This document shows positions 1-64,000 of a DNA stretch of 64,000 bases, one piece after another. The position numbers were made by a program, and so were the translations under genes. Positions within the stretch are counted from its first letter, which is position 1, and the number at the start of each line of letters is the position of its first letter. A model generated the notes under the pieces. It worked only from the letters and a program-made list of their open reading frames with translations, did no database searches and was not told the DNA's origin. Location: sequence record OM718002.1. One strand, given 5' to 3'.

Positions 1-431
1 ATCCAACGCATCAGCTTAGCAAATAGTTCCATTAGTTTCTCAAACCAAGTCTTAAGAGTATTAATGATGGTAGCCATCACTGCCTCTTGAGAAATAGTCA
101 CATTAAGAGTACTACGGGTTGGTGTAAACATAGAAGCATATTGCTCAAGTGAAGCTACTGCTTTCTTAGGAGCTTCAAACCCTTCAGTGCTCATGCGCTT
201 AACTAATGCTCGAATACCATCAACATCTGGTTTTGATACGCCTTCAAGTTTAGTGATTGCATAAATATCAGATAGCTGATGAATCGCTTCGACAGCTACA
301 CACATCTTAGCTAAAATTTCAGGAGCCGAGGCACTTGAAACAGTCTCTTCTTCGCCTTCAACCATCTCTGGTTGGTTCTCATCAAAGAAAAGTTTTTCCT
401 CTTCGACATCTACTTCTTTAACATGAGACAT
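1..431 (-). CDS. Virion head protein (phiKZ gp86-like), runs off the window start
   Basis: Manual translation from ATG at 431 (GAGG RBS) stays open to the edge: MSHVKEVDVEEEKLF...TISQEAVMATIINTLKTWFEKL. Acidic N-terminus followed by an S-X-E motif typical of phiKZ prohead-protease substrates. Confidence 0.7.
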   Translation of the reverse strand, partial: MSHVKEVDVEEEKLFFDENQPEMVEGEEETVSSASAPEILAKMCVAVEAIHQLSDIYAITKLEGVSKPDVDGIRALVKRMSTEGFEAPKKAVASLEQYASMFTPTRSTLNVTISQEAVMATIINTLKTWFEKLMELFAKLMRW

Positions 432-441
432 GGGTTTAACC

Positions 442-891
442 TCACTCATCAATACTACCGATTAATTGATTTAATGCATTACCCATGTCTGCTTGGATAC
501 GGTTATAATCTGGGCCATTAACAACGGCAGAGACAATATTGATATCATCGACAGTTAGATAATCATTAGCGGTATCAGATGTCAGTACAGCTTTGACAAG
601 ACATGGATCAGTAATACCGTTGATAAGACTTTGGCGAATGCGAAGAATATTGTTAAAATAGGTTACGGCTAGTTTAGTATCAACTGCAATATTCTCATTA
701 ACTTTACTTAAGATTTTCTTAAATTTAGCAACAGCTTTATCCTGTTGTTCATTGAAATCAAGTAAAATCTCAAATGGAATCTGTAATGCCACCGCATTAG
801 CTAGGAGCATTGCGCGGGTTTTACGATCAGAACCACCTAAGTTAGGCAGTTGCTTTAGAATACGGGAAAGTTCAAAACCTAATTGTTGCAT
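442..891 (-). CDS. Virion/capsid-associated protein (gp85-like)
   Basis: 149-aa ORF tightly packed in the head-protein operon; number from gene order. Confidence 0.6.
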   Translation of the reverse strand: MQQLGFELSRILKQLPNLGGSDRKTRAMLLANAVALQIPFEILLDFNEQQDKAVAKFKKILSKVNENIAVDTKLAVTYFNNILRIRQSLINGITDPCLVKAVLTSDTANDYLTVDDINIVSAVVNGPDYNRIQADMGNALNQLIGSIDE

Positions 892-902
892 GATTTTTCT
901 CT

Positions 903-2144
903 CTATTTAGTTAAGCGGTAGGCTCTTACAAATAAGTCATTATTTAATAGACTTTCTAAAGTATCTTCTAATTCAGTAGCCCGTTTATCTTTACGACGCT
1001 GGGGACTAAGGAAATCTAAAATTTTATCAAAAATGGTCCACTCATTAGCTAAATCATTTATCAATGAATCAATTACTTTAATGTCATCATCAATTCCTGG
1101 TTTTAGTGATGAGTCCTTTACCCATTTAAGTTGTGCTACTAGATCTTGTTTAATTTTCATTAAACGTTGTCGTTGTTTGTCATAACGTGAACTAATTGGA
1201 TCATATCCAACTTTTAAATTACCGGCAATGATACCTAGTGTAACAGGTAAACCAATGATCATAAATAGACCTTTGAATACCTCAGCAGTAATATGGCTAG
1301 AAACAGATTTATATTCACGGTCATTATAATACCGACCTGATTTAGTTAATGCCGTTGCCAGTGGCCTTCCATAACCTAATCGAGTGGCGAATAAATCAGC
1401 TAATTGTTCATCGCGTTTACGTGATTGAACATCACCAGTTAAATGCGGACGTTGCGCTTTCTTAAATGATGATAGAATGACTTTACGAATATTTCCTTCA
1501 GTCCTATCATTAGCAAACTTCTCATAATCGGCTGGATCAACGTTTTTCTTTAACCATGTTTCATCCAATAATTGAATCTTATACTTATTAGCTTTCCTAC
1601 CCTGTAAGATAAGTATACCTTCAGTAAGTGCGTAGTTAAGATAGACGTAGTCACCCATTGTAGCCAGTGTTTCCCAACAATGCCCAATTTCATGTAATGT
1701 AATGGCAGTAGCTTCTGCTATACTAACACGGTTAATAGCCGATAATAAACCAATAGATAAACCGACCTTGTATTTAAAAGTTGAAACAGCCTCACCCGTA
1801 ACTTTTAAATTTGTTAAATCAATATTAATGAATGTATTGACACCTTGCTCAGTTGCTAAAGTAACTCGATTAATATTGTCAAATTTACTACCAGTATGTC
1901 CAACTGTAAAGGATGTGTATGCACCACCCATTATACCCTGATCATCCAGGTGTGTAAACTCTATATTCATATTGAGGATCTTAGAAACATCATCACTCAG
2001 TGACCTAAAATCATTAATATCTATTCTCTGTTGATTATCTAATTTATCACGAATCTTGGTTAGATGTTCTTCGATCAATGGACCTAAGTCACGCTTAACA
2101 TTCACATCTAACACTTCATTAGAGATTTCTATCGTATGTAGCAT
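903..2144 (-). CDS. Head protein with zincin metallopeptidase motif (gp84-like)
   Basis: 413 aa with LHEIGH (HEXXH), a downstream EQLADLFA (ExxAD) motif, and an N-terminal SNE possible maturation site. Confidence 0.7.
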   Translation of the reverse strand: MLHTIEISNEVLDVNVKRDLGPLIEEHLTKIRDKLDNQQRIDINDFRSLSDDVSKILNMNIEFTHLDDQGIMGGAYTSFTVGHTGSKFDNINRVTLATEQGVNTFINIDLTNLKVTGEAVSTFKYKVGLSIGLLSAINRVSIAEATAITLHEIGHCWETLATMGDYVYLNYALTEGILILQGRKANKYKIQLLDETWLKKNVDPADYEKFANDRTEGNIRKVILSSFKKAQRPHLTGDVQSRKRDEQLADLFATRLGYGRPLATALTKSGRYYNDREYKSVSSHITAEVFKGLFMIIGLPVTLGIIAGNLKVGYDPISSRYDKQRQRLMKIKQDLVAQLKWVKDSSLKPGIDDDIKVIDSLINDLANEWTIFDKILDFLSPQRRKDKRATELEDTLESLLNNDLFVRAYRLTK

Positions 2145-2245
2145 TTTATATCTCTACCAGTATTAATTTATAATCATAAAGATAAGGCTGCGTTGTATAG
2201 AATTCAATCTTATGCACTACGTATTATAAAAGAGGCGCACACAAA

Positions 2246-3760
2246 ATGTTTGAGTTATTGTTGTCTTCTGGACTAACAAATACGCCTATATATTCCGATC
2301 CTTATCCAGGTCCTAAAACACTGATAGCTGGGACAAGGGAATTAGGTTTGTATGGTGAAACAACATCTTCAGAATTATTTGGTTATGATGATGCAGCTAA
2401 ATTAGTTAATATGACATTTGGAACAGTAATCAATGATGGACAACCATGGTTAAAGTTCTCTAATAAAAATGTTACTTGTTACATACCAAAGAAACCAGCT
2501 CGTAAATCAATACAAAAATCACGGCTTAATAATGCCGGACTCCGTAATGGTGACTATGAAGTTAGATTTATGGGGAACATTTATAAATTTGGTTTATTAA
2601 CAATGGCTGGTGCCACATCAGAATGGCAAAGGTTACTTTATAATGTTCACGTATCTAATTTAAATGGTGCTAACTGGCCTTATAAATTTACAGATAATGA
2701 CTTAGGTATTAACCAAGCGGTCGCTGGTGGTATTAGCACTGATGGTACTACTAACTGGGGAAGAGACCCAGGTAGTGATCCAGTTAATGACCAGCTCTAT
2801 CGTGGCTACTATGCGATTGATATAACTAGCTCGTCAAGTAGTGAAACGGGTGCTGCAACCCAAGGTTGGCGTCCAGTGGTTTATGCTAGTGGTACATATC
2901 CATTCGTTAAAGATAATGTTATTAAACTTACTGATTTTGAAACTGATAACGAAATGGCAGCAGGTGCCCAAATAGGTAACTTAGTCTATTATTACGGTGG
3001 TAAGAATAATGCTAATACTGCTCTACGTACACTGAATTTAGTCACGGGTAAGTTAACAACATTACAACCAACTGGTACGCCTATAGCAGTTAAACAATGC
3101 TCGGCTGTTGCATTTAATGGTAAAGTATATTTCTATGGTGGTGAAAGTGCCACAGATGGTGTACTTACTAAAGATATGCAGTGTTATGATCCTGCAACTA
3201 ATACATGGGAAATAAAATCACCAGGCACGATAGCTTGCCGGTATGCACGTGGAACTAGTCTTAATGGGTTAATCTACATATTAGGTGCAGCTGATACAAC
3301 TGCGACAAATAATCGTGGATTTACATTAATGTACAATCCAACTACAGATACATATACCAGTGGTGCAGCATTTAATGATACTGGGGAATATACCCAAGAT
3401 TATTCAGTGAGTATTTATAATAATAGCGTATGCGTTATTGGTGGTACGGTTGGTGCTGGTGTTAATACTGGAATCATATCGTACAATCAAACCAACAATA
3501 ATTGGTCCAAACCAATAACTACAGGTATACCTCTTGGTGCAGCTATTAATATACGCCCATCTGGTGAACTTTATGTAATCGCTGGTGAAAATCAAAATAA
3601 CGCACCAATTAAGTATTATGAACCACGATTAGCACGATGGATAAATTTAGGTAATTTAGAAACTGGTTTAGTGGATGCAGGTTTTGCCAATACGTTTAAT
3701 AATGACGGTAAGATTTATGTTCTAAACGGTAATCAGAATTTAAAATACCAAATTAGTTAA
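2246..3760 (+). CDS. Virion structural protein with C-terminal Kelch beta-propeller (gp83-like)
   Basis: N-terminal PGPKTLIAG...LYGE...WLKF...PKKP signature of a phiKZ structural paralog family; about six Kelch-like repeats (YYYGG, YFYGG, IYILG, CVIGG, YVIAG, YVLNG). Confidence 0.75.
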   Translation: MFELLLSSGLTNTPIYSDPYPGPKTLIAGTRELGLYGETTSSELFGYDDAAKLVNMTFGTVINDGQPWLKFSNKNVTCYIPKKPARKSIQKSRLNNAGLRNGDYEVRFMGNIYKFGLLTMAGATSEWQRLLYNVHVSNLNGANWPYKFTDNDLGINQAVAGGISTDGTTNWGRDPGSDPVNDQLYRGYYAIDITSSSSSETGAATQGWRPVVYASGTYPFVKDNVIKLTDFETDNEMAAGAQIGNLVYYYGGKNNANTALRTLNLVTGKLTTLQPTGTPIAVKQCSAVAFNGKVYFYGGESATDGVLTKDMQCYDPATNTWEIKSPGTIACRYARGTSLNGLIYILGAADTTATNNRGFTLMYNPTTDTYTSGAAFNDTGEYTQDYSVSIYNNSVCVIGGTVGAGVNTGIISYNQTNNNWSKPITTGIPLGAAINIRPSGELYVIAGENQNNAPIKYYEPRLARWINLGNLETGLVDAGFANTFNNDGKIYVLNGNQNLKYQIS

Positions 3761-3765
3761 CGAAA

Positions 3766-3795
3766 TAAACCCTCCCGTAATGGGAGGGTTTTATG
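3766..3795. terminator. Bidirectional hairpin terminator between convergent genes
   Basis: AAACCCTCCC-GTAAT-GGGAGGGTTT followed by TATG. Confidence 0.8.
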
Positions 3796-3863
3796 ATGTG
3801 TCGAAGTTTATGTTAGCAGTAATGATCAATTGATAATATTTAATTAGGAATACCTTCCATTTT

Positions 3864-4232
3864 TTAATATCCTTCATTAAGTAGTTCTGCTAGAGCACGT
3901 GCCTGTGAAATATCAGTAGAAGCAAAAACATCAGAAAGATAGTTATCATGTTCTTTTGCATTCTGACGCAATTCATCCATTAGATGTTTATTAGATACCG
4001 CCCATACTTTCCACAGATTTTTATAATCATCATATTTGGGATTATACCCGTCTAGTGGTGGTTTTCCTTTACCAGCTTTCCAATGGTTGGAGTATATGCG
4101 ATATCCTTTACAATCTAACTGCCAAGCTTCCTCAATTGTTCTGCCATCAGGAAGCCTTGCGTAAAGAGCCGAGAATCTTTTGTCACCAACAGATGAACAT
4201 TCATATCCTCCTCGGCGCTTCCACTGATATAT
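3864..4232 (-). CDS. Uncalled 122-aa conserved phage protein with ATA start (or mutated ATG)
   Basis: Open frame (I/M)YQWKRRGGYECSSVGDKRFSALYARLPDGRTIEEAWQLDCKGY...SQARALAELLNEGY; first codon ATA overlaps the upstream TAA (TAATA instead of TAATG). Confidence 0.65.
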   Translation of the reverse strand: MYQWKRRGGYECSSVGDKRFSALYARLPDGRTIEEAWQLDCKGYRIYSNHWKAGKGKPPLDGYNPKYDDYKNLWKVWAVSNKHLMDELRQNAKEHDNYLSDVFASTDISQARALAELLNEGY

Positions 4233-6148
4233 TACTTTGGGTTCTTATAGGTATTAATAAACTTCTCTAGCAGGGTGTCCATTTTAGGAGCACCCATGAT
4301 CTTCTGTGTGATTTCAATAGCATTAACCCTACCACCTGTTAAGTTTACGCCAACTTCACGGCGATGGTGTTCACTAATTCCTTCCATCATTGAGAATTCC
4401 ATCACACATGTTTCACGTGCAATATTTAGAATCTGACTAACGTTAGGATATGTCGACACGATGTCAAGGTCGGCGATATGACAGAAGATTAAGGTTTTAT
4501 AATTCGGTAAATCTTTAACACACTGCAATCCATTTGGACCTGCCATGTATGATGGTAGTGTAACAATCCAATCATTATGGCCAATAACATATTGATCAAG
4601 TTCATGCACCATCTGATCTGAACTTGAACCAATGACACATGGCTCTGGTCTATTCAAATACCAGAAGTGCATATCGTCACATAGTCGTTTTGGGTTAGAA
4701 CTAAAGTTCTTATAGTCAGATGCCTTAGAGAATAGACTTATAGAGCGACCAAGGTCATTTACTTGTTCATCAAGTTGTTCTAGTCGAATGGAGTCGATGA
4801 TGTTATAAAGACCATATTTGATTTTATGCTTAGTCTGCATCTCACGGTGCCAATCGATACCACCAAGATGTGCAGTTTCTTTAAAGGTTAACTTACCAAA
4901 TTCCATTACATATCTAATAGAATCACCATAGGTAAAGTTATCATTTAATATAAAATCATCCACCGGTACCCATTCATTACTACCTACATTTTTAATATAT
5001 TTAGTAATAACGCCGCCTGGTCGGTCAACTAGTTGTTTATTAAAACCTTCAATAAAATCTTCTAAGTCCTTATCATTTTTAATGGTCGTGGATTTATCGA
5101 TGTTTAGTTCTTTTCTAAGAATAGACTCTAACCGATAGTTAGGATCACGTCCTTTAGCTAATCGAGTTACTCGATAAGTTGACATAGAATCGATACATTG
5201 AAAACTAGAGGGTGCTGTAATCCAATGCCATTGATCCTCCGGTCCTTTAGATTTAGTGACCCCAGATGCAGTGGTGGTCATAGGTTCGTCAATCTTAAAA
5301 TGGAAATACCTATAATTCTTAGGTACCGATGGATCAGAAAAAACATCAGCTGGATTAACGCCATAATGTTCTAATGTTTTTAAGATTCTGCCAATGTCGA
5401 AGCTAATATTCCAGAATGCGAAGAAATCTGGTTTCCAGATATGTAGTCGTTTAAAACATTCAATAATAATATCCACTGGTGTTTCAACAACCATTACTTC
5501 AATATCTAGACCACGTTCTTTAATTAGATGCGATAGCACCTCTTCTTTTTGTGCTTGTTCTAATGTCTCTTTCACTGGATCTTCAATATCACTAACCCAT
5601 CGTTTTAAATAGGCTAAGAAAGCTTTGTTCTTATGTGTAACTGACATACAGATAATCTGACCATCGTTCTCAGCTTCATAAACGTTGGTTTCGATGTCAC
5701 CGCCAGCAACAGTGTTTAGAGAGATTAGACCAGGATAACGTTCTTGATAATCATGCTTCAGATAACAGGTTGAACTAACATCACTGCCATATAGGTAAGG
5801 ACTACGCGCTAGTTGACGAAGAGATCTAGCCGAATAGTCACCTAGGATTTTACTAATCTTACGTTTCATGTCAATTTGAGTTGACATGTATTTAACTAAG
5901 TTACGCTCATATTCGTAATCTTTCTTTTCTTTATGGTTACGCATTCCTTTTGAGGTAATCCAAAAAGGACGCTGGTAGTTTTCCCACATCCTTAAATTAT
6001 TTGCAGTTGTACCATCTTCAAAATGAATTCGTTCTTTAACGAAATGCGCATCTGTAAACTTACCAAATTGATCAGTACAATAAGTAATATGTTTGGCTTC
6101 AATGCCCTTAATCTTTTTCTTATTTGTAACCTGTTGTTCATTAGACAT
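4232..6148 (-). CDS. Split B-family DNA polymerase, exonuclease plus motif A subunit (gp82-like)
   Basis: ExoI GDIET, ExoII WNISFD, ExoIII YNIID, and polymerase motif A DLDIVSTYP near the C-terminus. Confidence 0.85.
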   Translation of the reverse strand: MSNEQQVTNKKKIKGIEAKHITYCTDQFGKFTDAHFVKERIHFEDGTTANNLRMWENYQRPFWITSKGMRNHKEKKDYEYERNLVKYMSTQIDMKRKISKILGDYSARSLRQLARSPYLYGSDVSSTCYLKHDYQERYPGLISLNTVAGGDIETNVYEAENDGQIICMSVTHKNKAFLAYLKRWVSDIEDPVKETLEQAQKEEVLSHLIKERGLDIEVMVVETPVDIIIECFKRLHIWKPDFFAFWNISFDIGRILKTLEHYGVNPADVFSDPSVPKNYRYFHFKIDEPMTTTASGVTKSKGPEDQWHWITAPSSFQCIDSMSTYRVTRLAKGRDPNYRLESILRKELNIDKSTTIKNDKDLEDFIEGFNKQLVDRPGGVITKYIKNVGSNEWVPVDDFILNDNFTYGDSIRYVMEFGKLTFKETAHLGGIDWHREMQTKHKIKYGLYNIIDSIRLEQLDEQVNDLGRSISLFSKASDYKNFSSNPKRLCDDMHFWYLNRPEPCVIGSSSDQMVHELDQYVIGHNDWIVTLPSYMAGPNGLQCVKDLPNYKTLIFCHIADLDIVSTYPNVSQILNIARETCVMEFSMMEGISEHHRREVGVNLTGGRVNAIEITQKIMGAPKMDTLLEKFINTYKNPK

Positions 6149-6214
6149 TGCTATAACCTCAGCACATATTGATATTTATCTACGTACTATATTAGTGTCT
6201 AGTAAAAGTAATAA

Positions 6215-6250
6215 TCAGCATAAAGCCTCCCCTAGGGGAGGCAATATGTT
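6215..6250. repeat. 36-bp terminator-type hairpin repeat, copy 1
   Basis: TCAGCATAAAGCCTCCCCTAGGGGAGGCAATATGTT, identical to 54153-54188. Confidence 0.9.
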
Positions 6251-7776
6251 TACATACCAGCTTTCTGCCGGAAGAAGTGTAGAACGAGTTGCCGTTTACC
6301 TTCAGGGATGAAACGTGCAAGATAGTTGATATCTACCTGATAAAGCGCATCTGATACATCACTAGTAAATAGGCAGAATAGAGTAAGAAGATTAATGTGT
6401 GCTTCTTGACGGTTATTCTGAGTAGGTAGAGTAGCAACAAAGCGAAGTGCGTTAGATTCACTAAATAGAGTATTACGATTTTTCTTAACGAAATCAAAGA
6501 TAATATCCATGCCTGATTTAAAGCCTTCAATATCTTCGATTGTCATTACGTAGTTGAATACATCATCTAGTTTCTTTTGTGCATCGCCACCACGTTCGAT
6601 AGTGATATAGTCACCAGGTTTAGCACCAGTGGCAAACTGCTCTAGACGAGATTCGATAAATACTTGGTTCATTTTGGTCATACCTTTACGAAGTACAGGT
6701 TCATTAGATGTTGATTCACTATTCAAGATTTTAACTTCCCCGGTTGGTTTAATATCATCTTTACCAGAGAATACTTTCCATTGTTCAACAATAGTTTCAA
6801 TATCTTGACTAGTGGTAGGTAAGAATAAGCGATCGCGTAACTCAATAGCAATTTTAAAATCTTTTATCAGATTACTATTTTTAATAAGTCCTTCAGCCCA
6901 GTCTTCAAGCTCTGCTGTCGTCCAATCGGTAGGTGGAGCATTATCACGAATAACACTATTAACCCAACTACCACGTAGTGTTTTTGGTGGAGTAATACCT
7001 TGTTTAACAAAATCAACCACTTCTTGGGTAGACCAATCTAGTGGAATATCACTAGTGTGAATACGCAGTTGCTTGACTAATTCTTCAAGCTTGATACTGT
7101 CTTCAGTATTGCGAATATCTTGTTTCAGTGTATCTTCATTAACTACCGGTACAATTACTTCCTCAGTAGTCTCATTCTCTTTAGCCCGTTTAGTTAAAAT
7201 ATCATCAGCAATATCGGCGATATCATTAACTACGCCAGTTAGACGATGGTTAGCAGCATCGATTAGTTCATCATCTGACCATTCATCATAAGGACGATAT
7301 TTACGGGTTGGGTCAAATACAAAGTTGCCGAGTTCAGTTTTACCTTTAGCAGGACCACCTACAGATTCCCAAGCAGCAATGTCTTCATTGGTCCAGGATT
7401 CTGGGATATTGTAAGTAGTACGAATGCCTTCCCAATTAGGTTCGCCGTAAACAGCGCCTTCTGCAAGAGGAGTAGGTTCAGTTACTGACACATCGCCTTC
7501 CTGCCGAACAACATATTCTTTCTGGCCGTCTGTATTAGTGGCAAAGACGAAATTGCCGATGCTGGAGAGCCGTGGATCAAAAGCTGGTGCCGACAGACTT
7601 ACGGTAGTCTTTTGGATGTCAGTTTGGGATACGTTACCATGCACCACTTCTTCTTTCTCAGTGGTTTCTACAACGGGTTCTTCTTTCGGAAGGTAGCCCA
7701 CTTCGTCATATACTGCGATTTGCGGAGTCATACCACGTTCAGCACGACGGTTCAGATCAAAACGTTTCTTAGCCAT
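6250..7776 (-). CDS. Conserved hypothetical protein (gp81-like) with internal Trp repeats
   Basis: 508 aa; repeated IP-x-x-W-[TS]-x-x-[DE] / W-[ST]-x-x-EL modules. Confidence 0.65.
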   Translation of the reverse strand: MAKKRFDLNRRAERGMTPQIAVYDEVGYLPKEEPVVETTEKEEVVHGNVSQTDIQKTTVSLSAPAFDPRLSSIGNFVFATNTDGQKEYVVRQEGDVSVTEPTPLAEGAVYGEPNWEGIRTTYNIPESWTNEDIAAWESVGGPAKGKTELGNFVFDPTRKYRPYDEWSDDELIDAANHRLTGVVNDIADIADDILTKRAKENETTEEVIVPVVNEDTLKQDIRNTEDSIKLEELVKQLRIHTSDIPLDWSTQEVVDFVKQGITPPKTLRGSWVNSVIRDNAPPTDWTTAELEDWAEGLIKNSNLIKDFKIAIELRDRLFLPTTSQDIETIVEQWKVFSGKDDIKPTGEVKILNSESTSNEPVLRKGMTKMNQVFIESRLEQFATGAKPGDYITIERGGDAQKKLDDVFNYVMTIEDIEGFKSGMDIIFDFVKKNRNTLFSESNALRFVATLPTQNNRQEAHINLLTLFCLFTSDVSDALYQVDINYLARFIPEGKRQLVLHFFRQKAGM

Positions 7777-7841
7777 TTAATAGTTCCTTCGATTGATTAT
7801 AACCTAAATAATGGAGAAGCTGAGTAACTTCTCCATCTATT

Positions 7842-9200
7842 TTAACTGATGCGATCGCGATAAGACCATTTAACAGTCTTAAGAACAGCACTGTGCATTT
7901 TAGACATGAAGATGGATAGGAATCGACCACCTACACCTGCTGCCGCTGCCGGTATGCCATTGGGGTTCTCTGACATTTGTTTACCCATACAGACAGCGCA
8001 TACGTTCTTACCTCTACCTATTACACCATTAGCTGGATCACCACCGGCCTTACATGTCATTGGACCACGTAGTTCAATCTCAGTGCCAACTAGTTCATCA
8101 ATATTAGTTTCTTCAATAAGGATAGATTTCCCATTCTTAACATAAGACAAGCCAATGAAATCTTTCTTATTAAATTGATGAACAGTGGTTGGAATACCTA
8201 TCCATGTGTTGCAGTCTTCCATAATAATCCTGACTGTACCAACCATTCGATAAATCGTTTTAGTTGACTCACCGCCAAGGGCTGTTTGTGCACCACGGTT
8301 ATATGAGCCATAACGTAATGAGTTATTCATTACTGGCATATGGTCAGTGTCAATGCCTTCTTCCAATGATTTACCGATATATTCAACCGATGTACCATCT
8401 TGGAATGGTGCTTCCCCACCAAACATACCAAATACTTTCTTACGCACGCCACCAAATAATTTACTATGTTTAGTGTCATAGAACTCATAAGAAGGATCGT
8501 CTTTTAGATAGTCCTCATCTAGCTTGATTAACGCATTACCCATTTCTGCAATAACAGCCGGATCATCTAACCGATCTTTATATTTCTCTTCTAGTTCTTT
8601 ACGTAACTTATCTCTGTCTGGTGCAGAGGTCATTGATTTCTCAGTAATGGATGTTACCAAGGTACTAGCATATGCTGGCAATGCTAAACAATGATCTGCA
8701 AACATCCGATATTGCCATACATATAGCTTACCATCAGTTGCACGCGGTGGATTATCATCATCAATTGGATCATCGATCATGCGGTTAAGAATTTCTTTCT
8801 CAACTTTACCAATATCGAAATAACCAGATTGGAATGGGAACAGATCACCGAAAGGTAAACATAATACTAAATGGTTAACAAAAACGTTACCATAAGTTGT
8901 TCTTAATGCACCTGGTCCTTTATAGTTTTCAATTTCACCAGGTTGTAAAATGAATTCATCTCGAAATGCTAATGGTTGTTTACCTTCAATATAATCGTCG
9001 ATATAAACAACTTCATCATTAGAATCGCCTTCTTTATAGAAGAACATTTTACCATCTTTGAAATATGGCTTGTATAGATATTCACCACCATCATTTGGGT
9101 TATAAACGATATTAAATAAAACGTTAACCCATGCTCGTTTCTTATCTAATCCAGCATTGATACCCATTAGAAAATAATCACGTAATTTCATTAGTATCAC
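7842..9200 (-). CDS. Virion RNA polymerase beta'-like subunit (gp80)
   Basis: Zn-site EDC...RGPMTC...VCAVCMG and GIPAAAAGVGGRFLSIFMSKMH match the beta' switch/trigger-loop region. Confidence 0.85.
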   Translation of the reverse strand: MILMKLRDYFLMGINAGLDKKRAWVNVLFNIVYNPNDGGEYLYKPYFKDGKMFFYKEGDSNDEVVYIDDYIEGKQPLAFRDEFILQPGEIENYKGPGALRTTYGNVFVNHLVLCLPFGDLFPFQSGYFDIGKVEKEILNRMIDDPIDDDNPPRATDGKLYVWQYRMFADHCLALPAYASTLVTSITEKSMTSAPDRDKLRKELEEKYKDRLDDPAVIAEMGNALIKLDEDYLKDDPSYEFYDTKHSKLFGGVRKKVFGMFGGEAPFQDGTSVEYIGKSLEEGIDTDHMPVMNNSLRYGSYNRGAQTALGGESTKTIYRMVGTVRIIMEDCNTWIGIPTTVHQFNKKDFIGLSYVKNGKSILIEETNIDELVGTEIELRGPMTCKAGGDPANGVIGRGKNVCAVCMGKQMSENPNGIPAAAAGVGGRFLSIFMSKMHSAVLKTVKWSYRDRIS

Positions 9201-10068
9201 CTATGCTATTTAAAATCTTTTTAGCTTCATTTTCCATAATAGATCGTTCAATATTGTTAGATGTGAAATCATCTATAATACTCATTACCGTTCTACTAAT
9301 TTCATTCTGTTCAGTATTTGAAATTAATACCAATCCGACAATTTCTTTAGCAACTTCAATAGGTGTCATAGCATCTAATGGGCCAAATGAAATTTGTAAT
9401 AGGTCATCAATATTCCTTTTACCAACACGTAATCCCGCATTAACTAGTTCCATAGCTAACTTAAATGATGCGCGCGTATGAATACGAATAAGGCGATTAA
9501 TTAAATTAATCCGTTCGACATTACTTACATTTCCATATGCTTGACCACGGGTAGTAAGTACTGACTGAATAAATGATGTAATATTACTAATAAGTGTTGG
9601 TGATACACTTTCAATTAAGTCAATGATATTTAAGAAATCTACACTTGTATCGATAAGTTCTACCAGATGTGCTAACGTCTCTTCGGGTGAATATTCGGCT
9701 AACAGAATATCATTCACTTCATCTGGAATAATGTAATCTTCTAAACTAAGGAGTGTATTAACAACAGCTTGCCGTTCAGCCTGAGTTGCTTCATCACTAA
9801 TTTTAATAAGATGTTCATTTAGAATTTCATCTTGTGCAATGCGAATGATATCATCAATGCGAGAAAGAAGCATTGCATTATCTGAGATACCTGATTGAAT
9901 CTGACATACTGTATTTAGTTCATCTAGAGCTGCAACATAATTGATCTTTTCAAAAGATGCTACACAGTCTAGGATAACTTCTTTACGCTCTTCATGTATA
10001 AGAGGCGTAAGATAACTATCAATGAAATCTTTCATGACGATATCCTTTTTATACGGAATTATTAACAT
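9178..10068 (-). CDS. Virion structural protein (gp79-like)
   Basis: 296-aa ORF immediately upstream of the vRNAP subunit gene; number from gene order. Confidence 0.55.
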   Translation of the reverse strand: MLIIPYKKDIVMKDFIDSYLTPLIHEERKEVILDCVASFEKINYVAALDELNTVCQIQSGISDNAMLLSRIDDIIRIAQDEILNEHLIKISDEATQAERQAVVNTLLSLEDYIIPDEVNDILLAEYSPEETLAHLVELIDTSVDFLNIIDLIESVSPTLISNITSFIQSVLTTRGQAYGNVSNVERINLINRLIRIHTRASFKLAMELVNAGLRVGKRNIDDLLQISFGPLDAMTPIEVAKEIVGLVLISNTEQNEISRTVMSIIDDFTSNNIERSIMENEAKKILNSIGDTNEIT

Positions 10069-10103
10069 AGGGTTGGACAGATAGTTATTCTTTAATATAG
10101 TGT

Positions 10104-10112
10104 AAAATTACC
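10104..10112 (+). promoter_or_regulatory. Putative phiKZ middle promoter
   Basis: AAAATTACC, matching the reported middle-promoter consensus, about 95 nt upstream of the + strand operon. Confidence 0.5.
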
Positions 10113-10205
10113 AAATGTGTTAAATATATGTTGAACTAATCATTTTTTCATTTGTCAATTTATATTGGCAAATATTAAATTAAGCCTCTATCGGAGTATA
10201 ACAAG

Positions 10206-10700
10206 ATGTCAAATAAAGCTAAAGAACCAACTCTAACTAAAGAACAGGAAAAGACTCTACGTCTATTTGAACGTGCAGTTGGAGCATCAGCTGCCGCAGC
10301 TGATCATATTCTTAACCGCGATGGTTGGGATGTTGTCAATGTACTAGCAGGTTCTGTAGGTAAGCGTATTCTACAAACTGAAGTATTCATTAATCCAGTT
10401 ATTAATAAGATCAATGAAATCATTCCGACGTTATCTGATCCTACTGGATTCCAAAAGAACCTACAAACAGTTATTGCTGACCTTAATCGACTAACTAAAA
10501 TTATCAGTGTCCTATATGCACAACATCAAGGTAAGGCTGGTCCAGCAAATAATGAAGATGAACTAAAACTCATCAGTGAACTTGTTACTAAATACACTGG
10601 TATTGAAGGTGCTATTGAACGCGGTATTGATGGTGTAATCCTAGCGATGATCGGCACTCTTCGAGAAGCTGGTTGGGACGAAAAACTAATTCAACAATAA
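10206..10700 (+). CDS. Hypothetical protein (gp78-like)
   Basis: 164 aa, GGAG RBS, codon usage of a highly expressed gene. Confidence 0.7.
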   Translation: MSNKAKEPTLTKEQEKTLRLFERAVGASAAAADHILNRDGWDVVNVLAGSVGKRILQTEVFINPVINKINEIIPTLSDPTGFQKNLQTVIADLNRLTKIISVLYAQHQGKAGPANNEDELKLISELVTKYTGIEGAIERGIDGVILAMIGTLREAGWDEKLIQQ

Positions 10701-10711
10701 TGGAGTTTTAA

Positions 10712-12313
10712 ATGGCTACTGCTGACTTCGATAATGAGTACGATGATACTCCAGAAGAGAATTTACTAGATCAAATTGATGAGATCAATGCGCAACACGA
10801 TCCTGACTCTAGTATTGAAAATAATGACGAGGTGGAAACTCCACCTTTCGTTCCTGATCAAAAAGAAATTAAACTACGTATTCCACGTAATGCTAAAACT
10901 GGAAATATCCGGGATGCTTCTGAACCGGCTATTAAAGATAGTGCTAGCATTCTTACTTTACTACGTGAGAATCCCCAGACTGTTTATAATTTCCTGGATC
11001 ACAATAAAGAACTATTTAAAGCATTTGCTGATAATAAAGTAGATGACACTAGTGACGGTGTAAAGTGGACAGCTGCTATTCTGGAAGGCTTAGCTCACTC
11101 TATTGTTGAAGATTCACCAATTGGTGCAACTGCCCGAGAAGGTTCTGAATGGTCTAGTGAAATTCCTTATGGTGAAAAGATCATTCGACCTGGCCGACCT
11201 GTATTTAATACCAATGGTCGTAAAATGACCGATGATGAAACTCTAGTTTTCCTAACACGTAAAGCTAACATCGGTACGCCATATGATACTTTCCTACCTC
11301 ATTCAGGTATTTGGGTAAAACTACGTGCACCTACTGGTACTGAAGTAGCTGCCCTACAAGCACGTCTAGCACAATTAAAGATCCGGCTAGGCGCTGAATC
11401 AAAAGGTATGCTGTTCTCAAACATGGCAGCTGTGTTACTTAACATGGTTAGTAGTTTAGCACTTGCATGTGTTATTCAATCCAACTATAAGTTCAACACT
11501 CCAACTGACCTAGAGCATGTTATCTCAGTAGCTGATGAACCATTCTTACATCATGCACTAGCGGCGACTATGTATCCAGATGGATTTAATTATAGTTATC
11601 CATGCATTGCAGATGCCAATACATGTAACCATATTGAAACAGCGAAACTTAATATGTCAACGCTTGTTCAATATGATCTACTGGCATTCTCAGAAGAACA
11701 AAAGAAATATATTGCACGTAAGTTTAATGCATGTACTGAATCTGATCTTAAGACTTATAAAGAAGGATTCCGTATTGAAACTCAAGTAACTGAAATGTTT
11801 GGTGACGTTGGTGTTGTTCTTGAGATGTGTACAATTGCTGATCGCCGAGAGTCTGGTGATAGTTGGATTAACTCAATTATCGATATGACTCAAGGTAGTT
11901 TTAATGAACCAGTCGATGGTCCGCAACGTTCTCAGTATATTGCACGTTTACAAAAGATCTCTATTGCCCGTCAGTTCTCACATTTTGTTAAAGAAATTAA
12001 AGTACGTGAAGATGACGATGGTGAAAGTTCTGAAGACAATATTCGTACTGCAACCACTAATCGTGAAACTATTGAAAAGTTCTTAACTAATATTCTATCC
12101 ACACCGGAATATAATGACCGCTTTATTAATGCGGTGAGTAACTTCATTGATTCACAACTAATTGGAATGATTGCAATTACAAGTTGGAATTGTCCAGTAT
12201 GTGAGTCACCTGCTGCTACTAAATTTAAAGAACGTTTCCCACACTTAATCCCTATTGACATGCTGTCAACTTTTTTTACTTTGGCGGCCTCGAAGTCAAA
12301 CCGGATGGTGTAG
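10712..12313 (+). CDS. Baseplate hub / tail assembly chaperone-like protein (gp77-like, T4 gp26-like C-terminus)
   Basis: 533 aa, GGAG RBS, acidic N-terminus, C-terminal CPVC...IPID...TFF reminiscent of T4-like gp26 ends. Confidence 0.55.
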   Translation: MATADFDNEYDDTPEENLLDQIDEINAQHDPDSSIENNDEVETPPFVPDQKEIKLRIPRNAKTGNIRDASEPAIKDSASILTLLRENPQTVYNFLDHNKELFKAFADNKVDDTSDGVKWTAAILEGLAHSIVEDSPIGATAREGSEWSSEIPYGEKIIRPGRPVFNTNGRKMTDDETLVFLTRKANIGTPYDTFLPHSGIWVKLRAPTGTEVAALQARLAQLKIRLGAESKGMLFSNMAAVLLNMVSSLALACVIQSNYKFNTPTDLEHVISVADEPFLHHALAATMYPDGFNYSYPCIADANTCNHIETAKLNMSTLVQYDLLAFSEEQKKYIARKFNACTESDLKTYKEGFRIETQVTEMFGDVGVVLEMCTIADRRESGDSWINSIIDMTQGSFNEPVDGPQRSQYIARLQKISIARQFSHFVKEIKVREDDDGESSEDNIRTATTNRETIEKFLTNILSTPEYNDRFINAVSNFIDSQLIGMIAITSWNCPVCESPAATKFKERFPHLIPIDMLSTFFTLAASKSNRMV

Positions 12314-12774
12314 TTAATGATCTGAGATATAGTCGTCTTGAGGCCACTTTCAAGGAAGATAGTGGTCACATCCTACATCCAAACTTTGGTTATGATAAGT
12401 TAACTGAAGATGATACACACTTAGATAGACTATTATCGACAGTAGGGGCAGTAAGACCGTCTACAGCAGCACGTTTAACAAGAGAAGCATATCTACTTGA
12501 TTACGATATCGGTTCACCAGAAAACGGACCCATGTGGTTAAATAAGGTAAATCCTAAAGAGGACTTTATCGAAGGTGGGTTGAGAAGGAGACTGACTAGA
12601 GATTTCTTCAAGTATAAAGTAGGTAGCTTATCTAATATGTCATTAACTGAATTCTTTGAATTAGCTTATTCTGAGGTAGAATACATAATTGAATTATGTA
12701 GAAATATTACCCATAATGAAGCTGTTAATAACAATAACCAGTTAAATGAATTAAACAAGCCGTTAACTAAATAA
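12277..12774 (+). CDS. -1 frame extension of the upstream gene (gp76-like; T4 gp51-like C-terminus)
   Basis: Frame open from 12259 to 12774 with no ATG/GTG/TTG until 12532; begins at a T7 slippery site (12271-12277); ends with a SLTEFFELAYSEVEYIIEL motif. Confidence 0.65.
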   Translation, partial: YFGGLEVKPDGVVNDLRYSRLEATFKEDSGHILHPNFGYDKLTEDDTHLDRLLSTVGAVRPSTAARLTREAYLLDYDIGSPENGPMWLNKVNPKEDFIEGGLRRRLTRDFFKYKVGSLSNMSLTEFFELAYSEVEYIIELCRNITHNEAVNNNNQLNELNKPLTK

Positions 12775-12824
12775 AAAAAAATAAAGACAGGCCCCTCTCC
12801 ACATGGAGAGGGGTTTATGTCGCC

Positions 12825-12968
12825 TTACTTACGTGCAAAGCTAGCTACAAGACCTTTGATAGCTAGAGCGACCATCCAGGCCGTTAACCCCTTCATTGGG
12901 CGGATATCAACCCGTTCTTCGATATCCAGATTGCCCTCACTATTGATTACCTCAATTCGTACTTGCAT
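12825..12968 (-). CDS. Uncalled 47-aa small protein
   Basis: AAGGAG RBS, ATG, MQVRIEVINSEGNLDIEERVDIRPMKGLTAWMVALAIKGLVASFARK, followed by the hairpin terminator at 12791-12813. Confidence 0.7.
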   Translation of the reverse strand: MQVRIEVINSEGNLDIEERVDIRPMKGLTAWMVALAIKGLVASFARK

Positions 12969-13063
12969 GGTCTACTCCTTATCAGGGTGGGATATGATAT
13001 TCAAAAGTCTTTTGATATAAAGATGGCATATTACCCCACCAATAAAAGGCGGGGTAATATTTA

Positions 13064-13258
13064 TTAAACCATCAGATATCCTAATGGGAATAAAGCAAAG
13101 AAGCCATATAAAACAACAAGCAGTGTCTTTTGGCGAACATACCGGGATTTAATACTATCTTTATCTAAGTCAAACTTGACATAAAGATAAATCTGATAAC
13201 TTTTATATCCCATACTAGCCACAAGGGCTATTACTATAAGTTGACACAAAAAGACCAT
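13064..13258 (-). CDS. Small membrane protein
   Basis: 64 aa with two hydrophobic segments. Confidence 0.55.
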   Translation of the reverse strand: MVFLCQLIVIALVASMGYKSYQIYLYVKFDLDKDSIKSRYVRQKTLLVVLYGFFALFPLGYLMV

Positions 13259-13313
13259 AGTGGGATGCTCTTATTATTAGAGAACAATGATCAATTGTTC
13301 TTACATAGCATGT

Positions 13314-13505
13314 CTATTTAATATGCATGATTATCATATTAAATAACCACAACCCTAACATAAGGGTAAACATACTGCAAATCAAGCCACTTACAATCAT
13401 TGCTTTTTGTTTGATTGTTTTAGCAGCAGCAAGAAATATAATTGAAGTTATTAATCCACTAAATGCAATTAATAGTGGTACTAAAAATAACAATACCCGA
13501 GCCAT
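13314..13505 (-). CDS. Small membrane protein
   Basis: 63 aa with two hydrophobic segments; GAGG RBS. Confidence 0.55.
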   Translation of the reverse strand: MARVLLFLVPLLIAFSGLITSIIFLAAAKTIKQKAMIVSGLICSMFTLMLGLWLFNMIIMHIK

Positions 13506-13517
13506 ATAGACACCTCA

Positions 13518-13790
13518 TCAAAATAGATAAGTTGTACATGTCAGTGAATAGTTAGTCCAGCAACTAACAATAGTACTTACCCATATGGTAACTAATACAA
13601 TGCTTACGGAGAGAAAAAGCATAGCGTACTGGCATGCACTTTTATTAAAGATATCTTTAAACTCAAGATATGTTTTAATAATAAATATCAGCATGCATGT
13701 TAGAAGAATATCAACTAAGATCAAAGTACTGACTAGAAGCCATGTTGCACCAAAGATCTGATCAACTGTATACATTATTTCCACTCCCAT
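13518..13790 (-). CDS. Small membrane protein
   Basis: 90 aa with two hydrophobic segments. Confidence 0.55.
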   Translation of the reverse strand: MGVEIMYTVDQIFGATWLLVSTLILVDILLTCMLIFIIKTYLEFKDIFNKSACQYAMLFLSVSIVLVTIWVSTIVSCWTNYSLTCTTYLF

Positions 13791-13958
13791 AGTTTATAAG
13801 CTATAACTACAATTGTAATCATAATCAATTTTTTCTTCATTGTAAATACCCTATAGTTTTATCACATTTGTGATATACTGTTTAAAATGCTTTAAATACA
13901 AAAAATAAAAAAAAGCATAATCCCTCCCAACTAAGGGAGGGATCATTTATGCCATTTA

Positions 13959-15497
13959 CTATAAACGCATCATGCGCATACTTTTAGTTTTACCCATGAA
14001 ATGATTTTCTTTATTTCTAGCGTATCTGCAATGATGAGGTATGTTATTACAAACCATGAATGTTAACCTTGGTATTACATCAGGCCAGTTCTTCAATGGT
14101 CTTAGTCGTCCAAGAATTTGGATGCTGTCCTTTTTAGAGTCAGTTGCTTGTAATAGAATAACTTCCCTTAAATTCCTAATATCAACACCAGTACCAGATG
14201 ATTTAATAGTTGATACAGTGATATCATTAGTCATTAATCTATCATACGGACTACCCGAAACATGTCTATTAATCTGAAGATCTGGATATTGTTTCTTAAG
14301 ATAAGCTGTCAGTACATCGATAAAGTTTACAGTCGCGCATAATAGCAAACATTTCTGACCTTCAATACGATCCTTTATATAAACGCCATCTACAATACGT
14401 TTAACCATCTTTAAATAGAAGTCTAGTCGCCTAGGATTCTTCATCATTACTGTTTCATAACGAGCATGGTTATATGTATTTTTAAATGGAGTTAAATAGT
14501 CCTTAGGTTTAATAGTTGGTTCACTATATAACAAGCCAATAACATTGATGTATGAGTCATATGCAGGTAACCTACACTTTGTAGTGGCAGGTAGCATGAC
14601 ATCAATCATTTTAGTAACAAACTGATTACCAGTGTATGGAGTAGCTGATAAATAGATTTGTTTATTGACATTGGTATATAGATCAGTACGAAATACTAAT
14701 CCTGGATCTTCTTGAATCTCATCATTGATCTGCCAACCTGCTCCAATAACCTCATGGAATCTAGGTGGTGGTACATTAAATCCAACTACATCGATTTTTT
14801 CACCTAATCGTTCAAAAGTATCGATATATGCACGGTATGTTGTAGAACTAATGAGAATAATTTCAACACCCTCTAAATCATTCTCTAGTCCGCGATTAAT
14901 TAGATTCTGTAACTCAGCAGATCCAGATACTTTTAAATATTTTATACCTAGCTGATCTTCATAACCAACAAATGTTTCTTTTAATGCTTTCTCCCAAATA
15001 CCGAAATATTTAGGTGGAATCATAACAACACCACGTTCTTTCATTACTGCAACTGAAGCTAAACTAGTTAAGGTTTTACCTTTACCAGTCTGTAAATCAA
15101 CACGTGCTGAATGTAAATGTGGTCTTAGAATATCTTCGCGGATGGTTTCCTGATAATCCCTTAGAACATAATGTTCAAATAAAGTATAGTCTACTTTAAC
15201 AGCTGTTGGTACAGGAATATCTACAATTTCAATTCTAGTAGATGGTATATTCTTATCGGCTAGATAATTAATAAGTTCTTGAAGACATTCACGATGGATG
15301 AATACAGATTTACCATCTTCTGTTTCACCATAATATTTTTTCTTTATTTCCATTATGGTGCGTTGACCAGGTATCTTCTTAGGTTCTTTTAAAACCAGTT
15401 TATTAAGATATCCAGTCATCTTTAAGTATGTTTCCCGATCGTAACCGGATAAACGAACACCATGGGTGTATCGTTCTGCTGTAAGAATCGGTTTCAT
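13959..15497 (-). CDS. Superfamily 2 DNA helicase (gp75-like)
   Basis: Walker A LQTGKGKT, DEIQ, SAT and QILGRLR motifs; likely start MKPILT at 15497. Confidence 0.9.
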   Translation of the reverse strand: MKPILTAERYTHGVRLSGYDRETYLKMTGYLNKLVLKEPKKIPGQRTIMEIKKKYYGETEDGKSVFIHRECLQELINYLADKNIPSTRIEIVDIPVPTAVKVDYTLFEHYVLRDYQETIREDILRPHLHSARVDLQTGKGKTLTSLASVAVMKERGVVMIPPKYFGIWEKALKETFVGYEDQLGIKYLKVSGSAELQNLINRGLENDLEGVEIILISSTTYRAYIDTFERLGEKIDVVGFNVPPPRFHEVIGAGWQINDEIQEDPGLVFRTDLYTNVNKQIYLSATPYTGNQFVTKMIDVMLPATTKCRLPAYDSYINVIGLLYSEPTIKPKDYLTPFKNTYNHARYETVMMKNPRRLDFYLKMVKRIVDGVYIKDRIEGQKCLLLCATVNFIDVLTAYLKKQYPDLQINRHVSGSPYDRLMTNDITVSTIKSSGTGVDIRNLREVILLQATDSKKDSIQILGRLRPLKNWPDVIPRLTFMVCNNIPHHCRYARNKENHFMGKTKSMRMMRL

Positions 15498-15555
15498 AAA
15501 AAAATCAACGATCGGTAAGGGGAGCAGTGCTCCCCAAACCTCACGTCCTCCACGT

Positions 15556-17589
15556 CTATCGCAGTTTACCACCTTTAACTAGTAAGTCATATGGATGGTC
15601 ATTCCTCATCTTGTTAAGGAAACTGCCTGGGTTATTTAGTGGCTCATGCTGCTTTTCGAAAGCCATCGCACCACCTAAACTACGACATTGCATTAGCCTA
15701 TTATATTTTTCAAATTGGCCATTAATACCGGGTTTAGGTAAGCGATAGTCTCGATATTGAGCTGAACGGATCATCATAGCGTATATCAAGATCTCACAAT
15801 GGGAAATATTAAGGCTAATCTTTTCATTAGCCATTGTTGCAAATACAGGTAGTGCTTCAATTGGTGACTTGTAGTTTTTAAGATACGTTTTAGACGTATA
15901 TCCAACTTTCTCAGTGCTTAGTTTACCTGCCTCGGCTGAGTCACTACCGGAATGTAAGAAACTTTGGAATCGTTTCATTACTTCATACATGTTTACGTGC
16001 TTATTTGGTAGCGTTAAGAATGGTAGGTTAAAATCAAAACCACGAAGACTAATGACGATATTGTCTCGCTGATCTAGTTCCCAACGGACCATCTTAATAT
16101 GCTTTAGCATTTCAATAGATAGACTAGCCCTACGGTTATACAGCGACACAGTCAGAACATCACCACATTCACCATTCACCTCATCATCATAGACTAGGGC
16201 CAGGCTGGTTAGTTCAGTAGCTGAAGTAGCTGGATATGCAGTAAGGTCATCAATCATTAAAATGTCAGCAAGGTTTTCTGCCTCTGACCGTGCGATTACT
16301 AAACGATAATCCTTCTGAGTAAGTTCTTTCTTTAGATATAGTGTCTCTGGGATTTCACCTGTTCTTAAATAATTACTTTCAATTTTGCCAAGTTTATATT
16401 GTTCTACAGCAGAAGAAGCATCGGTGTGTTTAGTAGACAATACTGCTGAAGTAATTTTGTCACCCATCGATACGGCAGCAACCTGACCGATATTAGTTCC
16501 TTTTGGAATATTGATACCTAGTCGGCCATAACAAGTCATACAGATACCCTGACTATCTGGATGATTACATCCAAATACAGACCTGAATTTCTGTTTAGTT
16601 CCAATTAGGTGTGTTTCATTTCCACGGATCCAGTCTAGTTTACCATCTTCTTTTTGATAATATTTTCCTTTGAATGCTTTTAAAGTTAACTTAGTTACAG
16701 GATACTCAGCTAAGATTGTGGTCTTACAATCACCAGGATGTAGCCTTTGGACATATTGTGCAATAAGCTGAGATTTCCGGTTAAAGTATTCAGTTACTCG
16801 CAGTAGTTCTTTGTTATATAGTAATGCTTTAGTACCTGAACGAGATTCAATCATATTCTCATACAGATTCCAAATACCATCAATATAACCAGTTGTTACC
16901 GGATATTTAAAGATATCTGAGTTAATGTCAGTTGGAAAGCCCCGCCAAGCAAATGCTTGTAGAAGCTGTTCAGTTTTCTGAGTACCAGAACGAAGACCTT
17001 CAATGATGCTGTTACCAATGAATTGGGTAGGATCATTAAATACTTCTTTGACTTTACCATAACTAATTTTTTCGATACCATAAGTAGTTGGTTCGATATT
17101 ATGGTTAGCCTCACGTACCTTGGGATGATTATATACTTCAGCAATATCAAACATCGACAAGGTTGCTAGATATTCAGACAGTTTCACAGTGGTCTGATTA
17201 TACAGCCAGTTCTTACCTTCAATAGCCAGTTTAGATAGTACTTCAGGATCTACTGTTTCACCTGACCAATCATAGATGTTCCAAATAGCCTTATTTAAAT
17301 GCTTAACCATGGCCTTAGATGTTACTCGGCCACCTTCAACATTTAGATAATCTTTAGGGTTATCAGTTAAGATGCGATTGAAATCGATATGGTGATCAGA
17401 TGGAATTGGGCAATCTTTATAATGTTTAAGAGGATACCAACACAGAACGGATAATTTGGTAATACGGTCAACTGACACAACCGTTTTACCATCATCAAAT
17501 TCGATTAGATGCCATTCTGAAGGGAGTGACCATAAATCATCATAACTTAGATTTAGAAGATCACGTGCTTTATAACGATTAAGATTCAT
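15556..17589 (-). CDS. Non-virion RNAP beta' C-terminal subunit (gp74)
   Basis: GDC...RSVFGC...GICMTCYG Zn site and GTNIGQVAAVSMGDKITSAVLSTKH; GAGG RBS. Confidence 0.9.
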   Translation of the reverse strand: MNLNRYKARDLLNLSYDDLWSLPSEWHLIEFDDGKTVVSVDRITKLSVLCWYPLKHYKDCPIPSDHHIDFNRILTDNPKDYLNVEGGRVTSKAMVKHLNKAIWNIYDWSGETVDPEVLSKLAIEGKNWLYNQTTVKLSEYLATLSMFDIAEVYNHPKVREANHNIEPTTYGIEKISYGKVKEVFNDPTQFIGNSIIEGLRSGTQKTEQLLQAFAWRGFPTDINSDIFKYPVTTGYIDGIWNLYENMIESRSGTKALLYNKELLRVTEYFNRKSQLIAQYVQRLHPGDCKTTILAEYPVTKLTLKAFKGKYYQKEDGKLDWIRGNETHLIGTKQKFRSVFGCNHPDSQGICMTCYGRLGINIPKGTNIGQVAAVSMGDKITSAVLSTKHTDASSAVEQYKLGKIESNYLRTGEIPETLYLKKELTQKDYRLVIARSEAENLADILMIDDLTAYPATSATELTSLALVYDDEVNGECGDVLTVSLYNRRASLSIEMLKHIKMVRWELDQRDNIVISLRGFDFNLPFLTLPNKHVNMYEVMKRFQSFLHSGSDSAEAGKLSTEKVGYTSKTYLKNYKSPIEALPVFATMANEKISLNISHCEILIYAMMIRSAQYRDYRLPKPGINGQFEKYNRLMQCRSLGGAMAFEKQHEPLNNPGSFLNKMRNDHPYDLLVKGGKLR

Positions 17590-17619
17590 TATTTACCTCT
17601 TGTATTATTAAACCCCTGA

Positions 17620-18543
17620 TCAATGATCAGGGGCATATTCTAATGCAATACCACTACATTCAAGCAGGTGATCAAACATAGCTACTGGACGAGATCCACC
17701 AAATGGGATCTTTTCACGATCAACTGCAACTGGTACAGATGAAGGTTTTTCTGCTGTTAGCCAAGACTCAATAACCGCAGCATGTGCCAATGGGTTATTA
17801 GTTTGGTCTAAGATTTCAGCAGTCGGACCTGGACCAACTGTACAGTTATATGACCGAGTTTCAGATTCACCGAATGACCGGATAGCTGTTTCTCGACCAG
17901 GAGTGCTAGCCCTATCAGCATTGTTTAACTTAGAAGGTAGACCAAATGGTTGTGTTTTTACAGATGCTGCTGCTGACCAGTCTTCACCAATCTTTTCTAG
18001 TAGCATCATGTAAAGTGGACCCATTAAGACATTATCTTTAGTTGTTACCCACTTACCAGCTTGATCTCGATAAGATACCTTCCCATAGTGTGGTCGATAC
18101 TTATCGCTATTAATTAATTTGTTGACTGCTGCCATTAGATCCACTGGATCATCAACTGGTGCGTAGATATATGGGAATCCATCCATTAGTACTGTTTTAA
18201 CATGTTCTGCTGGATTTGGGTGTTCCATCATTTTACTATGCATTGTTGGAGCAATGATCTCATAGAAACCTAATAGTTCTTTAAATGCATAATCAACCCA
18301 TTGCGTATTACCCATTACACTATTTAGTTGTTGCTGGGTTGGTTTGGCATGTCGATCTAGTCCAGCTTCAACGCGTAGGCGTTGAGCTAGATCTCGTGCA
18401 GCTGCGCCAAAACCATGTTCATAAATTCGACCATAATTTGAACGACGCATGGTTGAACCACCAAAGATAATTAGATCTGCCCTATTACCATTTTCGTCAA
18501 TAGGCATATCTTCATCTTCCATTACCTTACAGATGACGCCCTT
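17620..18543 (-). CDS. Non-virion RNAP beta subunit (gp71-73), exon 2
   Basis: Begins AAG GGC GTC ATC TGT (KGVICKVMEDEDMP...ADL) right after the terminal intron G; splicing restores FHGG-KGVI, equivalent to bacterial RHGNKGVI. Confidence 0.9.
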   Translation of the reverse strand, partial: KGVICKVMEDEDMPIDENGNRADLIIFGGSTMRRSNYGRIYEHGFGAAARDLAQRLRVEAGLDRHAKPTQQQLNSVMGNTQWVDYAFKELLGFYEIIAPTMHSKMMEHPNPAEHVKTVLMDGFPYIYAPVDDPVDLMAAVNKLINSDKYRPHYGKVSYRDQAGKWVTTKDNVLMGPLYMMLLEKIGEDWSAAASVKTQPFGLPSKLNNADRASTPGRETAIRSFGESETRSYNCTVGPGPTAEILDQTNNPLAHAAVIESWLTAEKPSSVPVAVDREKIPFGGSRPVAMFDHLLECSGIALEYAPDH

Positions 18544-18850
18544 CGTTATGTTCAGGTAAGTTCGCTACGCTTACCCCGCCTCTCGTATTGCAGGCAGCTG
18601 CATGTCACCATGCAGACCAGACTATATCTTAACCTTCACCCTAGGTGGTCAGGTCCCTCCCATTTCCACTCGCTTGAGTGTACTCCGCGTAACCGGATAG
18701 TCGTTGAACGTTCAATCCATTTCTGGAAAGCTTCGCTGCTGATTGTCTCATTGAGATGTCCCAGCAATTAGAGAGGATTTACTTGACTCTTTCGAGATCA
18801 AGCAGGCAATTTGACAATATCCATTCCTGAGAGATGGATGGATATTAATT
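18544..18850 (-). ncRNA. Group I self-splicing intron (307 nt, no ORF) in the nvRNAP beta gene
   Basis: P AAUUGCUGGGA, Q AAUCAGCAGC, R GUUCAACGACUA, S AAGAUAUAGUC; 5' exon ends in U and intron ends in G; in-frame splice gives a 700-aa protein. Confidence 0.92.
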
Positions 18851-20029
18851 ACCACCATGAAAATCAGTCATCTTGAAAGCACCAGCAGGCATCTTTTGGG
18901 CTTTGTAAGTTACTTCGACTCGCCATTCATCTAGTGGGTCTAGTCGATAGAATCGAGATAGTTTACGGACATTATCAGGTTGAGGTAGGAACATCTGTGC
19001 AGTTACAATAAGACGTTCAAATTCCTCAGTGATATGTAGATCATCTTTACGACGTGCTAATAGACCACGATAGATCTTTAATAGTTCTCGATAATAACTG
19101 CTAAGATGAGTATGATATTTAACTAGTTGTGCATCCATTCCTGTTGGAGTAGGGGATGGATTTACACGCTCATCACGCCAAATATCAATATCAATAACCT
19201 TCGCACCAGGTGTGCCAATAACAGCTCTATCGAAAGTTCTATCTAGTGTACGAAGTGCCCTAGGAGTCATCTCGGCAGGAGCTAGATCATCATCATGGTC
19301 ACGGATGGCGAAGATTACACCATCTGGTCGGATAACATCGCCAATGTCTGGGAATGGTTTATAGACCTTATCATCGCCATACATGTTTAAGAAGAAAGCT
19401 TTCCTACCAGCATTAGCTACAGCCGTGCTATAACTAGTTGGCATCATCCTTTTAAGGAAATTCTTATTAGCTACGAATCCATCTTCAATGGTACCAGCGG
19501 CAGATAGGAATACAACATTAGCATTAACACCCATCCCTAAAGTACCGTCTTTCTTAACTGCACCAGACTGTGCAATCACTGTGTCTTTAGAGAACATTTC
19601 ATTTGGGGCAATGGTTTCCCACACTTCTCGATTCTTTACAAGTTCATAACCAAAGTCTTGGTGATGACTCATGTACTCGGGAACATGTAAGACACCAATG
19701 GTTTTATATTTGTCAAAATAGTTTTCGTAGATAATAGTTGTTACCGGGTTAGATCTAATACTGTCTTTACCAATACCCGTTGGATATTTTCTAAGAACAT
19801 GTAGTACACGACAATCCTCAGGAAAACGAACATCATGTGTATACTTGGCATACTCTAATTCAGCACCCGTTAGGAAATAACGCGATTCATTTCCATTTAC
19901 TTCTGGTGCCTGGCCAATATGTGTTACAAACATAGCACCCCGTGCAGATGAGGTAGTGCCATACCAAGGATCTAAACCAGTATGCCCTAATAGGGTTAGA
20001 TCAATTTCACGTTTACCTAGTTCAGCCAT
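18851..20029 (-). CDS. Non-virion RNAP beta subunit (gp71-73), exon 1
   Basis: MAELGK... with SSARGAM, NANVVFLS and TIEDG motifs; ends KMTDFHGG. Confidence 0.9.
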
Positions 20030-20141
20030 TTTGTTTATCACCATTAATTAGACAAGATGCAGTACTACTATATTTCTTATTTGCGCTGTTTTTAGATATA
20101 GCCTTTTGTAAGACTTCAATGTCTGGTATCACCAATCTCAT
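20022..20141 (-). CDS. Uncalled 39-aa leader ORF coupled to the nvRNAP beta gene
   Basis: AGGAGG RBS, MRLVIPDIEVLQKAISKNSANKKYSSTASCLINGDKQNG; stop overlaps the beta start (ATGGCTGA). Confidence 0.55.
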   Translation of the reverse strand: MRLVIPDIEVLQKAISKNSANKKYSSTASCLINGDKQNG

Positions 20142-20167
20142 ACCTCCTGTTTACTAATTACAAATCA

Positions 20168-20190
20168 ATGATATAGATCTTAAATAAAAT
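20168..20190 (-). promoter_or_regulatory. phiKZ early-type promoter motif
   Basis: ATTTTATTTAAGATCTATATCAT. Confidence 0.7.
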
Positions 20191-20205
20191 TTATTGGAAT
20201 TTATT

Positions 20206-20568
20206 ATGGCGTTCACACTGTTAGCTAATCAGCCAGATTCAGGTGAATCTGTTTATTATGAACCAGGGTTCAGATTAATTATTGAGACTCATTTGAATAT
20301 CTTACGTAATGTCAGATCCACACGTATTCAGATTCCACCTGAACTGTATTACCAGTTCGAAGGAAACTTTTATGGATACATGGCAGAACGCCGTGTCAAT
20401 CCTGATATGTGGTGGATTCAAATGCGTGTTAATGGTTTAGTTAGCCCTTATGATTTTGGTAAAGTTCTAAGGGATCCTTCAGCTAATGATTACACCAGCT
20501 ATTTAATCATACCGAATAACGACATGATTCAACACCTCGTTAGCTTATATCAAACTAAAAAGTTTTAA
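20206..20568 (+). CDS. Putative baseplate wedge / LysM-like protein (T4 gp53-like)
   Basis: YQFEGNFYGYMAERRVNPDMWWIQMRVNGLVSPYDF resembles the gp53 (Y-G-x-P-D-x-W-W-I...N) motif. Confidence 0.55.
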   Translation: MAFTLLANQPDSGESVYYEPGFRLIIETHLNILRNVRSTRIQIPPELYYQFEGNFYGYMAERRVNPDMWWIQMRVNGLVSPYDFGKVLRDPSANDYTSYLIIPNNDMIQHLVSLYQTKKF

Positions 20569-20609
20569 AGCAAGCCAGGGGACCCTTAGGCCCCCTGGTT
20601 TATGCCGTG

Positions 20610-22001
20610 TTACAGTAGACGACCCATCATTTGGTTTCCACCTAGATTCATCATCGCGGTGTTACCATTACCAGCTAGAGCGGGGTTTAGTGCTTGTGCA
20701 AATCCACCACCCATCGGCATTTGATTGCCCATGAGTTGCATCATTTGCGGATGCATATTAGCCATCATTGGTTGCTGTGGCTGCATCATCCCAGGCATTG
20801 CAAAGTTATTGTTCATCATAACAGGTTGTTGCATCATTCCGGGTTGAGCAAATTGGTTTTTCTGCCCAGCGTTTAGAAGATCTTGGATAGATGCTTTATT
20901 GCTAGTTTGAACTTGTTGTGCGGGACGTTGAGGTGCCTGAGTCATTGCTACAGCTTGACTCATAGATGGATTAACATTCACAGTTGTGCCTACTGGTACA
21001 CGTGTAGAAGTAGTTTGTTCTTTAGCAGTATTACCCACTTTAACTACACTATCCTTTTTCTGGACAGGAATTTGGGCAACTGGGTTTACAGTTTCAGAAG
21101 CTTCTTCTTCTACTTCATTGCTGACTCCTTCATTACCATCAAGAGAGGGGATCTCACGTTGCATCTTTGCAAAATCAGCAATCACCTTCTCATCAACTTT
21201 TGAATAAGGTTGAATAGCATCATCGAAGATCAGGCGATACTTATCAATAACACTATTTAGTTGAGTAGTGATTTTGTTAAATGCCTGGATAAGACATACA
21301 AAATAAGGTGCTACCCGCTCAACTGTTCCTGCTGAATATTCAGTTGGTGAATCACCAAATGGTACAACTAGTTTAAATAGTTCGATTAGAACTGGCCGCT
21401 GTTTCTTAGGTACATTTACTCCAAGGATATCATCTTTAGAATAAAGATCCTCTACGATAGGGAACCGAATAACGCAGATACGGTTAACTGTCTTCCCATC
21501 AAATTTACCATTTGCTTTTAGATACACGCTTACAAAACGTGAACGTTTTTCAGCAGCTTTGACAACCTTATTAAACCACTCAATGGTATCTGGCTTAGCA
21601 CCGGATAGTTTCTTTAGGAAGTCTGAACATTCTGGTGGAATGTCTTTATGCAGAGTGGAGTCGGCAGCTACTTCTAAAATACGTGAAGTAAGATACTTCA
21701 CAGTAAACATTAGATTAGCCTTAACTTGACGCTGCATATGCTGTAGTACTTGAGAAGTACCTAGCCGAGAGATCTTTTCAGATAGCGGGTGGAAGGCGAT
21801 GTAATCATCGCCTAGCCCTTTACGAAGCCAATCTTTAGTAGGTACCACTAGTCGCTTACCATCTACCTTTGCAGGTGCAGGTCGACCAAGTGGATCGAGA
21901 ATACTGATCATATCCTCTTCACCTACTTTGTATCGGAAAGCAGGTAATACTTGATCACTATAGAACTTGGAAAGAGAAATCGTAGGCATTGTTATCACCA
22001 A
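20610..22001 (-). CDS. Core nucleus-block protein (gp70-like) with M/Q/N/G-rich C-terminal tail
   Basis: 463 aa located between picA and the nvRNAP beta gene; low-complexity tail. Confidence 0.7.
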   Translation of the reverse strand: MVITMPTISLSKFYSDQVLPAFRYKVGEEDMISILDPLGRPAPAKVDGKRLVVPTKDWLRKGLGDDYIAFHPLSEKISRLGTSQVLQHMQRQVKANLMFTVKYLTSRILEVAADSTLHKDIPPECSDFLKKLSGAKPDTIEWFNKVVKAAEKRSRFVSVYLKANGKFDGKTVNRICVIRFPIVEDLYSKDDILGVNVPKKQRPVLIELFKLVVPFGDSPTEYSAGTVERVAPYFVCLIQAFNKITTQLNSVIDKYRLIFDDAIQPYSKVDEKVIADFAKMQREIPSLDGNEGVSNEVEEEASETVNPVAQIPVQKKDSVVKVGNTAKEQTTSTRVPVGTTVNVNPSMSQAVAMTQAPQRPAQQVQTSNKASIQDLLNAGQKNQFAQPGMMQQPVMMNNNFAMPGMMQPQQPMMANMHPQMMQLMGNQMPMGGGFAQALNPALAGNGNTAMMNLGGNQMMGRLL

Positions 22002-23631
22002 ATTTAGGATTGATTTGAGCAGGTTGAGCTACAGGATGTTGATACGGTTGCATGTTAACCGGCTGACCACTACTGTTTAGAATGTTTTGTTGAGTCTTAG
22101 TTGGGATAACATTCTTAACAAGATAGGTAAGGTCATTAGAGATCATAGCCGGTGCAGATGCATCCCGAGTAATGACTGGACTAAACAGACTATCAATGAA
22201 GGTCGGTGCGATGAATCGTTCTACCGATTCATGATTTAGACTGATATCAATAACAGTATCACCAGCTAAGTCAGAGTGCATGGAAATTTTAAACGGAATC
22301 TGGTTACCATAAGAGATACTGTTAATCGCATCGGTAATAAGACGACGTTCAAAGTCATTAATCTGTGGAGTCATATCAATTCCATCCATGATACTCCTGG
22401 TACCATTTGGATGCATTTCGAATAGATAGTTATTCGCTCCATGTCCATTTGTAATTGCAAAGGAGGTTACCCGGAAATAGTTATCCATCATGATTGCTGG
22501 AACTACTTGTGCAAGTAGAGATGCTGCAACAGTGTGATGATCTGCACCACCCCAATGCATGGAATGCTCTGCTCGGTTAACGAAGCGTTGAGAATTACCA
22601 TTATCCATACCAGCTTTAACTACACCATCAACCAGTAGTTCAGGGAATACTCGTTGTAGGTCAGCCAGTGTAACAAAGCCACGTTCCATGTAATTGCAGC
22701 GTTCTTTTAGAATGCGCATGAACATATTGGAATGGATATCTTGATTTCGAAGTACAGCAGATGCATCGCCTAGCATCACTTCATCAGAGACACCTCCAAA
22801 GATATTATCGTTATCATTATTAGCCATCTCAGCTTCTTTAACAGAATGCTGCCATGCATTAAGAGTACTAGATAGATAACGAGTAGGAGAAGTATCACGG
22901 CGATTTGAATATTGGAAAGTGCCTGCTTCACCAACACTGGAGCGTTGGTCAATGATCCGGTCAAATACGCCTTGATGTAGTCCAGTTGATTCAATGCGTT
23001 TAGCTACTTGCATCGTTTGCTGAATTTGGAAAACATCTTCTGGTCGTTGGAGATATGATGAAGTTCCAGTATACATGCTAAACCCGTTCTGAGGGATAGT
23101 AATATCACTCATGATATCGACGGGTGCAAGGATCTGGTTAGAACCTAGGATATGTGCTTGTTTGACTACACCGAACTCAGTTGGTCGTTGGCGCTCTACA
23201 ATAACAGTTTCACTATTAAAATAGATACGCATGTTAGGATCTAGACTATTGCTAAGCGGACTAATAGAGCAATGGTCAGAGCAACCAAATAGAATCCGGC
23301 AAGTACGGGTATTACCAAAGAAACGGTTATTCTCCCATACTTTCATCATGAACCTAAACCGGCGCTCACCCCAACCATTGACGATAGGGACTTCACCTTG
23401 AGTTTGAGCACGTGGTGCAATCACATCAGCTGCAATTTGCTGCACAGCTGCAACACCTAGATTACGACCATCATTAGTTGCTTCTTTTAAACGTTCAATA
23501 GAGTTCTCAGTGACCTCTACCGTAAATGGTCGAACATGCTCAGGTTGATAAGTACCAGTCTGTACTAGAATGAATGATTCAATCTGTACTTCAGTATTAC
23601 CACCCATTGCTGAATTATTAAAACCTAACAT
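21958..23631 (-). CDS. picA: Phage-nucleus protein import factor PicA/Imp1 (gp69)
   Basis: 557 aa with N-terminal ILVQTGTYQ...RPF; position directly downstream of gp68. Confidence 0.8.
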   Translation of the reverse strand: MLGFNNSAMGGNTEVQIESFILVQTGTYQPEHVRPFTVEVTENSIERLKEATNDGRNLGVAAVQQIAADVIAPRAQTQGEVPIVNGWGERRFRFMMKVWENNRFFGNTRTCRILFGCSDHCSISPLSNSLDPNMRIYFNSETVIVERQRPTEFGVVKQAHILGSNQILAPVDIMSDITIPQNGFSMYTGTSSYLQRPEDVFQIQQTMQVAKRIESTGLHQGVFDRIIDQRSSVGEAGTFQYSNRRDTSPTRYLSSTLNAWQHSVKEAEMANNDNDNIFGGVSDEVMLGDASAVLRNQDIHSNMFMRILKERCNYMERGFVTLADLQRVFPELLVDGVVKAGMDNGNSQRFVNRAEHSMHWGGADHHTVAASLLAQVVPAIMMDNYFRVTSFAITNGHGANNYLFEMHPNGTRSIMDGIDMTPQINDFERRLITDAINSISYGNQIPFKISMHSDLAGDTVIDISLNHESVERFIAPTFIDSLFSPVITRDASAPAMISNDLTYLVKNVIPTKTQQNILNSSGQPVNMQPYQHPVAQPAQINPKFGDNNAYDFSFQVL

Positions 23632-23647
23632 AGAACTACCTCAATTA

Positions 23648-25213
23648 TTACTGATTAAGTTTACCCAGATGAATTACCAGTTCGGTGATCACCGACTTAA
23701 TTGTGGCCGGTACAACAAGGACTTTATTCTGAGTTACCTGTTCTGCTTCTTTGAATAAACGATCGGGTCCATGATAGATCCAGTTACTAGATCTAATGGA
23801 TGCATGTGCAGATTGCACAGCAATGCCCGCAATATTTACAGGTGCTACTGGAACACCATTAATAGCTCGCTGTTGTCGTTGATGTGGATAAAGCTCATCC
23901 ATTACGTCCTTATATTTAATTTGAATACGTGTACTATTACGTGGTTGAATGGACATTGCATGTTCACCACTATAATACAACTCTACTTGCATAAATACAG
24001 CAACTTGTTGGAAACCCCAATGCCACATTAGTGACTGAGCTGCTGCCAACAAATGGTTAACTGCATTTTTATTAATGTGGCTGAATGCTCTTGCAGGGAA
24101 AGCTTTGTGCATCACCCATTGTGCAAGTAATATCTGGTGTGGATAGATATCTTTAGTAGCTGTAACTGCAACGCAATCTAGACATTCCTGAATTAACTCT
24201 ACTGGGACAGTGTCATCGATTTTGTGAACCAGTTTAACTACATCAAGAGCATCTAAGTTATAAGCTACGATATCACCAGGAGTAACTCGCTGTTTAGTTT
24301 TATGCGATTCGATAAATGATGTTTTATCATCATCATCAATACCACCTTTATCTGGCCGTTTATCATTAACCCGGTCAGCAGTTGATCGCTCCGCAGGGTT
24401 TAGATTTGACTTAACATATCTAAACATATTTGAAACGATGGAATGTGAGGTGACATCGTTTAATGGTAGGATGGTTAATCGCCTAACCATAACTTTAGCC
24501 TGTAAGATATCCGGCACTTCAGCTGAACTCATACCCCTATAAAGGTTGGCTAAGGTGGGTGCTTCATCTTCTACACAAAACTTAACATATGCACTTAGCT
24601 TATCATAAGCTGTTTCTACTGGAGTTCCATCGATTGATATTTCATCAACAGGCCAATGGTTAACCTCACAATCCGAGATGAGACTAATTACTTCACACTC
24701 TTTATGCATTTCCTGAGAAGTGCCCTGATCAATAAACTCGCCCCAAATAGGTACTAAAGGACGAAGAGCTAGTGATACAGATGCAAGGTTAATATAGTCA
24801 TGTTTCAGATATGTTTGATCTGGTCGATTATATCGTGAATCATCAGTGATAACTTCTTCAATATCTACTGGAATATAAAGTTTACCAATAGTTAGTAGCC
24901 ATCGCCGAAAACTATTCATCGGCATGGCTTTATACATCTCTTTGATGTAATAGGATAGACTCATTGCAATCCTCATCGGATCCATAGCCATATCCATGAT
25001 CTTACGAATTTCTACATAACAATTCCAGATATGTTGTTGTGTCTCAGCACTTAGGCCACTCCAATAATCATTGATTTCTTGGAATACTCGTTGTTGATCT
25101 TGTACACGGATTTTACTATAAGCCGTAGTTGTCCAAGTTAAACGTTTACCATTGTGCTCTGTAGCCACTTCAGTAAAACCAGTACCTTGAACTCCTGTAA
25201 CGATGATTTGCAT
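23648..25213 (-). CDS. Non-virion RNAP promoter-specificity subunit (gp68)
   Basis: MQIIVTGVQGTGFTEVATEHNGKRLTW start, GAGG RBS, size (521 aa from 25213) and gene order. Confidence 0.85.
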   Translation of the reverse strand: MQIIVTGVQGTGFTEVATEHNGKRLTWTTTAYSKIRVQDQQRVFQEINDYWSGLSAETQQHIWNCYVEIRKIMDMAMDPMRIAMSLSYYIKEMYKAMPMNSFRRWLLTIGKLYIPVDIEEVITDDSRYNRPDQTYLKHDYINLASVSLALRPLVPIWGEFIDQGTSQEMHKECEVISLISDCEVNHWPVDEISIDGTPVETAYDKLSAYVKFCVEDEAPTLANLYRGMSSAEVPDILQAKVMVRRLTILPLNDVTSHSIVSNMFRYVKSNLNPAERSTADRVNDKRPDKGGIDDDDKTSFIESHKTKQRVTPGDIVAYNLDALDVVKLVHKIDDTVPVELIQECLDCVAVTATKDIYPHQILLAQWVMHKAFPARAFSHINKNAVNHLLAAAQSLMWHWGFQQVAVFMQVELYYSGEHAMSIQPRNSTRIQIKYKDVMDELYPHQRQQRAINGVPVAPVNIAGIAVQSAHASIRSSNWIYHGPDRLFKEAEQVTQNKVLVVPATIKSVITELVIHLGKLNQ

Positions 25214-25246
25214 TTTAACCTCTTTTACCAATGTAGATACATGTTA

Positions 25247-25270
25247 GTAATATAGATCTCAAATTTTTTT
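25247..25270 (-). promoter_or_regulatory. phiKZ early promoter
   Basis: AAAAAAATTTGAGATCTATATTAC containing the TATATTAC core, upstream of gp68. Confidence 0.85.
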
Positions 25271-25338
25271 TAGTATAACGGCATTTAGTACTGAGGGCAT
25301 ATCGGTGCCTACTTCGAGAGTAAGCACCGAAATATGTT

Positions 25339-26079
25339 TTAGAAGGAAGGCATATCCTCATCAAAAGCTGAGTCATTATAACTATTATTAGCCGGCTTAG
25401 CATAACTATTATTGCCGCCGTTGTTATAGTTATTGCGCTGACCACCGTTATTGTAACCGCCGCTATTACCATTACCCTGATTGAAATTAGCAGGGTTAGA
25501 TACACCTTTAGCATCTGGATCGAATTCAGTTACTAGAAGATGCATTACTAGTTTATATGCGGGGTCTAGGAAACCGTATGCATAAGCATCGGACATTTCC
25601 TTAGGTGATAGTTGACTACCATCTGCTTTGCGGATATCATGGAATTGGGATGGGCCAAAGAAGAATTTGATCTTTGGACGATCAGGTTGAGTGCTTAGCA
25701 CTGCGATGTAAATTCGACCATCTTGTGCACGGCCAACATGTAGCTTAGAAAGCTCAATAAAATTATCACGCTTCTTACCAGCTACGAAGTTATTGCGGTA
25801 AACAAAGACACGTTCAGTATCTTCAGTTTTACCTTCAATTAAGTCCATTGCAAACTTAATGAAACATGCAAAGGTTGCTAGGTCAGTATTGAACTCAATT
25901 TTACCATGGTCTTTATCACCAGGTACATTAGTACGAACAGTAACCCGTGGTTGGTTTTTAAACAGACCAAAACGCAGCGTCGGTCGTTTTTGAGAACCCT
26001 CACATGGTTTGGCATGTAGCCAAGTATTCATTACATTAAAAGGGTTAACTACGGGTGCATTAGACTGCTGTTGTGACAT
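25339..26079 (-). CDS. chmC: Nucleus-associated RNA-binding protein ChmC/Imp6 (gp67-like)
   Basis: 246 aa, beta-rich core plus N/G/Y-rich disordered tail with an acidic tip; immediately upstream of gp68. Confidence 0.7.
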   Translation of the reverse strand: MSQQQSNAPVVNPFNVMNTWLHAKPCEGSQKRPTLRFGLFKNQPRVTVRTNVPGDKDHGKIEFNTDLATFACFIKFAMDLIEGKTEDTERVFVYRNNFVAGKKRDNFIELSKLHVGRAQDGRIYIAVLSTQPDRPKIKFFFGPSQFHDIRKADGSQLSPKEMSDAYAYGFLDPAYKLVMHLLVTEFDPDAKGVSNPANFNQGNGNSGGYNNGGQRNNYNNGGNNSYAKPANNSYNDSAFDEDMPSF

Positions 26080-26166
26080 GATGTGATAACTCCAAATTAA
26101 AACTAGATTCTTTTTAACTAGATGGGAAATGATTTCTACGTAATATTATCGCAACAAGTATTTCTT

Positions 26167-26997
26167 CTATTTGAATTTCTTGTATGCTTCTTTTAACTCT
26201 TTAGAACCATAAGCAGTAATGTCATGATGAACTTTATCTGGTGTTGTTAATCCTGTCCATTTTCTAGATTGTGCCAATTGTTTTAACTGTGCACGAATAG
26301 CTTTGTCTTGTGGTTCAAGTAATTGTTTATCGCCAAATATCTGTATAGCAAATGATGTAAAAGGAAATGGAGTATCTTCTTTTAAACCATTTAGTTTAGT
26401 ATACCACATGTTGTATGTCTTTATTTTGCCCGTATGGGATTCCAATAAAAGAAGTCTATTAAAATGGGGTTTCCATAATAATTCATGTGGGAAATGGGTT
26501 AATAGTAAAACAGTACCTTCAACCTTTGGAGGTTTATTAGATATTTCCATTGTAATTAAATCTGTATCTTTTAACTTCTGATATAGTTCAATTGATACAA
26601 ATCGTTCATAAACATCATAAGCTAATTGTTGCGGTGTTCGTGATACTTTAAATGTAGCTTTAGGGAATAACCACTTCACTGCATCTCGACCAGTAATGTA
26701 ATATTTTACAGTTGCTTTTATCCCCGATTGCCGTAAAGCAACCGGGATTGTTTGTGCTTCTTGAAATAAAACATCGACTGCTGCAACCAAGTTAATATTA
26801 GTTTGTTGTTCAGACTTCATAGCCTGCCACATATTTCTTGCAAGAGTACGGACATTAATCCATATTTCTTTAATAGACTTAACATCAGTTGGTTGTCTAG
26901 GCTTTTGTGGATGTGTTCCTATAAGCCCTTCGAGAGCAAAAGAAGTTCCAATGCTAATCGGAATATTAGCACCTACATCTCTCTCGATAATATCCAT
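26167..26997 (-). CDS. Conserved core hypothetical protein (gp66-like), possibly nuclease-like
   Basis: 276 aa between sbcD and chmC. Confidence 0.6.
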   Translation of the reverse strand: MDIIERDVGANIPISIGTSFALEGLIGTHPQKPRQPTDVKSIKEIWINVRTLARNMWQAMKSEQQTNINLVAAVDVLFQEAQTIPVALRQSGIKATVKYYITGRDAVKWLFPKATFKVSRTPQQLAYDVYERFVSIELYQKLKDTDLITMEISNKPPKVEGTVLLLTHFPHELLWKPHFNRLLLLESHTGKIKTYNMWYTKLNGLKEDTPFPFTSFAIQIFGDKQLLEPQDKAIRAQLKQLAQSRKWTGLTTPDKVHHDITAYGSKELKEAYKKFK

Positions 26998-27009
26998 TAT
27001 TATTGCCTT

Positions 27010-28176
27010 TTATTTGAACTCTGTCAATAATCCCAATACCCGCTGGATCTGAGCAGCGTCCGCTGTAAATTTTTCAATATCTGGAATAATTAAATCAGAA
27101 ATACTTTCTGGAGTTATATCCAAAAATTCTGATAAATCAAAATTCTTTAGGCTATCTGACACAGTATTTTTCTTTGTAGTAACTTTTTCAATTAAGATAC
27201 TCCATGAAAAATTAGGATATTCATTTTGAAATGTATCGAGATCACCAGTAGCTACATCACCTGGATTACATCTTAACCTAATTGCAGAGTTAGTTGGTAG
27301 TGTCTTGATATGTTCTTTAACAGTGTAATTAAGTTGCTTAGTATCCATTCCATGGACATTCAAAGTATCGTATCTACGCGCACCCTTATTCTCAAGGAAT
27401 GTAGCAGTCCATTCGCCATTTTCTTTCACCACAACATCAAATAATCCTTTTGGAATTTCATCGTTGTGACTTAATCGGTCAAATCCACCGGCAGCTAAAA
27501 TGCGTTCATAGATAGACATCTCATGAACATGTCCACCATTGATCATATATTTAGTTAATGCTAAATATTCATCTGGATCATGTGTTGGCTCTTCAACAAT
27601 GCTAGGTAGCTGGTGTTTAAATGCACCATGTAAAATAGTAAAGTCAACTTGAGATATACCTTTCTTATGCATTAAATCTTTTACTTGATTTAAAGTCTCT
27701 GATGTGGATGGATTCCATTTATCAGGGACATAAAGGAAATATGCATCTAGTTTCTCAATATACTCGATATCGAGAATCTTTGAATAATGCAAATCAACTT
27801 TAATATTAGCATTATTCTTTTGTTCTACGAAAAACTGCATTTGCCCACGATCGTGTGATGGAGTCCCTTCAACAATACGGATCATTACATTATACATTTC
27901 ACATTTGTAGAGAAGTATTGTAATAAATCTATCAATTGCGTATGCAGCTGGATCACCATTGTTTAATTGGCGATCAAATAAATCCCCTGTAATAATCAAC
28001 ATATCAATATCTTTTAAAATTGTATCAGGGACAGTTTTCCAAAAGTTATTGATGATTAATTCAGTAGGGGTTTGGCGATGCCCCATATGGACATCGCCTA
28101 CTGTTAAATATCGAAATATGCCAGGTTTCTTTGTTTTATCAGTCTTCATATTCGTCACCGTAAACACATTCATCAT
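27010..28176 (-). CDS. sbcD: SbcD/Mre11-like metallophosphoesterase nuclease (gp65-like)
   Basis: GDVHMGH, TGDLFD, GTPSHD, HG and GHVH motifs. Confidence 0.85.
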   Translation of the reverse strand: MMNVFTVTNMKTDKTKKPGIFRYLTVGDVHMGHRQTPTELIINNFWKTVPDTILKDIDMLIITGDLFDRQLNNGDPAAYAIDRFITILLYKCEMYNVMIRIVEGTPSHDRGQMQFFVEQKNNANIKVDLHYSKILDIEYIEKLDAYFLYVPDKWNPSTSETLNQVKDLMHKKGISQVDFTILHGAFKHQLPSIVEEPTHDPDEYLALTKYMINGGHVHEMSIYERILAAGGFDRLSHNDEIPKGLFDVVVKENGEWTATFLENKGARRYDTLNVHGMDTKQLNYTVKEHIKTLPTNSAIRLRCNPGDVATGDLDTFQNEYPNFSWSILIEKVTTKKNTVSDSLKNFDLSEFLDITPESISDLIIPDIEKFTADAAQIQRVLGLLTEFK

Positions 28177-28771
28177 TCTCAGGTGTATCTACTTGCACAC
28201 CTCCAGATTTAGATGAAGATGCATTCGGTAACTCATATAACGGAGTACCATCAGTATTTTTTAATACCCGACCATATGCTGCTAAGATTTGGATTAACAC
28301 TTGTAGAAGTTGTTTTTCTAATGGTTCATTATAAATACACCGCTCTAGGAATTGAGCCGCTTCTTTAGCAAACCCACCACGTGGATTGCGATTATGTTCT
28401 TTATTATAATAATCCATTACGTTAGAAATGCTAGCAACATTCTCACCAGATGAGATTGCAACACTTGGACGAGGATAGAGTGCTGGAACTGTAAAAAGCA
28501 CAACTGCTTCTTTGGTATTTACACTTGCTACGCGTAACGGATTTGATAGCTCACGAACATATTTACGATATTCATCTAATGCACCAGGTGCCCATGGACA
28601 TTCAAGTAACGGTAATATATTCTTTACAAAAACGTCCTCATGAACAATAGGTGTCTCTTTCTGATGAATGTTAACCATGGCTTGCATTGCATCCATGATC
28701 ATGTTATCGCTATCTGTAACTCTAGTGTTCGGTTCCGGAGTTGCCATCTTCTTTACCCATAACTTGTTCAA
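28139..28771 (-). CDS. Conserved hypothetical protein
   Basis: 210-aa ORF in a continuous operon. Confidence 0.65.
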   Translation of the reverse strand: MNKLWVKKMATPEPNTRVTDSDNMIMDAMQAMVNIHQKETPIVHEDVFVKNILPLLECPWAPGALDEYRKYVRELSNPLRVASVNTKEAVVLFTVPALYPRPSVAISSGENVASISNVMDYYNKEHNRNPRGGFAKEAAQFLERCIYNEPLEKQLLQVLIQILAAYGRVLKNTDGTPLYELPNASSSKSGGVQVDTPENDECVYGDEYED

Positions 28772-29279
28772 TCTGTTGTTTAGTCAGAGTAGTGATGATA
28801 TTAAAACGAGCTTCTTCTTTATTTTCCATTAGTTGAGGATTACTATTTAGGTAATCAATCAACGCATCGCAGTTTTCAGTAGTGAACTTATTAGGTGTTC
28901 CAACAGTAGCAAACATATAACCTTTATCACCGCCTTTACGAACAATGACTGATTCCATATGTTCTTTCTGATTAACCCCATCTACTTCAACTAGTGAGAA
29001 TACTGGTTCAGTATCACCACTGATAGCTCGCATTGCGTCATCAACTTCATGCCGAATACTTTCACCCATATTGCAAAGAATATCTGCAAGAACTCGACTA
29101 ACGCGAATATTAAATGTTGCAGTTTCTTCAGCTTTAGCTTTTACCAATTGTTGGAAAGCCTCATCTACAACATTAGCATGTTTTGTTAGATTCCTAACTG
29201 TTACTTCTAGCATATGAATTCGTTTTAATAGCATGGAGTTCATAGCTTCGCTTTCATTTTTCTCAACTTCACTAGTCAT
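28722..29279 (-). CDS. Hypothetical protein
   Basis: 185-aa ORF in a continuous operon. Confidence 0.65.
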   Translation of the reverse strand: MTSEVEKNESEAMNSMLLKRIHMLEVTVRNLTKHANVVDEAFQQLVKAKAEETATFNIRVSRVLADILCNMGESIRHEVDDAMRAISGDTEPVFSLVEVDGVNQKEHMESVIVRKGGDKGYMFATVGTPNKFTTENCDALIDYLNSNPQLMENKEEARFNIITTLTKQQIEQVMGKEDGNSGTEH

Positions 29280-29717
<438 letters not shown>

Positions 29718-29783
29718 TTAAGTTAAGATGGGAGCCAAATGGCTCCCTTTATATTGCTTGATACATACAGTTAAATACTTACA

Positions 29784-30308
29784 TTAACTAGCATATAAAT
29801 ATTTACTTGCAATTAATTCAATGTGATATACGATAACAGCACCTTCTTTTTTCTTGAGTGTGCTTGTTAAAACGATATCGTGTTCAGTAACACATGCATG
29901 TACACTAATGGGTTTGGTAGTAATTTCACTACTTGTCCCTGAAAAATGAGTTGTAGCTACATATAACTGGGTATCATCAACTAACCCATTTGGATCCCTA
30001 CCAACATGTACAAATGGTGGCCTGCTAGAAACATTAGGATGGTCGTCTTTAATAACAAGATGACCATCTTCAGATGGGTAAGCATAGTCATATCCAGTTA
30101 CATAGATACGTAGAGCGCCATTCTTAAATGCTTCTTTAAGATAAGAATATTCTTCAAAATTAAAACGAATTGAATCAACCACAGCAGTAGTTAATTTAAG
30201 AATAGGGTGTAGTTGCCTTGATGAGTTATTATTCTTAATTAATAGCATCGGTATTTTCCTTAACGTAAAAAGCAATATGTGGATGGTTCCACAATGGACT
30301 CTCATCAC
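29784..30308 (-). CDS. Hypothetical protein (true start probably near 30248)
   Basis: ORF followed by the hairpin terminator at 29730-29747. Confidence 0.55.
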   Translation of the reverse strand: MMRVHCGTIHILLFTLRKIPMLLIKNNNSSRQLHPILKLTTAVVDSIRFNFEEYSYLKEAFKNGALRIYVTGYDYAYPSEDGHLVIKDDHPNVSSRPPFVHVGRDPNGLVDDTQLYVATTHFSGTSSEITTKPISVHACVTEHDIVLTSTLKKKEGAVIVYHIELIASKYLYAS

Positions 30309-30570
30309 AAAAACTATAACTATGTATTTCCTCGCCAGTATCTAATTTAATAGAGACCACTTCACCTTCAATGACTGTGAAAATAAATTTAGTATCAGGT
30401 GAAACATAATCACCAGTTACATAGTCATTATCGGGAAGATACAATAGTCGTGTTTGATTATCGTATTTAAGTTCTATTCCATCTGTACTATTAAAGTACA
30501 TATATCCCGTACCATCTGGACTTTTTTGAAACATCTTTAGTTTATTTGGTACGAGTAGATCAATTGACAT
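30235..30570 (-). CDS. Hypothetical protein
   Basis: 111 aa with GGAG RBS. Confidence 0.6.
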   Translation of the reverse strand: MSIDLLVPNKLKMFQKSPDGTGYMYFNSTDGIELKYDNQTRLLYLPDNDYVTGDYVSPDTKFIFTVIEGEVVSIKLDTGEEIHSYSFCDESPLWNHPHIAFYVKENTDAIN

Positions 30571-30621
30571 AGATCTCTCCTAAACGATAGAAGAGAGCCC
30601 CATGTAGGGACTCTCATTTAT

Positions 30622-31233
30622 TTAACCTAGAAGATTACCTACGACTGAAGTTGGATCTTCTTCACCTGCGTCCAGATGTTCATCAATAGCATTCCACATA
30701 CGGATGATGTCAACTTTCTCGTGCAGACTAAGTTTACGATCGCTCTTGATATCTTCGTGATAGTTTTTATAACCGAATTCTTTCTTATCGGTATACATAA
30801 CTCCATCCATCACGCGGCGATAATCAAACTGTCGTTCACCTACAGCATCACCTTGGATGTTATTATAAGAACCACCATATCCATCAACTTCATTATTAAG
30901 ATACATAGTTCTTAGACGCTCATGCGCCATAACCCAACGTTGCATAATTGGACCAGCTGTTTGTAGTTCAGCTAATGTCTCAAGATACACAATGTTGTTC
31001 GACTGCCATAAGTTATCTTTCTTTGTGGTCAGATTCCGCAGTGCTTGAACAGCAGCTGATTCACTAATCATACTGTACATATTTTGAGCAGTATTAAAAA
31101 AGCTAGCAGCAGCAGTTGACATAGTTGAACGAAGTGCCTGACTACGCTCACCCAACCATTGAGTTGTTTGCTGTGTAAGATGGCCACCTGCACAGATGTC
31201 CAAGAGGTCTACACCATGTGCATCTACAATCAT
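30622..31233 (-). CDS. Conserved nucleus-phage core protein, probable Imp3 (gp59-like)
   Basis: 203 aa, GAGG RBS, YL...DGYGGSY...DYRRVMDG...EDPTS motifs; assignment from memory and gene order. Confidence 0.55.
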   Translation of the reverse strand: MIVDAHGVDLLDICAGGHLTQQTTQWLGERSQALRSTMSTAAASFFNTAQNMYSMISESAAVQALRNLTTKKDNLWQSNNIVYLETLAELQTAGPIMQRWVMAHERLRTMYLNNEVDGYGGSYNNIQGDAVGERQFDYRRVMDGVMYTDKKEFGYKNYHEDIKSDRKLSLHEKVDIIRMWNAIDEHLDAGEEDPTSVVGNLLG

Positions 31234-31241
31234 TATACACC

Positions 31242-31667
31242 TCAGTTATTGGCCGTATATGACCAGCATAGATTAAACGGATGTTGCATAGGTAAGTTAA
31301 ATGTATCTAGTTCCTGACCGATCCAATTGACAGCTTTTGTAACACCTTCAACAGTTACAGTTAATTCAACATGGATATCATGTTCAGGTGCAGTCACCAC
31401 AATAGTGATTGGATCATCATGTTTAATACGGAATCCAAACTTAGGATGATGGAATCCAGTATATTCACCTTTAGTATTTTCTAGAATACATTCAAATAGA
31501 TTAGTTTCTTTATTAAGTTTAAATGTAACTAGTTTATCTGAATCTTTAAGTAAACCATTATCCCCAAATACATTGAATCGATAATGCTTATGGCAGATAC
31601 CAAGTGTTTTTGGTACATCATGGGAATTATCGATTTGCTTAGTACATTCGTTGCATTTACTATTCAT
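31242..31667 (-). CDS. Hypothetical protein with an N-terminal CxxC...C-x-x-H putative Zn site
   Basis: KCNEC...GICHKH. Confidence 0.6.
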   Translation of the reverse strand: MNSKCNECTKQIDNSHDVPKTLGICHKHYRFNVFGDNGLLKDSDKLVTFKLNKETNLFECILENTKGEYTGFHHPKFGFRIKHDDPITIVVTAPEHDIHVELTVTVEGVTKAVNWIGQELDTFNLPMQHPFNLCWSYTANN

Positions 31668-31679
31668 CTTTATTTACCT

Positions 31680-32063
31680 TTAATAGATTTGTTTATCAAA
31701 AGAACAATTGATTGGAATAGTGATAACTTCATTAGTAATTACATGTTTACCTGTCTTTTTAAAGAATTGTGCAAATTTTGAAGTAGCTGGAATTACAAGG
31801 GTATCATCCCGATCATTATTTGACATATTGTAAAAAGTAAACTTACCGTCTAGGTTAAACCTAATGCACCACTTAATATTTCGTATTTTGAAATCTATAC
31901 CAAATCTTAAATGACCATCAATCAATTCAGAACCACCGTATTCATAAGCTCCGGTGAAATTCCAATTAATTTCTGATAATTGGAAAGTTACAGGATGTTC
32001 GCCATATTCATCTTGTATGTAGTAACCATCATGAGCTTTCCAATAGATAACTAAATCATGCAT
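31680..32063 (-). CDS. Hypothetical protein
   Basis: 127 aa with GAGG RBS. Confidence 0.6.
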   Translation of the reverse strand: MHDLVIYWKAHDGYYIQDEYGEHPVTFQLSEINWNFTGAYEYGGSELIDGHLRFGIDFKIRNIKWCIRFNLDGKFTFYNMSNNDRDDTLVIPATSKFAQFFKKTGKHVITNEVITIPINCSFDKQIY

Positions 32064-32122
32064 ACTACTAGCCTCAAAGAATTAATAGGGGATTCAAACT
32101 CCCCTATTAATTTATTTTGCTT

Positions 32123-32311
32123 TTAATCATTAAGCTTAGAGATCATTTCGACATATGCATCGACAAACCTTCTGTTTACCACTACATCACCATTCCCGCA
32201 AGTAATATATCTCTTAGTGAATACGGCTACCGATCTGGCTTCACGTTCATCTCATTCGACTTGTGATAAACATTCCGGGTTACGTCGAATAATTTCACGA
32301 ATATTAGACAT
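32123..32311 (-). pseudogene. Small early gene (63 codons) interrupted by an in-frame TGA at 32252-32254
   Basis: AAGGGG RBS, MSNIREIIRRNPECLSQVE*DEREARSVAVFTKRY...SKLND*; has its own early promoter and a downstream hairpin (32083-32110). Confidence 0.6.
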
Positions 32312-32342
32312 TGGGTATTCCCCTTATCACTATTGCATCTTA

Positions 32343-32363
32343 GTGATATAAATCTGAAATTAA
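32343..32363 (-). promoter_or_regulatory. phiKZ early-type promoter motif
   Basis: TTAATTTCAGATTTATATCAC. Confidence 0.65.
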
Positions 32364-32452
32364 ATCCAGTGGAACTTTACATCCATGGTTAGTCGCCGCC
32401 ATAACAGGAAATAAAGCCCCCTACTACATAAATAGTAGGGGTAAGTTTATTA

Positions 32453-32671
32453 TTACGACTTCAACCATTCTTCTAATGGCGGTAAATACTTCTCATGCGC
32501 CCAGTTAATAATTGTTTCTACAACAGGACCCTGTAATTCAAGGTTACCTGAGATTTCATGTGGTTCATCAATAGATAGAACCCATGTATGTGGAGCAATG
32601 CGTTCAGTTGCTTTGGTTAAATACACATCAGGCATTAACGTTAAATTCAATTGATCGCCGTCAAAATCCGC
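32453..32671 (-). CDS. nvRNAP beta' N-terminal subunit (gp55-56.1), exon 3
   Basis: Begins GCG GAT TTT GAC GGC GAT = ADFDGD catalytic motif directly after the terminal intron G. Confidence 0.92.
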   Translation of the reverse strand, partial: ADFDGDQLNLTLMPDVYLTKATERIAPHTWVLSIDEPHEISGNLELQGPVVETIINWAHEKYLPPLEEWLKS

Positions 32672-33166
32672 CGTTATGTTCAGTATGGGTCGTTAATCCA
32701 TACCCGGTAGTATAATTACCACATGATAATTACCACCTGCTGCATGTCGCCATGCAGACCAGACTATATCTTCACCCTTCCTTTCGGAGTAGGGTGTCTC
32801 CCATTTCGAGTCACTTGACTCTACATCCTATTTCTAGGACCGGCGCACCTGATACCGTAATAGTCGTTGAACCTTCTCCTATTCCTAAATGGAATGTTAC
32901 GGAGCTTGGCTGCTGATTGTCCCTACCTAATCTTTTTCAAACCTTGGCTTTGTCTTTCGACTCGCAGTGGTAGATTAGTTTAACAGGATATCCCAGCAAT
33001 TAGAGAGAACTCATCCCAATGATTACTCATTGGGGGAACTAGACTTGATTAACTTAATAAGGTATTTATCAAGCGCTCCATTCTTTTTTAAATGAAGTCG
33101 GATCAAAGACGGACACTACTCCGTTTTGTTCCATTGTTTTTACCTTATTTGGTTATTTACTTGTCC
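32672..33166 (-). ncRNA. Group I intron (495 nt, no intact ORF) inserted in the NADFDGD motif
   Basis: P AAUUGCUGGGA, Q AAUCAGCAGC, R GUUCAACGACUA, S AAGAUAUAGUC; exon ends AAU and intron ends CUGAACAUAACG. Confidence 0.9.
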
Positions 33167-33274
33167 ATTAGGCGCTTTAAGGCATAATACTGACATGCTG
33201 ATTGAATTATCATTAATGTCATCTTTTACTTTAGTAATAAAGAATTGCTGAGTAGATCCACGTTGAAGAGTCGG
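33167..33274 (-). CDS. nvRNAP beta' N-terminal subunit, exon 2 (108-nt micro-exon)
   Basis: PTLQRGSTQQFFITKVKDDINDNSISMSVLCLKAPN; splicing gives HRN-PTL (bacterial NRAPTLH) and PN-ADFDGD. Confidence 0.9.
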
Positions 33275-34468
33275 CGTTGTGTTCAGATAAGTTCGTTAAG
33301 CTTATCCCGTCTATTAATAATAGACAGCTGCATGTCGCCATGCAGACCAGACTATATCTTCACCTTTGGCATTACCCAGTAAGGTGCTCCCTATTTCGAG
33401 TCACTTGACTCTACTCTACTCGGTTCACTTTCGTGCCTTTCGATAGTCGTTGAACGTTCCTATTATTTCTAATAGGCTTCGCTGCTGATTGTCTCAGTGA
33501 GATGTTCCAGCAATTAAAGGAGTTTTGTCGAGTAATATTTCTATTACAAGGAAACCATTGGTTAGGGTCACTTACGGCTCTTGGTGGCGCACCGTAGTGT
33601 TTTAAGCATTTGATAACGATTGTATTTCTCAATAGATTCATCTATCTCAGATTGGGTGAGTTTAGAAACGTATTCGAATAACCGTTCCTTATCCTCGACC
33701 TTACAGACAACTACTCCATTAAAAACTCGAAGATCGCGTTTCTTCAGGATATCTTGAATAGTACCTTTAATCAATCCTGTTTTTAATTGGAGATCAGTAA
33801 GGTTTACTGCTCGATAGAATGTACCTGTTTTAAAATCAATGCAATAAACTTCAATTGCATTCTTTCTTTGTTGCGGGTGGTATTCACCCGTTACCTCAAA
33901 AATATAACGTCCGTTATATGGTTTTTCAGTGTGTGCAAGAACTACATGTAAACCTTTCTTATGTTTCAGTTCAAGGAATTCTGCAACTTCTTTCATTGAG
34001 ATGAAGTTCCATACTTCCTTAGTTATTACATCTGTACATTTTACAGAAAGGGCATGTTTATTCGCACCTGTTATAAAAGCATGTTTGACATTACCACTAT
34101 GTGTTATCCATTCCAGATTACGATAATAGTTATTATGCTTATTCGTATCTTTATGGTTTACATCCCAATCATCAGGATTATCTGGCAATCCATTAAATGC
34201 CATACATACAAATCTATGTGGATATCTTATCTTTCTCTCGCCTTTATCGTTAATGATGTTAACAGTCAAGTATGTACCTTTAGATGATTTATTCTCATGT
34301 TGTGAGATAATATCATGGTTTAAGTTACGTACTATACCGAACTGGTTAATTTCATAACGACTAAAACCAGGTATTTTTCGCCAGTCTAATTCTTCATCCA
34401 TATTTCCTCACTGTTAGTGACATCAGGCGCCACACCCTAGTCAAATGCTTTTTTTCCTAACTAAATTA
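33275..34468 (-). mobile_element. Group I intron (1194 nt) carrying an HNH homing endonuclease in its P1 loop
   Basis: Full P/Q/R/S core at about 33320-33520; guide GUUUC pairs with exon end GAAAU; intron ends CUGAACACAACG. Confidence 0.92.
33568..34401 (-). CDS. Intron-encoded HNH homing endonuclease (NUMOD4-HNH, I-HmuI-like)
   Basis: WRKIPGFSRYEINQFG (NUMOD4), HRFV...VNHKDTNKHNN...NLEW (HNH), two C-terminal helix-turn-helix-like repeats. Confidence 0.92.
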   Translation of the reverse strand: MDEELDWRKIPGFSRYEINQFGIVRNLNHDIISQHENKSSKGTYLTVNIINDKGERKIRYPHRFVCMAFNGLPDNPDDWDVNHKDTNKHNNYYRNLEWITHSGNVKHAFITGANKHALSVKCTDVITKEVWNFISMKEVAEFLELKHKKGLHVVLAHTEKPYNGRYIFEVTGEYHPQQRKNAIEVYCIDFKTGTFYRAVNLTDLQLKTGLIKGTIQDILKKRDLRVFNGVVVCKVEDKERLFEYVSKLTQSEIDESIEKYNRYQMLKTLRCATKSRK

Positions 34469-35605
34469 ATTTCGGTGAAAAGTACAACCCATCCCTTTAT
34501 AAGGGGCTGCTTCTGCAATTAGCTCTTTAAATAGATCTGCAATGATTTGGTTATATTGAAGTACATTCTCATATACAAATGAGAATGCTTCACGAGTTGT
34601 CATGTTAAACTTTGCTTTTAGTTTATTGGTTAGATGATACTTTAATAATTGACAACCTACTCCCCACGGAATATGTAATTCATCATAATCATGCGGATCA
34701 CTAATAGAAGTGATTACTGCACGTGCCGTAGCGTTGAGACGAGCACCAAACATGTGACGCCGAGCAAGACCAGGCTTTTGAGCAATTCGTGATTTTGCGT
34801 AGATCTCGTAGAACTGGCCATATAGTCTTAGTCCTCGCATAGTCCTATTCTGAGCTTTAATTGGACTAAGTGGTACAGATGATGCATCAATACTAGCGAA
34901 GGTTAAGGTAGCATCAATTGCTGCTTCAATTGGTTTATCTAAGTAAGTACCAGATGTGGTTGATTCTGCTACGAAACAGAGTTTAGAAGGAACTGGTAAA
35001 TATTTAGGGAATAACTTATCTTTATTCTGAGCAACGAATTGAGCGAATTCGGATTTATTATTAGAAATAATATTTGCATCTAGTAGGAATTGGAAGATCT
35101 CATTGAAATTATCAATGAAGTGATTTAATCCTCTTTCAAATCCTCGATGCAGTAGCCTATCTACTTTTCTGCGTGTTTCTTTAGAACCAATAGATTCCAC
35201 ATCGTATCGATAAGAAGTATCAGTTAGATATGCTAAGAAATCGAATTCTTTAGTTACTAGATATCCGGTTAGCATAATGATTAAACGTGGGTTAATTAGA
35301 CTACGTACATGTTTTGGTGTACGAACCCACATTGATGGTTCGATAGGGCGGCTAGAAGTATTGACAACTGGAGTATTACAAATATCACAGATTACTCCGA
35401 GTTTATGTGCGTCTTCGATTGCTCGACAATCACAACTTACGCTACTTTCAATTGCTTCTGAATCTTGGAAATGAGAATAGAAATGCCTATCAAATTCTTC
35501 TTTCTCATCTGAGTTACTCGTATTGTAATCATTGGCATAAATACGTTTACCCGTAAATTGATCATGTACTTCATCATGATCAACAACTTTGGCATAAAGA
35601 CCCAT
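34469..35605 (-). CDS. nvRNAP beta' N-terminal subunit (gp55), exon 1
   Basis: CDC...CDIC Zn finger, KPGLARRHMFGARL, RAVI; ends FHRN; spliced product is 487 aa. Confidence 0.9.
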
Positions 35606-35630
35606 ACCAAACTCCTATTTATCGATTAAC

Positions 35631-35673
35631 AAAAAAAGGAGATATAAGCGGCCCCCGAAGGAGCCGCTATATC
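35631..35673 (-). terminator. Strong intrinsic terminator after the chmA 3' element
   Basis: GATATAGCGGCTCC-TTCG-GGGGCCGCTTATATC followed by TCCTTTTTTT. Confidence 0.9.
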
Positions 35674-35998
35674 AGTTTTTACAATGGACCACCAACGGAG
35701 CCTGGCCCGAGCCTAGCGTCATCTACAAAGCTTAACCTCCGCTCTTCTTTGTAGCATACCGGCACTAGTCTCATTTACCATCCATTGTAGTTTTTGATCA
35801 CACGTTACCTTTTGAGTAACTCCTTTCGGTTAAGTGATCTATCATCCTCGTGTAGTGATAGGTCGACCTAGACTAAGTCCACTAGTCGATTACTTCACGG
35901 AACCTACTCCTAACCGTTATCACCGAAGTGAACCAGGGTCGCAGTATTAGAATCGGGATGTTACTTATTTAACATCCCTATCTACCGAGGTATTTCCT
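35674..35998 (-). ncRNA. Candidate structured RNA in the chmA 3' region
   Basis: At least seven helices and two putative pseudoknots found by inspection; no ORF or RBS; GC-richer than the flanking intergenic DNA. Confidence 0.65.
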
Positions 35999-35999
35999 A

Positions 36000-37880
36000 T
36001 TAGTACCAGGTACCCGGTGCATTATAGGAAGGAGCGCCGTAAGTTTGACCCATGCTGCCAGCCATGCCAACTTGTGCACTACCAGAAACAGCCATGTTAC
36101 CCATACCGGTGTAACCAGCGAAGCGCTGTTGACCGAAGTTGGTAATTAGGTTTTCCATGGTTACAGTTACACCAGCTGCTGCTGCTGCGGCATCCATTGC
36201 GGTGATGAATTTCGGGTTAAAGGTTAGACGACGAGCACGACCAGTATAGGTAACGTTACCTAGGTACATCTTGTCGAAGCCTTTACTGTTATTCATACGA
36301 CGCACAATGTGGTCATTACCTACTTGAGTAGCATACCAGGTCTTCCACTCTTGATCGTTACCTTCAGACATGTTCATGGCACCTAGAACGTCAAGATCAC
36401 GACGGTCACTTAGTTCGCCATGCTCATCAGTGTAGTGACCGAGGTCTACTTCATGATGGTTGTCAAAGATGATCGGACCAGCTTCAGCTAGGTTATAGAA
36501 CTGACGGAAATCAGTGCCATATAGGTTAGTTAGAGCTTGGAAGATCAGGCTAACTGCACGAGCTTGGTTTACGCCACCAGCTGCATCTAGGACTACTTGC
36601 TCAAGAGCAGAGTTGTCACCCATCGGATCGATATCGATCTGGAATGCAGGGTTCTGGTTAACCATCTTGTTCATTAGCATTACGAAGTTGCTGTCGTCTG
36701 CCATGAATGCTTCGGTGCGAGTTTCAATCGCTTTACCTAGCTCTGAGTAATAACCAAGTGCACCAATATCACGCATCTTGCTGGTAGCGATCTTCGGCAT
36801 TAGGGTACGAGCCCATGCCTGGGATGCAGTTGCACGATACGCATTACCAAGTGCGAACAGCCACATTTCTAGAGTCCATGCTTGGATCCAGGAAGCCTTA
36901 CGAACGTCAGTGATAACGATGTAAGGAGTGAACTGCGGAGGTAGAACTGCACCAGGTAGAGTTACGCCGAACATACCTTGTTGCTGGCCAGTGGTCGGAG
37001 TCCAATGTAGGTCTACGAATAGACTAACTTGGTTTAGCTGGCTATCGGTATCATAGAACTCGTTCTCAGGTACGTTGGTTTTCTTACCACGGCTAGTGGA
37101 GATAACCAGGTCAGAACGAATCGGATTACCGCAGCTATCTTTAACCGGAATACCATTGTAGTCTAGGTTGCAGGTAAGCTGTTCGTTTTCTGCTTTGATG
37201 TGGGTCGCAATAGAGAACGGAGTCTCATTGTTACGACGTGCGATAGCATCTTCACAGATATTAACAGATTCAACTAGTAGGTTCTTAACAGCTAGTTCAT
37301 CTTTGAAGTCGAAGTCAGCATACACTGCACGGGGACCGGCAGATAGTACTTCTAGACCAGGGATGTTGTAACGGTTCCGTAGGAATTCGCCGATCTTGCT
37401 CCAGTATTGAGCAGTGAATACATCACGCGGTAGTACCTTCTCTTCAATGATGTCATCAGTTAGACCATTGTTGATCTTGTGGGTACGGGGACGGATGCGA
37501 GTACCAGGTAGGTTATCGAGTACTAGAGTACGAACGAATGCCTTCATGGAACCATTGATATCTTTAGCTAGTTTAACAATTAGTAGACCAGCCATACCAA
37601 CTTGTTGCGCATCGCGATCGAAACGATGGATATCGAAATCATCAGGTAGGTCCTGATGGCGGATTGCTTCTTCTTTTACTTTAGTGAATACTTGTAGGGC
37701 ATCTGCTGAACGAGCATCAGAACCATCTAGCCGCCCAGAGCGACGCATTAGATGGTTAATGCCAGTAGTTGACCCAGGTGCGCCAGCAGGACGTTGAGCT
37801 TGACGCTGTGCAGTGGGTTGCGGAGCCGGAGTGGTAGCTTGAGTTTGAACGGTGCCGATTTCGTTTTCGTTAACAGCCAT
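36000..37880 (-). CDS. chmA: Phage nuclear shell protein chimallin (gp54)
   Basis: 626 aa with a disordered Q/A/P N-terminus, optimised codons and a C-terminal FGQQRFAG motif; located between the DNA polymerase and gp55. Confidence 0.92.
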
Positions 37881-37904
37881 TTTAAATACCTTTACGATTA
37901 TGGT

Positions 37905-37941
37905 TTCTTGATCAAGAAGAACCTAAGTACTTAGTATACTA
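37905..37941. promoter_or_regulatory. Three adjacent perfect palindromes in the chmA leader
   Basis: TTCTTGATCAAGAA (37905-37918), CTAAGTACTTAG (37923-37934), TAGTATACTA (37932-37941). Confidence 0.5.
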
Positions 37942-37952
37942 GATTCAATTTA

Positions 37953-37976
37953 GTAATATAAATCTCAAATTTTTTT
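37953..37976 (-). promoter_or_regulatory. phiKZ early promoter of chmA
   Basis: AAAAAAATTTGAGATTTATATTAC. Confidence 0.85.
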
Positions 37977-38191
37977 CATTACAACATAGACGCTATAATC
38001 TGCTATCAGCAGATCGTAACGAACACTATGTTCACTACATATTATTACAATCTGAGTATTATTTATTTTTCATCTTACAATTTCCATATCTTCTTTTTTG
38101 AGTTTATGGGTATAAAGTTTGAATCCAGAAACTAATTTACGTCAGTCCTGTATTAAATAATAACTATCAGTATTTTTATAAAATGCAGTTA

Positions 38192-38557
38192 TCATTTACT
38201 TCGCATATACTTACGAACTGTTCCAAAAAGAGAATGATACAGTTTGTATAGTTTACTAACTGGATCAACTTTATTATTATCAGTTGTATCAAATTTAGCA
38301 ATAAATGGTGAATGTGCCGAAGCAGATGTTTCATTTACTTTAACTACACTACCAAATCGATATGCGACTAATACCTTTATTAATTCCTCATGGAGTTTAG
38401 TAGCAGTCGCTAATGGATTGGGATCATTAGGATCTATCTTAATCCTACGCTCGACATTGAAAAAGTTTACTACAATTTCTTTGCTAGTCATGTATACAGT
38501 AAGATCTTTGTTATTACCTAAATATAGTGGCGGATCTTCAACATTATTTTTAGCCAT
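38192..38557 (-). CDS. Hypothetical protein (gp53-like)
   Basis: 121 aa, AGGA RBS, early promoter upstream. Confidence 0.65.
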   Translation of the reverse strand: MAKNNVEDPPLYLGNNKDLTVYMTSKEIVVNFFNVERRIKIDPNDPNPLATATKLHEELIKVLVAYRFGSVVKVNETSASAHSPFIAKFDTTDNNKVDPVSKLYKLYHSLFGTVRKYMRSK

Positions 38558-38598
38558 TGTATATTCCTATTTGTAATTACTACTGTTGTTACCAAACT

Positions 38599-38622
38599 AT
38601 GATATAGATCTCAATTAATTTT
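38599..38622 (-). promoter_or_regulatory. phiKZ early-type promoter motif
   Basis: AAAATTAATTGAGATCTATATCAT; overlaps a + strand TATG upstream of the divergent structural gene. Confidence 0.7.
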
Positions 38623-38638
38623 TAATCGGATAATAACC

Positions 38639-39730
38639 ATGTATAATTTATTTAAGAATGCTCCGTCACGTAAATTGGGGCAGGTGGTTGATCCTAACAT
38701 CCATTATATCCGACGAATCTACGCTGAGCAAATTAGGGACGTTAAAAGTTATTATAGACGGGCACCGAAGTATGTTGAATCTAAAAACATATTAGCACAA
38801 ATGATTCGACATTTTAACGTAGAGTTACTAAGTGATGATGCTACTTTTATAAAGAACGTGGACGATCGTTCACGTGCTATTATTCGTTCATTTGGTATTA
38901 CATCATCTTTAAATAAAGGTAAGGTTCATGTAGGTGGTGTTACACTTGGTCCTCAAACTGAAGAAGTTCTAGTATCCACATCAGAGAGCTTTGATCTAAA
39001 AGATCTAAATAAAACATGGTATAAACTTTCCCCTGTTACGTATCTGTATCATACACGTACTGATACTAATTTACCTATCATGAACAATACCACACAGGGT
39101 AGAGGCTATGGTGTAACTCTAGTAAATATACCAATGCTTCTTGTGATGTACCGTTACTGGTATCGATGGCAAGTTGAGAAGAATCCTGATGAAGTAGAAG
39201 ACACTTATAGGTTTATAGGATCATTTGTATTGCCAAATATGGTTGACTCTTATTTAGATATTTCTTTCTTTAATAGGTTAGCAAGGAATGCTTTAGATAT
39301 TAAAAATCCAACATTCCCTATACCGCATCCATTTTACATCACTGATATGAATCCACGTATTGATAAACTATGTACAACTATCAATAGAGAATCCATATTA
39401 AAAGGTGTAGACATGGAAGGTTTATCATGGATAACACCAGCTATCGTACAATCTAATTTGTTCGATATGATGCGGCTCCCACGAGAACCTATTAACAGGA
39501 ATAATGAATGGGCTTATGTATTGGCTCGCACACCCTTCATTAAGTATCTTGTAGGGCAGCTTTTAAAGAATACTGGTTATGATCAATCTTCTGTTAACAC
39601 TGTATTAATTGATCTTATAGAAGCATCTAATGATCAAGCATTTAAGCAACAAGCAAATAGTGAGTTTGTAAAAGCTCAACAGGCACAAGTTGATTGGATG
39701 ATAGATGCACTTAAAAGAAAAGAAATGTGA
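38639..39730 (+). CDS. Conserved virion structural protein (gp52-like)
   Basis: 363 aa on the opposite strand between chmA and the DNA polymerase, as in the Chimalliviridae core block. Confidence 0.7.
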   Translation: MYNLFKNAPSRKLGQVVDPNIHYIRRIYAEQIRDVKSYYRRAPKYVESKNILAQMIRHFNVELLSDDATFIKNVDDRSRAIIRSFGITSSLNKGKVHVGGVTLGPQTEEVLVSTSESFDLKDLNKTWYKLSPVTYLYHTRTDTNLPIMNNTTQGRGYGVTLVNIPMLLVMYRYWYRWQVEKNPDEVEDTYRFIGSFVLPNMVDSYLDISFFNRLARNALDIKNPTFPIPHPFYITDMNPRIDKLCTTINRESILKGVDMEGLSWITPAIVQSNLFDMMRLPREPINRNNEWAYVLARTPFIKYLVGQLLKNTGYDQSSVNTVLIDLIEASNDQAFKQQANSEFVKAQQAQVDWMIDALKRKEM

Positions 39731-39773
39731 CATAAACCCCCTCCTAAATTGGAGGGGGTTATATGCCGTTTTA

Positions 39774-40496
39774 TTAGAAATTACCTTTCTTCATTTTAGA
39801 AAGTAATTTTCTACGTTCAGCTCGGTTAATTCCTGGGATAGCTGGTAATAGCATTTTATTACTAAACTTACCTGGCTTGCGGTCATGATTTAGTAATTGA
39901 TCAACTACAGCTTGGTCACTGCTTTTAACTCCATTATCCATTTCATCTAATGGGTCCATAATAGCTTTAGCAGTCAATCTTAGATGAGTAACTAGTTCAT
40001 CAAATGAACTATCGGTATTAATAAGTTGTTTATCAACACCTTCTTTAAGAGCTTGTTTAATAGTTACGTCTTTTACCAGGATATTATCACATTCCCAAAG
40101 AGTTGTATGATGGGTATTTAGCATTAATTCAAGTGAGACATTATTGTAATCGTTGTCAGCACTTGAGTGCCAATTGAATTCATCAATATAGTCATTTAGA
40201 CTCATTAACTTTGGTGGTTCGTTACTAGAGGTAATTAAACCAATTGGTTGAACATCATCTAGTGAACTTTTATCACTAGTAATTGCAGTTGTTTCAGTAG
40301 TAACATCAACTTCTTTTAATTCGTTGGTATAAGTTACATATACTAATTCTTCACTACCGTCATCCAAAAGAACATAGGCTGTTGCTTTGGTGGAATCATC
40401 AGGTGCTAATCCATGGATCCTAATACGATTATCATTTACTAATTTACTATAATCATTCCAGGTAATTACGCGGACTTCTTTATTCTCTTTCATCAT
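39774..40496 (-). CDS. Hypothetical protein
   Basis: 240 aa with GAGG RBS and an NRAERR motif at the C-terminus. Confidence 0.65.
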   Translation of the reverse strand: MMKENKEVRVITWNDYSKLVNDNRIRIHGLAPDDSTKATAYVLLDDGSEELVYVTYTNELKEVDVTTETTAITSDKSSLDDVQPIGLITSSNEPPKLMSLNDYIDEFNWHSSADNDYNNVSLELMLNTHHTTLWECDNILVKDVTIKQALKEGVDKQLINTDSSFDELVTHLRLTAKAIMDPLDEMDNGVKSSDQAVVDQLLNHDRKPGKFSNKMLLPAIPGINRAERRKLLSKMKKGNF

Positions 40497-40689
40497 TAGT
40501 TACCTCTTTTAATTTGTCTTTAATATAACTTCGGATAAATGCTCGTTTTTCTTCACGAGTTAACCCAGGTGGAGCGGTTGGTAATGTGATAGTACCACTG
40601 TTAATTGCCTTCTTCATCCGATCTAAGTCAAAATTAAATTCGGTATGATTTGTCATTATATTGAACCATATTAAGTTAGTAATTGGCAA
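40480..40689 (-). CDS. Small hypothetical protein
   Basis: 69 aa or shorter; lies directly below an early promoter. Confidence 0.5.
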   Translation of the reverse strand: MPITNLIWFNIMTNHTEFNFDLDRMKKAINSGTITLPTAPPGLTREEKRAFIRSYIKDKLKEVTNDERE

Positions 40690-40692
40690 TCA

Positions 40693-40718
40693 GACTATAT
40701 AAATCTTAATTATTTTTT
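40693..40718 (-). promoter_or_regulatory. phiKZ early-type promoter motif
   Basis: AAAAAATAATTAAGATTTATATAGTC, just after a hairpin terminator. Confidence 0.6.
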
Positions 40719-40754
40719 AGTATATAAGCCTCCCACTAGGGGAGGCTATATTTC

Positions 40755-42950
40755 TTAATAGAAGTCAGAGATGAGTCGATCGTTATTTTTATCAATAAGG
40801 AAAATACCTAGGGACTCTAAGGTTAGATAGAATACACCCATAGTGTTTCCAATGATAGTTCTAACGTCAGCAACACGCGTAATAACTTCTGGAATACGAC
40901 CAGTTTCTACTACTGTACTCGGGATATGGAAATCACCAATACTGGTTTTATTTTCTTCAGTAACCCATGCTTGAATACGAGCAGCTAATTTCTTATCTTC
41001 GATACCATCAATCCATTCTTTGATCGCAGTTTTATTATTAAGAGTAACTGAGATCTTTACATGTGAATAAGGTGGATCACCAGCGTCACCAAATGATGGA
41101 GCAAATACAGTCTTCCACACTAATCCCTTTTTATGGGTTGAGTTATCTTCAGATTTATAAGACTCAGGTCGTTTAGTTTGACCACTTGTCAGATACTCAG
41201 CTTTACCACTTCTAACAGACTCAATAATTTCTCTTTCGATATCACCAACTTCTTTTAGAATTGAAGCCAAGTCGATTTTCTCTTCAGTCTTTACAGTTTT
41301 AATGATATCTTCCATGAGTGTTTTAGCACGACTATTAATCTTCTTAGGTACTTTACTATCCCTTAGTCCTACACCCTTGATCTCCATTCGTGACTCATTA
41401 AACATTACCCCTTCTTGGGCATCCTGTGATGCAAAGTAATGTTTAGAACGAGTAGTTAAGGCCAGTACTGCGAAATAATATTCGTTCTTCATTGCAAATA
41501 GACGAAGCTTATCTTTAGATACACCCATATTAGCGGATTGAATCGCCAAGATATGCATAACTACTTCAGACACTAGAAACACTAGTGCGAATACTAGTCG
41601 CTTAGCTTCATTGCTAAAAGTTACTTTACCAAAGAATTCCTCAACCCACCATTGTAATGTAAACATAGTGGAGTCAGTATCTGAAATAACAGCAGCTCGT
41701 CTATACACAGTTGGAAAAGCATGAATGCTTGATGGTACACATTTAGTCAAGAAGAAAGCTTCAATCAATAGACGATATTCATTAAGAGTTTCAGCGATAT
41801 TTCGACCAGTGGCATAAACTTGGTTTAATGTATCTGGATCTGACTCTTTTAGTTTAGCTTTAGATCGACCTTTAACAGTATCAAAGCAAATAAAGCTAGC
41901 CAATAGATCCATATCACCATCATAAGTTGAATATTCTTCTTCAGTGATGATTTGTTCTTTTGTTCCAACCTGGCTTAATTTAATTAGAAAGCTCTTGATT
42001 AATTCTTTATTGTATTTATATAAGTGATATAGATCACCTACGTACATAACTGCTGCTCGTTCGACTGGTGTCATCCCAGTAGCTAGTTTTAAAATCTGCG
42101 CCGTGTAGTACTTATTTTGCCAATAGTGTTTAGTTGAATAAAGAACCATATCAACTACTTCTTCTGGCGTTGGGCAATGTAGATTAAAATTAGTTACTGC
42201 TTTTTGAATTAACTCCATATCAGCTACATTAATAATATTTACTAAATTAGCTTTTGTGATTTCTGGAGTATAATAATGCCTATTACCCATAATGAATTTT
42301 TCATTATTTGAGTTAGCATAAGAGGTACCAGTTCTACAGGTAGATGTTAAACTAGAGTGTGTGGACTTATAATAAAGAATAGTGGCAGCAGATACAGTAC
42401 CGCCTGAATATGAGTTATTGTTAATTTTGAAGTTTTCTTGCTCACCTTTACGTACTTGTGCAAGTTCTGTTTTAATTTGTGAATTCTCTTTGTCACCGGC
42501 TTGTAGGAAAGCAGCTGCTTCACGTTCAGCCTGCATCTGCTCACCTTTAACACGCTTACGGTTTTTCACACCTTCAGCAATATAGATGGAGTGCGTAGAC
42601 TGTCTAACAGACTCTGGTAAATATGCAGTCATTGATGGAGATAATAATAGATTCTGTTTCTTAACACGATTAAGGAAAGCCATAAATGAAACAGTCTTTA
42701 ATTCCCTATCGCCAAACTTATTTTTATCTAGAATAGTTGCCATCGGATTACGAAGTGCATATTCACCATCTTGGCGTAATTGCTCTTTAACAAATTCTTT
42801 ACATTCTTCTAAACTAATATTTAATTCATCTTTTGTCATTAATTGAAGATATTTGGCATTATCATCAAGACATGCATTAATGATGTCAATATCACGATGG
42901 TAATCATTGACATCTTTTAAAAACGGATTTGGTTGTGCAAATGCTGTCAT
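40755..42950 (-). CDS. Split B-family DNA polymerase, catalytic subunit (gp50)
   Basis: Motif B KINNNSYSG, motif C ISDTDS, K-x-Y and KGVGL; lacks the exonuclease domain and motif A. Confidence 0.9.
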   Translation of the reverse strand: MTAFAQPNPFLKDVNDYHRDIDIINACLDDNAKYLQLMTKDELNISLEECKEFVKEQLRQDGEYALRNPMATILDKNKFGDRELKTVSFMAFLNRVKKQNLLLSPSMTAYLPESVRQSTHSIYIAEGVKNRKRVKGEQMQAEREAAAFLQAGDKENSQIKTELAQVRKGEQENFKINNNSYSGGTVSAATILYYKSTHSSLTSTCRTGTSYANSNNEKFIMGNRHYYTPEITKANLVNIINVADMELIQKAVTNFNLHCPTPEEVVDMVLYSTKHYWQNKYYTAQILKLATGMTPVERAAVMYVGDLYHLYKYNKELIKSFLIKLSQVGTKEQIITEEEYSTYDGDMDLLASFICFDTVKGRSKAKLKESDPDTLNQVYATGRNIAETLNEYRLLIEAFFLTKCVPSSIHAFPTVYRRAAVISDTDSTMFTLQWWVEEFFGKVTFSNEAKRLVFALVFLVSEVVMHILAIQSANMGVSKDKLRLFAMKNEYYFAVLALTTRSKHYFASQDAQEGVMFNESRMEIKGVGLRDSKVPKKINSRAKTLMEDIIKTVKTEEKIDLASILKEVGDIEREIIESVRSGKAEYLTSGQTKRPESYKSEDNSTHKKGLVWKTVFAPSFGDAGDPPYSHVKISVTLNNKTAIKEWIDGIEDKKLAARIQAWVTEENKTSIGDFHIPSTVVETGRIPEVITRVADVRTIIGNTMGVFYLTLESLGIFLIDKNNDRLISDFY

Positions 42951-43152
42951 TTCACATATCTCTCAGTATACTTATTTTTTAATTATAGTGAATGATATCT
43001 CTCCTTTTAACCAAAAAAAGAAAAGGAAAGAATGGGTACCCTATACGGGTACCCTAAATTGAGAGGTAGCACATCAACTTACATTCACATTAGATGATGT
43101 AAGTAAGTAAAAATAAAACAACATAAAAGGAGCCATAATGGCTCCTTTATAG

Positions 43153-43578
<426 letters not shown>

Positions 43579-43603
43579 CTAAAATAGTTGGTTACATAGG
43601 GTA

Positions 43604-43987
43604 TTACTCATCTAGTAATACTACTACACCAAACAGACCTTTCGTATCCATTGGTACTGTAATGAGCACATGTCCATCTGGATACTTTTCTTTAAAACTA
43701 TTGATAAACTCGGTGCAATATTCAATAACATATCCTTTAGTAGAATAATTCTCTAACTCAATATCTTCGTCAGGATCATCAAATGAGTCATGCCCATACA
43801 TCAGCATATGGATATATATGTCATTATTAAGCGTATCCATATAACTTAACTTACGTGATTCTTCAAATAAATCAAGTGGTGTTGGACAATCTGGATATAT
43901 CATTCGTTTTGTATATTCACGAAGCAAATGTTGCGAATATACTTCTGATTCCTTAGATTTGAATACGATAAATACTCGTTTTTCCAT
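43604..43987 (-). CDS. Hypothetical protein
   Basis: 127 aa in operon. Confidence 0.6.
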   Translation of the reverse strand: MEKRVFIVFKSKESEVYSQHLLREYTKRMIYPDCPTPLDLFEESRKLSYMDTLNNDIYIHMLMYGHDSFDDPDEDIELENYSTKGYVIEYCTEFINSFKEKYPDGHVLITVPMDTKGLFGVVVLLDE

Positions 43988-44059
43988 ATCGGTTCCTAGT
44001 AGGAAGCCTATGTGAACCGATAGGCTTTCCTATTTGCGTCAATTGTTAATATGTGTCAC

Positions 44060-44596
44060 TTAATCAACATCATTGTAACAGTCTATACCAAAGTCTTCAC
44101 CTTCTAGGATATAACCCTGATTATGTTGATCAACTGAGATTGATTGGATTCTTTCTACACTATATCCATTCTGATAGAGATAAGCTATTTCAGATTGTAG
44201 TTTACTAGCCAGTGTTCTACACACAGCTGCAAACCACATATTAAGAACACTCAATGCATATTTATCTTGCATAATCACAGGTGCTACCGATGGAAAGTAT
44301 TCTTGTAAATAATAGTCAACCCCTATAATTGGTTGAGTAGGCTGTTGTGCTAGAAATTCAATATATGCATTAATCGCCTGATACCATAACTGTTCTATAG
44401 ACTGGTGTTCAGTATATGGGTGAGGGGTATTGTAAGACTTATTGACAACTACATCAGCCATTTTATTAACGATGGGCCAGATATCACTGATGTTAACAAC
44501 TACGAAACTCGTCAGTCCTTGTTGGTCTGGAGTTATGTTATTAGCATCATTTATCCGCTGCATTTCTTGTTGTCTATAAAGAAGTGGATGCATCAT
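44060..44596 (-). CDS. Hypothetical protein
   Basis: 178 aa with ATGA coupling to the upstream gene. Confidence 0.6.
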   Translation of the reverse strand: MMHPLLYRQQEMQRINDANNITPDQQGLTSFVVVNISDIWPIVNKMADVVVNKSYNTPHPYTEHQSIEQLWYQAINAYIEFLAQQPTQPIIGVDYYLQEYFPSVAPVIMQDKYALSVLNMWFAAVCRTLASKLQSEIAYLYQNGYSVERIQSISVDQHNQGYILEGEDFGIDCYNDVD

Positions 44597-45027
44597 GTTT
44601 GAGACCTCATAACTAATTTAGTTACCATCTTATATTTATCTACTTCTATACATTTAAGACTAGTAATAAGATTACCTGTTTGAATAACTTGTTTTTGGAT
44701 TATCTCTAGGAAATCAGTTCCAAATAAATCCAATACCCTTTCGATAATCTCAGCAGATCTTAAGTGCCAATTAATAGTATTAGGATTTCCCTGATGATCA
44801 AATACCATCATGCTCATCGGTCTATCTGGTTCTATATAGGTATCGCTTAAGTAATCTTCTAACCATTGCTCTAAAAAGGTAGGCCAATCTAACCTCTGCC
44901 AGTGGTTAAAGTATTCTACATATGCTGCTAGAAGTCTATTAATACACCACAGTACAAAATCAGTCGGCTCATCTACACCTAGCTCTTCCGTAAAAGAACG
45001 CGGTTTCAAAATTAGCAACAATTGCAT
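44593..45027 (-). CDS. Hypothetical protein
   Basis: 144 aa with GGAG RBS. Confidence 0.6.
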   Translation of the reverse strand: MQLLLILKPRSFTEELGVDEPTDFVLWCINRLLAAYVEYFNHWQRLDWPTFLEQWLEDYLSDTYIEPDRPMSMMVFDHQGNPNTINWHLRSAEIIERVLDLFGTDFLEIIQKQVIQTGNLITSLKCIEVDKYKMVTKLVMRSQT

Positions 45028-45427
45028 ATTGACTCCACTCTTTACCAGAGACTATAGTTAATAGAACAACTTTGTTATCTATTACTCTAATGAACTTATA
45101 GTCTATTAAATTCTTCGGTGTTCTATGTAATAATTGGATTCCAGTTGTATAGAACAAATTAATGAACTCATCCCAATCTGGACCATTTCCTAGTTGTATT
45201 GGTATATCCACAAAAGGAATAATCGTATTATCTTGTTGTAATTTAGACATCACCTTAACAACCCATTGAGCTAATAAGGTGATGACAGTAGCTTCATCTT
45301 TATTTGTTAGGTAAGTAAATTTCTTTATCAATGTGATTAATTGTGGGAATACCACTTCGATTGGCAATGCATATACCAGACGTTGTACTTCCTCCGATGT
45401 ACAATCCATCTCGTGCTTCAGTTTCAT
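44969..45427 (-). CDS. Hypothetical protein
   Basis: Likely start MKLKHEM at 45427; overlaps both neighbours. Confidence 0.55.
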   Translation of the reverse strand: MKLKHEMDCTSEEVQRLVYALPIEVVFPQLITLIKKFTYLTNKDEATVITLLAQWVVKVMSKLQQDNTIIPFVDIPIQLGNGPDWDEFINLFYTTGIQLLHRTPKNLIDYKFIRVIDNKVVLLTIVSGKEWSQYAIVANFETAFFYGRARCR

Positions 45428-45752
45428 ACCACAGTTCCTTAGTATTTGTTGGAATGAGGTGCATAATCTGATCTGCACCTTCATCGAGAAGTTCTATCAG
45501 TTTATGCATGAAATGAATGTCTTTAGCATATTCATAGAACATTTCTTCTTTAACAACCATTTGCATAAGCTTCTGTTCTGCCAATGCGACAAGCAAATGC
45601 ATTGCTTCGATATAACTAATATCTAAAAAGTCCAATACAAATCTTAGATAGTTATCATCTTTAATAAGTTTACTTTTAGTCGCTCTTAGTAAAAAACGAG
45701 GTTGTGGTGTGGGTAATGGTGACGTATAGATCTTCTGGTTTCTCAGTATCAT
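45300..45752 (-). CDS. Hypothetical protein
   Basis: 150 aa; C-terminus overlaps the next gene by 128 nt. Confidence 0.5.
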   Translation of the reverse strand: MILRNQKIYTSPLPTPQPRFLLRATKSKLIKDDNYLRFVLDFLDISYIEAMHLLVALAEQKLMQMVVKEEMFYEYAKDIHFMHKLIELLDEGADQIMHLIPTNTKELWYETEARDGLYIGGSTTSGICIANRSGIPTINHIDKEIYLPNK

Positions 45753-46065
45753 AAATAACCCTATTTAACTGGATGTTACCAGCTGATGGTAGAACTACCC
45801 GGTTAGAACAATTATACAGATAAGTTGTTAAATTAATATCACAAATATCCCTATAACCCAGCATCTGATTAATTAGTTCTATGACATCATTAGATGTGCT
45901 ACCCGATGCCCTCTCAGACGCTGCTGCCAATACAATTGTTAATGCATATTCTGCACCAATACTATTTTTTATAGATTTCCAAATATCAGAATGTTGATCT
46001 TGTACAAAAGATCTTACTTCCATTCTGATACACATTGATGTGTCTTTATCATTAGATATGTTCAT
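45676..46065 (-). CDS. Hypothetical protein
   Basis: 129 aa. Confidence 0.55.
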   Translation of the reverse strand: MNISNDKDTSMCIRMEVRSFVQDQHSDIWKSIKNSIGAEYALTIVLAAASERASGSTSNDVIELINQMLGYRDICDINLTTYLYNCSNRVVLPSAGNIQLNRVIYDTEKPEDLYVTITHTTTSFFTKSD

Positions 46066-46114
46066 TATAAAAACCTTATAATCGGTATAAAGCCCCCCAT
46101 AAGGAGGGCTTTAT

Positions 46115-47188
46115 TTAGTATAGATTATTTTCTAAAATGTATCGCTCAGCTTGCGCTCGCTGATCATCAGGTAAATAATCACCACGTTGATATTCAAATA
46201 CTAATTTCTCAATAGGATAAGTTGCATTCTTATTCTTGTATACAGAAATTACATAGCTATGATACTCTAGTTCATACTTAACGTCATGCTCAATTCTGGT
46301 TGAAAAATATGCCATGTTAATAGAACTAACTAGAGGGCTAATATATTTCTCTTCAAATAGTAATAAATTATCAAGTCCTAAACTTGCAAAGAAATCATGG
46401 TTAACCTTAGGTATTAGATAAGATACTTTAATATTACTATATTGTTTAACAATTACACCAATAAGTAATGCAGTTAACTGTTCTTGAATATATTCTACTG
46501 CGATGTTATATGCATGGTTAGTGGTGATGTGGTCTTTATTTAAAGTATAGCTACCACCATTAGCAAGAGATAGCTGAGTTTTACGCCTAGATTCGTAGAT
46601 ACTATAACCTAATGTTTGTAAATTAATTCTGTCAAAGCCATGGAAGAATGTACGGAGAAATTCACTAAATAAATAGTTTAATGGGTTCAGTAGGTTAAGT
46701 GATACCACTGCATGATCATCACCATTATCAATCCCATGGACACGATCATATTCCGCGATACGATAATCTTTGCCACTGATTAAAGTTATAACTGAACCAG
46801 CTTTAACTACATCCCATTGGATCCATGTACCGCTATCGATATATTTAGCTACTTGTTTATAGATATCTAGATAGATAGTTTCTAGATAAGGTAGTTTCAT
46901 TAGATTTTCTACCCAAGCAACTTTATTACTATCTACGTCAGTTACAGCACAATTAAAAATAGCTGCTGCCATCTTAAGATTGGTGTACTGGTCTTTGGCT
47001 GTTTTATATGAAACTAAACTCTCTACTATATTTTCAACCATTAGATGTAAAAACTGTTGAGCCACATCTTTACTCAATTTCACCCCAATCGCTTCATCAA
47101 TTGAAGCTGAAGCTGTAAGCTGACCTAGTAAATCGTATATTGCTTTTTCTTGGTGGCGCGTATCAAGTACAATGAGCTTATTCGACAT
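46115..47188 (-). CDS. Conserved hypothetical protein
   Basis: 357 aa with GGAG RBS; hairpin terminator at 46091-46110. Confidence 0.7.
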   Translation of the reverse strand: MSNKLIVLDTRHQEKAIYDLLGQLTASASIDEAIGVKLSKDVAQQFLHLMVENIVESLVSYKTAKDQYTNLKMAAAIFNCAVTDVDSNKVAWVENLMKLPYLETIYLDIYKQVAKYIDSGTWIQWDVVKAGSVITLISGKDYRIAEYDRVHGIDNGDDHAVVSLNLLNPLNYLFSEFLRTFFHGFDRINLQTLGYSIYESRRKTQLSLANGGSYTLNKDHITTNHAYNIAVEYIQEQLTALLIGVIVKQYSNIKVSYLIPKVNHDFFASLGLDNLLLFEEKYISPLVSSINMAYFSTRIEHDVKYELEYHSYVISVYKNKNATYPIEKLVFEYQRGDYLPDDQRAQAERYILENNLY

Positions 47189-47201
47189 TATATTTCTCCA
47201 A

Positions 47202-47630
47202 TTAATTTTTTGGAATAGCGATCCAAACTGTGTTCTTTAACCGATAAAATATTACAAACTTACCTGCATTTACTCTAGGTATAATTTTTAATATATCCCA
47301 AAGATCAGATGCGGCCTCATGATTATCATGAAACCATTGGATTTCTTGAGGGGTGTTATTTATTGGATTATATCCAGTAGTATACATGAATTCAAAAGAG
47401 TCAATAGAATATTTAAAGAAGTCATCAATTAAGCTGTCCTCTACTGATTTAAATATATGCTCTAATGTACCATAGTCATCTGGATGTATTCCAAAGCTTT
47501 GGCACCTAATTGCTAAACGAGCATTTATTAGCTCTTTTGGCGATCTTGGTACTAACTTGGCTATCACCCTCGTTACATCTATTACATACAGGTCAGCTAC
47601 TTGGGGAGTAGTCACAGTACAATCTCTCAT
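47202..47630 (-). CDS. Hypothetical early protein
   Basis: 142 aa directly below an early promoter. Confidence 0.6.
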   Translation of the reverse strand: MRDCTVTTPQVADLYVIDVTRVIAKLVPRSPKELINARLAIRCQSFGIHPDDYGTLEHIFKSVEDSLIDDFFKYSIDSFEFMYTTGYNPINNTPQEIQWFHDNHEAASDLWDILKIIPRVNAGKFVIFYRLKNTVWIAIPKN

Positions 47631-47645
47631 TAAATGTTCAGGAAC

Positions 47646-47670
47646 ATGATATAGATCTAAAAATATTTTT
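47646..47670 (-). promoter_or_regulatory. phiKZ early-type promoter motif
   Basis: AAAAATATTTTTAGATCTATATCAT. Confidence 0.7.
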
Positions 47671-47757
47671 AGTCAAATCTGTTCGTGGTAAGCCGATGTA
47701 TATTATACCTTAGTTGGGTATTATCTCCATCGAAAAAACGCGTACAGCGCATTATAG

Positions 47758-48567
<810 letters not shown>

Positions 48568-48677
48568 AAAAAAAATAAAAAAAAAGACATAATGCCCTCC
48601 CATTGCGGGAGGGCTTATGCCATTAAGATAATATCTAAATAACACTATATTTAAAAACATACTGGTATAACCCATCA

Positions 48678-48983
48678 TCAATTAATACTGTTGAGAATCT
48701 TTTTGATGAGATCACCAGGTGCAATACCAATACCTGAACAATACCGTCTAAAGTTATTACACGGTTGACATGCTTTCTTTTCAACGATATTTAATTCAAA
48801 GCAAATATTGCCACGTGAATCTAGAATGGATATAAATGCTTTGTTACCTGTTACGCGATATGTCTTACCGAATACAACAGTTGTTTTATATGCAAGGCTA
48901 TTCATGATTATTCCTTTAACATGGATTATTATCATGTTTGTAATATAGCCTTTAAATGTATTTAAATATTTATTAAACCCCAT
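48678..48983 (-). CDS. Small hypothetical protein
   Basis: 101 aa or shorter, Cys-containing. Confidence 0.45.
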   Translation of the reverse strand: MGFNKYLNTFKGYITNMIIIHVKGIIMNSLAYKTTVVFGKTYRVTGNKAFISILDSRGNICFELNIVEKKACQPCNNFRRYCSGIGIAPGDLIKKILNSIN

Positions 48984-49260
48984 AGCGATGAGCTATATAT
49001 GTTTTTAATACCTCATATGCCTTATCAGTTGCCATGGAACTATTGACAAAATCAGAATGATCAATCTTAATAATCTTACCGAATGAATCATAATCGATAG
49101 TTGTAACTGCTATTCGATCACTATCACGGATCAATAGTTTATTTTTATTTAAAACAAAAATATTCCATTTCTCGCCATCGGCTAAAATAACATCCTCATC
49201 TTTAAGATTAAGACGAACAAACTGTTTTACATAAATACTTAACTGAGCAACTGTTGACAT
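48973..49260 (-). CDS. Small hypothetical protein
   Basis: 95 aa in operon. Confidence 0.55.
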   Translation of the reverse strand: MSTVAQLSIYVKQFVRLNLKDEDVILADGEKWNIFVLNKNKLLIRDSDRIAVTTIDYDSFGKIIKIDHSDFVNSSMATDKAYEVLKTYIAHRYGV

Positions 49261-49571
49261 AATGATTTCTCGATATCTGTTAATGAAATAATCATATCTT
49301 GGACATTGATGGTAATAACATTTTTATAAGTTAAATAAGTTGGATATGAACCCATAAATGTAATAGTCCCACAGATATGATTTTTATATCTAATATCAAC
49401 ACATCCGTCATATCTCCAGATAAAATCAAATGATCCTTTAGTGTGGTGTTCAAGTGAAAGAATAGAACCACTAACTAATTTAGGATATTGTTCAAATTCA
49501 GACATTACATAATCTGCCAGTTCCTTAACCTCAGGATAATCAATCAATAATAGCATATACGTAAATCTCAA
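49239..49571 (-). CDS. Small hypothetical protein
   Basis: 110 aa in operon. Confidence 0.55.
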   Translation of the reverse strand: MRFTYMLLLIDYPEVKELADYVMSEFEQYPKLVSGSILSLEHHTKGSFDFIWRYDGCVDIRYKNHICGTITFMGSYPTYLTYKNVITINVQDMIISLTDIEKSLCQQLLS

Positions 49572-50041
49572 TTAGTTAATATAACACCCCATCCAGGGTG
49601 GACTCTTTCGAAAAATGGTAATGTATTATTTCGTATACTGTCTGCATCAATATTTGGAATGTGGATGGTACAACAGTGGGGGTTACTGTCAATCTTGAAA
49701 TAGAAATTATCTTTTAAATCTTCAACCTTGGATGTTTGTAATGGATATAAAATACCATTCCCCCAAACATACCAACGTCTATACAGCTTATCGTTTAACC
49801 GCTTCTCAATAACCGAATGCGATTTGAAACGAGGAACTCGCAAACGCATCCCGTTTACTTCAGCCCATTTGTCTACCCGATCATAGCTAATAATTCCATC
49901 CTTAACCATTACAAAGATAAATCCCTCAACTATGTTGGGGAGACGAACTACGTGTTTCAGAACCATAGTAAACGGAGATAACGTCAGATCAAGTTCAGCT
50001 GCCATTTGCTCGTCGAGCTTTTTAGCAGTGTTCTTTGCCAT
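49568..50041 (-). CDS. Hypothetical protein
   Basis: 157 aa with AGGAG RBS. Confidence 0.65.
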   Translation of the reverse strand: MAKNTAKKLDEQMAAELDLTLSPFTMVLKHVVRLPNIVEGFIFVMVKDGIISYDRVDKWAEVNGMRLRVPRFKSHSVIEKRLNDKLYRRWYVWGNGILYPLQTSKVEDLKDNFYFKIDSNPHCCTIHIPNIDADSIRNNTLPFFERVHPGWGVILTN

Positions 50042-50080
50042 CGGTTATCTCCTAATATACAGATTATTAATTATCGCTAG

Positions 50081-50563
50081 TTATTTAATATCTGCAAAAT
50101 TCTGATTTACTTTACCCATAAAAATACCATCGGCTCTATCGTCATAATAAAGCTTCCCTGCTTTAGCATTACATAAAACTCCATAAATGTGACCATTGTA
50201 ACCATCAAAATTAAATAAAGATGGATTATGCGGTACATGAATGAATCCCATTTTATCGCACAGAAACTTAGCTACAGCAGCCGATCGGCTAATACCTGCC
50301 TCACAGTGTACGAATAGGTGTTGACCCTTACCAAGAGCTTCACAGAAGGAAATAATACGTTGTGCATGCCGATGATCAAATAGATCATAAGAAGAATCAA
50401 CATAATCCTCAATGTCATCAACATTGATACGTAAATAATTAAGATGTTTTGCTGAATAAAGTGGGACTCTACCTTTCTCCAGTAGACAGATCATATTTCT
50501 AGGGGAATAAAATGATTCAGCTACATGCAAAGGAATATAAGTAACTGTATTTACTGGCTTCAT
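50081..50563 (-). CDS. Cys-based (PTP/dual-specificity-like) phosphatase
   Basis: VHCEAGISRSAA is the HCX5R P-loop; GAGG RBS. Confidence 0.75.
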   Translation of the reverse strand: MKPVNTVTYIPLHVAESFYSPRNMICLLEKGRVPLYSAKHLNYLRINVDDIEDYVDSSYDLFDHRHAQRIISFCEALGKGQHLFVHCEAGISRSAAVAKFLCDKMGFIHVPHNPSLFNFDGYNGHIYGVLCNAKAGKLYYDDRADGIFMGKVNQNFADIK

Positions 50564-50617
50564 ATTACACCTCGTTACAAAAAAAATAAAAGGAGCCCCG
50601 AAGGGCTCCAGTATAGG

Positions 50618-51601
50618 TTAATCGAATACAAGACCACTACTAGTTGCTTGGTCATCCACATCTAGAGTAGACTGACGCTTACGCATATTAGCTTTGGCTC
50701 GATTCATCATTTCACGACGTTCTTCTAATCGTTTACGAATATCTTCAACAGATAGACTAGTGATCACAAAATGCATTTGATCGAAATCATATTTCTCGGG
50801 ATCAGCATAACCAGTGGTACGAGTTAAAACAGTGTTAATGGATACTTCGCGATCAGGGTCAGTGTATAGCGAAGCAATAGAAATTGGGTCCAGAATAGCC
50901 TGGGCTTCTTGACGATCAAAACACACGTGTAATTGGACAGTCTGTACAGGTACATCATGGTGTTTATGGAAGTGTGCCCAGTTAGTGATATCCATTAGAT
51001 CAAGACTTTGGTGTTCTTGATTAAATAGAGTTACTAGTGCATCTAGTACTTCAAGAATGTTTTGGTTCACCATTGACTGCGGTACACCTTCAACATTCTC
51101 ATGATAGTTAATAATCATCGGAACTTTACTAACAGAGGAAACCCCTTCAAACGTCTTAAGGCTACCACTACTATTTCGAAGACTAATATCACTGTCGTAA
51201 GATCCAATGACCACACTTACAACTACTTCACCTTGTTGTTGTAGATGACTGACAAGGGAAGGACCAATAGTTGAACCAGAAGCACCACCCATTGAATACA
51301 CTACAATGTTAGCATCCCCTGCTGGGAAATGATGGGCAATGGCAGGAATGTGTGAAGAGATTAGTTCTGCGGCTGCCTTACGATCTTTACCCATACCGAT
51401 AGCACGTTTACGTGCGGTCTGGTCAGCTAGCTTAGTATCCGCTTCAATAATGATCGTATTATCGTCAGTATTGTGTTTGTGTTTATTTTGTACACTGGTA
51501 TCAATGTAGCAAACATCCTCATGATAACCATGGAATAGTTCACCAATACGGAAACCAGCACCACCACAAAAGTAAATTCGAGTTTTTACTTTAGACATCA
51601 T
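50618..51601 (-). CDS. phuZ: Phage tubulin PhuZ (gp39)
   Basis: CGGAGFRIG, tubulin signature SMGGASGSTIG, and a C-terminal LDVDD...GLVFD tail. Confidence 0.97.
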   Translation of the reverse strand: MMSKVKTRIYFCGGAGFRIGELFHGYHEDVCYIDTSVQNKHKHNTDDNTIIIEADTKLADQTARKRAIGMGKDRKAAAELISSHIPAIAHHFPAGDANIVVYSMGGASGSTIGPSLVSHLQQQGEVVVSVVIGSYDSDISLRNSSGSLKTFEGVSSVSKVPMIINYHENVEGVPQSMVNQNILEVLDALVTLFNQEHQSLDLMDITNWAHFHKHHDVPVQTVQLHVCFDRQEAQAILDPISIASLYTDPDREVSINTVLTRTTGYADPEKYDFDQMHFVITSLSVEDIRKRLEERREMMNRAKANMRKRQSTLDVDDQATSSGLVFD

Positions 51602-51651
51602 TACACCTCATTGTGTTTAATATAAATTCATATACCAACTTGTAAATGGTA

Positions 51652-52164
51652 TCAGTGCTTAAAAGTAACGATCTCTTCATGAGTTCGTTCTTGATGAACA
51701 ATTAATTCATTAACCACTTTACCAGTATCAGATTTAAATTCGATTACCATCTTATCTCGACACATGTATGTTTGCCAAGTACCACCAGACTTAACACAAT
51801 CAATAATCATGTTAAGTACATTCTTAACTTCAATCTTACTAACTTTATAACGATAAACGTTTAGAAGTTCAGTAAGCCATTTCGTTTTTGGGATTTTGGC
51901 ATTTTTACGTTCTTTTGAAATATCAAAAGGAATTAGTGCAATGATCTCACCATCTTTGTTGGTGAATTCAAATACCATTCCTTTTGAGTTAGCTAAAGGA
52001 CGAATGTTATAATTACCTTTAACACTGCATACTTCTTCAGATAACTTAACTAACCTATCTAGTTGAACATCAGATGCATGAATGTTATCTTCTTTAAATG
52101 CTTTCTTTAGTTCATCATGAGTTAGTGGAGTACGTACTAGAGTGTAATCTTTCTGTTCAGTCAT
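51652..52164 (-). CDS. Hypothetical protein (gp38-like)
   Basis: 170 aa. Confidence 0.65.
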   Translation of the reverse strand: MTEQKDYTLVRTPLTHDELKKAFKEDNIHASDVQLDRLVKLSEEVCSVKGNYNIRPLANSKGMVFEFTNKDGEIIALIPFDISKERKNAKIPKTKWLTELLNVYRYKVSKIEVKNVLNMIIDCVKSGGTWQTYMCRDKMVIEFKSDTGKVVNELIVHQERTHEEIVTFKH

Positions 52165-52413
52165 TTTTCATTTTTTCCAATTTTTTCTATTTTCAAATTA
52201 AACGGTATTGGCTTTTTATAGCCAATCCCTTATTACTAAAAGTAATAGATTCTCGAACTAAGGATGGGTTATACCCCTTCTCTAATAATAAGGAATATTA
52301 TATGGGACCCCCCCAAAGGGTCCCCCCCCACATAATATACTATTTATATAATTTTCTTTTTAGAAGAAAAGAGATAAATAAGAGAAATACAGTCTATTAA
52401 AGTAATGAATTTC

Positions 52414-53235
52414 TCAAAAATTAAATAGTACACCGCGCGTCCGTTGCGTCGGATTGGCCTGCCGGACGATGGTCCGGATGTGCGGTAATAGCGGGTTTTT
52501 CAAAAATACTTGCATCGCGGTTGAATTGAGCGGTTGATTATAACGTGTGATCTTAATAGTAAATAGAACTTCTTCAACATCTGAATGACATCCTTCGAAA
52601 CTAAAATATACTTCAGTCCGATCAATAAACTGATACATTTCTACAGCTGGTTCAGCTGGATCTTTAAAGGCCAGCTTATTAGCGAAATAATCAGTATGGG
52701 CTAGAATTAATTCTTTTACATTAATTGCATTCTTCTTATCAACAAGGAATTCAAACTCTTCAAGGTTATCTGTTTTGAAAATACCTTGATAAGATGACGA
52801 CTCGATTAGTTCATCACTGATATCATCAACATGAACGCCTGGCATAAATTCAATGACTGGTAGAATAAGCTTGTTACCTCCTACGCCGTCAGCGATATGA
52901 ATTCCAATCACATTACCATCACTAATGTATTCGTCATTACCGCAAATAACGGCACCAGCCGCTAGATATAAATTATCAACATATTTCAGATTATCGGCAA
53001 TAATGCGAGATAGTACATATTCTCGCACCATGGCATCATCTGGACTTGACTGCGGTTTAAAAGTATAGTGGGTGTTATGACTACTCATGGTCGCACATGT
53101 AACAAAAACTGAAATATCTACTGGATTAAATACCCAATGAACGGAGATATCCTCTAATTTATGTGGATGATGTAAACCATCTAGCTTAGATAGGGCTTGG
53201 AGTTGTTCTTCCCAGGTGATGTTAAATTGAGTCAT
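52414..53235 (-). CDS. dip: Degradosome-interacting protein Dip, RNase E inhibitor (gp37)
   Basis: MTQFNITWEEQLQALSKLDGLHHPHKLED... matches the recalled Dip sequence; 273 aa from 53235; two genes upstream of phuZ. Confidence 0.85.
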   Translation of the reverse strand: MTQFNITWEEQLQALSKLDGLHHPHKLEDISVHWVFNPVDISVFVTCATMSSHNTHYTFKPQSSPDDAMVREYVLSRIIADNLKYVDNLYLAAGAVICGNDEYISDGNVIGIHIADGVGGNKLILPVIEFMPGVHVDDISDELIESSSYQGIFKTDNLEEFEFLVDKKNAINVKELILAHTDYFANKLAFKDPAEPAVEMYQFIDRTEVYFSFEGCHSDVEEVLFTIKITRYNQPLNSTAMQVFLKNPLLPHIRTIVRQANPTQRTRGVLFNF

Positions 53236-53271
53236 TTTTTCTAACCTCTTCATTTATTAAAAATAATACAC

Positions 53272-54084
53272 TTATTTTACTTTAGCAGTTGATACTTCAC
53301 ATACATTAACTAATTGTTCAAATAACGGTTCATTATCTGGATCATTAACTAATTTTGATGTATTAATAATAATACCAGAATACAGCATATCATCTTCATC
53401 TCGATCACTTGTTTTGCTGGTTACACCTTCCCACTTCCATCCATAGTAAATTAAATCAAATGATGAACCAATGTTAAAGGTTGATTGAATAAATTTGCAT
53501 GTACCATTTTCTTTTAACCAATCAGGCCTATATGGTTCATTTTTATAAAATTCATGCATGAGTACTTTAAAATCAGTTTTAATGTTTTCATGAATAATGC
53601 AATCAATAGAATTAAGAGCTTCATCAAGAGCTGATTTAGACTCAATAATGATTTCTGATACATTGGCAGATTTTAGTGTAATCATGCCTAGTTCATCTGA
53701 GTGTGCTCTTCCGATTTGAAATACATTGAGCTTACCAATTGGTAAGGTGGCTTTTAATGGCAGATTAGTATAGTGAGATACATCGCTTTTATAACTGTCT
53801 TCATATGACTCAATTAAATTAAGCCATGCTCTTTCAATACGTGTATTCTCAAAATGCTGTTCTTCTTCTAGTAGTCTAGAAATTAGATGATTAATGTATT
53901 GAACATTATGGCCAGTACCTGTAATTGAATTATATTTCGTATTACCGGTAATTCCCCATTTATTATTTTCTTTATTTATCCAACCGTAGATTACACTGTT
54001 TTTAGGATATTTATTTTTAAAATTATCGTATATTTCTTTTAGATGTGGATTAGGGGTAAAACTAAAAGTAGTTGATTCAGTCAT
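53272..54084 (-). CDS. Early hypothetical protein (gp36-like)
   Basis: 270 aa below an early promoter. Confidence 0.65.
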   Translation of the reverse strand: MTESTTFSFTPNPHLKEIYDNFKNKYPKNSVIYGWINKENNKWGITGNTKYNSITGTGHNVQYINHLISRLLEEEQHFENTRIERAWLNLIESYEDSYKSDVSHYTNLPLKATLPIGKLNVFQIGRAHSDELGMITLKSANVSEIIIESKSALDEALNSIDCIIHENIKTDFKVLMHEFYKNEPYRPDWLKENGTCKFIQSTFNIGSSFDLIYYGWKWEGVTSKTSDRDEDDMLYSGIIINTSKLVNDPDNEPLFEQLVNVCEVSTAKVK

Positions 54085-54124
54085 TATAGATACCTATTTG
54101 AATATTGTTTATTATTGCAAATAT

Positions 54125-54149
54125 GTAATATAGATCTTAAACTTTTTTT
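54125..54149 (-). promoter_or_regulatory. phiKZ early promoter
   Basis: AAAAAAAGTTTAAGATCTATATTAC. Confidence 0.85.
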
Positions 54150-54152
54150 AAC

Positions 54153-54188
54153 TCAGCATAAAGCCTCCCCTAGGGGAGGCAATATGTT
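54153..54188. repeat. 36-bp terminator-type hairpin repeat, copy 2
   Basis: Identical to 6215-6250. Confidence 0.9.
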
Positions 54189-55003
54189 CATTTATCTATT
54201 TCAGCGTTTGGATCATACCAAGGTAATAAACTTAGTAATGCCGGTTGTTGTTTCTTCATATCCTCTAAGATTGTTGCTTCACTTGCACCTTCTAACATAG
54301 TGGTGAAAGTAATCATGTTCTTAGAGTTATATATCGGACGTAGACCATTACCAAAGAATTTTACCTGTTGAACCATTATTTTGAAATCAGGGTTATCGAC
54401 TACATCTGGGATATAGATATCAGGTGGCGCACTGAAATAACGTTTAATTAACTCAATAGCCCAATACGTTGGTAAATCACCAAACTGTGATTTCACTGTA
54501 GCTAGGTTTAATTGGAATGCTTTAGGTTCTTCAGGCGGTGGTTCCACCGGATCAACTGGATCAGTGGGTTCTTCAGGGTCAGTAGGTTCAGTTGGCTCTT
54601 CAGGATCCTCTGGATCGCCTTCTGTTGGCTTTTCTTCAGATGTGCCACCATCAGGGTCACCTGAACCATCATCATCTTCAACGGGCTCCTCAGGCGTTTC
54701 TATAGGCTCCTTCGGATCTTCCTGATTCTCCGATAGATCGGGCTCTTCTGATTCCCCATCTCCATTTGCTTCAGTAGAAGACGTGTCTTCTGATTCTTCA
54801 TCTGTTGTCGAGTCAGTTGCGGCTGTGTTTTCTGAATCGGCAGTGGTATTTTCATTTTCACTTGATTCAGTAGAAACAATTTCAGTAGGAGTGGTTTCAA
54901 GTTCATTGACACTATCCTCTGCATTAGTTACTTCATTAGGGATTTCACTAATTTCTGATAATGTTACTGGTGCACTTACTGCGCGAGCTTTTCGTTTAGC
55001 CAT
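54188..55003 (-). CDS. Highly acidic Pro-rich virion protein (gp35-like)
   Basis: Long E/D/T/S/P low-complexity region with EPTDP-type repeats and a short folded C-terminal domain. Confidence 0.65.
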   Translation of the reverse strand: MAKRKARAVSAPVTLSEISEIPNEVTNAEDSVNELETTPTEIVSTESSENENTTADSENTAATDSTTDEESEDTSSTEANGDGESEEPDLSENQEDPKEPIETPEEPVEDDDGSGDPDGGTSEEKPTEGDPEDPEEPTEPTDPEEPTDPVDPVEPPPEEPKAFQLNLATVKSQFGDLPTYWAIELIKRYFSAPPDIYIPDVVDNPDFKIMVQQVKFFGNGLRPIYNSKNMITFTTMLEGASEATILEDMKKQQPALLSLLPWYDPNAEIDK

Positions 55004-55012
55004 GGTTGTACC

Positions 55013-55792
<780 letters not shown>

Positions 55793-55878
55793 CTACAATT
55801 ATATTTGAGTTATTGTACTACAGATGATAAAAGAGAAAATACATCATAAGCCCTCTCCTTATGGAGAGGGCATTATAT

Positions 55879-56082
55879 TTACATAGTGTTAAAACACGCA
55901 TTAAATTTAGATAAAGAGCAACCAGTATAAATTAATGATTGCTCTAGTTGTATGATGACATCACCATTACTATCAAAATCAGCAGCAACAAAAGTAGATT
56001 CAGTTATCTTAAAAGTAGATGGTAGCATTTCTAAATAATTAAATATTGCTTGATTATCGATGTCATGAGGATTTAAATCCAT
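55879..56082 (-). CDS. Small hypothetical protein
   Basis: 67 aa with AGGT RBS and a terminator at 55850-55871. Confidence 0.55.
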   Translation of the reverse strand: MDLNPHDIDNQAIFNYLEMLPSTFKITESTFVAADFDSNGDVIIQLEQSLIYTGCSLSKFNACFNTM

Positions 56083-56089
56083 ATGTTAC

Positions 56090-56959
56090 CTATACATAGA
56101 TAGTTATGGACCAAATATTAACAGGGCTGCATAAGACAATTGTGATTAAATCTCCATGAGTTCTCTGATAATGGTTGGAACACATAACTTTGATTAACTT
56201 TAATTTTTTAGTTTCTTTATTTTGAATTTCTTTGATAAGTGATTCAATAAGATCAGTAGTAATAAGTGAATGACCATCAATAAATGGTTTTATACTTACT
56301 AGCGAATCTTTGTTAAATAGAATTGCATCATCATATTCACATGTAGATGCGGTCTTGTATATGGATGCAACTTTATTAACTTTGTCATTAGTGACTATAG
56401 AAAAATTAAATTCACTCTTAGTTTTACTCAACGATGTTTCAAATAATTTATATTTATCAATAATAGTTTTATTATCAATAAATGATTTCATCCCAATATT
56501 TAAATCTATGTCCAGTGTGTAAGAATCATGTATTAAACCAATTGATAGTTGAGTCTCATTACCACTATTGTTAAACTTAATATTATTAACTGAACATATC
56601 TGATTATTAATAAACGATAATAATAGTTTAGAAATAGTTTTAATAACATTAACTTCATAATCATTATTAGTACAAGCAAGTGCAGTTGTCATGTATCGAC
56701 TAACTTGACTAACATCTAGTTTCTGATAGTTACTACTACTATCTACCCATGGGTCAATATTTAAAAAAATCCTTAGACTAGCTAGAATATCAGAAGATGT
56801 TTCAGAATAAATGAAAAACACATTATTATTAAGATCATCTTTTAGCCAACCACTAGTTCTAAGATTTTCTAGATCTTTTTCATTAGATACCGATTGACTT
56901 AATTGCTGAATTAAACTAGGGTTAGCTAGGTTTAATAAACTAATCATTTTATAAACCAT
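56090..56959 (-). CDS. Hypothetical protein (gp33-like)
   Basis: 289 aa with GAGG RBS. Confidence 0.6.
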   Translation of the reverse strand: MVYKMISLLNLANPSLIQQLSQSVSNEKDLENLRTSGWLKDDLNNNVFFIYSETSSDILASLRIFLNIDPWVDSSSNYQKLDVSQVSRYMTTALACTNNDYEVNVIKTISKLLLSFINNQICSVNNIKFNNSGNETQLSIGLIHDSYTLDIDLNIGMKSFIDNKTIIDKYKLFETSLSKTKSEFNFSIVTNDKVNKVASIYKTASTCEYDDAILFNKDSLVSIKPFIDGHSLITTDLIESLIKEIQNKETKKLKLIKVMCSNHYQRTHGDLITIVLCSPVNIWSITIYV

Positions 56960-57049
56960 TTTATTATCCTCTAATTTATGTAATTACATGGAATAAATAA
57001 CATAAGTACTTTTATGACTTATGATTTGATTCTCCAGGAGGTTTTCCCA

Positions 57050-58288
57050 ATGGCAACTATTAAAGAAGTCCTTGATAGAAATTTTAAGGATGTTCAATTT
57101 GATCGCGATTTATGTAAAAGAATTATTGACTTTACTATCAGTTTTATGAATAGGAATGCTGATCACTCTGCTTTCTTTGGTGGTGTATTACTAGGTGTAC
57201 AACAAGTTAAATTCTTCGATACGGATCGTGAGATTTGGTATGATGATGTTTTACGAATTGATGAAGCGCTGTTAGTCCAAGATTTTAAGTCAGTTGAATT
57301 CATTGACCCTAACCATCGTGTAATGTCAGATGTATTCAATCATCTTCCTGCCTATATTTGTTCTAGGCTTTTAAAAACAACTAATGTTCCTTTGAATATT
57401 AGACATGAAGCAATGGTTAGTTGTTTCATGGTGTTGCATTTTAAATATCTAACATCTTTACTTGTACCACGCTTTAAATATCCTGCACGTAAAGAAGTAG
57501 CCGAAGCTGCATTCGCCGCACTCAATTATCGATTTGACATTAAGACAATTGGGTCATGGGAGAAACTATTTAGGCAACGGGCTGAAGGTATCATTGCACC
57601 TGATTCTATTTATGCACCTTTCTTAACTGGTAAAACACAAGAACTGGATTATTGGTCTGGTCGTGTAGTATCTGATACTCAAACACGTCTACGTGAATTA
57701 ATCAACAAGTACTATGATGTTTATATCAGAACACTGCAATCAGGTGGTAAATTAGTTATTTCATCAGACATGGCTATTAATTCTGATGGTGAGCAGATTC
57801 TACGCGATAAGTCTACTGGGTATCGCTCATATCTTACTTATATCCATCAAGTTGCGCAACAAGAACAAAATTTCATTAGACCTGAGTTAGTCGGTATTAT
57901 TGAAAAGATAATGCCCACAATGCCACCAGAAATGTTCATGGCGACACTTAGACACCTTTCCCGTAATATCGGTCAACCTAGGGCACAAAAGCTTGAGAAA
58001 CTCGTAGATGAGTGCTTATTGTATGCTTTCGATTATATGCAATCACTCCGTACAATGGTTGCTAGAAATAATGATCTACAAACATTGCTTGTAAAAATAC
58101 GAGCAAAGATAATGGCATCTAAAACAGAAAATGCTCAAGTTATTTTCATGCGTGAAGAAGGTGAGAAGTTAGTTAGGGATGCGACTAATTCTAGGGTACC
58201 TGCATATATCGCAGCAACTAGGACTGGGTTGATGTTGTATTTAATTCTACGTGCTATGACTAAGAATTACTATACAAAAACAAAATAA
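57050..58288 (+). CDS. Conserved virion structural protein (gp32-like)
   Basis: AGGAGG RBS before ATG at 57050; TATG motifs upstream; hairpin terminator downstream. Confidence 0.7.
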   Translation: MATIKEVLDRNFKDVQFDRDLCKRIIDFTISFMNRNADHSAFFGGVLLGVQQVKFFDTDREIWYDDVLRIDEALLVQDFKSVEFIDPNHRVMSDVFNHLPAYICSRLLKTTNVPLNIRHEAMVSCFMVLHFKYLTSLLVPRFKYPARKEVAEAAFAALNYRFDIKTIGSWEKLFRQRAEGIIAPDSIYAPFLTGKTQELDYWSGRVVSDTQTRLRELINKYYDVYIRTLQSGGKLVISSDMAINSDGEQILRDKSTGYRSYLTYIHQVAQQEQNFIRPELVGIIEKIMPTMPPEMFMATLRHLSRNIGQPRAQKLEKLVDECLLYAFDYMQSLRTMVARNNDLQTLLVKIRAKIMASKTENAQVIFMREEGEKLVRDATNSRVPAYIAATRTGLMLYLILRAMTKNYYTKTK

Positions 58289-58334
58289 ACATAATGCCCT
58301 CCCGCAATGGGAGGGCTTATGCTGTTAAGTAACA

Positions 58335-58697
58335 TTAGCTAGATTGATCATTACATAAATTTTTCAGAGCATCGTAAATAGCCACATAAGTAAAAATAGT
58401 TAAACTATCTTTAATTTCCTTACGCGGGGTACCACTGAATCCACCCCATGATACATTTGTATTACTAACGCATACAGTGCTAATAGCTGGCTCATGATAG
58501 CCACCATCTACTTTACGCTTTGCATAAACCTTAGCCGTAATTTCTCCACGTAACTTTTTGAAGAAAACTAGAGCACCCGGAACGACTATACGTTTATTAC
58601 CAATCTTCGTAATAAATTCTTTACGATTAGTAAAGTGCTCTTTTAATAAATCATTAATAATTTTAGTTAAACTATCAATTTCATTCTTCATCGACAC
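58335..58697 (-). CDS. Hypothetical protein
   Basis: 120 aa. Confidence 0.55.
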   Translation of the reverse strand: MSMKNEIDSLTKIINDLLKEHFTNRKEFITKIGNKRIVVPGALVFFKKLRGEITAKVYAKRKVDGGYHEPAISTVCVSNTNVSWGGFSGTPRKEIKDSLTIFTYVAIYDALKNLCNDQSS

Positions 58698-59884
58698 GTT
58701 GTTAGTTCCTTACAAATAAACTTGATAACGTGATCACTTACAAATTTCAATGGACCAGAACAATTAGATTTCTCAATAGCGGTTTCAGTGTATGAAATTA
58801 TTTGATTTCCACTTAAGGATAATGAATCAAATAATTCATAAGAGTTATTATTTTTATTCTTAAAGGATACTGCATATTGACTATTTTCACTATTGATGCA
58901 AAATAGGTTAATAGCTGGGATAGATACAGAGTTATCTGAAGTATGGCTATTTTCCGTAATATTCCAATTACTGTATACAGTGAAAATATTTGCAGCTAGT
59001 AAAAGGTTGGCATTAACCGTTTCTAAACTAACATACTCCACAGAAGTACCTTTATGCCAATATAGTTCAATTGGATTAACCCAAGTATACCCAATGGTTT
59101 TATAGAAGGCATGCATTACATATTCTCGCCAACGTGTGGGTTTCTTATTATCAGTTAAAACACACGTAATATTGCCTGACGGATAAATGTGGTGGATGCT
59201 ACATGCATTAATTTCATCTCTAACATTAGTTGTTTCAGTAATATTAGAATGATCCTGTTTGAATAGCCATTTTAAATGACTATTAGTTGTGTCATCACCT
59301 TCCCCATTTGCAATGTCATTTTCTAACCACTTTTCAAATGTAGCTTGTCTATCAGGTGTTGGCATTCCCCAATAGGTAGCTAAAATGAAACGATAATAGT
59401 ATCGAATAATATCATCATCGTTAAGAATATTTTTATTCAGTTTCCAGTGATGTTGATACTCGTATACTTCGCTTGGAATATTATTTACTTGATACCATGT
59501 ATTAATTAATACTTGAATTGTTAATTGCCGAATACTCTCACTTGTTAGAGTGTAATATTCCCTGCTATGCGGCTCTTCAATTGTCACTTCTTGATCAGTA
59601 TAACCAATGTATTTAGGTTTACCACCGATGAGTGCAAAATTAACATTCCATGATGTATCATTACTAAAAGTGATATTAATAAAACCTTGTTCAAAGCTAG
59701 GCTTCACTACGAAACTGACATCATCCTTCTGATATGTCATTTGCGTTAGAATACCAAAATTAATTTTAGATGTAAATTCTTTATCGAAGTTATGTTTATA
59801 AAGTAATCCTAGTAAACAATCAATTTTATTAATAGTGTGGTTTTCTAATAATAAATCAGTATTTGTAAGTTCATTAATTTTCAT
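58688..59884 (-). CDS. Early hypothetical protein (gp31-like)
   Basis: 398 aa, GAGG RBS, early promoter upstream. Confidence 0.65.
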   Translation of the reverse strand: MKINELTNTDLLLENHTINKIDCLLGLLYKHNFDKEFTSKINFGILTQMTYQKDDVSFVVKPSFEQGFINITFSNDTSWNVNFALIGGKPKYIGYTDQEVTIEEPHSREYYTLTSESIRQLTIQVLINTWYQVNNIPSEVYEYQHHWKLNKNILNDDDIIRYYYRFILATYWGMPTPDRQATFEKWLENDIANGEGDDTTNSHLKWLFKQDHSNITETTNVRDEINACSIHHIYPSGNITCVLTDNKKPTRWREYVMHAFYKTIGYTWVNPIELYWHKGTSVEYVSLETVNANLLLAANIFTVYSNWNITENSHTSDNSVSIPAINLFCINSENSQYAVSFKNKNNNSYELFDSLSLSGNQIISYTETAIEKSNCSGPLKFVSDHVIKFICKELTTCR

Positions 59885-59937
59885 TTTAACCTCTCTAAAA
59901 TTTACAATCTAGTTTTACTTATTGAATAAGCAAACAT

Positions 59938-59962
59938 GTAATATATATCTTAATTATTTTTT
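59938..59962 (-). promoter_or_regulatory. phiKZ early promoter
   Basis: AAAAAATAATTAAGATATATATTAC, just after the hairpin terminator at 59980-60009. Confidence 0.8.
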
Positions 59963-60011
59963 AGCATAGTTTTTAACAACATAAAGCCTCCCCGAAGGGA
60001 GGCGATATGCT

Positions 60012-60193
60012 TTAGCTTTTTTGGTTAGTACCGACAGTCTGCTCATTCTTTTCAGTTTGAGCATTTCGCCGAAGTTGACTAACCAGACCATTGCCAGCCG
60101 CAACTACATCGGGAGAAAAGAATGCATTGATATCAAAGTTCTGATCTTGGTTGCGAGTCTTCCCAGGTGGGACCATCGGATATACTTTTGCCA

Positions 60194-60194
<1 letters not shown>
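60012..60194 (-). CDS. 60-aa protein translationally coupled to the tail tube gene
   Basis: TAATG stop/start overlap, followed by a terminator. Confidence 0.55.
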
Positions 60195-61078
<884 letters not shown>

Positions 61079-61106
61079 ACTTTTCCTCATTCTGAAAGCC
61101 ACCCAC

Positions 61107-63245
<2,139 letters not shown>

Positions 63246-63322
63246 CTAACAGTCAATCATAGATATTAATCATAGTTGACCATACTAGTTATTTTTTACT
63301 ATCCATTTAAGGAGTAGCGGTA

Positions 63323-64000
63323 ATGTTTTTGCTACCGTATGAAACTACAGTTTGTAAAACTCTATACAATCCCACCGGCGGTGGAAAATTATATCCTAAA
63401 CAATATGTTGATCAAATTGAAAATGCGATCAAGAAAGCCAATGTGTATCTACCCATTCCACCTGTTGATGCACGTAATGGTGAAACGCTAGAGCATAGTG
63501 GACAGATTACCCCAGTTGATGATTTTGAGGATATTAAGAAATTTACTCAAATTGTCAATATCGGTGATCGTGATAATCCTAAGCTAGTCGTTGATGCTCG
63601 TCTATATAAAAAGATTGAACAACGTACTGGTATTCCTAGGATTATTCAGCAGAACGAATGGCAGTTCCAATATATTCGGATGGCACTTAATATCAAACTA
63701 TTACGTGAAGGCCCGGACTTCCTCCATCGCTTAGGTGATATCCCAGTTAAAGTTTTCTATAATTGGATCTCAGGCATCCTAACACAAAAATACAGCCTAC
63801 CACCTGAATCAACCCAAGCTATTTGGGTAATCTGTGCTGTTTATTACTTTGCTATGCAAGATGATGATCTAACAGAACCAGGTCAGGAACGTGATCGGTT
63901 AATACCAATTATTTCCCGTCTTACATATATTCCAGCTGGTTTTATTGCAGATGTTATTGATACATTAGGTCCACTTCATAATGCCGGTGATCTAGCTTAT
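63323..64000 (+). CDS. Virion/capsid-associated protein (gp28-like), runs off the window end
   Basis: AAGGAG RBS; MFLLPYETTVCKTLYNP... stays open to the edge. Confidence 0.7.
   Translation, partial: MFLLPYETTVCKTLYNPTGGGKLYPKQYVDQIENAIKKANVYLPIPPVDARNGETLEHSGQITPVDDFEDIKKFTQIVNIGDRDNPKLVVDARLYKKIEQRTGIPRIIQQNEWQFQYIRMALNIKLLREGPDFLHRLGDIPVKVFYNWISGILTQKYSLPPESTQAIWVICAVYYFAMQDDDLTEPGQERDRLIPIISRLTYIPAGFIADVIDTLGPLHNAGDLAY

Follow-up and report, generated by a model that had tools for sequence, protein, structure and literature searches.

A probable programmed −1 frameshift joins PHIKZ077 to a start-less downstream frame in phiKZ-type phages

A programmed −1 frameshift very probably joins the 533-aa gene PHIKZ077 of phiKZ-type phages to the start-less reading frame that follows it, as judged by comparison among relatives. 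The DNA analyzed (hereafter, the window) is a stretch of 64,000 nucleotides from sequence record OM718002.1, which is phiKZ-type Pseudomonas phage DNA with 100% identity to phage Churi. The best explanation overall, to which we assign a probability of about 0.85, is that PHIKZ077 and the frame containing PHIKZ076.4 constitute one recoded gene, from which a −1 slip of the ribosome would yield two products. The majority of ribosomes would read the zero frame to its stop codon at 12311-12313 and release a 533-aa protein, while a fraction would slip back one base with two tRNA-Phe on TTT TTT at 12272-12277, resume at 12277 in the −1 frame, and produce a protein of 687 aa. The latter would consist of the shared first 522 residues followed by a 165-residue, mostly helical extension. 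We infer that the slippage takes place on the ribosome and, because neither in-frame fusions nor conserved start codons were found, that a set ratio of the two products is required. No record of this frameshift was found in genome annotations or the literature; it is a deeply conserved new case of an already known type of recoding.

The zero-frame ORF occupies 10712-12313 on the + strand and encodes the predicted short product, whose AlphaFold model has a pTM of 0.81. The nucleus-forming phage family has roughly 70 core genes, of which PHIKZ077 is one; the core-gene list gives it the name “hypothetical protein” (PMC10299810 supplement), and it is Chimalliviridae core gene cg18. Public annotations all score PHIKZ077 and the downstream frame as two genes. 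The sole portion of the −1 frame in existing records is the 80-aa PHIKZ076.4 (12532-12774, + strand), the equivalent of which is called even shorter in the Churi annotation; across annotated genomes the downstream ORF is called at anywhere from 45 to 182 aa, or overlooked. In phiKZ, SPN3US, and other phages, the neighbors of the pair are gp78, gp79, the helicase gp75, and RNA polymerase subunits, and the pair does not belong to a tail module. A scan for terminator-like sites found none between the two frames, and the first such site 3' of the pair is a hairpin at 12792-12813, shared with the convergent genes, so that both frames lie on one transcript.

The site, its phase, and the open frame can be read directly from the DNA. 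The PHIKZ077 homologue reads ACT TTT TTT ACT at 12269-12280, and a re-reading of the sequence agreed with the sequence-only reading that a slippery heptamer, T TTT TTT, lies in X XXY YYZ phase at 12271-12277 (+ strand), 11 codons ahead of the stop of the 533-aa ORF; the heptamer is conserved in relatives. Its two Phe codons specify residues 521 and 522, which are invariant across the family and fall in the predicted C-terminal helix. An open −1 frame spans 12259-12774, with a −1-frame stop directly upstream of 12259, and overlaps the zero frame at 12259-12313 (+ strand). As had also been stated earlier, this frame has no start for 91 codons: the first ATG, GTG, or TTG is at 12532, 85 codons past the slip site. 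The 85 start-less codons, 12277-12531 (+ strand), include the family-conserved residues H31, F37, G38, and Y72, and the extension as a whole (12277-12774, + strand; 165 codons plus the stop) is homologous over its entire length to the equivalent frame of relatives. The predicted fusion of 522 and 165 residues was thus correctly summed to 687 aa. Among the window's long stop-to-stop ORFs there are 61 in-phase slippery heptamers, only two of which, including that at 12271-12277, enter a −1 frame that continues for more than 100 codons beyond the stop; the coincidence of a heptamer and a long open −1 frame exceeds chance expectation. Runs of seven or more T's occur at four other places in the window.

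We compared the junction across 59 distinct metagenomic loci and 22 named phages, with hosts in Pseudomonas, Escherichia, Erwinia, Salmonella, Serratia, Ralstonia, Vibrio, Aeromonas, Xanthomonas, Cronobacter, and Bacillus. Every one of these has 5-8 T's at the equivalent codons, the −1 frame is open from the T run for about 150-180 codons in all but one, and no start codon for the −1 frame is conserved among them. Close to the window, of 47 phiKZ-like genomes that were sequenced independently, 46 show at least 99% identity over the 111 bases surrounding the T run. N TTT TTY is retained at the equivalent codons in twelve named Pseudomonas relatives with 32-40% identity; in 11 of the 12 the downstream gene is in the −1 frame, overlapping the end of the upstream gene, and the first in-frame start falls 0 to 73 codons past the upstream stop. 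A TTG overlaps that stop in 201phi2-1, and an ATG lies 8 codons past it in Psa21 and D6, suggesting that separate initiation of the downstream frame is possible in some phages. The run consists of only 5 T's in PA1C, PS119XW, and HPP-Temi. Ten more distant named phages (AgentSmith, which infects Bacillus, and SPN3US, PCH45, RSF1, Yong MS31, D3, Xoo-sp14, CR5, Goslar, and RAY) each carry an in-phase T TTT TTY or T TTT TTA, so that the canonical X XXY YYZ heptamer is present in 10 of 10; in Goslar, RAY, and RSF1 the run reaches 8 T's. One phage, RVTF4, has an additional frame break further downstream.

A set of 70 IMG/VR loci with a readable junction, spanning 23-100% identity, gave the same picture. 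All 70 have a run of 5-8 T's (5 T's in five loci, 6 T's in 25, and 8 T's in 13), and 48 have the canonical X XXY YYZ arrangement. A non-T base before the two Phe codons, or a run of just 5 T's, is found in 22 loci, where P-site re-pairing would therefore be imperfect. For the 59 distinct loci, the bases of the run were also weighed against the codon usage of the surrounding genes. TTT serves as the first Phe codon in 58 of them, whereas over the rest of these genes an average of 30% of Phe codons are TTT, and several GC-rich genes have 0 among 14-24. The base preceding this codon is T in 39 of the 59 (the third-position T share being 28%), the last base of the heptamer is T or C in 57, and only three runs of at least six T's occur in the remaining 93.8 kb of these loci's ORFs. 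On this comparative evidence, the slippery nucleotides are conserved beyond the needs of the encoded amino acids.

The same loci define the −1 frame sharply. It extends 149-180 codons past the site (median 168), and its first canonical start may lie as far as 136 codons in; the first ATG, GTG, or TTG is downstream of the invariant Phe equivalent to F37 in 35 of 59 loci and past the Y72 equivalent in 7. No conserved column of the family alignment between the T run and the H/F-G motif is usable as a shared start. Upstream of the site the −1 frame has 0.09 stops per codon, with one located 0-13 nt upstream of the T run in 19 of the 59 loci; downstream it has none for at least 140 codons in all 59. 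Throughout the 9-18-codon overlap with the zero frame, the −1 frame is stop-free in 59 of 59, with a chance expectation of about 1e-33 if the loci were independent, although they are phylogenetically related and this, like any joint probability computed over them, overstates their independence. Comparison thus reveals conservation of the T run at the nucleotide level, absence of a start codon, and a sharp boundary in the distribution of −1-frame stops. Among the phiKZ relatives, where the sequence-only reading had suggested looking, the heptamer, its phase, and the upstream part of the −1 frame have all been kept, no conserved start is present, and the heptamer has not been lost; these comparisons lend strong support to the central proposal of that reading, in which a programmed −1 frameshift fuses the start-less frame to the 533-aa gene.

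We also sought genomes in which the two parts are fused in frame. None was found among 20 homologues of the upstream part (485-633 aa), nor among the best 150 of 1230 clusters containing the downstream domain (80-303 aa). Many of these best 150 clusters begin inside the profile of the downstream domain and are therefore likely to be truncated gene calls. Relatives of 686-687 aa in BFVD were considered as natural fusions and rejected: they belong to an SPN3US-type subfamily that is N-terminally extended, not C-terminally fused.

Known elements that stimulate slippage were not apparent. The weak TTTGGC/GTCAAA hairpin pointed out earlier is able to form, but its stability does not exceed that of shuffled sequence (z-scores of +0.86 and −0.65) and is not conserved. 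When the window and the 59 loci were folded singly, z-scores for downstream RNA structure averaged −0.4, with nothing significant or conserved, and RNAalifold, applied to two alignable groups, returned no consensus pairs. Hairpins do occur in individual subclades, and by eye some distant loci have one that closes near the upstream stop, without RNAalifold support as a shared feature. Column counts of the alignment revealed neither an upstream Shine-Dalgarno-like element nor a G-rich block. As no conserved stimulator was found, the efficiency of the slip could be low. At the protein level, PHIKZ077 and its phiPA3 homologue appear in the source data of a SEC-MS study of infected cells, which hold nothing on the −1 frame (PMC10449902 supplement).

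The long protein could instead originate in transcription, if the phage RNA polymerase added an extra U on the T run in some transcripts, which would then be translated normally into the same product. The site is indeed homopolymeric, with 7 T's here and 8 in 13 of the 70 IMG/VR loci as well as in Goslar, RAY, and RSF1; phiKZ-type phages rely on non-canonical RNA polymerases of their own; and the lack of a conserved RNA stimulator fits this account equally with low-efficiency ribosomal slippage. However, known runs that support efficient bacterial transcriptional slippage are about 8-9 long, while only 5 T's are present in five of the 70 loci and in PA1C, PS119XW, and HPP-Temi, and 6 T's in 25 of the 70. 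What is conserved, moreover, is a codon pattern, TTT TTY in a fixed phase, ending in T or C in 57 of 59 loci, both of which are read by tRNA-Phe; this pattern fits a requirement for tRNA re-pairing and not one for run length, and we regard a transcriptional origin as improbable. Nor do we think it likely that there are simply two genes, the downstream protein being made from its own near-cognate or unusual start, or by termination-reinitiation near the upstream stop, with the T run kept only for Phe-Phe. Such an arrangement would agree with the invariance of Phe521 and Phe522 in the predicted C-terminal helix, with the canonical starts near the upstream stop in 201phi2-1, Psa21, and D6, with the internal AUU start reported for T4 gene 26, and with the splitting of the pair in all public annotations, but a need for Phe-Phe fails to account for the use of TTT at 58 of 59 loci in genes whose codon usage averages 30% TTT. 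It likewise leaves unexplained the stop-free −1 frame across the overlap in 59 of 59, the location of the first canonical start past invariant residues in 35 of 59 and as much as 136 codons into the frame, and the absence of any conserved column between the T run and the H/F-G motif that could act as a shared start.

It is scarcely credible that the split is an artefact or a sign of decay, i.e., a homopolymer sequencing error or a recent mutation that divided a 687-codon gene. Homopolymers are the commonest sites of indel errors, and the extra frame break in RVTF4 could be taken in the same sense, but the same frame arrangement is present in 47 phiKZ-like genomes sequenced over two decades, in 59 of 59 distinct metagenomic loci, and in 22 named phages, from at least 11 host genera, and no unsplit version was found among the 20 upstream homologues or the best 150 of 1230 downstream clusters. 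Sequencing error was rejected on the near-identity of the bases around the run in 46 of the 47 independent genomes.

The function of the two products, if they are made by the proposed ribosomal frameshift, is assigned with less confidence. The sequence-only reading had called the upstream gene a hub chaperone, with termini said to resemble T4 gp26 and gp51, which are listed as hub assembly chaperones, gp51 not being found in particles (PMC3004832). Neither part matches a Pfam, PHROG, NCBIfam, or PDB family that bears the name of T4 gp26/gp51 or of tail assembly chaperones, and a gp26/gp51-type family is absent from the Pfam and PHROG hits of 20 plus 8 homologues even at E values up to 10. No T4-like phage is among the listed tblastn matches of the Bacillus-phage homologue, and solved PDB structures offer no fold match for the predicted PHIKZ077 structure. 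Only in a comparison of predicted folds did PHIKZ077 match BFVD models of 253-284 aa named “baseplate hub assembly protein/chaperone, T4-like” at E values of 4.5e-4 to 6.5e-3, although weakly (TM 0.28-0.32 by query and 0.51-0.57 by target); matches named “tail assembly chaperone” appeared only at E values of 0.47-1.9. Some depositors label PHIKZ077 homologues as baseplate or hub assembly proteins, and in the 201phi2-1 record gp135 and gp136 are without the note of virion mass spectrometry that their neighbor gp138 has. The hub-chaperone label, which relies on predicted models, is thus a weak one. The downstream part resembles no named protein in sequence or fold searches; its model is poor (pLDDT 64), and its fold matches are uncharacterised jumbo-phage homologues only. 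An origin of the two parts by internal duplication was rejected, as profile comparison shows no relation between them. Tentatively, and with the odds somewhat against it, the shared body may be distantly related in structure to T4-type baseplate hub assembly factors, acting as a non-virion assembly factor with two isoforms, of which the long one would bear a further domain for binding a partner, much as in lambda G/GT.

Should the frameshift be real, two genes are mis-stated in every annotated genome of this large phage group, including phiKZ, phiPA3, 201phi2-1, Goslar, RAY, SPN3US, PCH45, and therapeutic candidates, and a long product of about 77 kDa is missing from the databases on which proteomics, interaction mapping, and structure fitting depend. 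The site would also provide a clean natural example of −1 frameshifting on a U run, in phages with hosts from Pseudomonas to Bacillus and 33-63% GC, and a concrete handle on tail assembly in giant phages.

Several known systems invite comparison. Like E. coli dnaX, with its tau and gamma products, and orfA/orfAB of the IS3 family, the PHIKZ077 pair would use tandem slippage on X XXY YYZ to give two products in a set ratio. The dnaX and IS3 sites are A AAA AAG and have clear stimulators, a Shine-Dalgarno-like element on the upstream side and a hairpin or pseudoknot on the downstream side, neither of which was detected at PHIKZ077, and the shifted product of dnaX is the shorter one, whereas the predicted shifted product of PHIKZ077 is the longer. 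A relation of PHIKZ077 to T4 gp26 and gp51 may be hinted at by its predicted fold, which weakly matches models named for T4-like hub assembly proteins, and, like gp51, its homologue is apparently no virion component, going by the annotation of the 201phi2-1 record. In contrast to PHIKZ077, the T4-like proteins are half its size, match no sequence family in common with it, and have no known frameshift, and the downstream domain is without a named relative here too. An unlikely extension would make the recoded pair the functional G/GT counterpart that has long been missing for T4-type and giant contractile-tailed phages: a hub or tape-measure factor with two isoforms in a ratio fixed by the U run, predating the split between the jumbo phages of Gram-negative hosts and those of Bacillus, with T4 gp26 and gp51 as un-recoded relatives.

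The closest parallel in organization is with the tail assembly chaperones G/GT of lambda and E/E' of P2, which are made by a conserved −1 frameshift (Xu, Hendrix and Duda 2004, cited in PMC9024508). As in those systems, the upstream ORF has only a few codons left to its stop where the predicted slip occurs, the long product would comprise the upstream body plus a C-terminal domain without its own start codon, the arrangement is kept across very divergent phages, and the likely role is in assembly of the virion and not as a part of it. Unlike lambda G/GT, the upstream ORF is 533 aa long (compared with about 100-150), the pair matches no tail-assembly-chaperone family by sequence or fold, it lies beside gp78/gp79, helicase, and RNA polymerase genes and not between the tail tube and tape measure genes, and its slip site is a U run read by tRNA-Phe in place of G GGA AAG. 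Gene size, fold, and genomic position all differ, and the jumbo-phage equivalent of G/GT suggested earlier is one by analogy of logic and not a member of the lambda G/GT family.

The slip site proposed near the end of PHIKZ077, the phiKZ name of the 533-aa gene, is present in the window as the sequence-only reading had described it. Within the ORF at 10712-12313 (plus strand), the codons ACT TTT TTT ACT (12269-12280) place a T TTT TTT heptamer (12271-12277) 11 codons ahead of the stop and in X XXY YYZ phase; the -1 frame stays open over 12259-12774, with its first ATG, GTG or TTG not before 12532, and a -1 slip would yield a fusion of 522 + 165 = 687 aa. Among 61 in-phase slippery heptamers in the long stop-to-stop ORFs of the window, only this one and one other are followed by a -1 frame that continues for over 100 codons beyond the stop. 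Over the 2-kb region, Pseudomonas phage Churi is a 100% match, and 46 further genomes of phiKZ type match at 99-100% identity. The phiKZ record annotates the following frame from its last 80 codons only (PHIKZ076.4), the Churi annotation covers just 45 of its codons, and two further records carry no gene call there. A neighboring 47-aa ORF (12825-12968, minus strand) is called a "baseplate hub protein" in Churi and hypothetical (PHIKZ076.3) in phiKZ and other records; given its small size, the Churi label looks doubtful.

The arrangement extends well beyond this group. When the -1-frame piece (12277-12774) was used alone in tblastn, it matched phiPA3, 201phi2-1, Phabio, Psa21, PA1C, Noxifer and others at 32-40% identity, and most of these matches begin with the first residues of the piece, right at the T run. 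In all 12 loci retrieved from these relatives the corresponding codons read N TTT TTY, with seven T's in three loci, six in five, and five followed by C in four. Eleven of the 12 have their downstream gene in the -1 frame, overlapping the final part of the upstream PHIKZ077 homologue. The position of the first in-frame start varies: it coincides with the upstream stop in 201phi2-1 and lies at most 73 codons past it, in phiKZ. Conserved residues are found 5' of the annotated downstream-gene starts. At the RVTF4 locus (L012), the -1 frame closes 58 codons after the T run and homology goes on in another frame, a single extra break that reflects either sequencing error or real decay. Ten distant named phages, each examined singly (Bacillus AgentSmith, Salmonella SPN3US, Serratia PCH45, Ralstonia RSF1, Vibrio Yong MS31, Aeromonas D3, Xanthomonas Xoo-sp14, Cronobacter CR5, Escherichia Goslar and Erwinia RAY), all carry an in-phase T TTT TTY or T TTT TTA followed by a -1 frame of 151-176 codons, indicating that the arrangement is older than the split of these lineages. 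A 96-aa partial protein on a 288-base contig filed as Klebsiella pneumoniae (P0021) shares 90% identity with the window's downstream frame and probably represents phage or Pseudomonas sequence carried over into a bacterial assembly.

With an alignment of 20 database homologues as query, we recovered 71 IMG/VR loci at 23-100% identity. A run of five to eight T's occupies the same place in all 70 loci with a readable junction, and 48 of the 70 have a canonical in-phase X XXY YYZ site. In the 59 distinct loci, the -1 frame extends 149-180 codons past the site (median 168), and the pieces align as a single protein family in which positions 31, 37, 38, 72, 85 and 95, numbered along the window's piece, are near-invariant. 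The first ATG, GTG or TTG falls past the equivalent of invariant Phe-37 in 35/59 loci and past that of Tyr-72 in 7/59. Upstream of the run, -1-frame stops occur at 0.09 per codon, the last of them 0-13 nt before the run in 19/59 loci; after the run there are none over at least 140 codons in any of the 59. This boundary pins entry into the -1 frame to the run or a few codons past it. The first Phe codon is TTT in 58/59 loci, while TTT makes up a mean of 30% of Phe codons elsewhere in the same genes and is never used in several GC-rich genomes; the second codon is TTT or TTC in 57/59. The remaining 93.8 kb of sequence in these ORFs contains just three runs of at least six T's. Because the loci are related, the joint probabilities (about 1e-48 and 1e-33) should be read as upper limits on significance; despite that kinship, the pattern at the nucleotide level is unambiguous.

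Could the downstream gene instead start on its own, or the two parts exist as one? A profile search with the downstream domain retrieved 1230 clusters from 1.84 billion representatives. The best 150 measure 80-303 aa, and many of these sequences start partway along the profile, the pattern that gene callers would produce by taking the first available Met. Across records the gene is called at 45-182 aa or missed, an inconsistency in keeping with a gene that lacks a genuine start. In RAY (L098, 2419-2967), annotators placed the start at an ATG 77 nt before the T run, so that the two genes overlap by 136 nt; the MadMel homologue is a companion case. None of the 20 upstream homologues is fused, all being at most 633 aa. 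A one-base change in the T run would easily join the two frames, and start codons arise without difficulty; that neither fused nor cleanly separate versions were found suggests that the phages depend on both products and probably on the ratio between them, the reasoning classically applied to G/GT.

Tandem slippage of tRNA-Phe on TTT TTY at the ribosome would be the simplest mechanism common to these phages, and it is the codon pattern and phase, rather than run length, that are conserved. Transcriptional slippage on the T run is a less likely candidate for phages with seven or eight T's, but the five-T runs of several lineages argue against it as the general mechanism. The main weakness of the ribosomal model lies with its stimulatory elements: neither a conserved downstream RNA structure near the T run nor an upstream Shine-Dalgarno-like element was found, and efficiency may therefore be modest. 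The small hairpin earlier noticed after the site can form, but is no more stable than in shuffled sequence. The phiKZ group has a perfect inverted repeat of 6 bp around a 3-nt loop (TTGACA / TGTCAA, 12255-12269) that stops one base short of the T run; 201phi2-1 and other relatives lack it, and an influence on slippage is possible. No terminator-like site separates the zero and -1 frames, the first lying at 12792-12813.

The window holds a second start-less coding frame (3864-4241, minus strand). PHIKZ082, annotated as DNA polymerase (638 aa, 4232-6148), carries a C CCA AAG heptamer, in phase, immediately ahead of its stop, followed by 123 codons of -1 frame, the last 38 alone annotated (PHIKZ082.1). 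The 123-aa translation is conserved full-length in relatives and occurs as a gene by itself in phages of Achromobacter and Delftia; the phiPA3 record annotates its homologue in full, from a canonical start. Upstream of phiPA3 gene 084 (L096, 1-303), DNA with no CDS annotated on this strand can be aligned to the 3' end of the polymerase gene of phiKZ, with the same heptamer and stop. Expression of the window's frame would need either unusual initiation or reinitiation, or a -1 slip.

PHIKZ077 is a Chimalliviridae core gene (cg18, "hypothetical protein"; PMC10299810 supplement) and is among the source-data entries of an infected-cell SEC-MS study (PMC10449902 supplement). Its AlphaFold model is confident (pTM 0.81); it matched no solved structure by fold or sequence, and recovered jumbo-phage homologues among predicted viral structures. 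The suggested likeness to gp26 and gp51, which are listed as T4 hub assembly chaperones, with particles lacking gp51 (PMC3004832), is at most a tentative one at the level of fold: weaker matches were to 253-284-aa models named "baseplate hub assembly protein, T4-like" or "baseplate hub assembly chaperone", but no Pfam, PHROG or NCBIfam family backs the reading. Some depositors name PHIKZ077 homologues baseplate or hub assembly proteins. We consider a hub-assembly role possible, with the odds somewhat against it. The downstream domain, mostly helical and poorly modeled, resembles only its own uncharacterized homologues, and the two parts, which were used separately in every search, show no relation to each other.

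A full-text literature search found no mention of a PHIKZ077 frameshift, and all public annotations examined split the locus in two. The mechanism is of a known kind; the PHIKZ077 instance is new, and unusually deep and widespread. Compared with lambda G/GT, the PHIKZ077 pair shows no match to that family and differs in gene position, both of them defining features, and because of this the resemblance is treated as an analogy of logic.

Follow-up and report, generated by a model that had tools for sequence, protein, structure and literature searches.

Is the catalytic subunit of the non-virion RNA polymerase (nvRNAP) of the giant Pseudomonas phage Churi encoded by one gene cut into three exons, and if so, what are the sequences that interrupt it? 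The window analysed, the whole stretch of 64,000 nucleotides from record OM718002.1, was 100% identical to Churi (Phikzvirus) and carries on its minus strand the homolog of phiKZ gp55, the N-terminal beta' subunit of nvRNAP. GenBank shows separate ORFs only at this locus: exon 1 is labelled Churi_gp284 'hypothetical protein', exon 3 is covered only from 32453 to 32635, as Churi_gp282, and exon 2 is unannotated. The original prediction proposed three exons separated by two group I introns; the locus as analysed has the following features:

32418-32441, minus strand, terminator-like hairpin directly 3' of the gene
32453-32671, minus strand, exon 3, 72 codons plus TAA, beginning ADFDGDQLNL (Mg-binding aspartates)
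32672-33166, minus strand, intron 2 (site 2, N415/A416, KAPN-ADFDGD), 495 nt, group I, ORF-less
32740-33060, minus strand, ribozyme core of intron 2 (RF00028)
33069-33134, minus strand, gp56-type HNH remnant, a 21-codon ORF resembling the gp56 N-terminus, followed by gp56 C-terminal codons out of frame
33167-33274, minus strand, exon 2, 108 nt, 36 codons P380-N415 (PTLQRG...KAPN), final base T
33275-34468, minus strand, intron 1 (site 1, N379/P380, FHRN-PTLQ), 1194 nt, group I
33328-33573, minus strand, ribozyme core of intron 1, P2-P9 (RF00028)
33568-34401, minus strand, HNH homing-endonuclease gene Churi_gp283, 277 aa, intact, within the P1 loop of intron 1
34469-35605, minus strand, exon 1, 379 codons, ending FHRN, final base T (U at the 5' splice site)

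Translations of the three exons tiled known proteins without gap or overlap, matching positions 1-380, 381-416 and 417-477 of the PHROG 2987 profile and residues 21-399, 400-435 and 436-506 of PDB 7OGP_A. Exon 2 was identical to 7OGP_A at 36/36 residues and exon 3 at 71/71, and the name of this chain, PHIKZ055/PHIKZ056.1, bears out the earlier statement that the joining of gp55 and gp56.1 is already established in phiKZ. Pfam and NCBIfam searches with the separate exon pieces returned nothing useful; PHROGs and PDB were informative. Natural alleles lacking an intron read through each junction: FHRNPTLQ at site 1 in phiKZ, T2P, pPA-N1803, Wadjak1, 30-1 and PA02, and KAPNADFDGD at site 2 in OMKO1, fnug, Brmt and PA7. 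Together with the exon tiling, these alleles showed the predicted layout and all its coordinates to be exact to the base. Because a G is shared, the edges of intron 2 may slide by 1 nt, and the rule of a U at the 5' and a G at the 3' splice site selects 32672-33166. As predicted, this rule holds at both junctions: exons 1 and 2 end in T, and the introns end in G at 33275 and 32672. Both junctions are in phase 0 and the joined product has 487 aa and a computed mass of 55.6 kDa, with NPTLQR and APNADFDGDQLNLTLMPDVYLTK as predicted junction peptides.

Exon 2 supplies those strands of the double-psi beta-barrel that lie between the PTL motif and NADFDGD. It lacks a start codon; its absence from the ORF list had already been noticed. 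The NADFDGD motif spans the exon 2/3 junction, so that it is rebuilt only by splicing. In silico splicing gave a 487/488-aa ORF at 17/17 surveyed loci, across which residues 372-430 were identical and the nucleotide differences in this segment all synonymous; within exon 2, 16 nucleotides varied across the 17 phages (16/16 synonymous). When 305 jumbo-phage records were searched, a single place held 80% or more of the query in 288 of them, and the site-1-occupied Phikzvirus records were split or truncated at the site.

Could the pieces instead be small independent ORFs, or the remains of a gene in decay, with exon 2 a relic and nothing spliced? The GenBank annotation is drawn in this way, and one phiKZ transcriptome obtained by ONT-cappable-seq contained 0 spliced reads at gp56, gp72 and gp179 under the conditions used (PMC10914365). 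We nevertheless regard this explanation as highly improbable, given that both ribozyme cores are full-length and that native phiKZ gp55 is a 56-kDa protein (PMC4666361), to be compared with computed masses of 55.7 kDa for the spliced and 47.9 kDa for the unspliced product. In addition, the structure of the active enzyme was solved by cryo-EM from the joined phiKZ sequence, in which DFDGD occupies residues 417-421 (PMC8287921). Antisense-oligonucleotide (ASO) knockdown of PHIKZ056.1 strongly affected phage transcription and is listed beside the gp55 knockdown. The published evidence on phiKZ is therefore in conflict, a transcriptome without spliced reads standing against protein data that imply splicing. 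A split-gene or pseudogene interpretation of the Churi locus was also considered and rejected, since ADFDGD lies upstream of every start codon in exon 3 and all variation in exon 2 is synonymous. As Churi is viable and DFDGD is indispensable, splicing of the Churi pre-mRNA must presumably occur.

Both interruptions were assigned to group I, in line with the prediction, by matches to Rfam RF00028 that were far above chance level and exceeded the gathering score of 50 bits. The core of intron 1 scored 89.6 bits (E 1.4e-21) and that of intron 2 85.3 bits (E 2.8e-20), each over model positions 1-253 of 253. Intron 1 is predicted to be self-splicing. Its internal guide UGGUUUC (33551-33557) pairs with the end of exon 1, GAAAU, plus UA, and at the splice site U34469 forms a U.G wobble with G33555. 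The distal P1 stem enclosing the ORF showed compensatory changes across three forms of the intron. The predicted HNH gene inside intron 1 was recovered with Pfam HNH_3 (33.4 bits, cutoff 24.8), and its product, Churi gp283, also matched PHROG 59 (E 1.6e-35) and I-HmuI (1U3E; E 1.5e-5), the latter alignment starting at residue 1 and extending across the HNH motif with the H-N-H residues kept. Churi gp283 is 73% identical to the SL2-type site-1 HNH protein and 35% identical to phiKZ gp56. Collectively, these matches mark gp283 as an I-HmuI-like homing endonuclease, which may be active and promote homing of its intron.

Intron 2 aligned to the phiKZ gp56 intron with 97% identity at positions 974-1305 and 92% at positions 1-90. 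To judge from this alignment and from the HNH remnant, intron 2 derives by deletion from the known phiKZ intron and has lost its HNH gene. The P1 of intron 2 is weak and was drawn by hand (AAU-GGAC with GUCU(A)GUU; 3 exon and 4 intron pairs, one A being bulged). Rival pairings exist, and RNAduplex favored a pairing between the exon and the ORF end that leaves the splice site unpaired. A search for P10 in introns 1 and 2 gave no convincing pairing for either.

Taken together, we consider it very likely that two paralogous group I introns, self-splicing, selfish and mobile, cut the Churi gp55 homolog and lie where the codons of this essential gene are most conserved. The pre-mRNA would shed 1194 nt and 495 nt to encode the 487-aa subunit. 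Intron 1 opens with UAA (TAA in the DNA), so that translation of unspliced RNA would stop at once; unspliced and half-spliced RNAs would yield proteins cut short at 379 or 423 aa, without the Mg-binding aspartates. Intron 1 would represent a mobile element with its endonuclease gene intact in the P1 loop. Intron 2 would have lost its own by internal deletion and yet still fill its homing site, and by occupying site 2 would protect it from gp56-type homing. The two introns may thus stand at different stages of a cycle of gain, degeneration and loss.

The original prediction went further and proposed a splicing checkpoint on middle and late transcription, and exon-2 skipping products. In this regulatory reading the two splices would gate or time transcription, and the skipping products would be functional alternatives. 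One part of this claim stands, as it follows logically that an active nvRNAP depends on both splices; the other part, regulated splicing, found no support, and no sequence features of regulation were found at the Churi locus. Introns 1 and 2, separated by 108 nt, share near-identical 3' ends, CUGAACA(C/U)AACG, which makes cross-use of splice sites and exon-2 skipping chemically conceivable. The title of a 1999 paper by Landthaler and Shub reportedly names exon skipping by phage group I introns. Furthermore, Western blots of phiKZ Gp55 show two bands (PMC10612078), for which truncated forms of 43 and 48 kDa may account. A skipped product would, however, miss 36 residues of the catalytic double-psi beta-barrel. 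Moreover, close relatives lack intron 1 (phiKZ) or intron 2 (OMKO1, fnug, Brmt) and all intron combinations occur on near-identical backgrounds, indicating that the introns are dispensable and form no conserved regulatory device. We therefore find a checkpoint of this kind, or functional exon skipping, very unlikely.

The same comparison of relatives bears on mobility. Site 1 is filled in 17 sequenced Phikzvirus phages (18/47 records), with and without an ORF, among them KTN4, SL2, OMKO1, fnug and PA_ZH1; an intron at this site is common to about a third of the sequenced relatives of Churi. The suggestion that the double-intron layout might be strain-specific was thus incorrect, and the exact intron set of Churi recurs in vB_PA32_GUMS. 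Aligning the locus with the reference phiKZ, the check proposed for whether it already carries both introns, showed that phiKZ is without intron 1. The HNH gene has already been lost from many site-1 introns (the PA_ZH1 class, LC, KEN49 and KEN19), and other relatives use a third insertion site, ADFDGD-QLN (D421/Q422). No prior account of site 1 or site 3 was found in the literature; an earlier mention, for example in Ceyssens 2014 or Hertveldt 2005, is possible.

At site 1, the element is present or absent at one precise position in otherwise near-identical genes. The first 1029 nt of the gene are identical in ANB1, GUMS, pPA-N1803 and PA02, which carry three different intron sets: site 1 is empty or holds a type a or a type b intron, in both cases with a homing endonuclease gene (HEG). 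Three intron sets on one identical background indicate recent mobility. Synonymous variability was 5% in codons 1-343 and climbed to 15-22% near the insertion sites. A maximum-likelihood tree of exon 1 (codons 1-343) was unresolved, with 0 supported branches, so gains and losses were not counted and the identical-sequence group alone was used. Scanning IMG/VR with exon 1 gave one locus, and the occupancy census accordingly rests on GenBank phages. A sigma-70 promoter scan returned fewer sites than shuffled sequence; it is irrelevant here because Phikzvirus-like phages transcribe with their own polymerases.

Do these introns also act against competing phages? When relatives such as phiKZ co-infect, the HNH protein of site 1 might cut or nick their unoccupied site 1, converting them or crippling their nvRNAP gene, while intron 2, though ORF-less, would protect Churi against gp56-type endonucleases, with a gain in relative fitness. 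We hold this to be possible, though tentative. The same phage group offers a precedent in PhiPA3 gp210 acting against phiKZ (PMC11620839), the site-1 HNH gene of Churi is intact, many co-circulating phages are empty at site 1, identical exon backgrounds carry differing intron sets, and synonymous diversity is raised at the target sites. On the other hand, homology within the genus is high, so that ordinary homing through gene-conversion repair is likelier than killing, and the frequent loss of the HNH gene from site-1 introns also argues against a weapon. Such a role is compatible with selfish introns and does not exclude them. A bolder proposal, which we consider rather doubtful, is that the 42-codon stretch around the Mg-binding loop is a battlefield of three intron sites (N379/P380, N415/A416, D421/Q422) at which the combination of occupied sites, with live or dead endonuclease genes, decides which Phikzvirus strains co-infect productively. 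If so, phiKZ-type genomes would come under attack from the live site-1 HNH, the dead intron at site 2 would make Churi immune to gp56, and the locus would be a system of strain incompatibility and interference among therapeutic phiKZ-like phages, beyond mere selfish DNA.

Returning to selfish mobile introns as the preferred explanation, several consequences follow for the genus. In Churi and in dozens of deposited Phikzvirus genomes, annotation breaks the catalytic nvRNAP subunit into fragments; exon 2 is annotated in none of them, and the site-1 HNH gene has been mistaken for a diverged ortholog of phiKZ gp56 when it belongs to another intron at another site. Sites 1-3 form a natural series, with every combination of empty, live and endonuclease-less states on near-identical backgrounds. 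Nucleus-forming phages keep transcription physically apart from translation, and the series suits tests of homing, co-conversion and endonuclease-mediated interference in such phages. Therapeutic uses of phiKZ-type phages (OMKO1, phiKZ, KTN4 and others) exist or have been proposed, and mixes of strains with different intron sets could bring gene conversion or mutual interference.

The two-intron RNA polymerase gene of Churi is a real, unannotated and fairly ordinary case of selfish phage introns, and several known systems resemble it. The phiKZ gp55/gp56 (HNH)/gp56.1 intron was reportedly predicted by Mesyanzhinov in 2002. The phiKZ gp56 intron lies at the same site, N415/A416, as intron 2 of Churi, the two being 92-97% identical outside the ORF and the exons of the two phages 94-98% identical. 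They differ in that the 334-aa HNH gene gp56 of phiKZ is reduced in Churi to the 21-codon remnant, and that Churi has an extra intron 108 nt upstream which is absent from phiKZ. I-HmuI (PDB 1U3E) is a nicking homing endonuclease of the HNH type from the DNA polymerase intron of SPO1. Like Churi gp283 it is intron-encoded, but it has 174 aa compared with 277 aa, and beyond the N-terminal 110 residues the two share little similarity. For multiple introns in one gene, Landthaler and Shub reportedly described in 1999 three group I introns in Twort orf142, with exon skipping. Other multi-intron phage genes are Twort nrdE and those of Bastillevirinae (PMC11878797). As in Churi, these genes hold several related group I introns at short distances from one another, some with HNH ORFs and some without, whereas the host gene in Churi is an RNA polymerase catalytic subunit. 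In this respect Churi resembles the PhiPA3 gp210 intron, also a group I intron with an HNH gene at catalytic residues of a jumbo-phage multisubunit RNA polymerase gene and missing in relatives. It interrupts the virion RNA polymerase beta gene, whereas the Churi introns are in the non-virion enzyme, in another subunit and at another site; the competitive effect of gp210 was demonstrated experimentally (Birkholz et al. 2024, PMC11620839), whereas one of Churi gp283 is hypothetical.

Megablast searches with window positions 32300-35750 retrieved Pseudomonas phage Churi (OM718002.1, Phikzvirus) at 100% identity over the full length and vB_PA32_GUMS at 98.2%. About 48 further Pseudomonas phiKZ-like records covered 60-98% of the query split into 1-4 pieces, an early sign of structural polymorphism. 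Upstream of the nvRNAP gene and on the same strand, the chimallin (nuclear shell) gene (36000-37880) occupied the position of phiKZ gp54. The nvRNAP gene, a homolog of phiKZ gp55, had the following structure:

35605-34469, minus strand: exon 1, 3' end TTT CAC CGA AAT, directly followed by the TAA of the intron
final base 33275, minus strand: intron 1 (site S1), group I, 3' end CTGAACACAACG
33274-33167, minus strand: exon 2, CCG ACT CTT ... CCT AAT
final base 32672, minus strand: intron 2 (site S2), group I, 3' end CTGAACATAACG
stop at 32453, minus strand: exon 3, beginning GCG GAT TTT GAC GGC GAT (ADFDGD)

Both splice junctions were in phase 0, with a U preceding and a G terminating each intron, and the spliced product (379 + 36 + 72 = 487 aa) had a molecular weight of 55.6 kDa. 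The Rfam group I model matched introns 1 and 2 end to end, scoring 89.6 and 85.3 bits (gathering score 50). Separate translations of the exons covered positions 1-380, 381-416 and 417-477 of the 478-position PHROG 2987 ('RNA polymerase beta subunit') and were colinear with PDB 7OGP_A (named PHIKZ055/PHIKZ056.1) at 21-399, 400-435 and 436-506, exons 2 and 3 being 100% identical. The structure paper (PMC8287921) numbers DFDGD of gp55 as 417-421 and locates it in the double-psi beta-barrel, with strands beta5 and beta6 on either side, in agreement with the numbering obtained here (379 + 36 + A416). Together with the junctions and protein matches, this confirmed the three-exon structure to the base; the original prediction of two group I introns, phase-0 U/G junctions and 487 aa was exact. 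Downstream, exon 3 is separated from the gp57 homolog by roughly 390 nt (32063-32452) in which no Churi gene is annotated. This interval holds an annotated 189-nt ORF in T2P, GUMS and Wadjak1 and measures 49 nt in phiKZ; it forms a small hotspot of rearrangement immediately 3' of the intron cluster.

Intron 1 encoded a 277-aa ORF (33568-34401) in which Pfam recognised HNH_3; the ORF also had a strong match to a PHROG HNH endonuclease and, through the H-N-H motif, a resemblance to I-HmuI, the intron nicking endonuclease of SPO1 (1U3E, E 1.5e-5). The ORF sat inside the P1 loop: the exon end GAAAU and intron UA paired with the UGGUUUC about 910 nt further on (33551-33557), with the splice-site U in a U.G wobble, and a distal stem (UUAG/CUAA) closed the ORF-bearing loop. 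In the ORF-less S1 intron (305 nt; PA_ZH1, LC) and the SL2-type allele, the sequence of this stem differed and its pairing was kept.

Intron 2 was the phiKZ gp56 intron: its positions 1-89 matched 1-90 of the phiKZ intron at 92% identity, and its positions 80-411 matched 974-1305 at 97%. The 334-aa HNH gene was shrunk to a 21-codon ORF (33134-33069) matching the gp56 N-terminus, followed by gp56 C-terminal codons in a different frame. Rfam found the ribozyme core intact; P1 could be drawn only weakly. The two introns were paralogous (89% identity across P7-P9, 3' ends nearly alike), and their endonucleases, gp283-type in intron 1 and gp56-type in intron 2, shared 35% identity. A P7.1/P7.2-like insert in the Rfam alignment suggests that the introns are IA-type. 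Three ORF-less S2 introns contained 114-nt ORFs called 'HNH homing endonuclease' in GenBank (fetched loci L011, GUMS, 3215-3328; L003, 3224-3337; L004, 2922-3035). Lying in the same place as the Churi remnant, these are probably gp56-type remnants as well.

Comparison of 21 loci, with exons placed by blastn and ribozymes by Rfam, revealed three insertion sites within 42 codons: S1 (between N379 and P380), S2 (N415 and A416) and S3 (D421 and Q422).

Intron occupancy of the three sites (HNH277 and HNH273, HNH ORFs of 277 and 273 aa)
S1 (1194 nt, HNH277) and ORF-less S2: Churi, GUMS
S1 (1244-1250 nt, HNH273, 73% identical) and S2 with gp56-type HNH: KTN4, fMGyn-Pae01
S1 (HNH273) and S2 with a truncated HNH ORF (224 aa, annotated 'HNH homing endonuclease'): ANB1
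S1 (HNH273) and ORF-less S2: SL2
S1 and S2, both ORF-less: PA_ZH1, KEN19
ORF-less S1 and S2 with HNH: LC
S1 and S3, S2 empty: OMKO1, fnug
S3 alone: Brmt, PA7 (JX233784)
S2 alone: phiKZ, PA02, pPA-N1803, T2P, Wadjak1, 30-1
S1, S2 and S3 all filled: KEN49

Ribozyme-core searches found the Churi-type S1 intron in 10 records, the SL2-type in 7 phages, and the S3 intron in 6 Phikzvirus and 2 Pawinskivirus phages. The double-intron arrangement had been proposed to be strain-specific. This is not supported: phiKZ does lack intron 1, but S1 is filled in 18 of 47 Phikzvirus records (17 phages), and the Churi configuration recurred in GUMS. Splicing as a checkpoint and exon-2 skipping, also proposed, lack support: close relatives show every site combination, empty ones included, so neither intron serves as a conserved means of regulation. 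Jumbo phages of other genera had the region in one stretch, each sampled tblastn row from them matching the S1/S2-free Brmt ORF as a single piece; 288/305 records held at least 80% of this query in one place.

The S3 intron (between ADFDGD and QLN, after D421) was found in OMKO1 (locus L009, 3257-4780), fnug, Brmt, PA7 and Pawinskivirus PS119XW (locus L019, 3501-3862). It displayed a textbook P1 (GGAGAU with GGUCUCC, U.G wobble) and was either ORF-less or carried an HNH-like ORF of 256-366 aa (annotated as 386 aa in Brmt). The intron was 93% identical at the same site in PS119XW, where exons were only 66-76% identical, suggesting that it moved between genera. In vB_Pae3705-KEN49 (locus L016), a single record that may contain an assembly artefact, the gene had four exons and three introns; an 18-nt micro-exon (3715-3732) encoding exactly ADFDGD, the Mg-binding loop, lay between two full group I ribozymes (Rfam, 3343-3664 and 3712-4015).

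Removing the introns in silico restored a 487/488-aa ORF in 17/17 first-round loci. Residues 372-430 were invariant, all nucleotide differences there being synonymous, and amino-acid changes were confined to codons 1-343. Variable positions amounted to 5.1% in codons 1-343; exon 1 reached 9.3% over its final 36 codons, exon 2 14.8%, ADFDGD 22% and exon 3 about 14%. Across the 17 phages, synonymous variability increased threefold or more toward the intron sites. Such a gradient would be expected if homing with co-conversion had recurred, or if the target sequences of the endonucleases were under selection. Despite identical first 1029 nt of gp55 (codons 1-343), ANB1, GUMS, pPA-N1803 and PA02 displayed three S1 configurations (type b, type a or empty). 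The Asn codon before the site was AAT at every occupied site and sometimes AAC in empty S1 (T2P) or S2 (OMKO1, fnug).

The phiKZ intron HNH genes gp56, gp72 and gp179 were predicted long ago (PMC10914365), and all structures use the joined gp55/56.1 protein (PMC8287921; PDB 7OGP). Native phiKZ gp55 is 56 kDa (PMC4666361), in agreement with the computed spliced form (55.7 kDa) but not with the unspliced form (47.9 kDa). Knockdown of PHIKZ056.1 by ASO strongly affected phage transcription and is listed beside gp55 knockdown. In conflict with the protein data, a phiKZ long-read study found no spliced reads for gp56, gp72 or gp179 under its conditions (PMC10914365). Western blots of Gp55 show two bands (PMC10612078, Fig. 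1 legend); speculatively, these could be spliced and truncated forms. Both observations bear on splicing efficiency in vivo.

The nvRNAP beta gene (phiKZ gp71/73 homolog) was likewise split, between FHGGN and KGVICKV:

18848-20044, minus strand: upstream exon
18544-18847, minus strand: group I intron (RF00028, 84.2 bits), 304 nt, ORF-less
17620-18543, minus strand: downstream exon

GenBank gives two separate ORFs, the downstream one beginning 7 codons too late. Similarly to gp55 intron 1, the upstream exon ended in AAU and the intron began with UAA; its 3' end, CUGAACAUAACG, was that of gp55 intron 2. All three Churi introns (32672-33166, 33275-34468, 18544-18847) were preceded by the Asn codon AAU and were nearly identical across P7-P9 and at their 3' termini. 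One intron family spreading to new RNAP sites by reverse splicing or ectopic homing, needing only a short AAU-containing guide match, would be consistent with this.

The gp55 feature is real, precisely bounded and unannotated. In the best-supported explanation, two selfish, paralogous group I introns would target codons that are invariant in an essential gene; one, with a predicted live HNH gene, may still be mobile, and the other, without an endonuclease, occupies and would thereby block its own site. A role in phage-phage interference is plausible by analogy with PhiPA3 gp210, for which such a role was shown (PMC11620839). The S1 intron appears undescribed so far: in the openly readable literature neither S1 nor S3 turned up in the searches, and the Churi paper pairs gp283 with phiKZ gp56 at 35% identity, records the absence of gp72 and leaves the second intron site unrecognised. 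At the gp71/73 site, phiKZ carries the HNH gene gp72, whereas Churi has none. Multi-intron phage genes, and introns within jumbo-phage RNAP genes, are already known.

Follow-up and report, generated by a model that had tools for sequence, protein, structure and literature searches.

A modular structured RNA between chmA and gp55 of phiKZ-type jumbo phages

RNAs of the CpxQ/SdhX type are 3′UTR-derived bacterial ncRNAs that share the terminator of their mRNA. At the DNA level, promoter-early stem-loop (PeSL) elements, which Arbiol et al. reportedly described in 2010, are said to be mobile regulatory cassettes of T4-type phages. Further ncRNAs sharing an mRNA terminator have been described for PAK_P3 (ncRNA1 and ncRNA2) and for the 298/297 spacer of phiKZ (PMC10914365, PMC8545117). 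In both cases, CpxQ/SdhX and PAK_P3, a highly expressed gene harbors the ncRNA in the interval from its stop codon to its intrinsic terminator, and the ncRNA has no promoter of its own; the same holds for the element analyzed here, which follows the coding sequence of chmA. This gene is essential and gives rise to the first and most abundant transcript of model nucleus-forming phages. It has early and middle transcription start sites (TSSs) and has been placed within a six-gene operon (PMC8244752).

In the literature, we found the element undescribed apart from one sentence on a PhiPA3 eCLIP peak. The dRNA-seq, Grad-seq, and ONT-cappable-seq studies of phiKZ, which focus on TSS-linked and 5′UTR species, list other ncRNAs and not this one.

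The chmA–gp55 spacer

The DNA analyzed, a stretch of 64,000 nucleotides from sequence record OM718002.1 (the window), comes from a jumbo phage of Pseudomonas aeruginosa that is of the phiKZ type. Over the 411 bases that surround the element, identity is 100% to PaZh_1, Churi, and other phages and 99.8% to phiKZ, in which the counterpart lies between PHIKZ054 and PHIKZ055. The locus is framed by the following features:

36000-37880, minus strand: ORF of chmA (nuclear shell protein; PHIKZ054 homologue)
35997-36002, minus strand: chmA stop codon TAA (36002-36000) followed by an in-frame TAG; 5′ boundary of the non-coding spacer
35631-35673, minus strand: intrinsic terminator, stem GAUAUAGCGGCUCC-UUCG-GGGGCCGCUUAUAUC (35641-35673), then UCC and U7 (35631-35637)
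35603-35617, minus strand: Shine-Dalgarno sequence AGGAG and ATG start of gp55
34466-35605, minus strand: ORF of gp55 (N-terminal part of nvRNAP beta′), ATG at 35605

The spacer comprises 394 nt of the minus strand (35606-35999), ~330 nt of which precede the terminator. An earlier reading of the window made from the sequence alone (the sequence-only reading) had seen no early-promoter motif here, and indeed the early-promoter core TATATTAC is present upstream of chmA (37953-37960) and absent from the spacer. The element is therefore encoded on the chmA strand without a promoter core of its own and without a terminator before its end, running from stop codon to terminator as 3′UTR-derived ncRNAs do.

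The terminator stem has 13 pairs with two wobble-type changes and folds alone at −18.7 kcal/mol. A simple terminator scanner missed the 35641-35673 stem, probably because of the 3 nt between the extended stem and the U run. The hallmarks of Rho-independent termination, a GC-rich hairpin and a U tract, are found in the last ~45 nt only and not in the 330-nt element. Equivalent terminators follow chmA in D6, Noxifer, 201phi2-1, Viktualia, and Psa21.

Comparison of the homologous spacers revealed no ORF conserved in start or frame, and the GenBank-annotated ORFs in the spacer vary in strand and position from record to record. A 31-aa ORF (35679-35774) was considered as a small protein and discarded: its ATG is confined to the phiKZ sub-lineage (AUGAGA versus AAGGUC elsewhere), and PS119XW carries a 1-nt frameshifting deletion inside it. 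With ARAGORN, neither the window nor the homologous loci yielded a tRNA or a tmRNA.

A scan of positions 35400-36200 against Rfam 15 (4227 covariance models; cmscan, E ≤ 10) yielded no match inside 35682-35999; four matches were at chance level (14.6-18.7 bits against gathering values of 48-90). The homologous spacers of PhiPA3 and phiHQ were likewise without a match, in line with the sequence-only reading, which could not match the RNA to a known family. The same tool detected a group I intron with an HNH ORF inside gp55, 2 kb downstream (33328-33573; RF00028, 89.6 bits, E=5.9e-23), which makes the negative result for the spacer meaningful. The spacer itself has no RF00028 match, and a group I intron relic was rejected as a candidate, the real intron being 2 kb away. 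Two sponge functions were also set aside. For RsmA/CsrA, the 326 nt hold 8 GGA motifs where 7.6 are expected (P=0.52), most of which are lost in Pawinskivirus or PhiPA3; for an anti-Shine-Dalgarno sponge, GGA, GGAG, and AGGAG are not enriched over dinucleotide shuffles.

Fold of the modules and their relation to the terminator

The chmA–gp55 spacer is a genuine, evolutionarily maintained, multi-domain structured RNA. Its minimum free energy of −123.7 kcal/mol compares with −100.1 ± 5.7 kcal/mol for dinucleotide shuffles (z = −4.14), and 0 of 100 shuffles were as stable. The RNAalifold consensus of 11 sequences from two genera (Phikzvirus and Pawinskivirus) is nested and contains 108 pairs; 99.6% of its cells are paired, and in 8 pairs both partners have changed across the two genera. 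Partner-slid controls showed 0-2 double changes, and 0 of 500 column shuffles reached the observed values. The claim that far more structure is present than a terminator needs is supported. Several single changes in this alignment are A-U to G-U or U-A to U-G, and these fit an RNA of the chmA strand only. Stretches of 63 nt and ~100 nt are invariant between the genera.

Nearly all hairpins proposed in the sequence-only reading recur in the comparative fold, with two points of topology changed. Every string quoted there is located correctly on the minus strand: GGGAUGUUA/UAACAUCCC at 35978-35955, CCUCGGUAG at 35990-35982, CUACACGAGG at 35855-35846, UACAAUGGA/UCCAUUGUA at 35789-35680, AGCGGAG at 35743-35737, CUCCGUU at 35700-35694, and the UUCG terminator core at 35667-35648. 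As judged from the alignments, the predicted helices, which fall into three modules, are demonstrably kept by compensatory substitutions. The first module consists of:

35846-35990, minus strand: module 1, four-way junction (RNAalifold, pair counts, and covariance model R1)
35986-35989 with 35847-35850, minus strand: P1, CCUC(G)/(C)GAGG, closing the four-way junction around P2a/P2, P3, and P4
35981-35984 with 35948-35951, minus strand: P2a, UAGA/UCUA
35955-35978, minus strand: hairpin P2
35905-35946, minus strand: P3, with tip CAC-UUCG-GUG
35855-35898, minus strand: P4, with base GUGAAG/CU-AUCAC and distal UCGAC...GUCGA
35839-35861, minus strand: alternative hairpin of the sequence-only reading, CUAUCA (35861-35856)/UGAUAG (35844-35839), which cannot form together with the base of P4 and extends into the first pair of P5

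The 5′ end had been suggested to form a pseudoknot with a hairpin loop. The CCUC:GAGG half of this pairing stands and covaries (U-A to C-G in Pawinskivirus), but it constitutes the closing helix P1 of the four-way junction. The GUAG:CUAC half is broken by an A-to-U change in 5 of 5 Pawinskivirus sequences, a change that is offset by U to A in the local helix UAGA/UCUA (A-U to U-A). Similarly, the suggested hairpin CUAUCA/UGAUAG is 89% paired with one covarying pair, but it contains mismatches in Pawinskivirus and W10-2, and the rival helix GUGAAG/CU-AUCAC is better paired (100%, one covarying pair; seven perfect base pairs, GUGGUAG/CUAUCAC, in PhiPA3). With one covarying pair each, the two helices may represent conformational alternatives. 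Apart from Phikzvirus and Pawinskivirus, R1 matched only PhiPA3, where P4 contains an insertion of 157 nt (E=2.9e-10); phiHQ, Psa21, D6, 201phi2-1, Phabio, Viktualia, Noxifer, and twelve uncultivated IMG/VR chmA loci gave none.

The second module is short:

35796-35839, minus strand: module 2, three-way junction of P5 GAUCAC/GUGAUC, P5a CC-GAAA-GG, and P5b GUUACU/GGUAAC

The AUCAC/GUGAU three-way junction carrying CC-GAAA-GG and a second stem had been recognized from the sequence alone; it was recovered in the consensus fold and is compensated in PhiPA3, where P5 reads GAACCAC/GUGGUUC (U-A to C-G) and P5b reads GUCACU/GGAGAC. In HPP-Temi, P5b is GUUGCU/GGCAAC (A-U to G-C).

The third module is built of three helices with conserved single-stranded segments:

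35680-35790, minus strand: module 3, three-helix 3′ domain of 111 nt (covariance model R2)
35780-35787 with 35682-35689, minus strand: P6
35763-35772 with 35709-35718, minus strand: P7
35747-35754 with 35723-35730, minus strand: P8
35774-35779, minus strand: J6/7, invariant unpaired GGUAAA
35731-35746, minus strand: L8, invariant unpaired AAGAGCGGAGGUUAAG; across lineages AAGAGCGGAGG(U)UAAG
J8/7 of module 3, minus strand: invariant unpaired AYGA
35690-35705, minus strand: J7/6, invariant unpaired CCAGGCUCCGUUGGUG
35694-35743, minus strand: candidate pseudoknot of 7 bp, L8 AGCGGAG (35737-35743) with J7/6 CUCCGUU (35694-35700)

R2 matches the window at 35680-35790 (E=3.5e-31), Pawinskivirus, phiHQ, and two uncultivated jumbo phages, L171 and L180, and no others. 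There is no match in PhiPA3, whose 3′ region would not align with module 3 and appears to be a different sequence. L171 and L180 came from a ChmA-based retrieval of IMG/VR loci, and their ChmA is only 43% identical to that of the window. With these two added, 8 of the 18 counted pairs in P6-P8 are changed on both sides and 99.3% are paired, while slid controls gave at most 1. Across lineages, the stems of module 3 are thus rewritten by compensatory changes and the loops and junctions are unchanged, which is the usual sign of a specific tertiary fold or of the binding of a specific partner. Covarying stems with invariant junction nucleotides are a feature of aptamers, but they also occur in protein-binding RNAs and ribozymes and are therefore not diagnostic. 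In each of the 11 distinct sequences, the two strands of the candidate pseudoknot are complementary and show no change, so that covariation neither supports nor refutes it. L171 has module 3 only; it follows the stop codon after 7 nt, and about a dozen nt separate it from the terminator. The 111-nt core, with invariant loops and rewritten stems, would be well suited to found a new Rfam family.

In every lineage that carries it, module 3 lies 6-18 nt upstream of the terminator. One explanation, which we judge improbable, is a cis control of the chmA terminator by a put-like antiterminator, a protein or ligand attenuator, or a riboswitch that would set read-through into gp55 and the nvRNAP genes. 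Besides this position, it would fit the start of gp55 only 30 nt past the terminator with no early-promoter core in between, the aptamer-like signature of module 3, and the resemblance of single-stranded segments to the terminator, J7/6 GGCUCC repeating the 5′ arm and L8 GGAGG resembling the 3′ arm. However, RNAduplex pairing of all upstream sequence with the two arms (−11.1/−14.7 kcal/mol) stays within the range of shuffles (means −12.2/−13.7 kcal/mol) and revealed no conserved antiterminator pairing; the best upstream partners differ from lineage to lineage, and the stretch that links P6 to the terminator is not conserved. D6 and Noxifer keep the chmA–terminator–gp55 layout without the cassette, and no Rfam riboswitch or leader matches at E ≤ 10. 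A riboswitch or antiterminator role is not supported, and the antitermination switch for gp55 offered in the sequence-only reading likewise finds no support, as the terminator also exists in relatives without the element and no upstream segment pairs with a terminator arm better than shuffles do.

Distribution and exchange of the modules

Homologous spacers are present in 49 Phikzvirus records (95-100% identity) and in Pawinskivirus (PA1C, PS119XW, HPP-Temi, BRkr, and HHBS36_1; ~84-86% identity to the phiKZ spacer); the spacer is partially homologous in phiHQ and diverged in PhiPA3. One large RNA had been proposed for this stretch. The structured stretch is real, but it consists of three predicted modules that fold independently and, as seen from the matches of R1 and R2, assort independently among chimalliviruses. 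Modules 1 and 2 occur together only in phages of P. aeruginosa, spread over three genera; relatives from P. syringae, P. fluorescens, and P. chlororaphis lack them. phiHQ keeps module 2 but has, in place of module 1, an unrelated RNA of ~300 nt. Homologues of this replacement, whose own stems covary, occupy the chmA–gp55 spacer in Psa21, a P. syringae phage, and a spacer by tRNA-Leu in the Ralstonia phage RP13; permissive Rfam scans of the phiHQ, Psa21, and RP13 spacers gave no match.

Presence and absence at this site can be clean. Psa21 and D6, which share 84% identity in ChmA and 93% in gp55, differ by ~350 nt between the stop codon and a shared terminator, and in D6 and Noxifer chmA is followed by the terminator only (~30 nt, no cassette), which implies that the cassette is dispensable for the core infection cycle. 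Yet other structured segments occupy the same place in 201phi2-1, Phabio, and Viktualia. ORFs at this position in these three phages and in Psa21 had no match in PHROGs. The cassette appears to have been inserted ahead of a pre-existing terminator.

The similarity of the spacers contradicts the tree of the flanking genes, which points to lateral exchange. Pawinskivirus and PhiPA3 share 63% identity in ChmA and 83% in gp55, with phiKZ outside (46-48% and 65-67%), whereas the spacers of phiKZ and Pawinskivirus are 84-86% identical and those of Pawinskivirus and PhiPA3 ~52%. In a sliding window, the island of 83-100% identity between phiKZ and Pawinskivirus has the chmA stop and the gp55 start as its exact borders, and in its flanks the order of similarity is reversed. 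Hairpin P2 still puts Pawinskivirus together with PhiPA3. These patterns indicate that most of the cassette was probably exchanged laterally, and relatively recently, between co-infecting P. aeruginosa phages; runaway divergence in PhiPA3 would be a less parsimonious account. Within the phiKZ lineage, the spacer diverges by 0.3-5%, like the third codon positions of the flanking genes (1-7%), which suggests that much of its sequence is not under strong constraint. Part of the identity across genera may thus reflect recent transfer rather than selection. The exchange is overlaid by a likely purifying selection, which acts on the fold and on particular single-stranded segments.

In a generic role, any compact structure between stop codon and terminator would do that keeps 3′ exonucleases off the chmA mRNA or shelters the terminator from terminating ribosomes, and no sequence-specific partner would be needed. 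The unrelated structured segments at the same place in Psa21 (type-2), 201phi2-1, Phabio, and Viktualia, the near-neutral divergence in the phiKZ lineage, and the maintenance of helices by compensation are all compatible with such a stabilizer or spacer. It leaves unexplained, however, why module 3 keeps identical loops and junctions amid three rewritten stems and why the 63-nt and ~100-nt stretches are invariant between genera, and ~30 nt suffice in D6 and Noxifer. We regard this role as quite improbable.

Searches with nhmmer, R1, and R2 found no paralogue of the element in the 64-kb window, and no terminal inverted or direct repeats were found at the spacer. Pattern scans of metagenomes and GTDB genomes returned 84 and 50 matches, which is what a 19-base pattern with 31 gap lengths would yield by chance, and all of them were chance matches or unrelated conserved coding sequence. 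Motif scans of IMG/VR retrieved only PA7, PhiPA3, and chance matches.

Lateral exchange, the insertion/deletion behavior, and the bona fide group I intron with its HNH ORF 2 kb downstream in gp55 could also be expected if the spacer had no role as RNA and were selfish DNA, a relic (the remnant of a mobile element or a degenerate intron), or an element acting as DNA (a site for replication or packaging). Yet the spacer shows no group I/II intron, ribozyme, or other Rfam signal in a scan that detects the neighboring intron (E=6e-23), and it has neither terminal repeats nor a paralogue in the window. The strand-specific G·U compensation and the 16 double-compensated pairs further argue for selection on RNA folding, and we consider an element devoid of RNA function very improbable.

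Lateral exchange and presence/absence at hot spots are typical of accessory and anti-defense loci. The cassette could accordingly encode a host-directed or counter-defense RNA, i.e. a trans-acting decoy or sponge for a P. aeruginosa RNA-binding regulator, ribonuclease, or RNA-sensing immune protein, which would be expressed at once via the first abundant mRNA. The patchy distribution, which tracks the host and not the phage phylogeny (modules 1 and 2 only in P. aeruginosa phages), the clean presence or absence of an exchanged cassette at a hot spot, and the covarying stems with invariant loops all speak for this possibility. On the other hand, the lack of motif enrichment leaves an RsmA/CsrA-type or anti-Shine-Dalgarno sponge unsupported, and host restriction is incomplete, as module 3 also occurs in uncultivated phages whose terminator, identical to the Psa21 type, gives them a likeness to phages of P. 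syringae. Moreover, co-infection alone accounts for an exchange that follows the host. A counter-defense role is conceivable, but we hold it to be unlikely.

Possible function and comparison with described RNAs

We think it quite possible, and tentatively prefer the reading, that the element is a 3′UTR-embedded, factor-binding ncRNA cassette on the most abundant early mRNA that acts via its invariant loops. As a non-coding passenger in the 3′UTR of the chmA mRNA, such a cassette would need neither a promoter nor a terminator of its own. Termination and/or endonucleolytic release would be followed by compact folding, which together with the terminator hairpin would leave a stable RNA. This RNA could then bind its partner sequence-specifically via the single-stranded or pseudoknotted segments GGUAAA, AAGAGCGGAGGUUAAG, and CCAGGCUCCGUUGGUG, and as a by-product in cis, the 3′ end of the chmA mRNA would be protected. 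A ligand-controlled terminator is not favored for the cassette.

The partner would most likely be a protein, and the phage protein ChmC is the sole candidate with any data. ChmC binding had been among the roles suggested from the sequence alone, and it finds some published support in the eCLIP of PhiPA3 ChmC, which shows a coverage peak at the homologous spacer, between chmA and gp54 and outside annotated genes (Enustun et al. 2024; PMC11077065). However, ChmC binds phage RNAs with little specificity (PMC11077065), so the peak may reflect abundance only, and in PhiPA3, which is without module 3, it can relate only to modules 1 and 2 and to a 3′ part that is unrelated. The export tag and the shell-nucleation scaffold, which the sequence-only reading also offered, would be speculative roles.

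A bolder extension would view the chmA 3′UTR as a docking site for horizontally traded RNA 'genes', with module 3 as a new aptamer- or ribozyme-class fold that senses a metabolite or a phage or host protein and either couples shell-protein and nvRNAP expression or disarms RNA-directed host defense in the first minutes of infection. We consider this improbable.

The chmA transcript has hitherto been treated as a plain mRNA; a conserved multi-module RNA can now be attached to it with precise helix coordinates, which offers a structural explanation for the unexplained ChmC eCLIP peak. The analysis also provides evidence that non-coding RNA modules are traded as cassettes between jumbo-phage genera. 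The element is a testable entry to RNA-level regulation, and possibly to RNA-protein recognition or export, in Chimalliviridae.

Among described systems, large structured RNAs of the GOLLD, ROOL, and HEARO/OLE class share with the element a multi-helix architecture of covarying stems and conserved junctions and are often carried by phages and prophages. Unlike these, the element has no Rfam match at E ≤ 10, is smaller, consists of separable modules, and keeps a fixed 3′UTR position. The HK022 put RNAs and EAR, which act in cis in processive antitermination, are likewise structured RNAs just upstream of a terminator that precedes essential genes, but HK022 put consists of two simple stem-loops that act on the host RNAP and to which the element has no similarity, and relatives have the terminator without the element.

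Flavivirus xrRNAs/sfRNAs, which are pseudoknotted, often duplicated or shuffled 3′UTR modules that leave a stable non-coding fragment of an abundant viral mRNA, offer another possible likeness. Their function is to block the 5′-3′ exonuclease Xrn1; to our knowledge, no Xrn1-type 5′-3′ exonuclease activity is known in Pseudomonas. The PeSL elements resemble the cassette in being non-coding intergenic units that are swapped between related co-infecting phages at gene boundaries, but they are short promoter-plus-hairpin units that work at the level of DNA and transcription, while the element is a large folded RNA.

Compared with the CpxQ/SdhX and PAK_P3 ncRNAs, the element is longer (~330 nt versus 50-210 nt), has multi-domain junctions and no evident seed-pairing target, and its processing is putative. 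The published CLIP peak at the PhiPA3 spacer is an indirect hint at a possible discrete abundant species. The element is best classed as a phage 3′UTR-embedded structured ncRNA, in which the modular, laterally exchanged architecture and the 111-nt covarying core stand out.

Structured chmA 3'UTRs and module variants

In three further Pseudomonas chimalliviruses, 201phi2-1, Phabio and Viktualia, the 150-280 nt between the chmA stop codon and a UUCG terminator are likewise non-coding and hairpin-rich.

L016 4259-4470: hairpin-rich non-coding segment of 201phi2-1
L018 4253-4530: hairpin-rich non-coding segment of Phabio
L019 4262-4510: hairpin-rich non-coding segment of Viktualia

The three segments have their own set of motifs in common, for example UGGGAUCGAAAGGUCCCA, CC(A/G)CCUAAAU(A/G)CUGG and CCAGUUA(G/A)(A/C)UCUGGACC. 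It therefore seems that Pseudomonas chimalliviruses as a rule carry a long structured chmA 3'UTR, whose sequence family varies. Two loci carrying modules of the window element depart from its layout.

L002 (PhiPA3) ~2605-2760: insertion of 157 nt in place of the short distal hairpin of P4, a module 1 helix
L180 (uncultivated jumbo phage) 4401-4472: extra hairpin element of ~70 nt upstream of module 3, the 3' domain

The L180 element includes UUAACUGGAAAG and GCGAAAGC, which are reminiscent of the module 2 junction UUAACCGAAAGG.

A second structured RNA family

A second family of structured RNAs, termed type 2 and unrelated to the window element, was observed at the following sites, and the RP13 record holds another match at a second site.

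L015 (Psa21) 4406-4556: type-2 RNA occupying the chmA 3'UTR
L003 (phiHQ) 2339-2500: type-2 RNA in place of module 1
L164 (Ralstonia phage RP13) 2406-2589: type-2 RNA immediately upstream of tRNA-Leu

The type-2 core runs in the order CUCAAUUGCA, GGUCUGACG, UGACCUGCCAAAGUC followed by one strand of a stem, ACUUACGGUGAUGUAA followed by the other strand, and AAACCGUAU. Its stems covary, as in CUCGAU/AUCGAG, CCCAGU/ACUGGG and CCAGAU/AUCUGG, and in AGGUC/GACCU versus UAGUC/GACUA. A UUAA-N-GNRA motif is found again in these RNAs (CUUAAGCGAAAGCG), for which Rfam returned no match.

Repeats, a marginal match and annotated ORFs

Two junctions of the window element repeat the Shine-Dalgarno region of gp55 at 35611-35617 (AUAGGAGUUUGG).

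35905-35911, minus strand: UAGGAGU in J3/4, between helices P3 and P4 of module 1
35818-35824, minus strand: AGGAGUU in the module 2 junction

The gp55 leader of Pawinskivirus (UAGGAAGUAGGU) similarly resembles its J3/4 (UAGGAGUAGGU). AGGAG shows no significant enrichment (P = 0.12), which means that these repeats may be coincidence. A search with nhmmer gave a marginal match to element profile positions 14-129 in a Microcoleaceae MAG (L131 7810-7918; E = 0.009 for ~1 Mb searched); it is probably due to chance, and its site is unrelated to the pattern hit through which this locus was retrieved. Short hypothetical-protein ORFs have been deposited inside the spacers, on either strand, in PhiPizzaParty (OQ992562), HPP-Temi (PP968062), HHBS36_1 (PQ287642) and Psa21 (NC_062581, gp057). 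These ORFs show no conservation among relatives and are probably annotation artefacts on top of structured RNA.

A group I intron in gp55

The neighbouring gp55 is itself split (33328-34465, minus strand): compared with the intron-less homologues of PA1C and PhiPA3, an insert of ~1.2 kb follows codon ~379, and the exon-2 match picks up again downstream of it. The insert holds an ORF and a group I intron core.

33568..34401, minus strand: ORF of 277 aa
33328-33573, minus strand: group I intron core (RF00028, 89.6 bits, E = 5.9e-23)

In FBPa36 and T2P, the phiKZ-lineage counterpart of this ORF carries the annotation HNH homing endonuclease.
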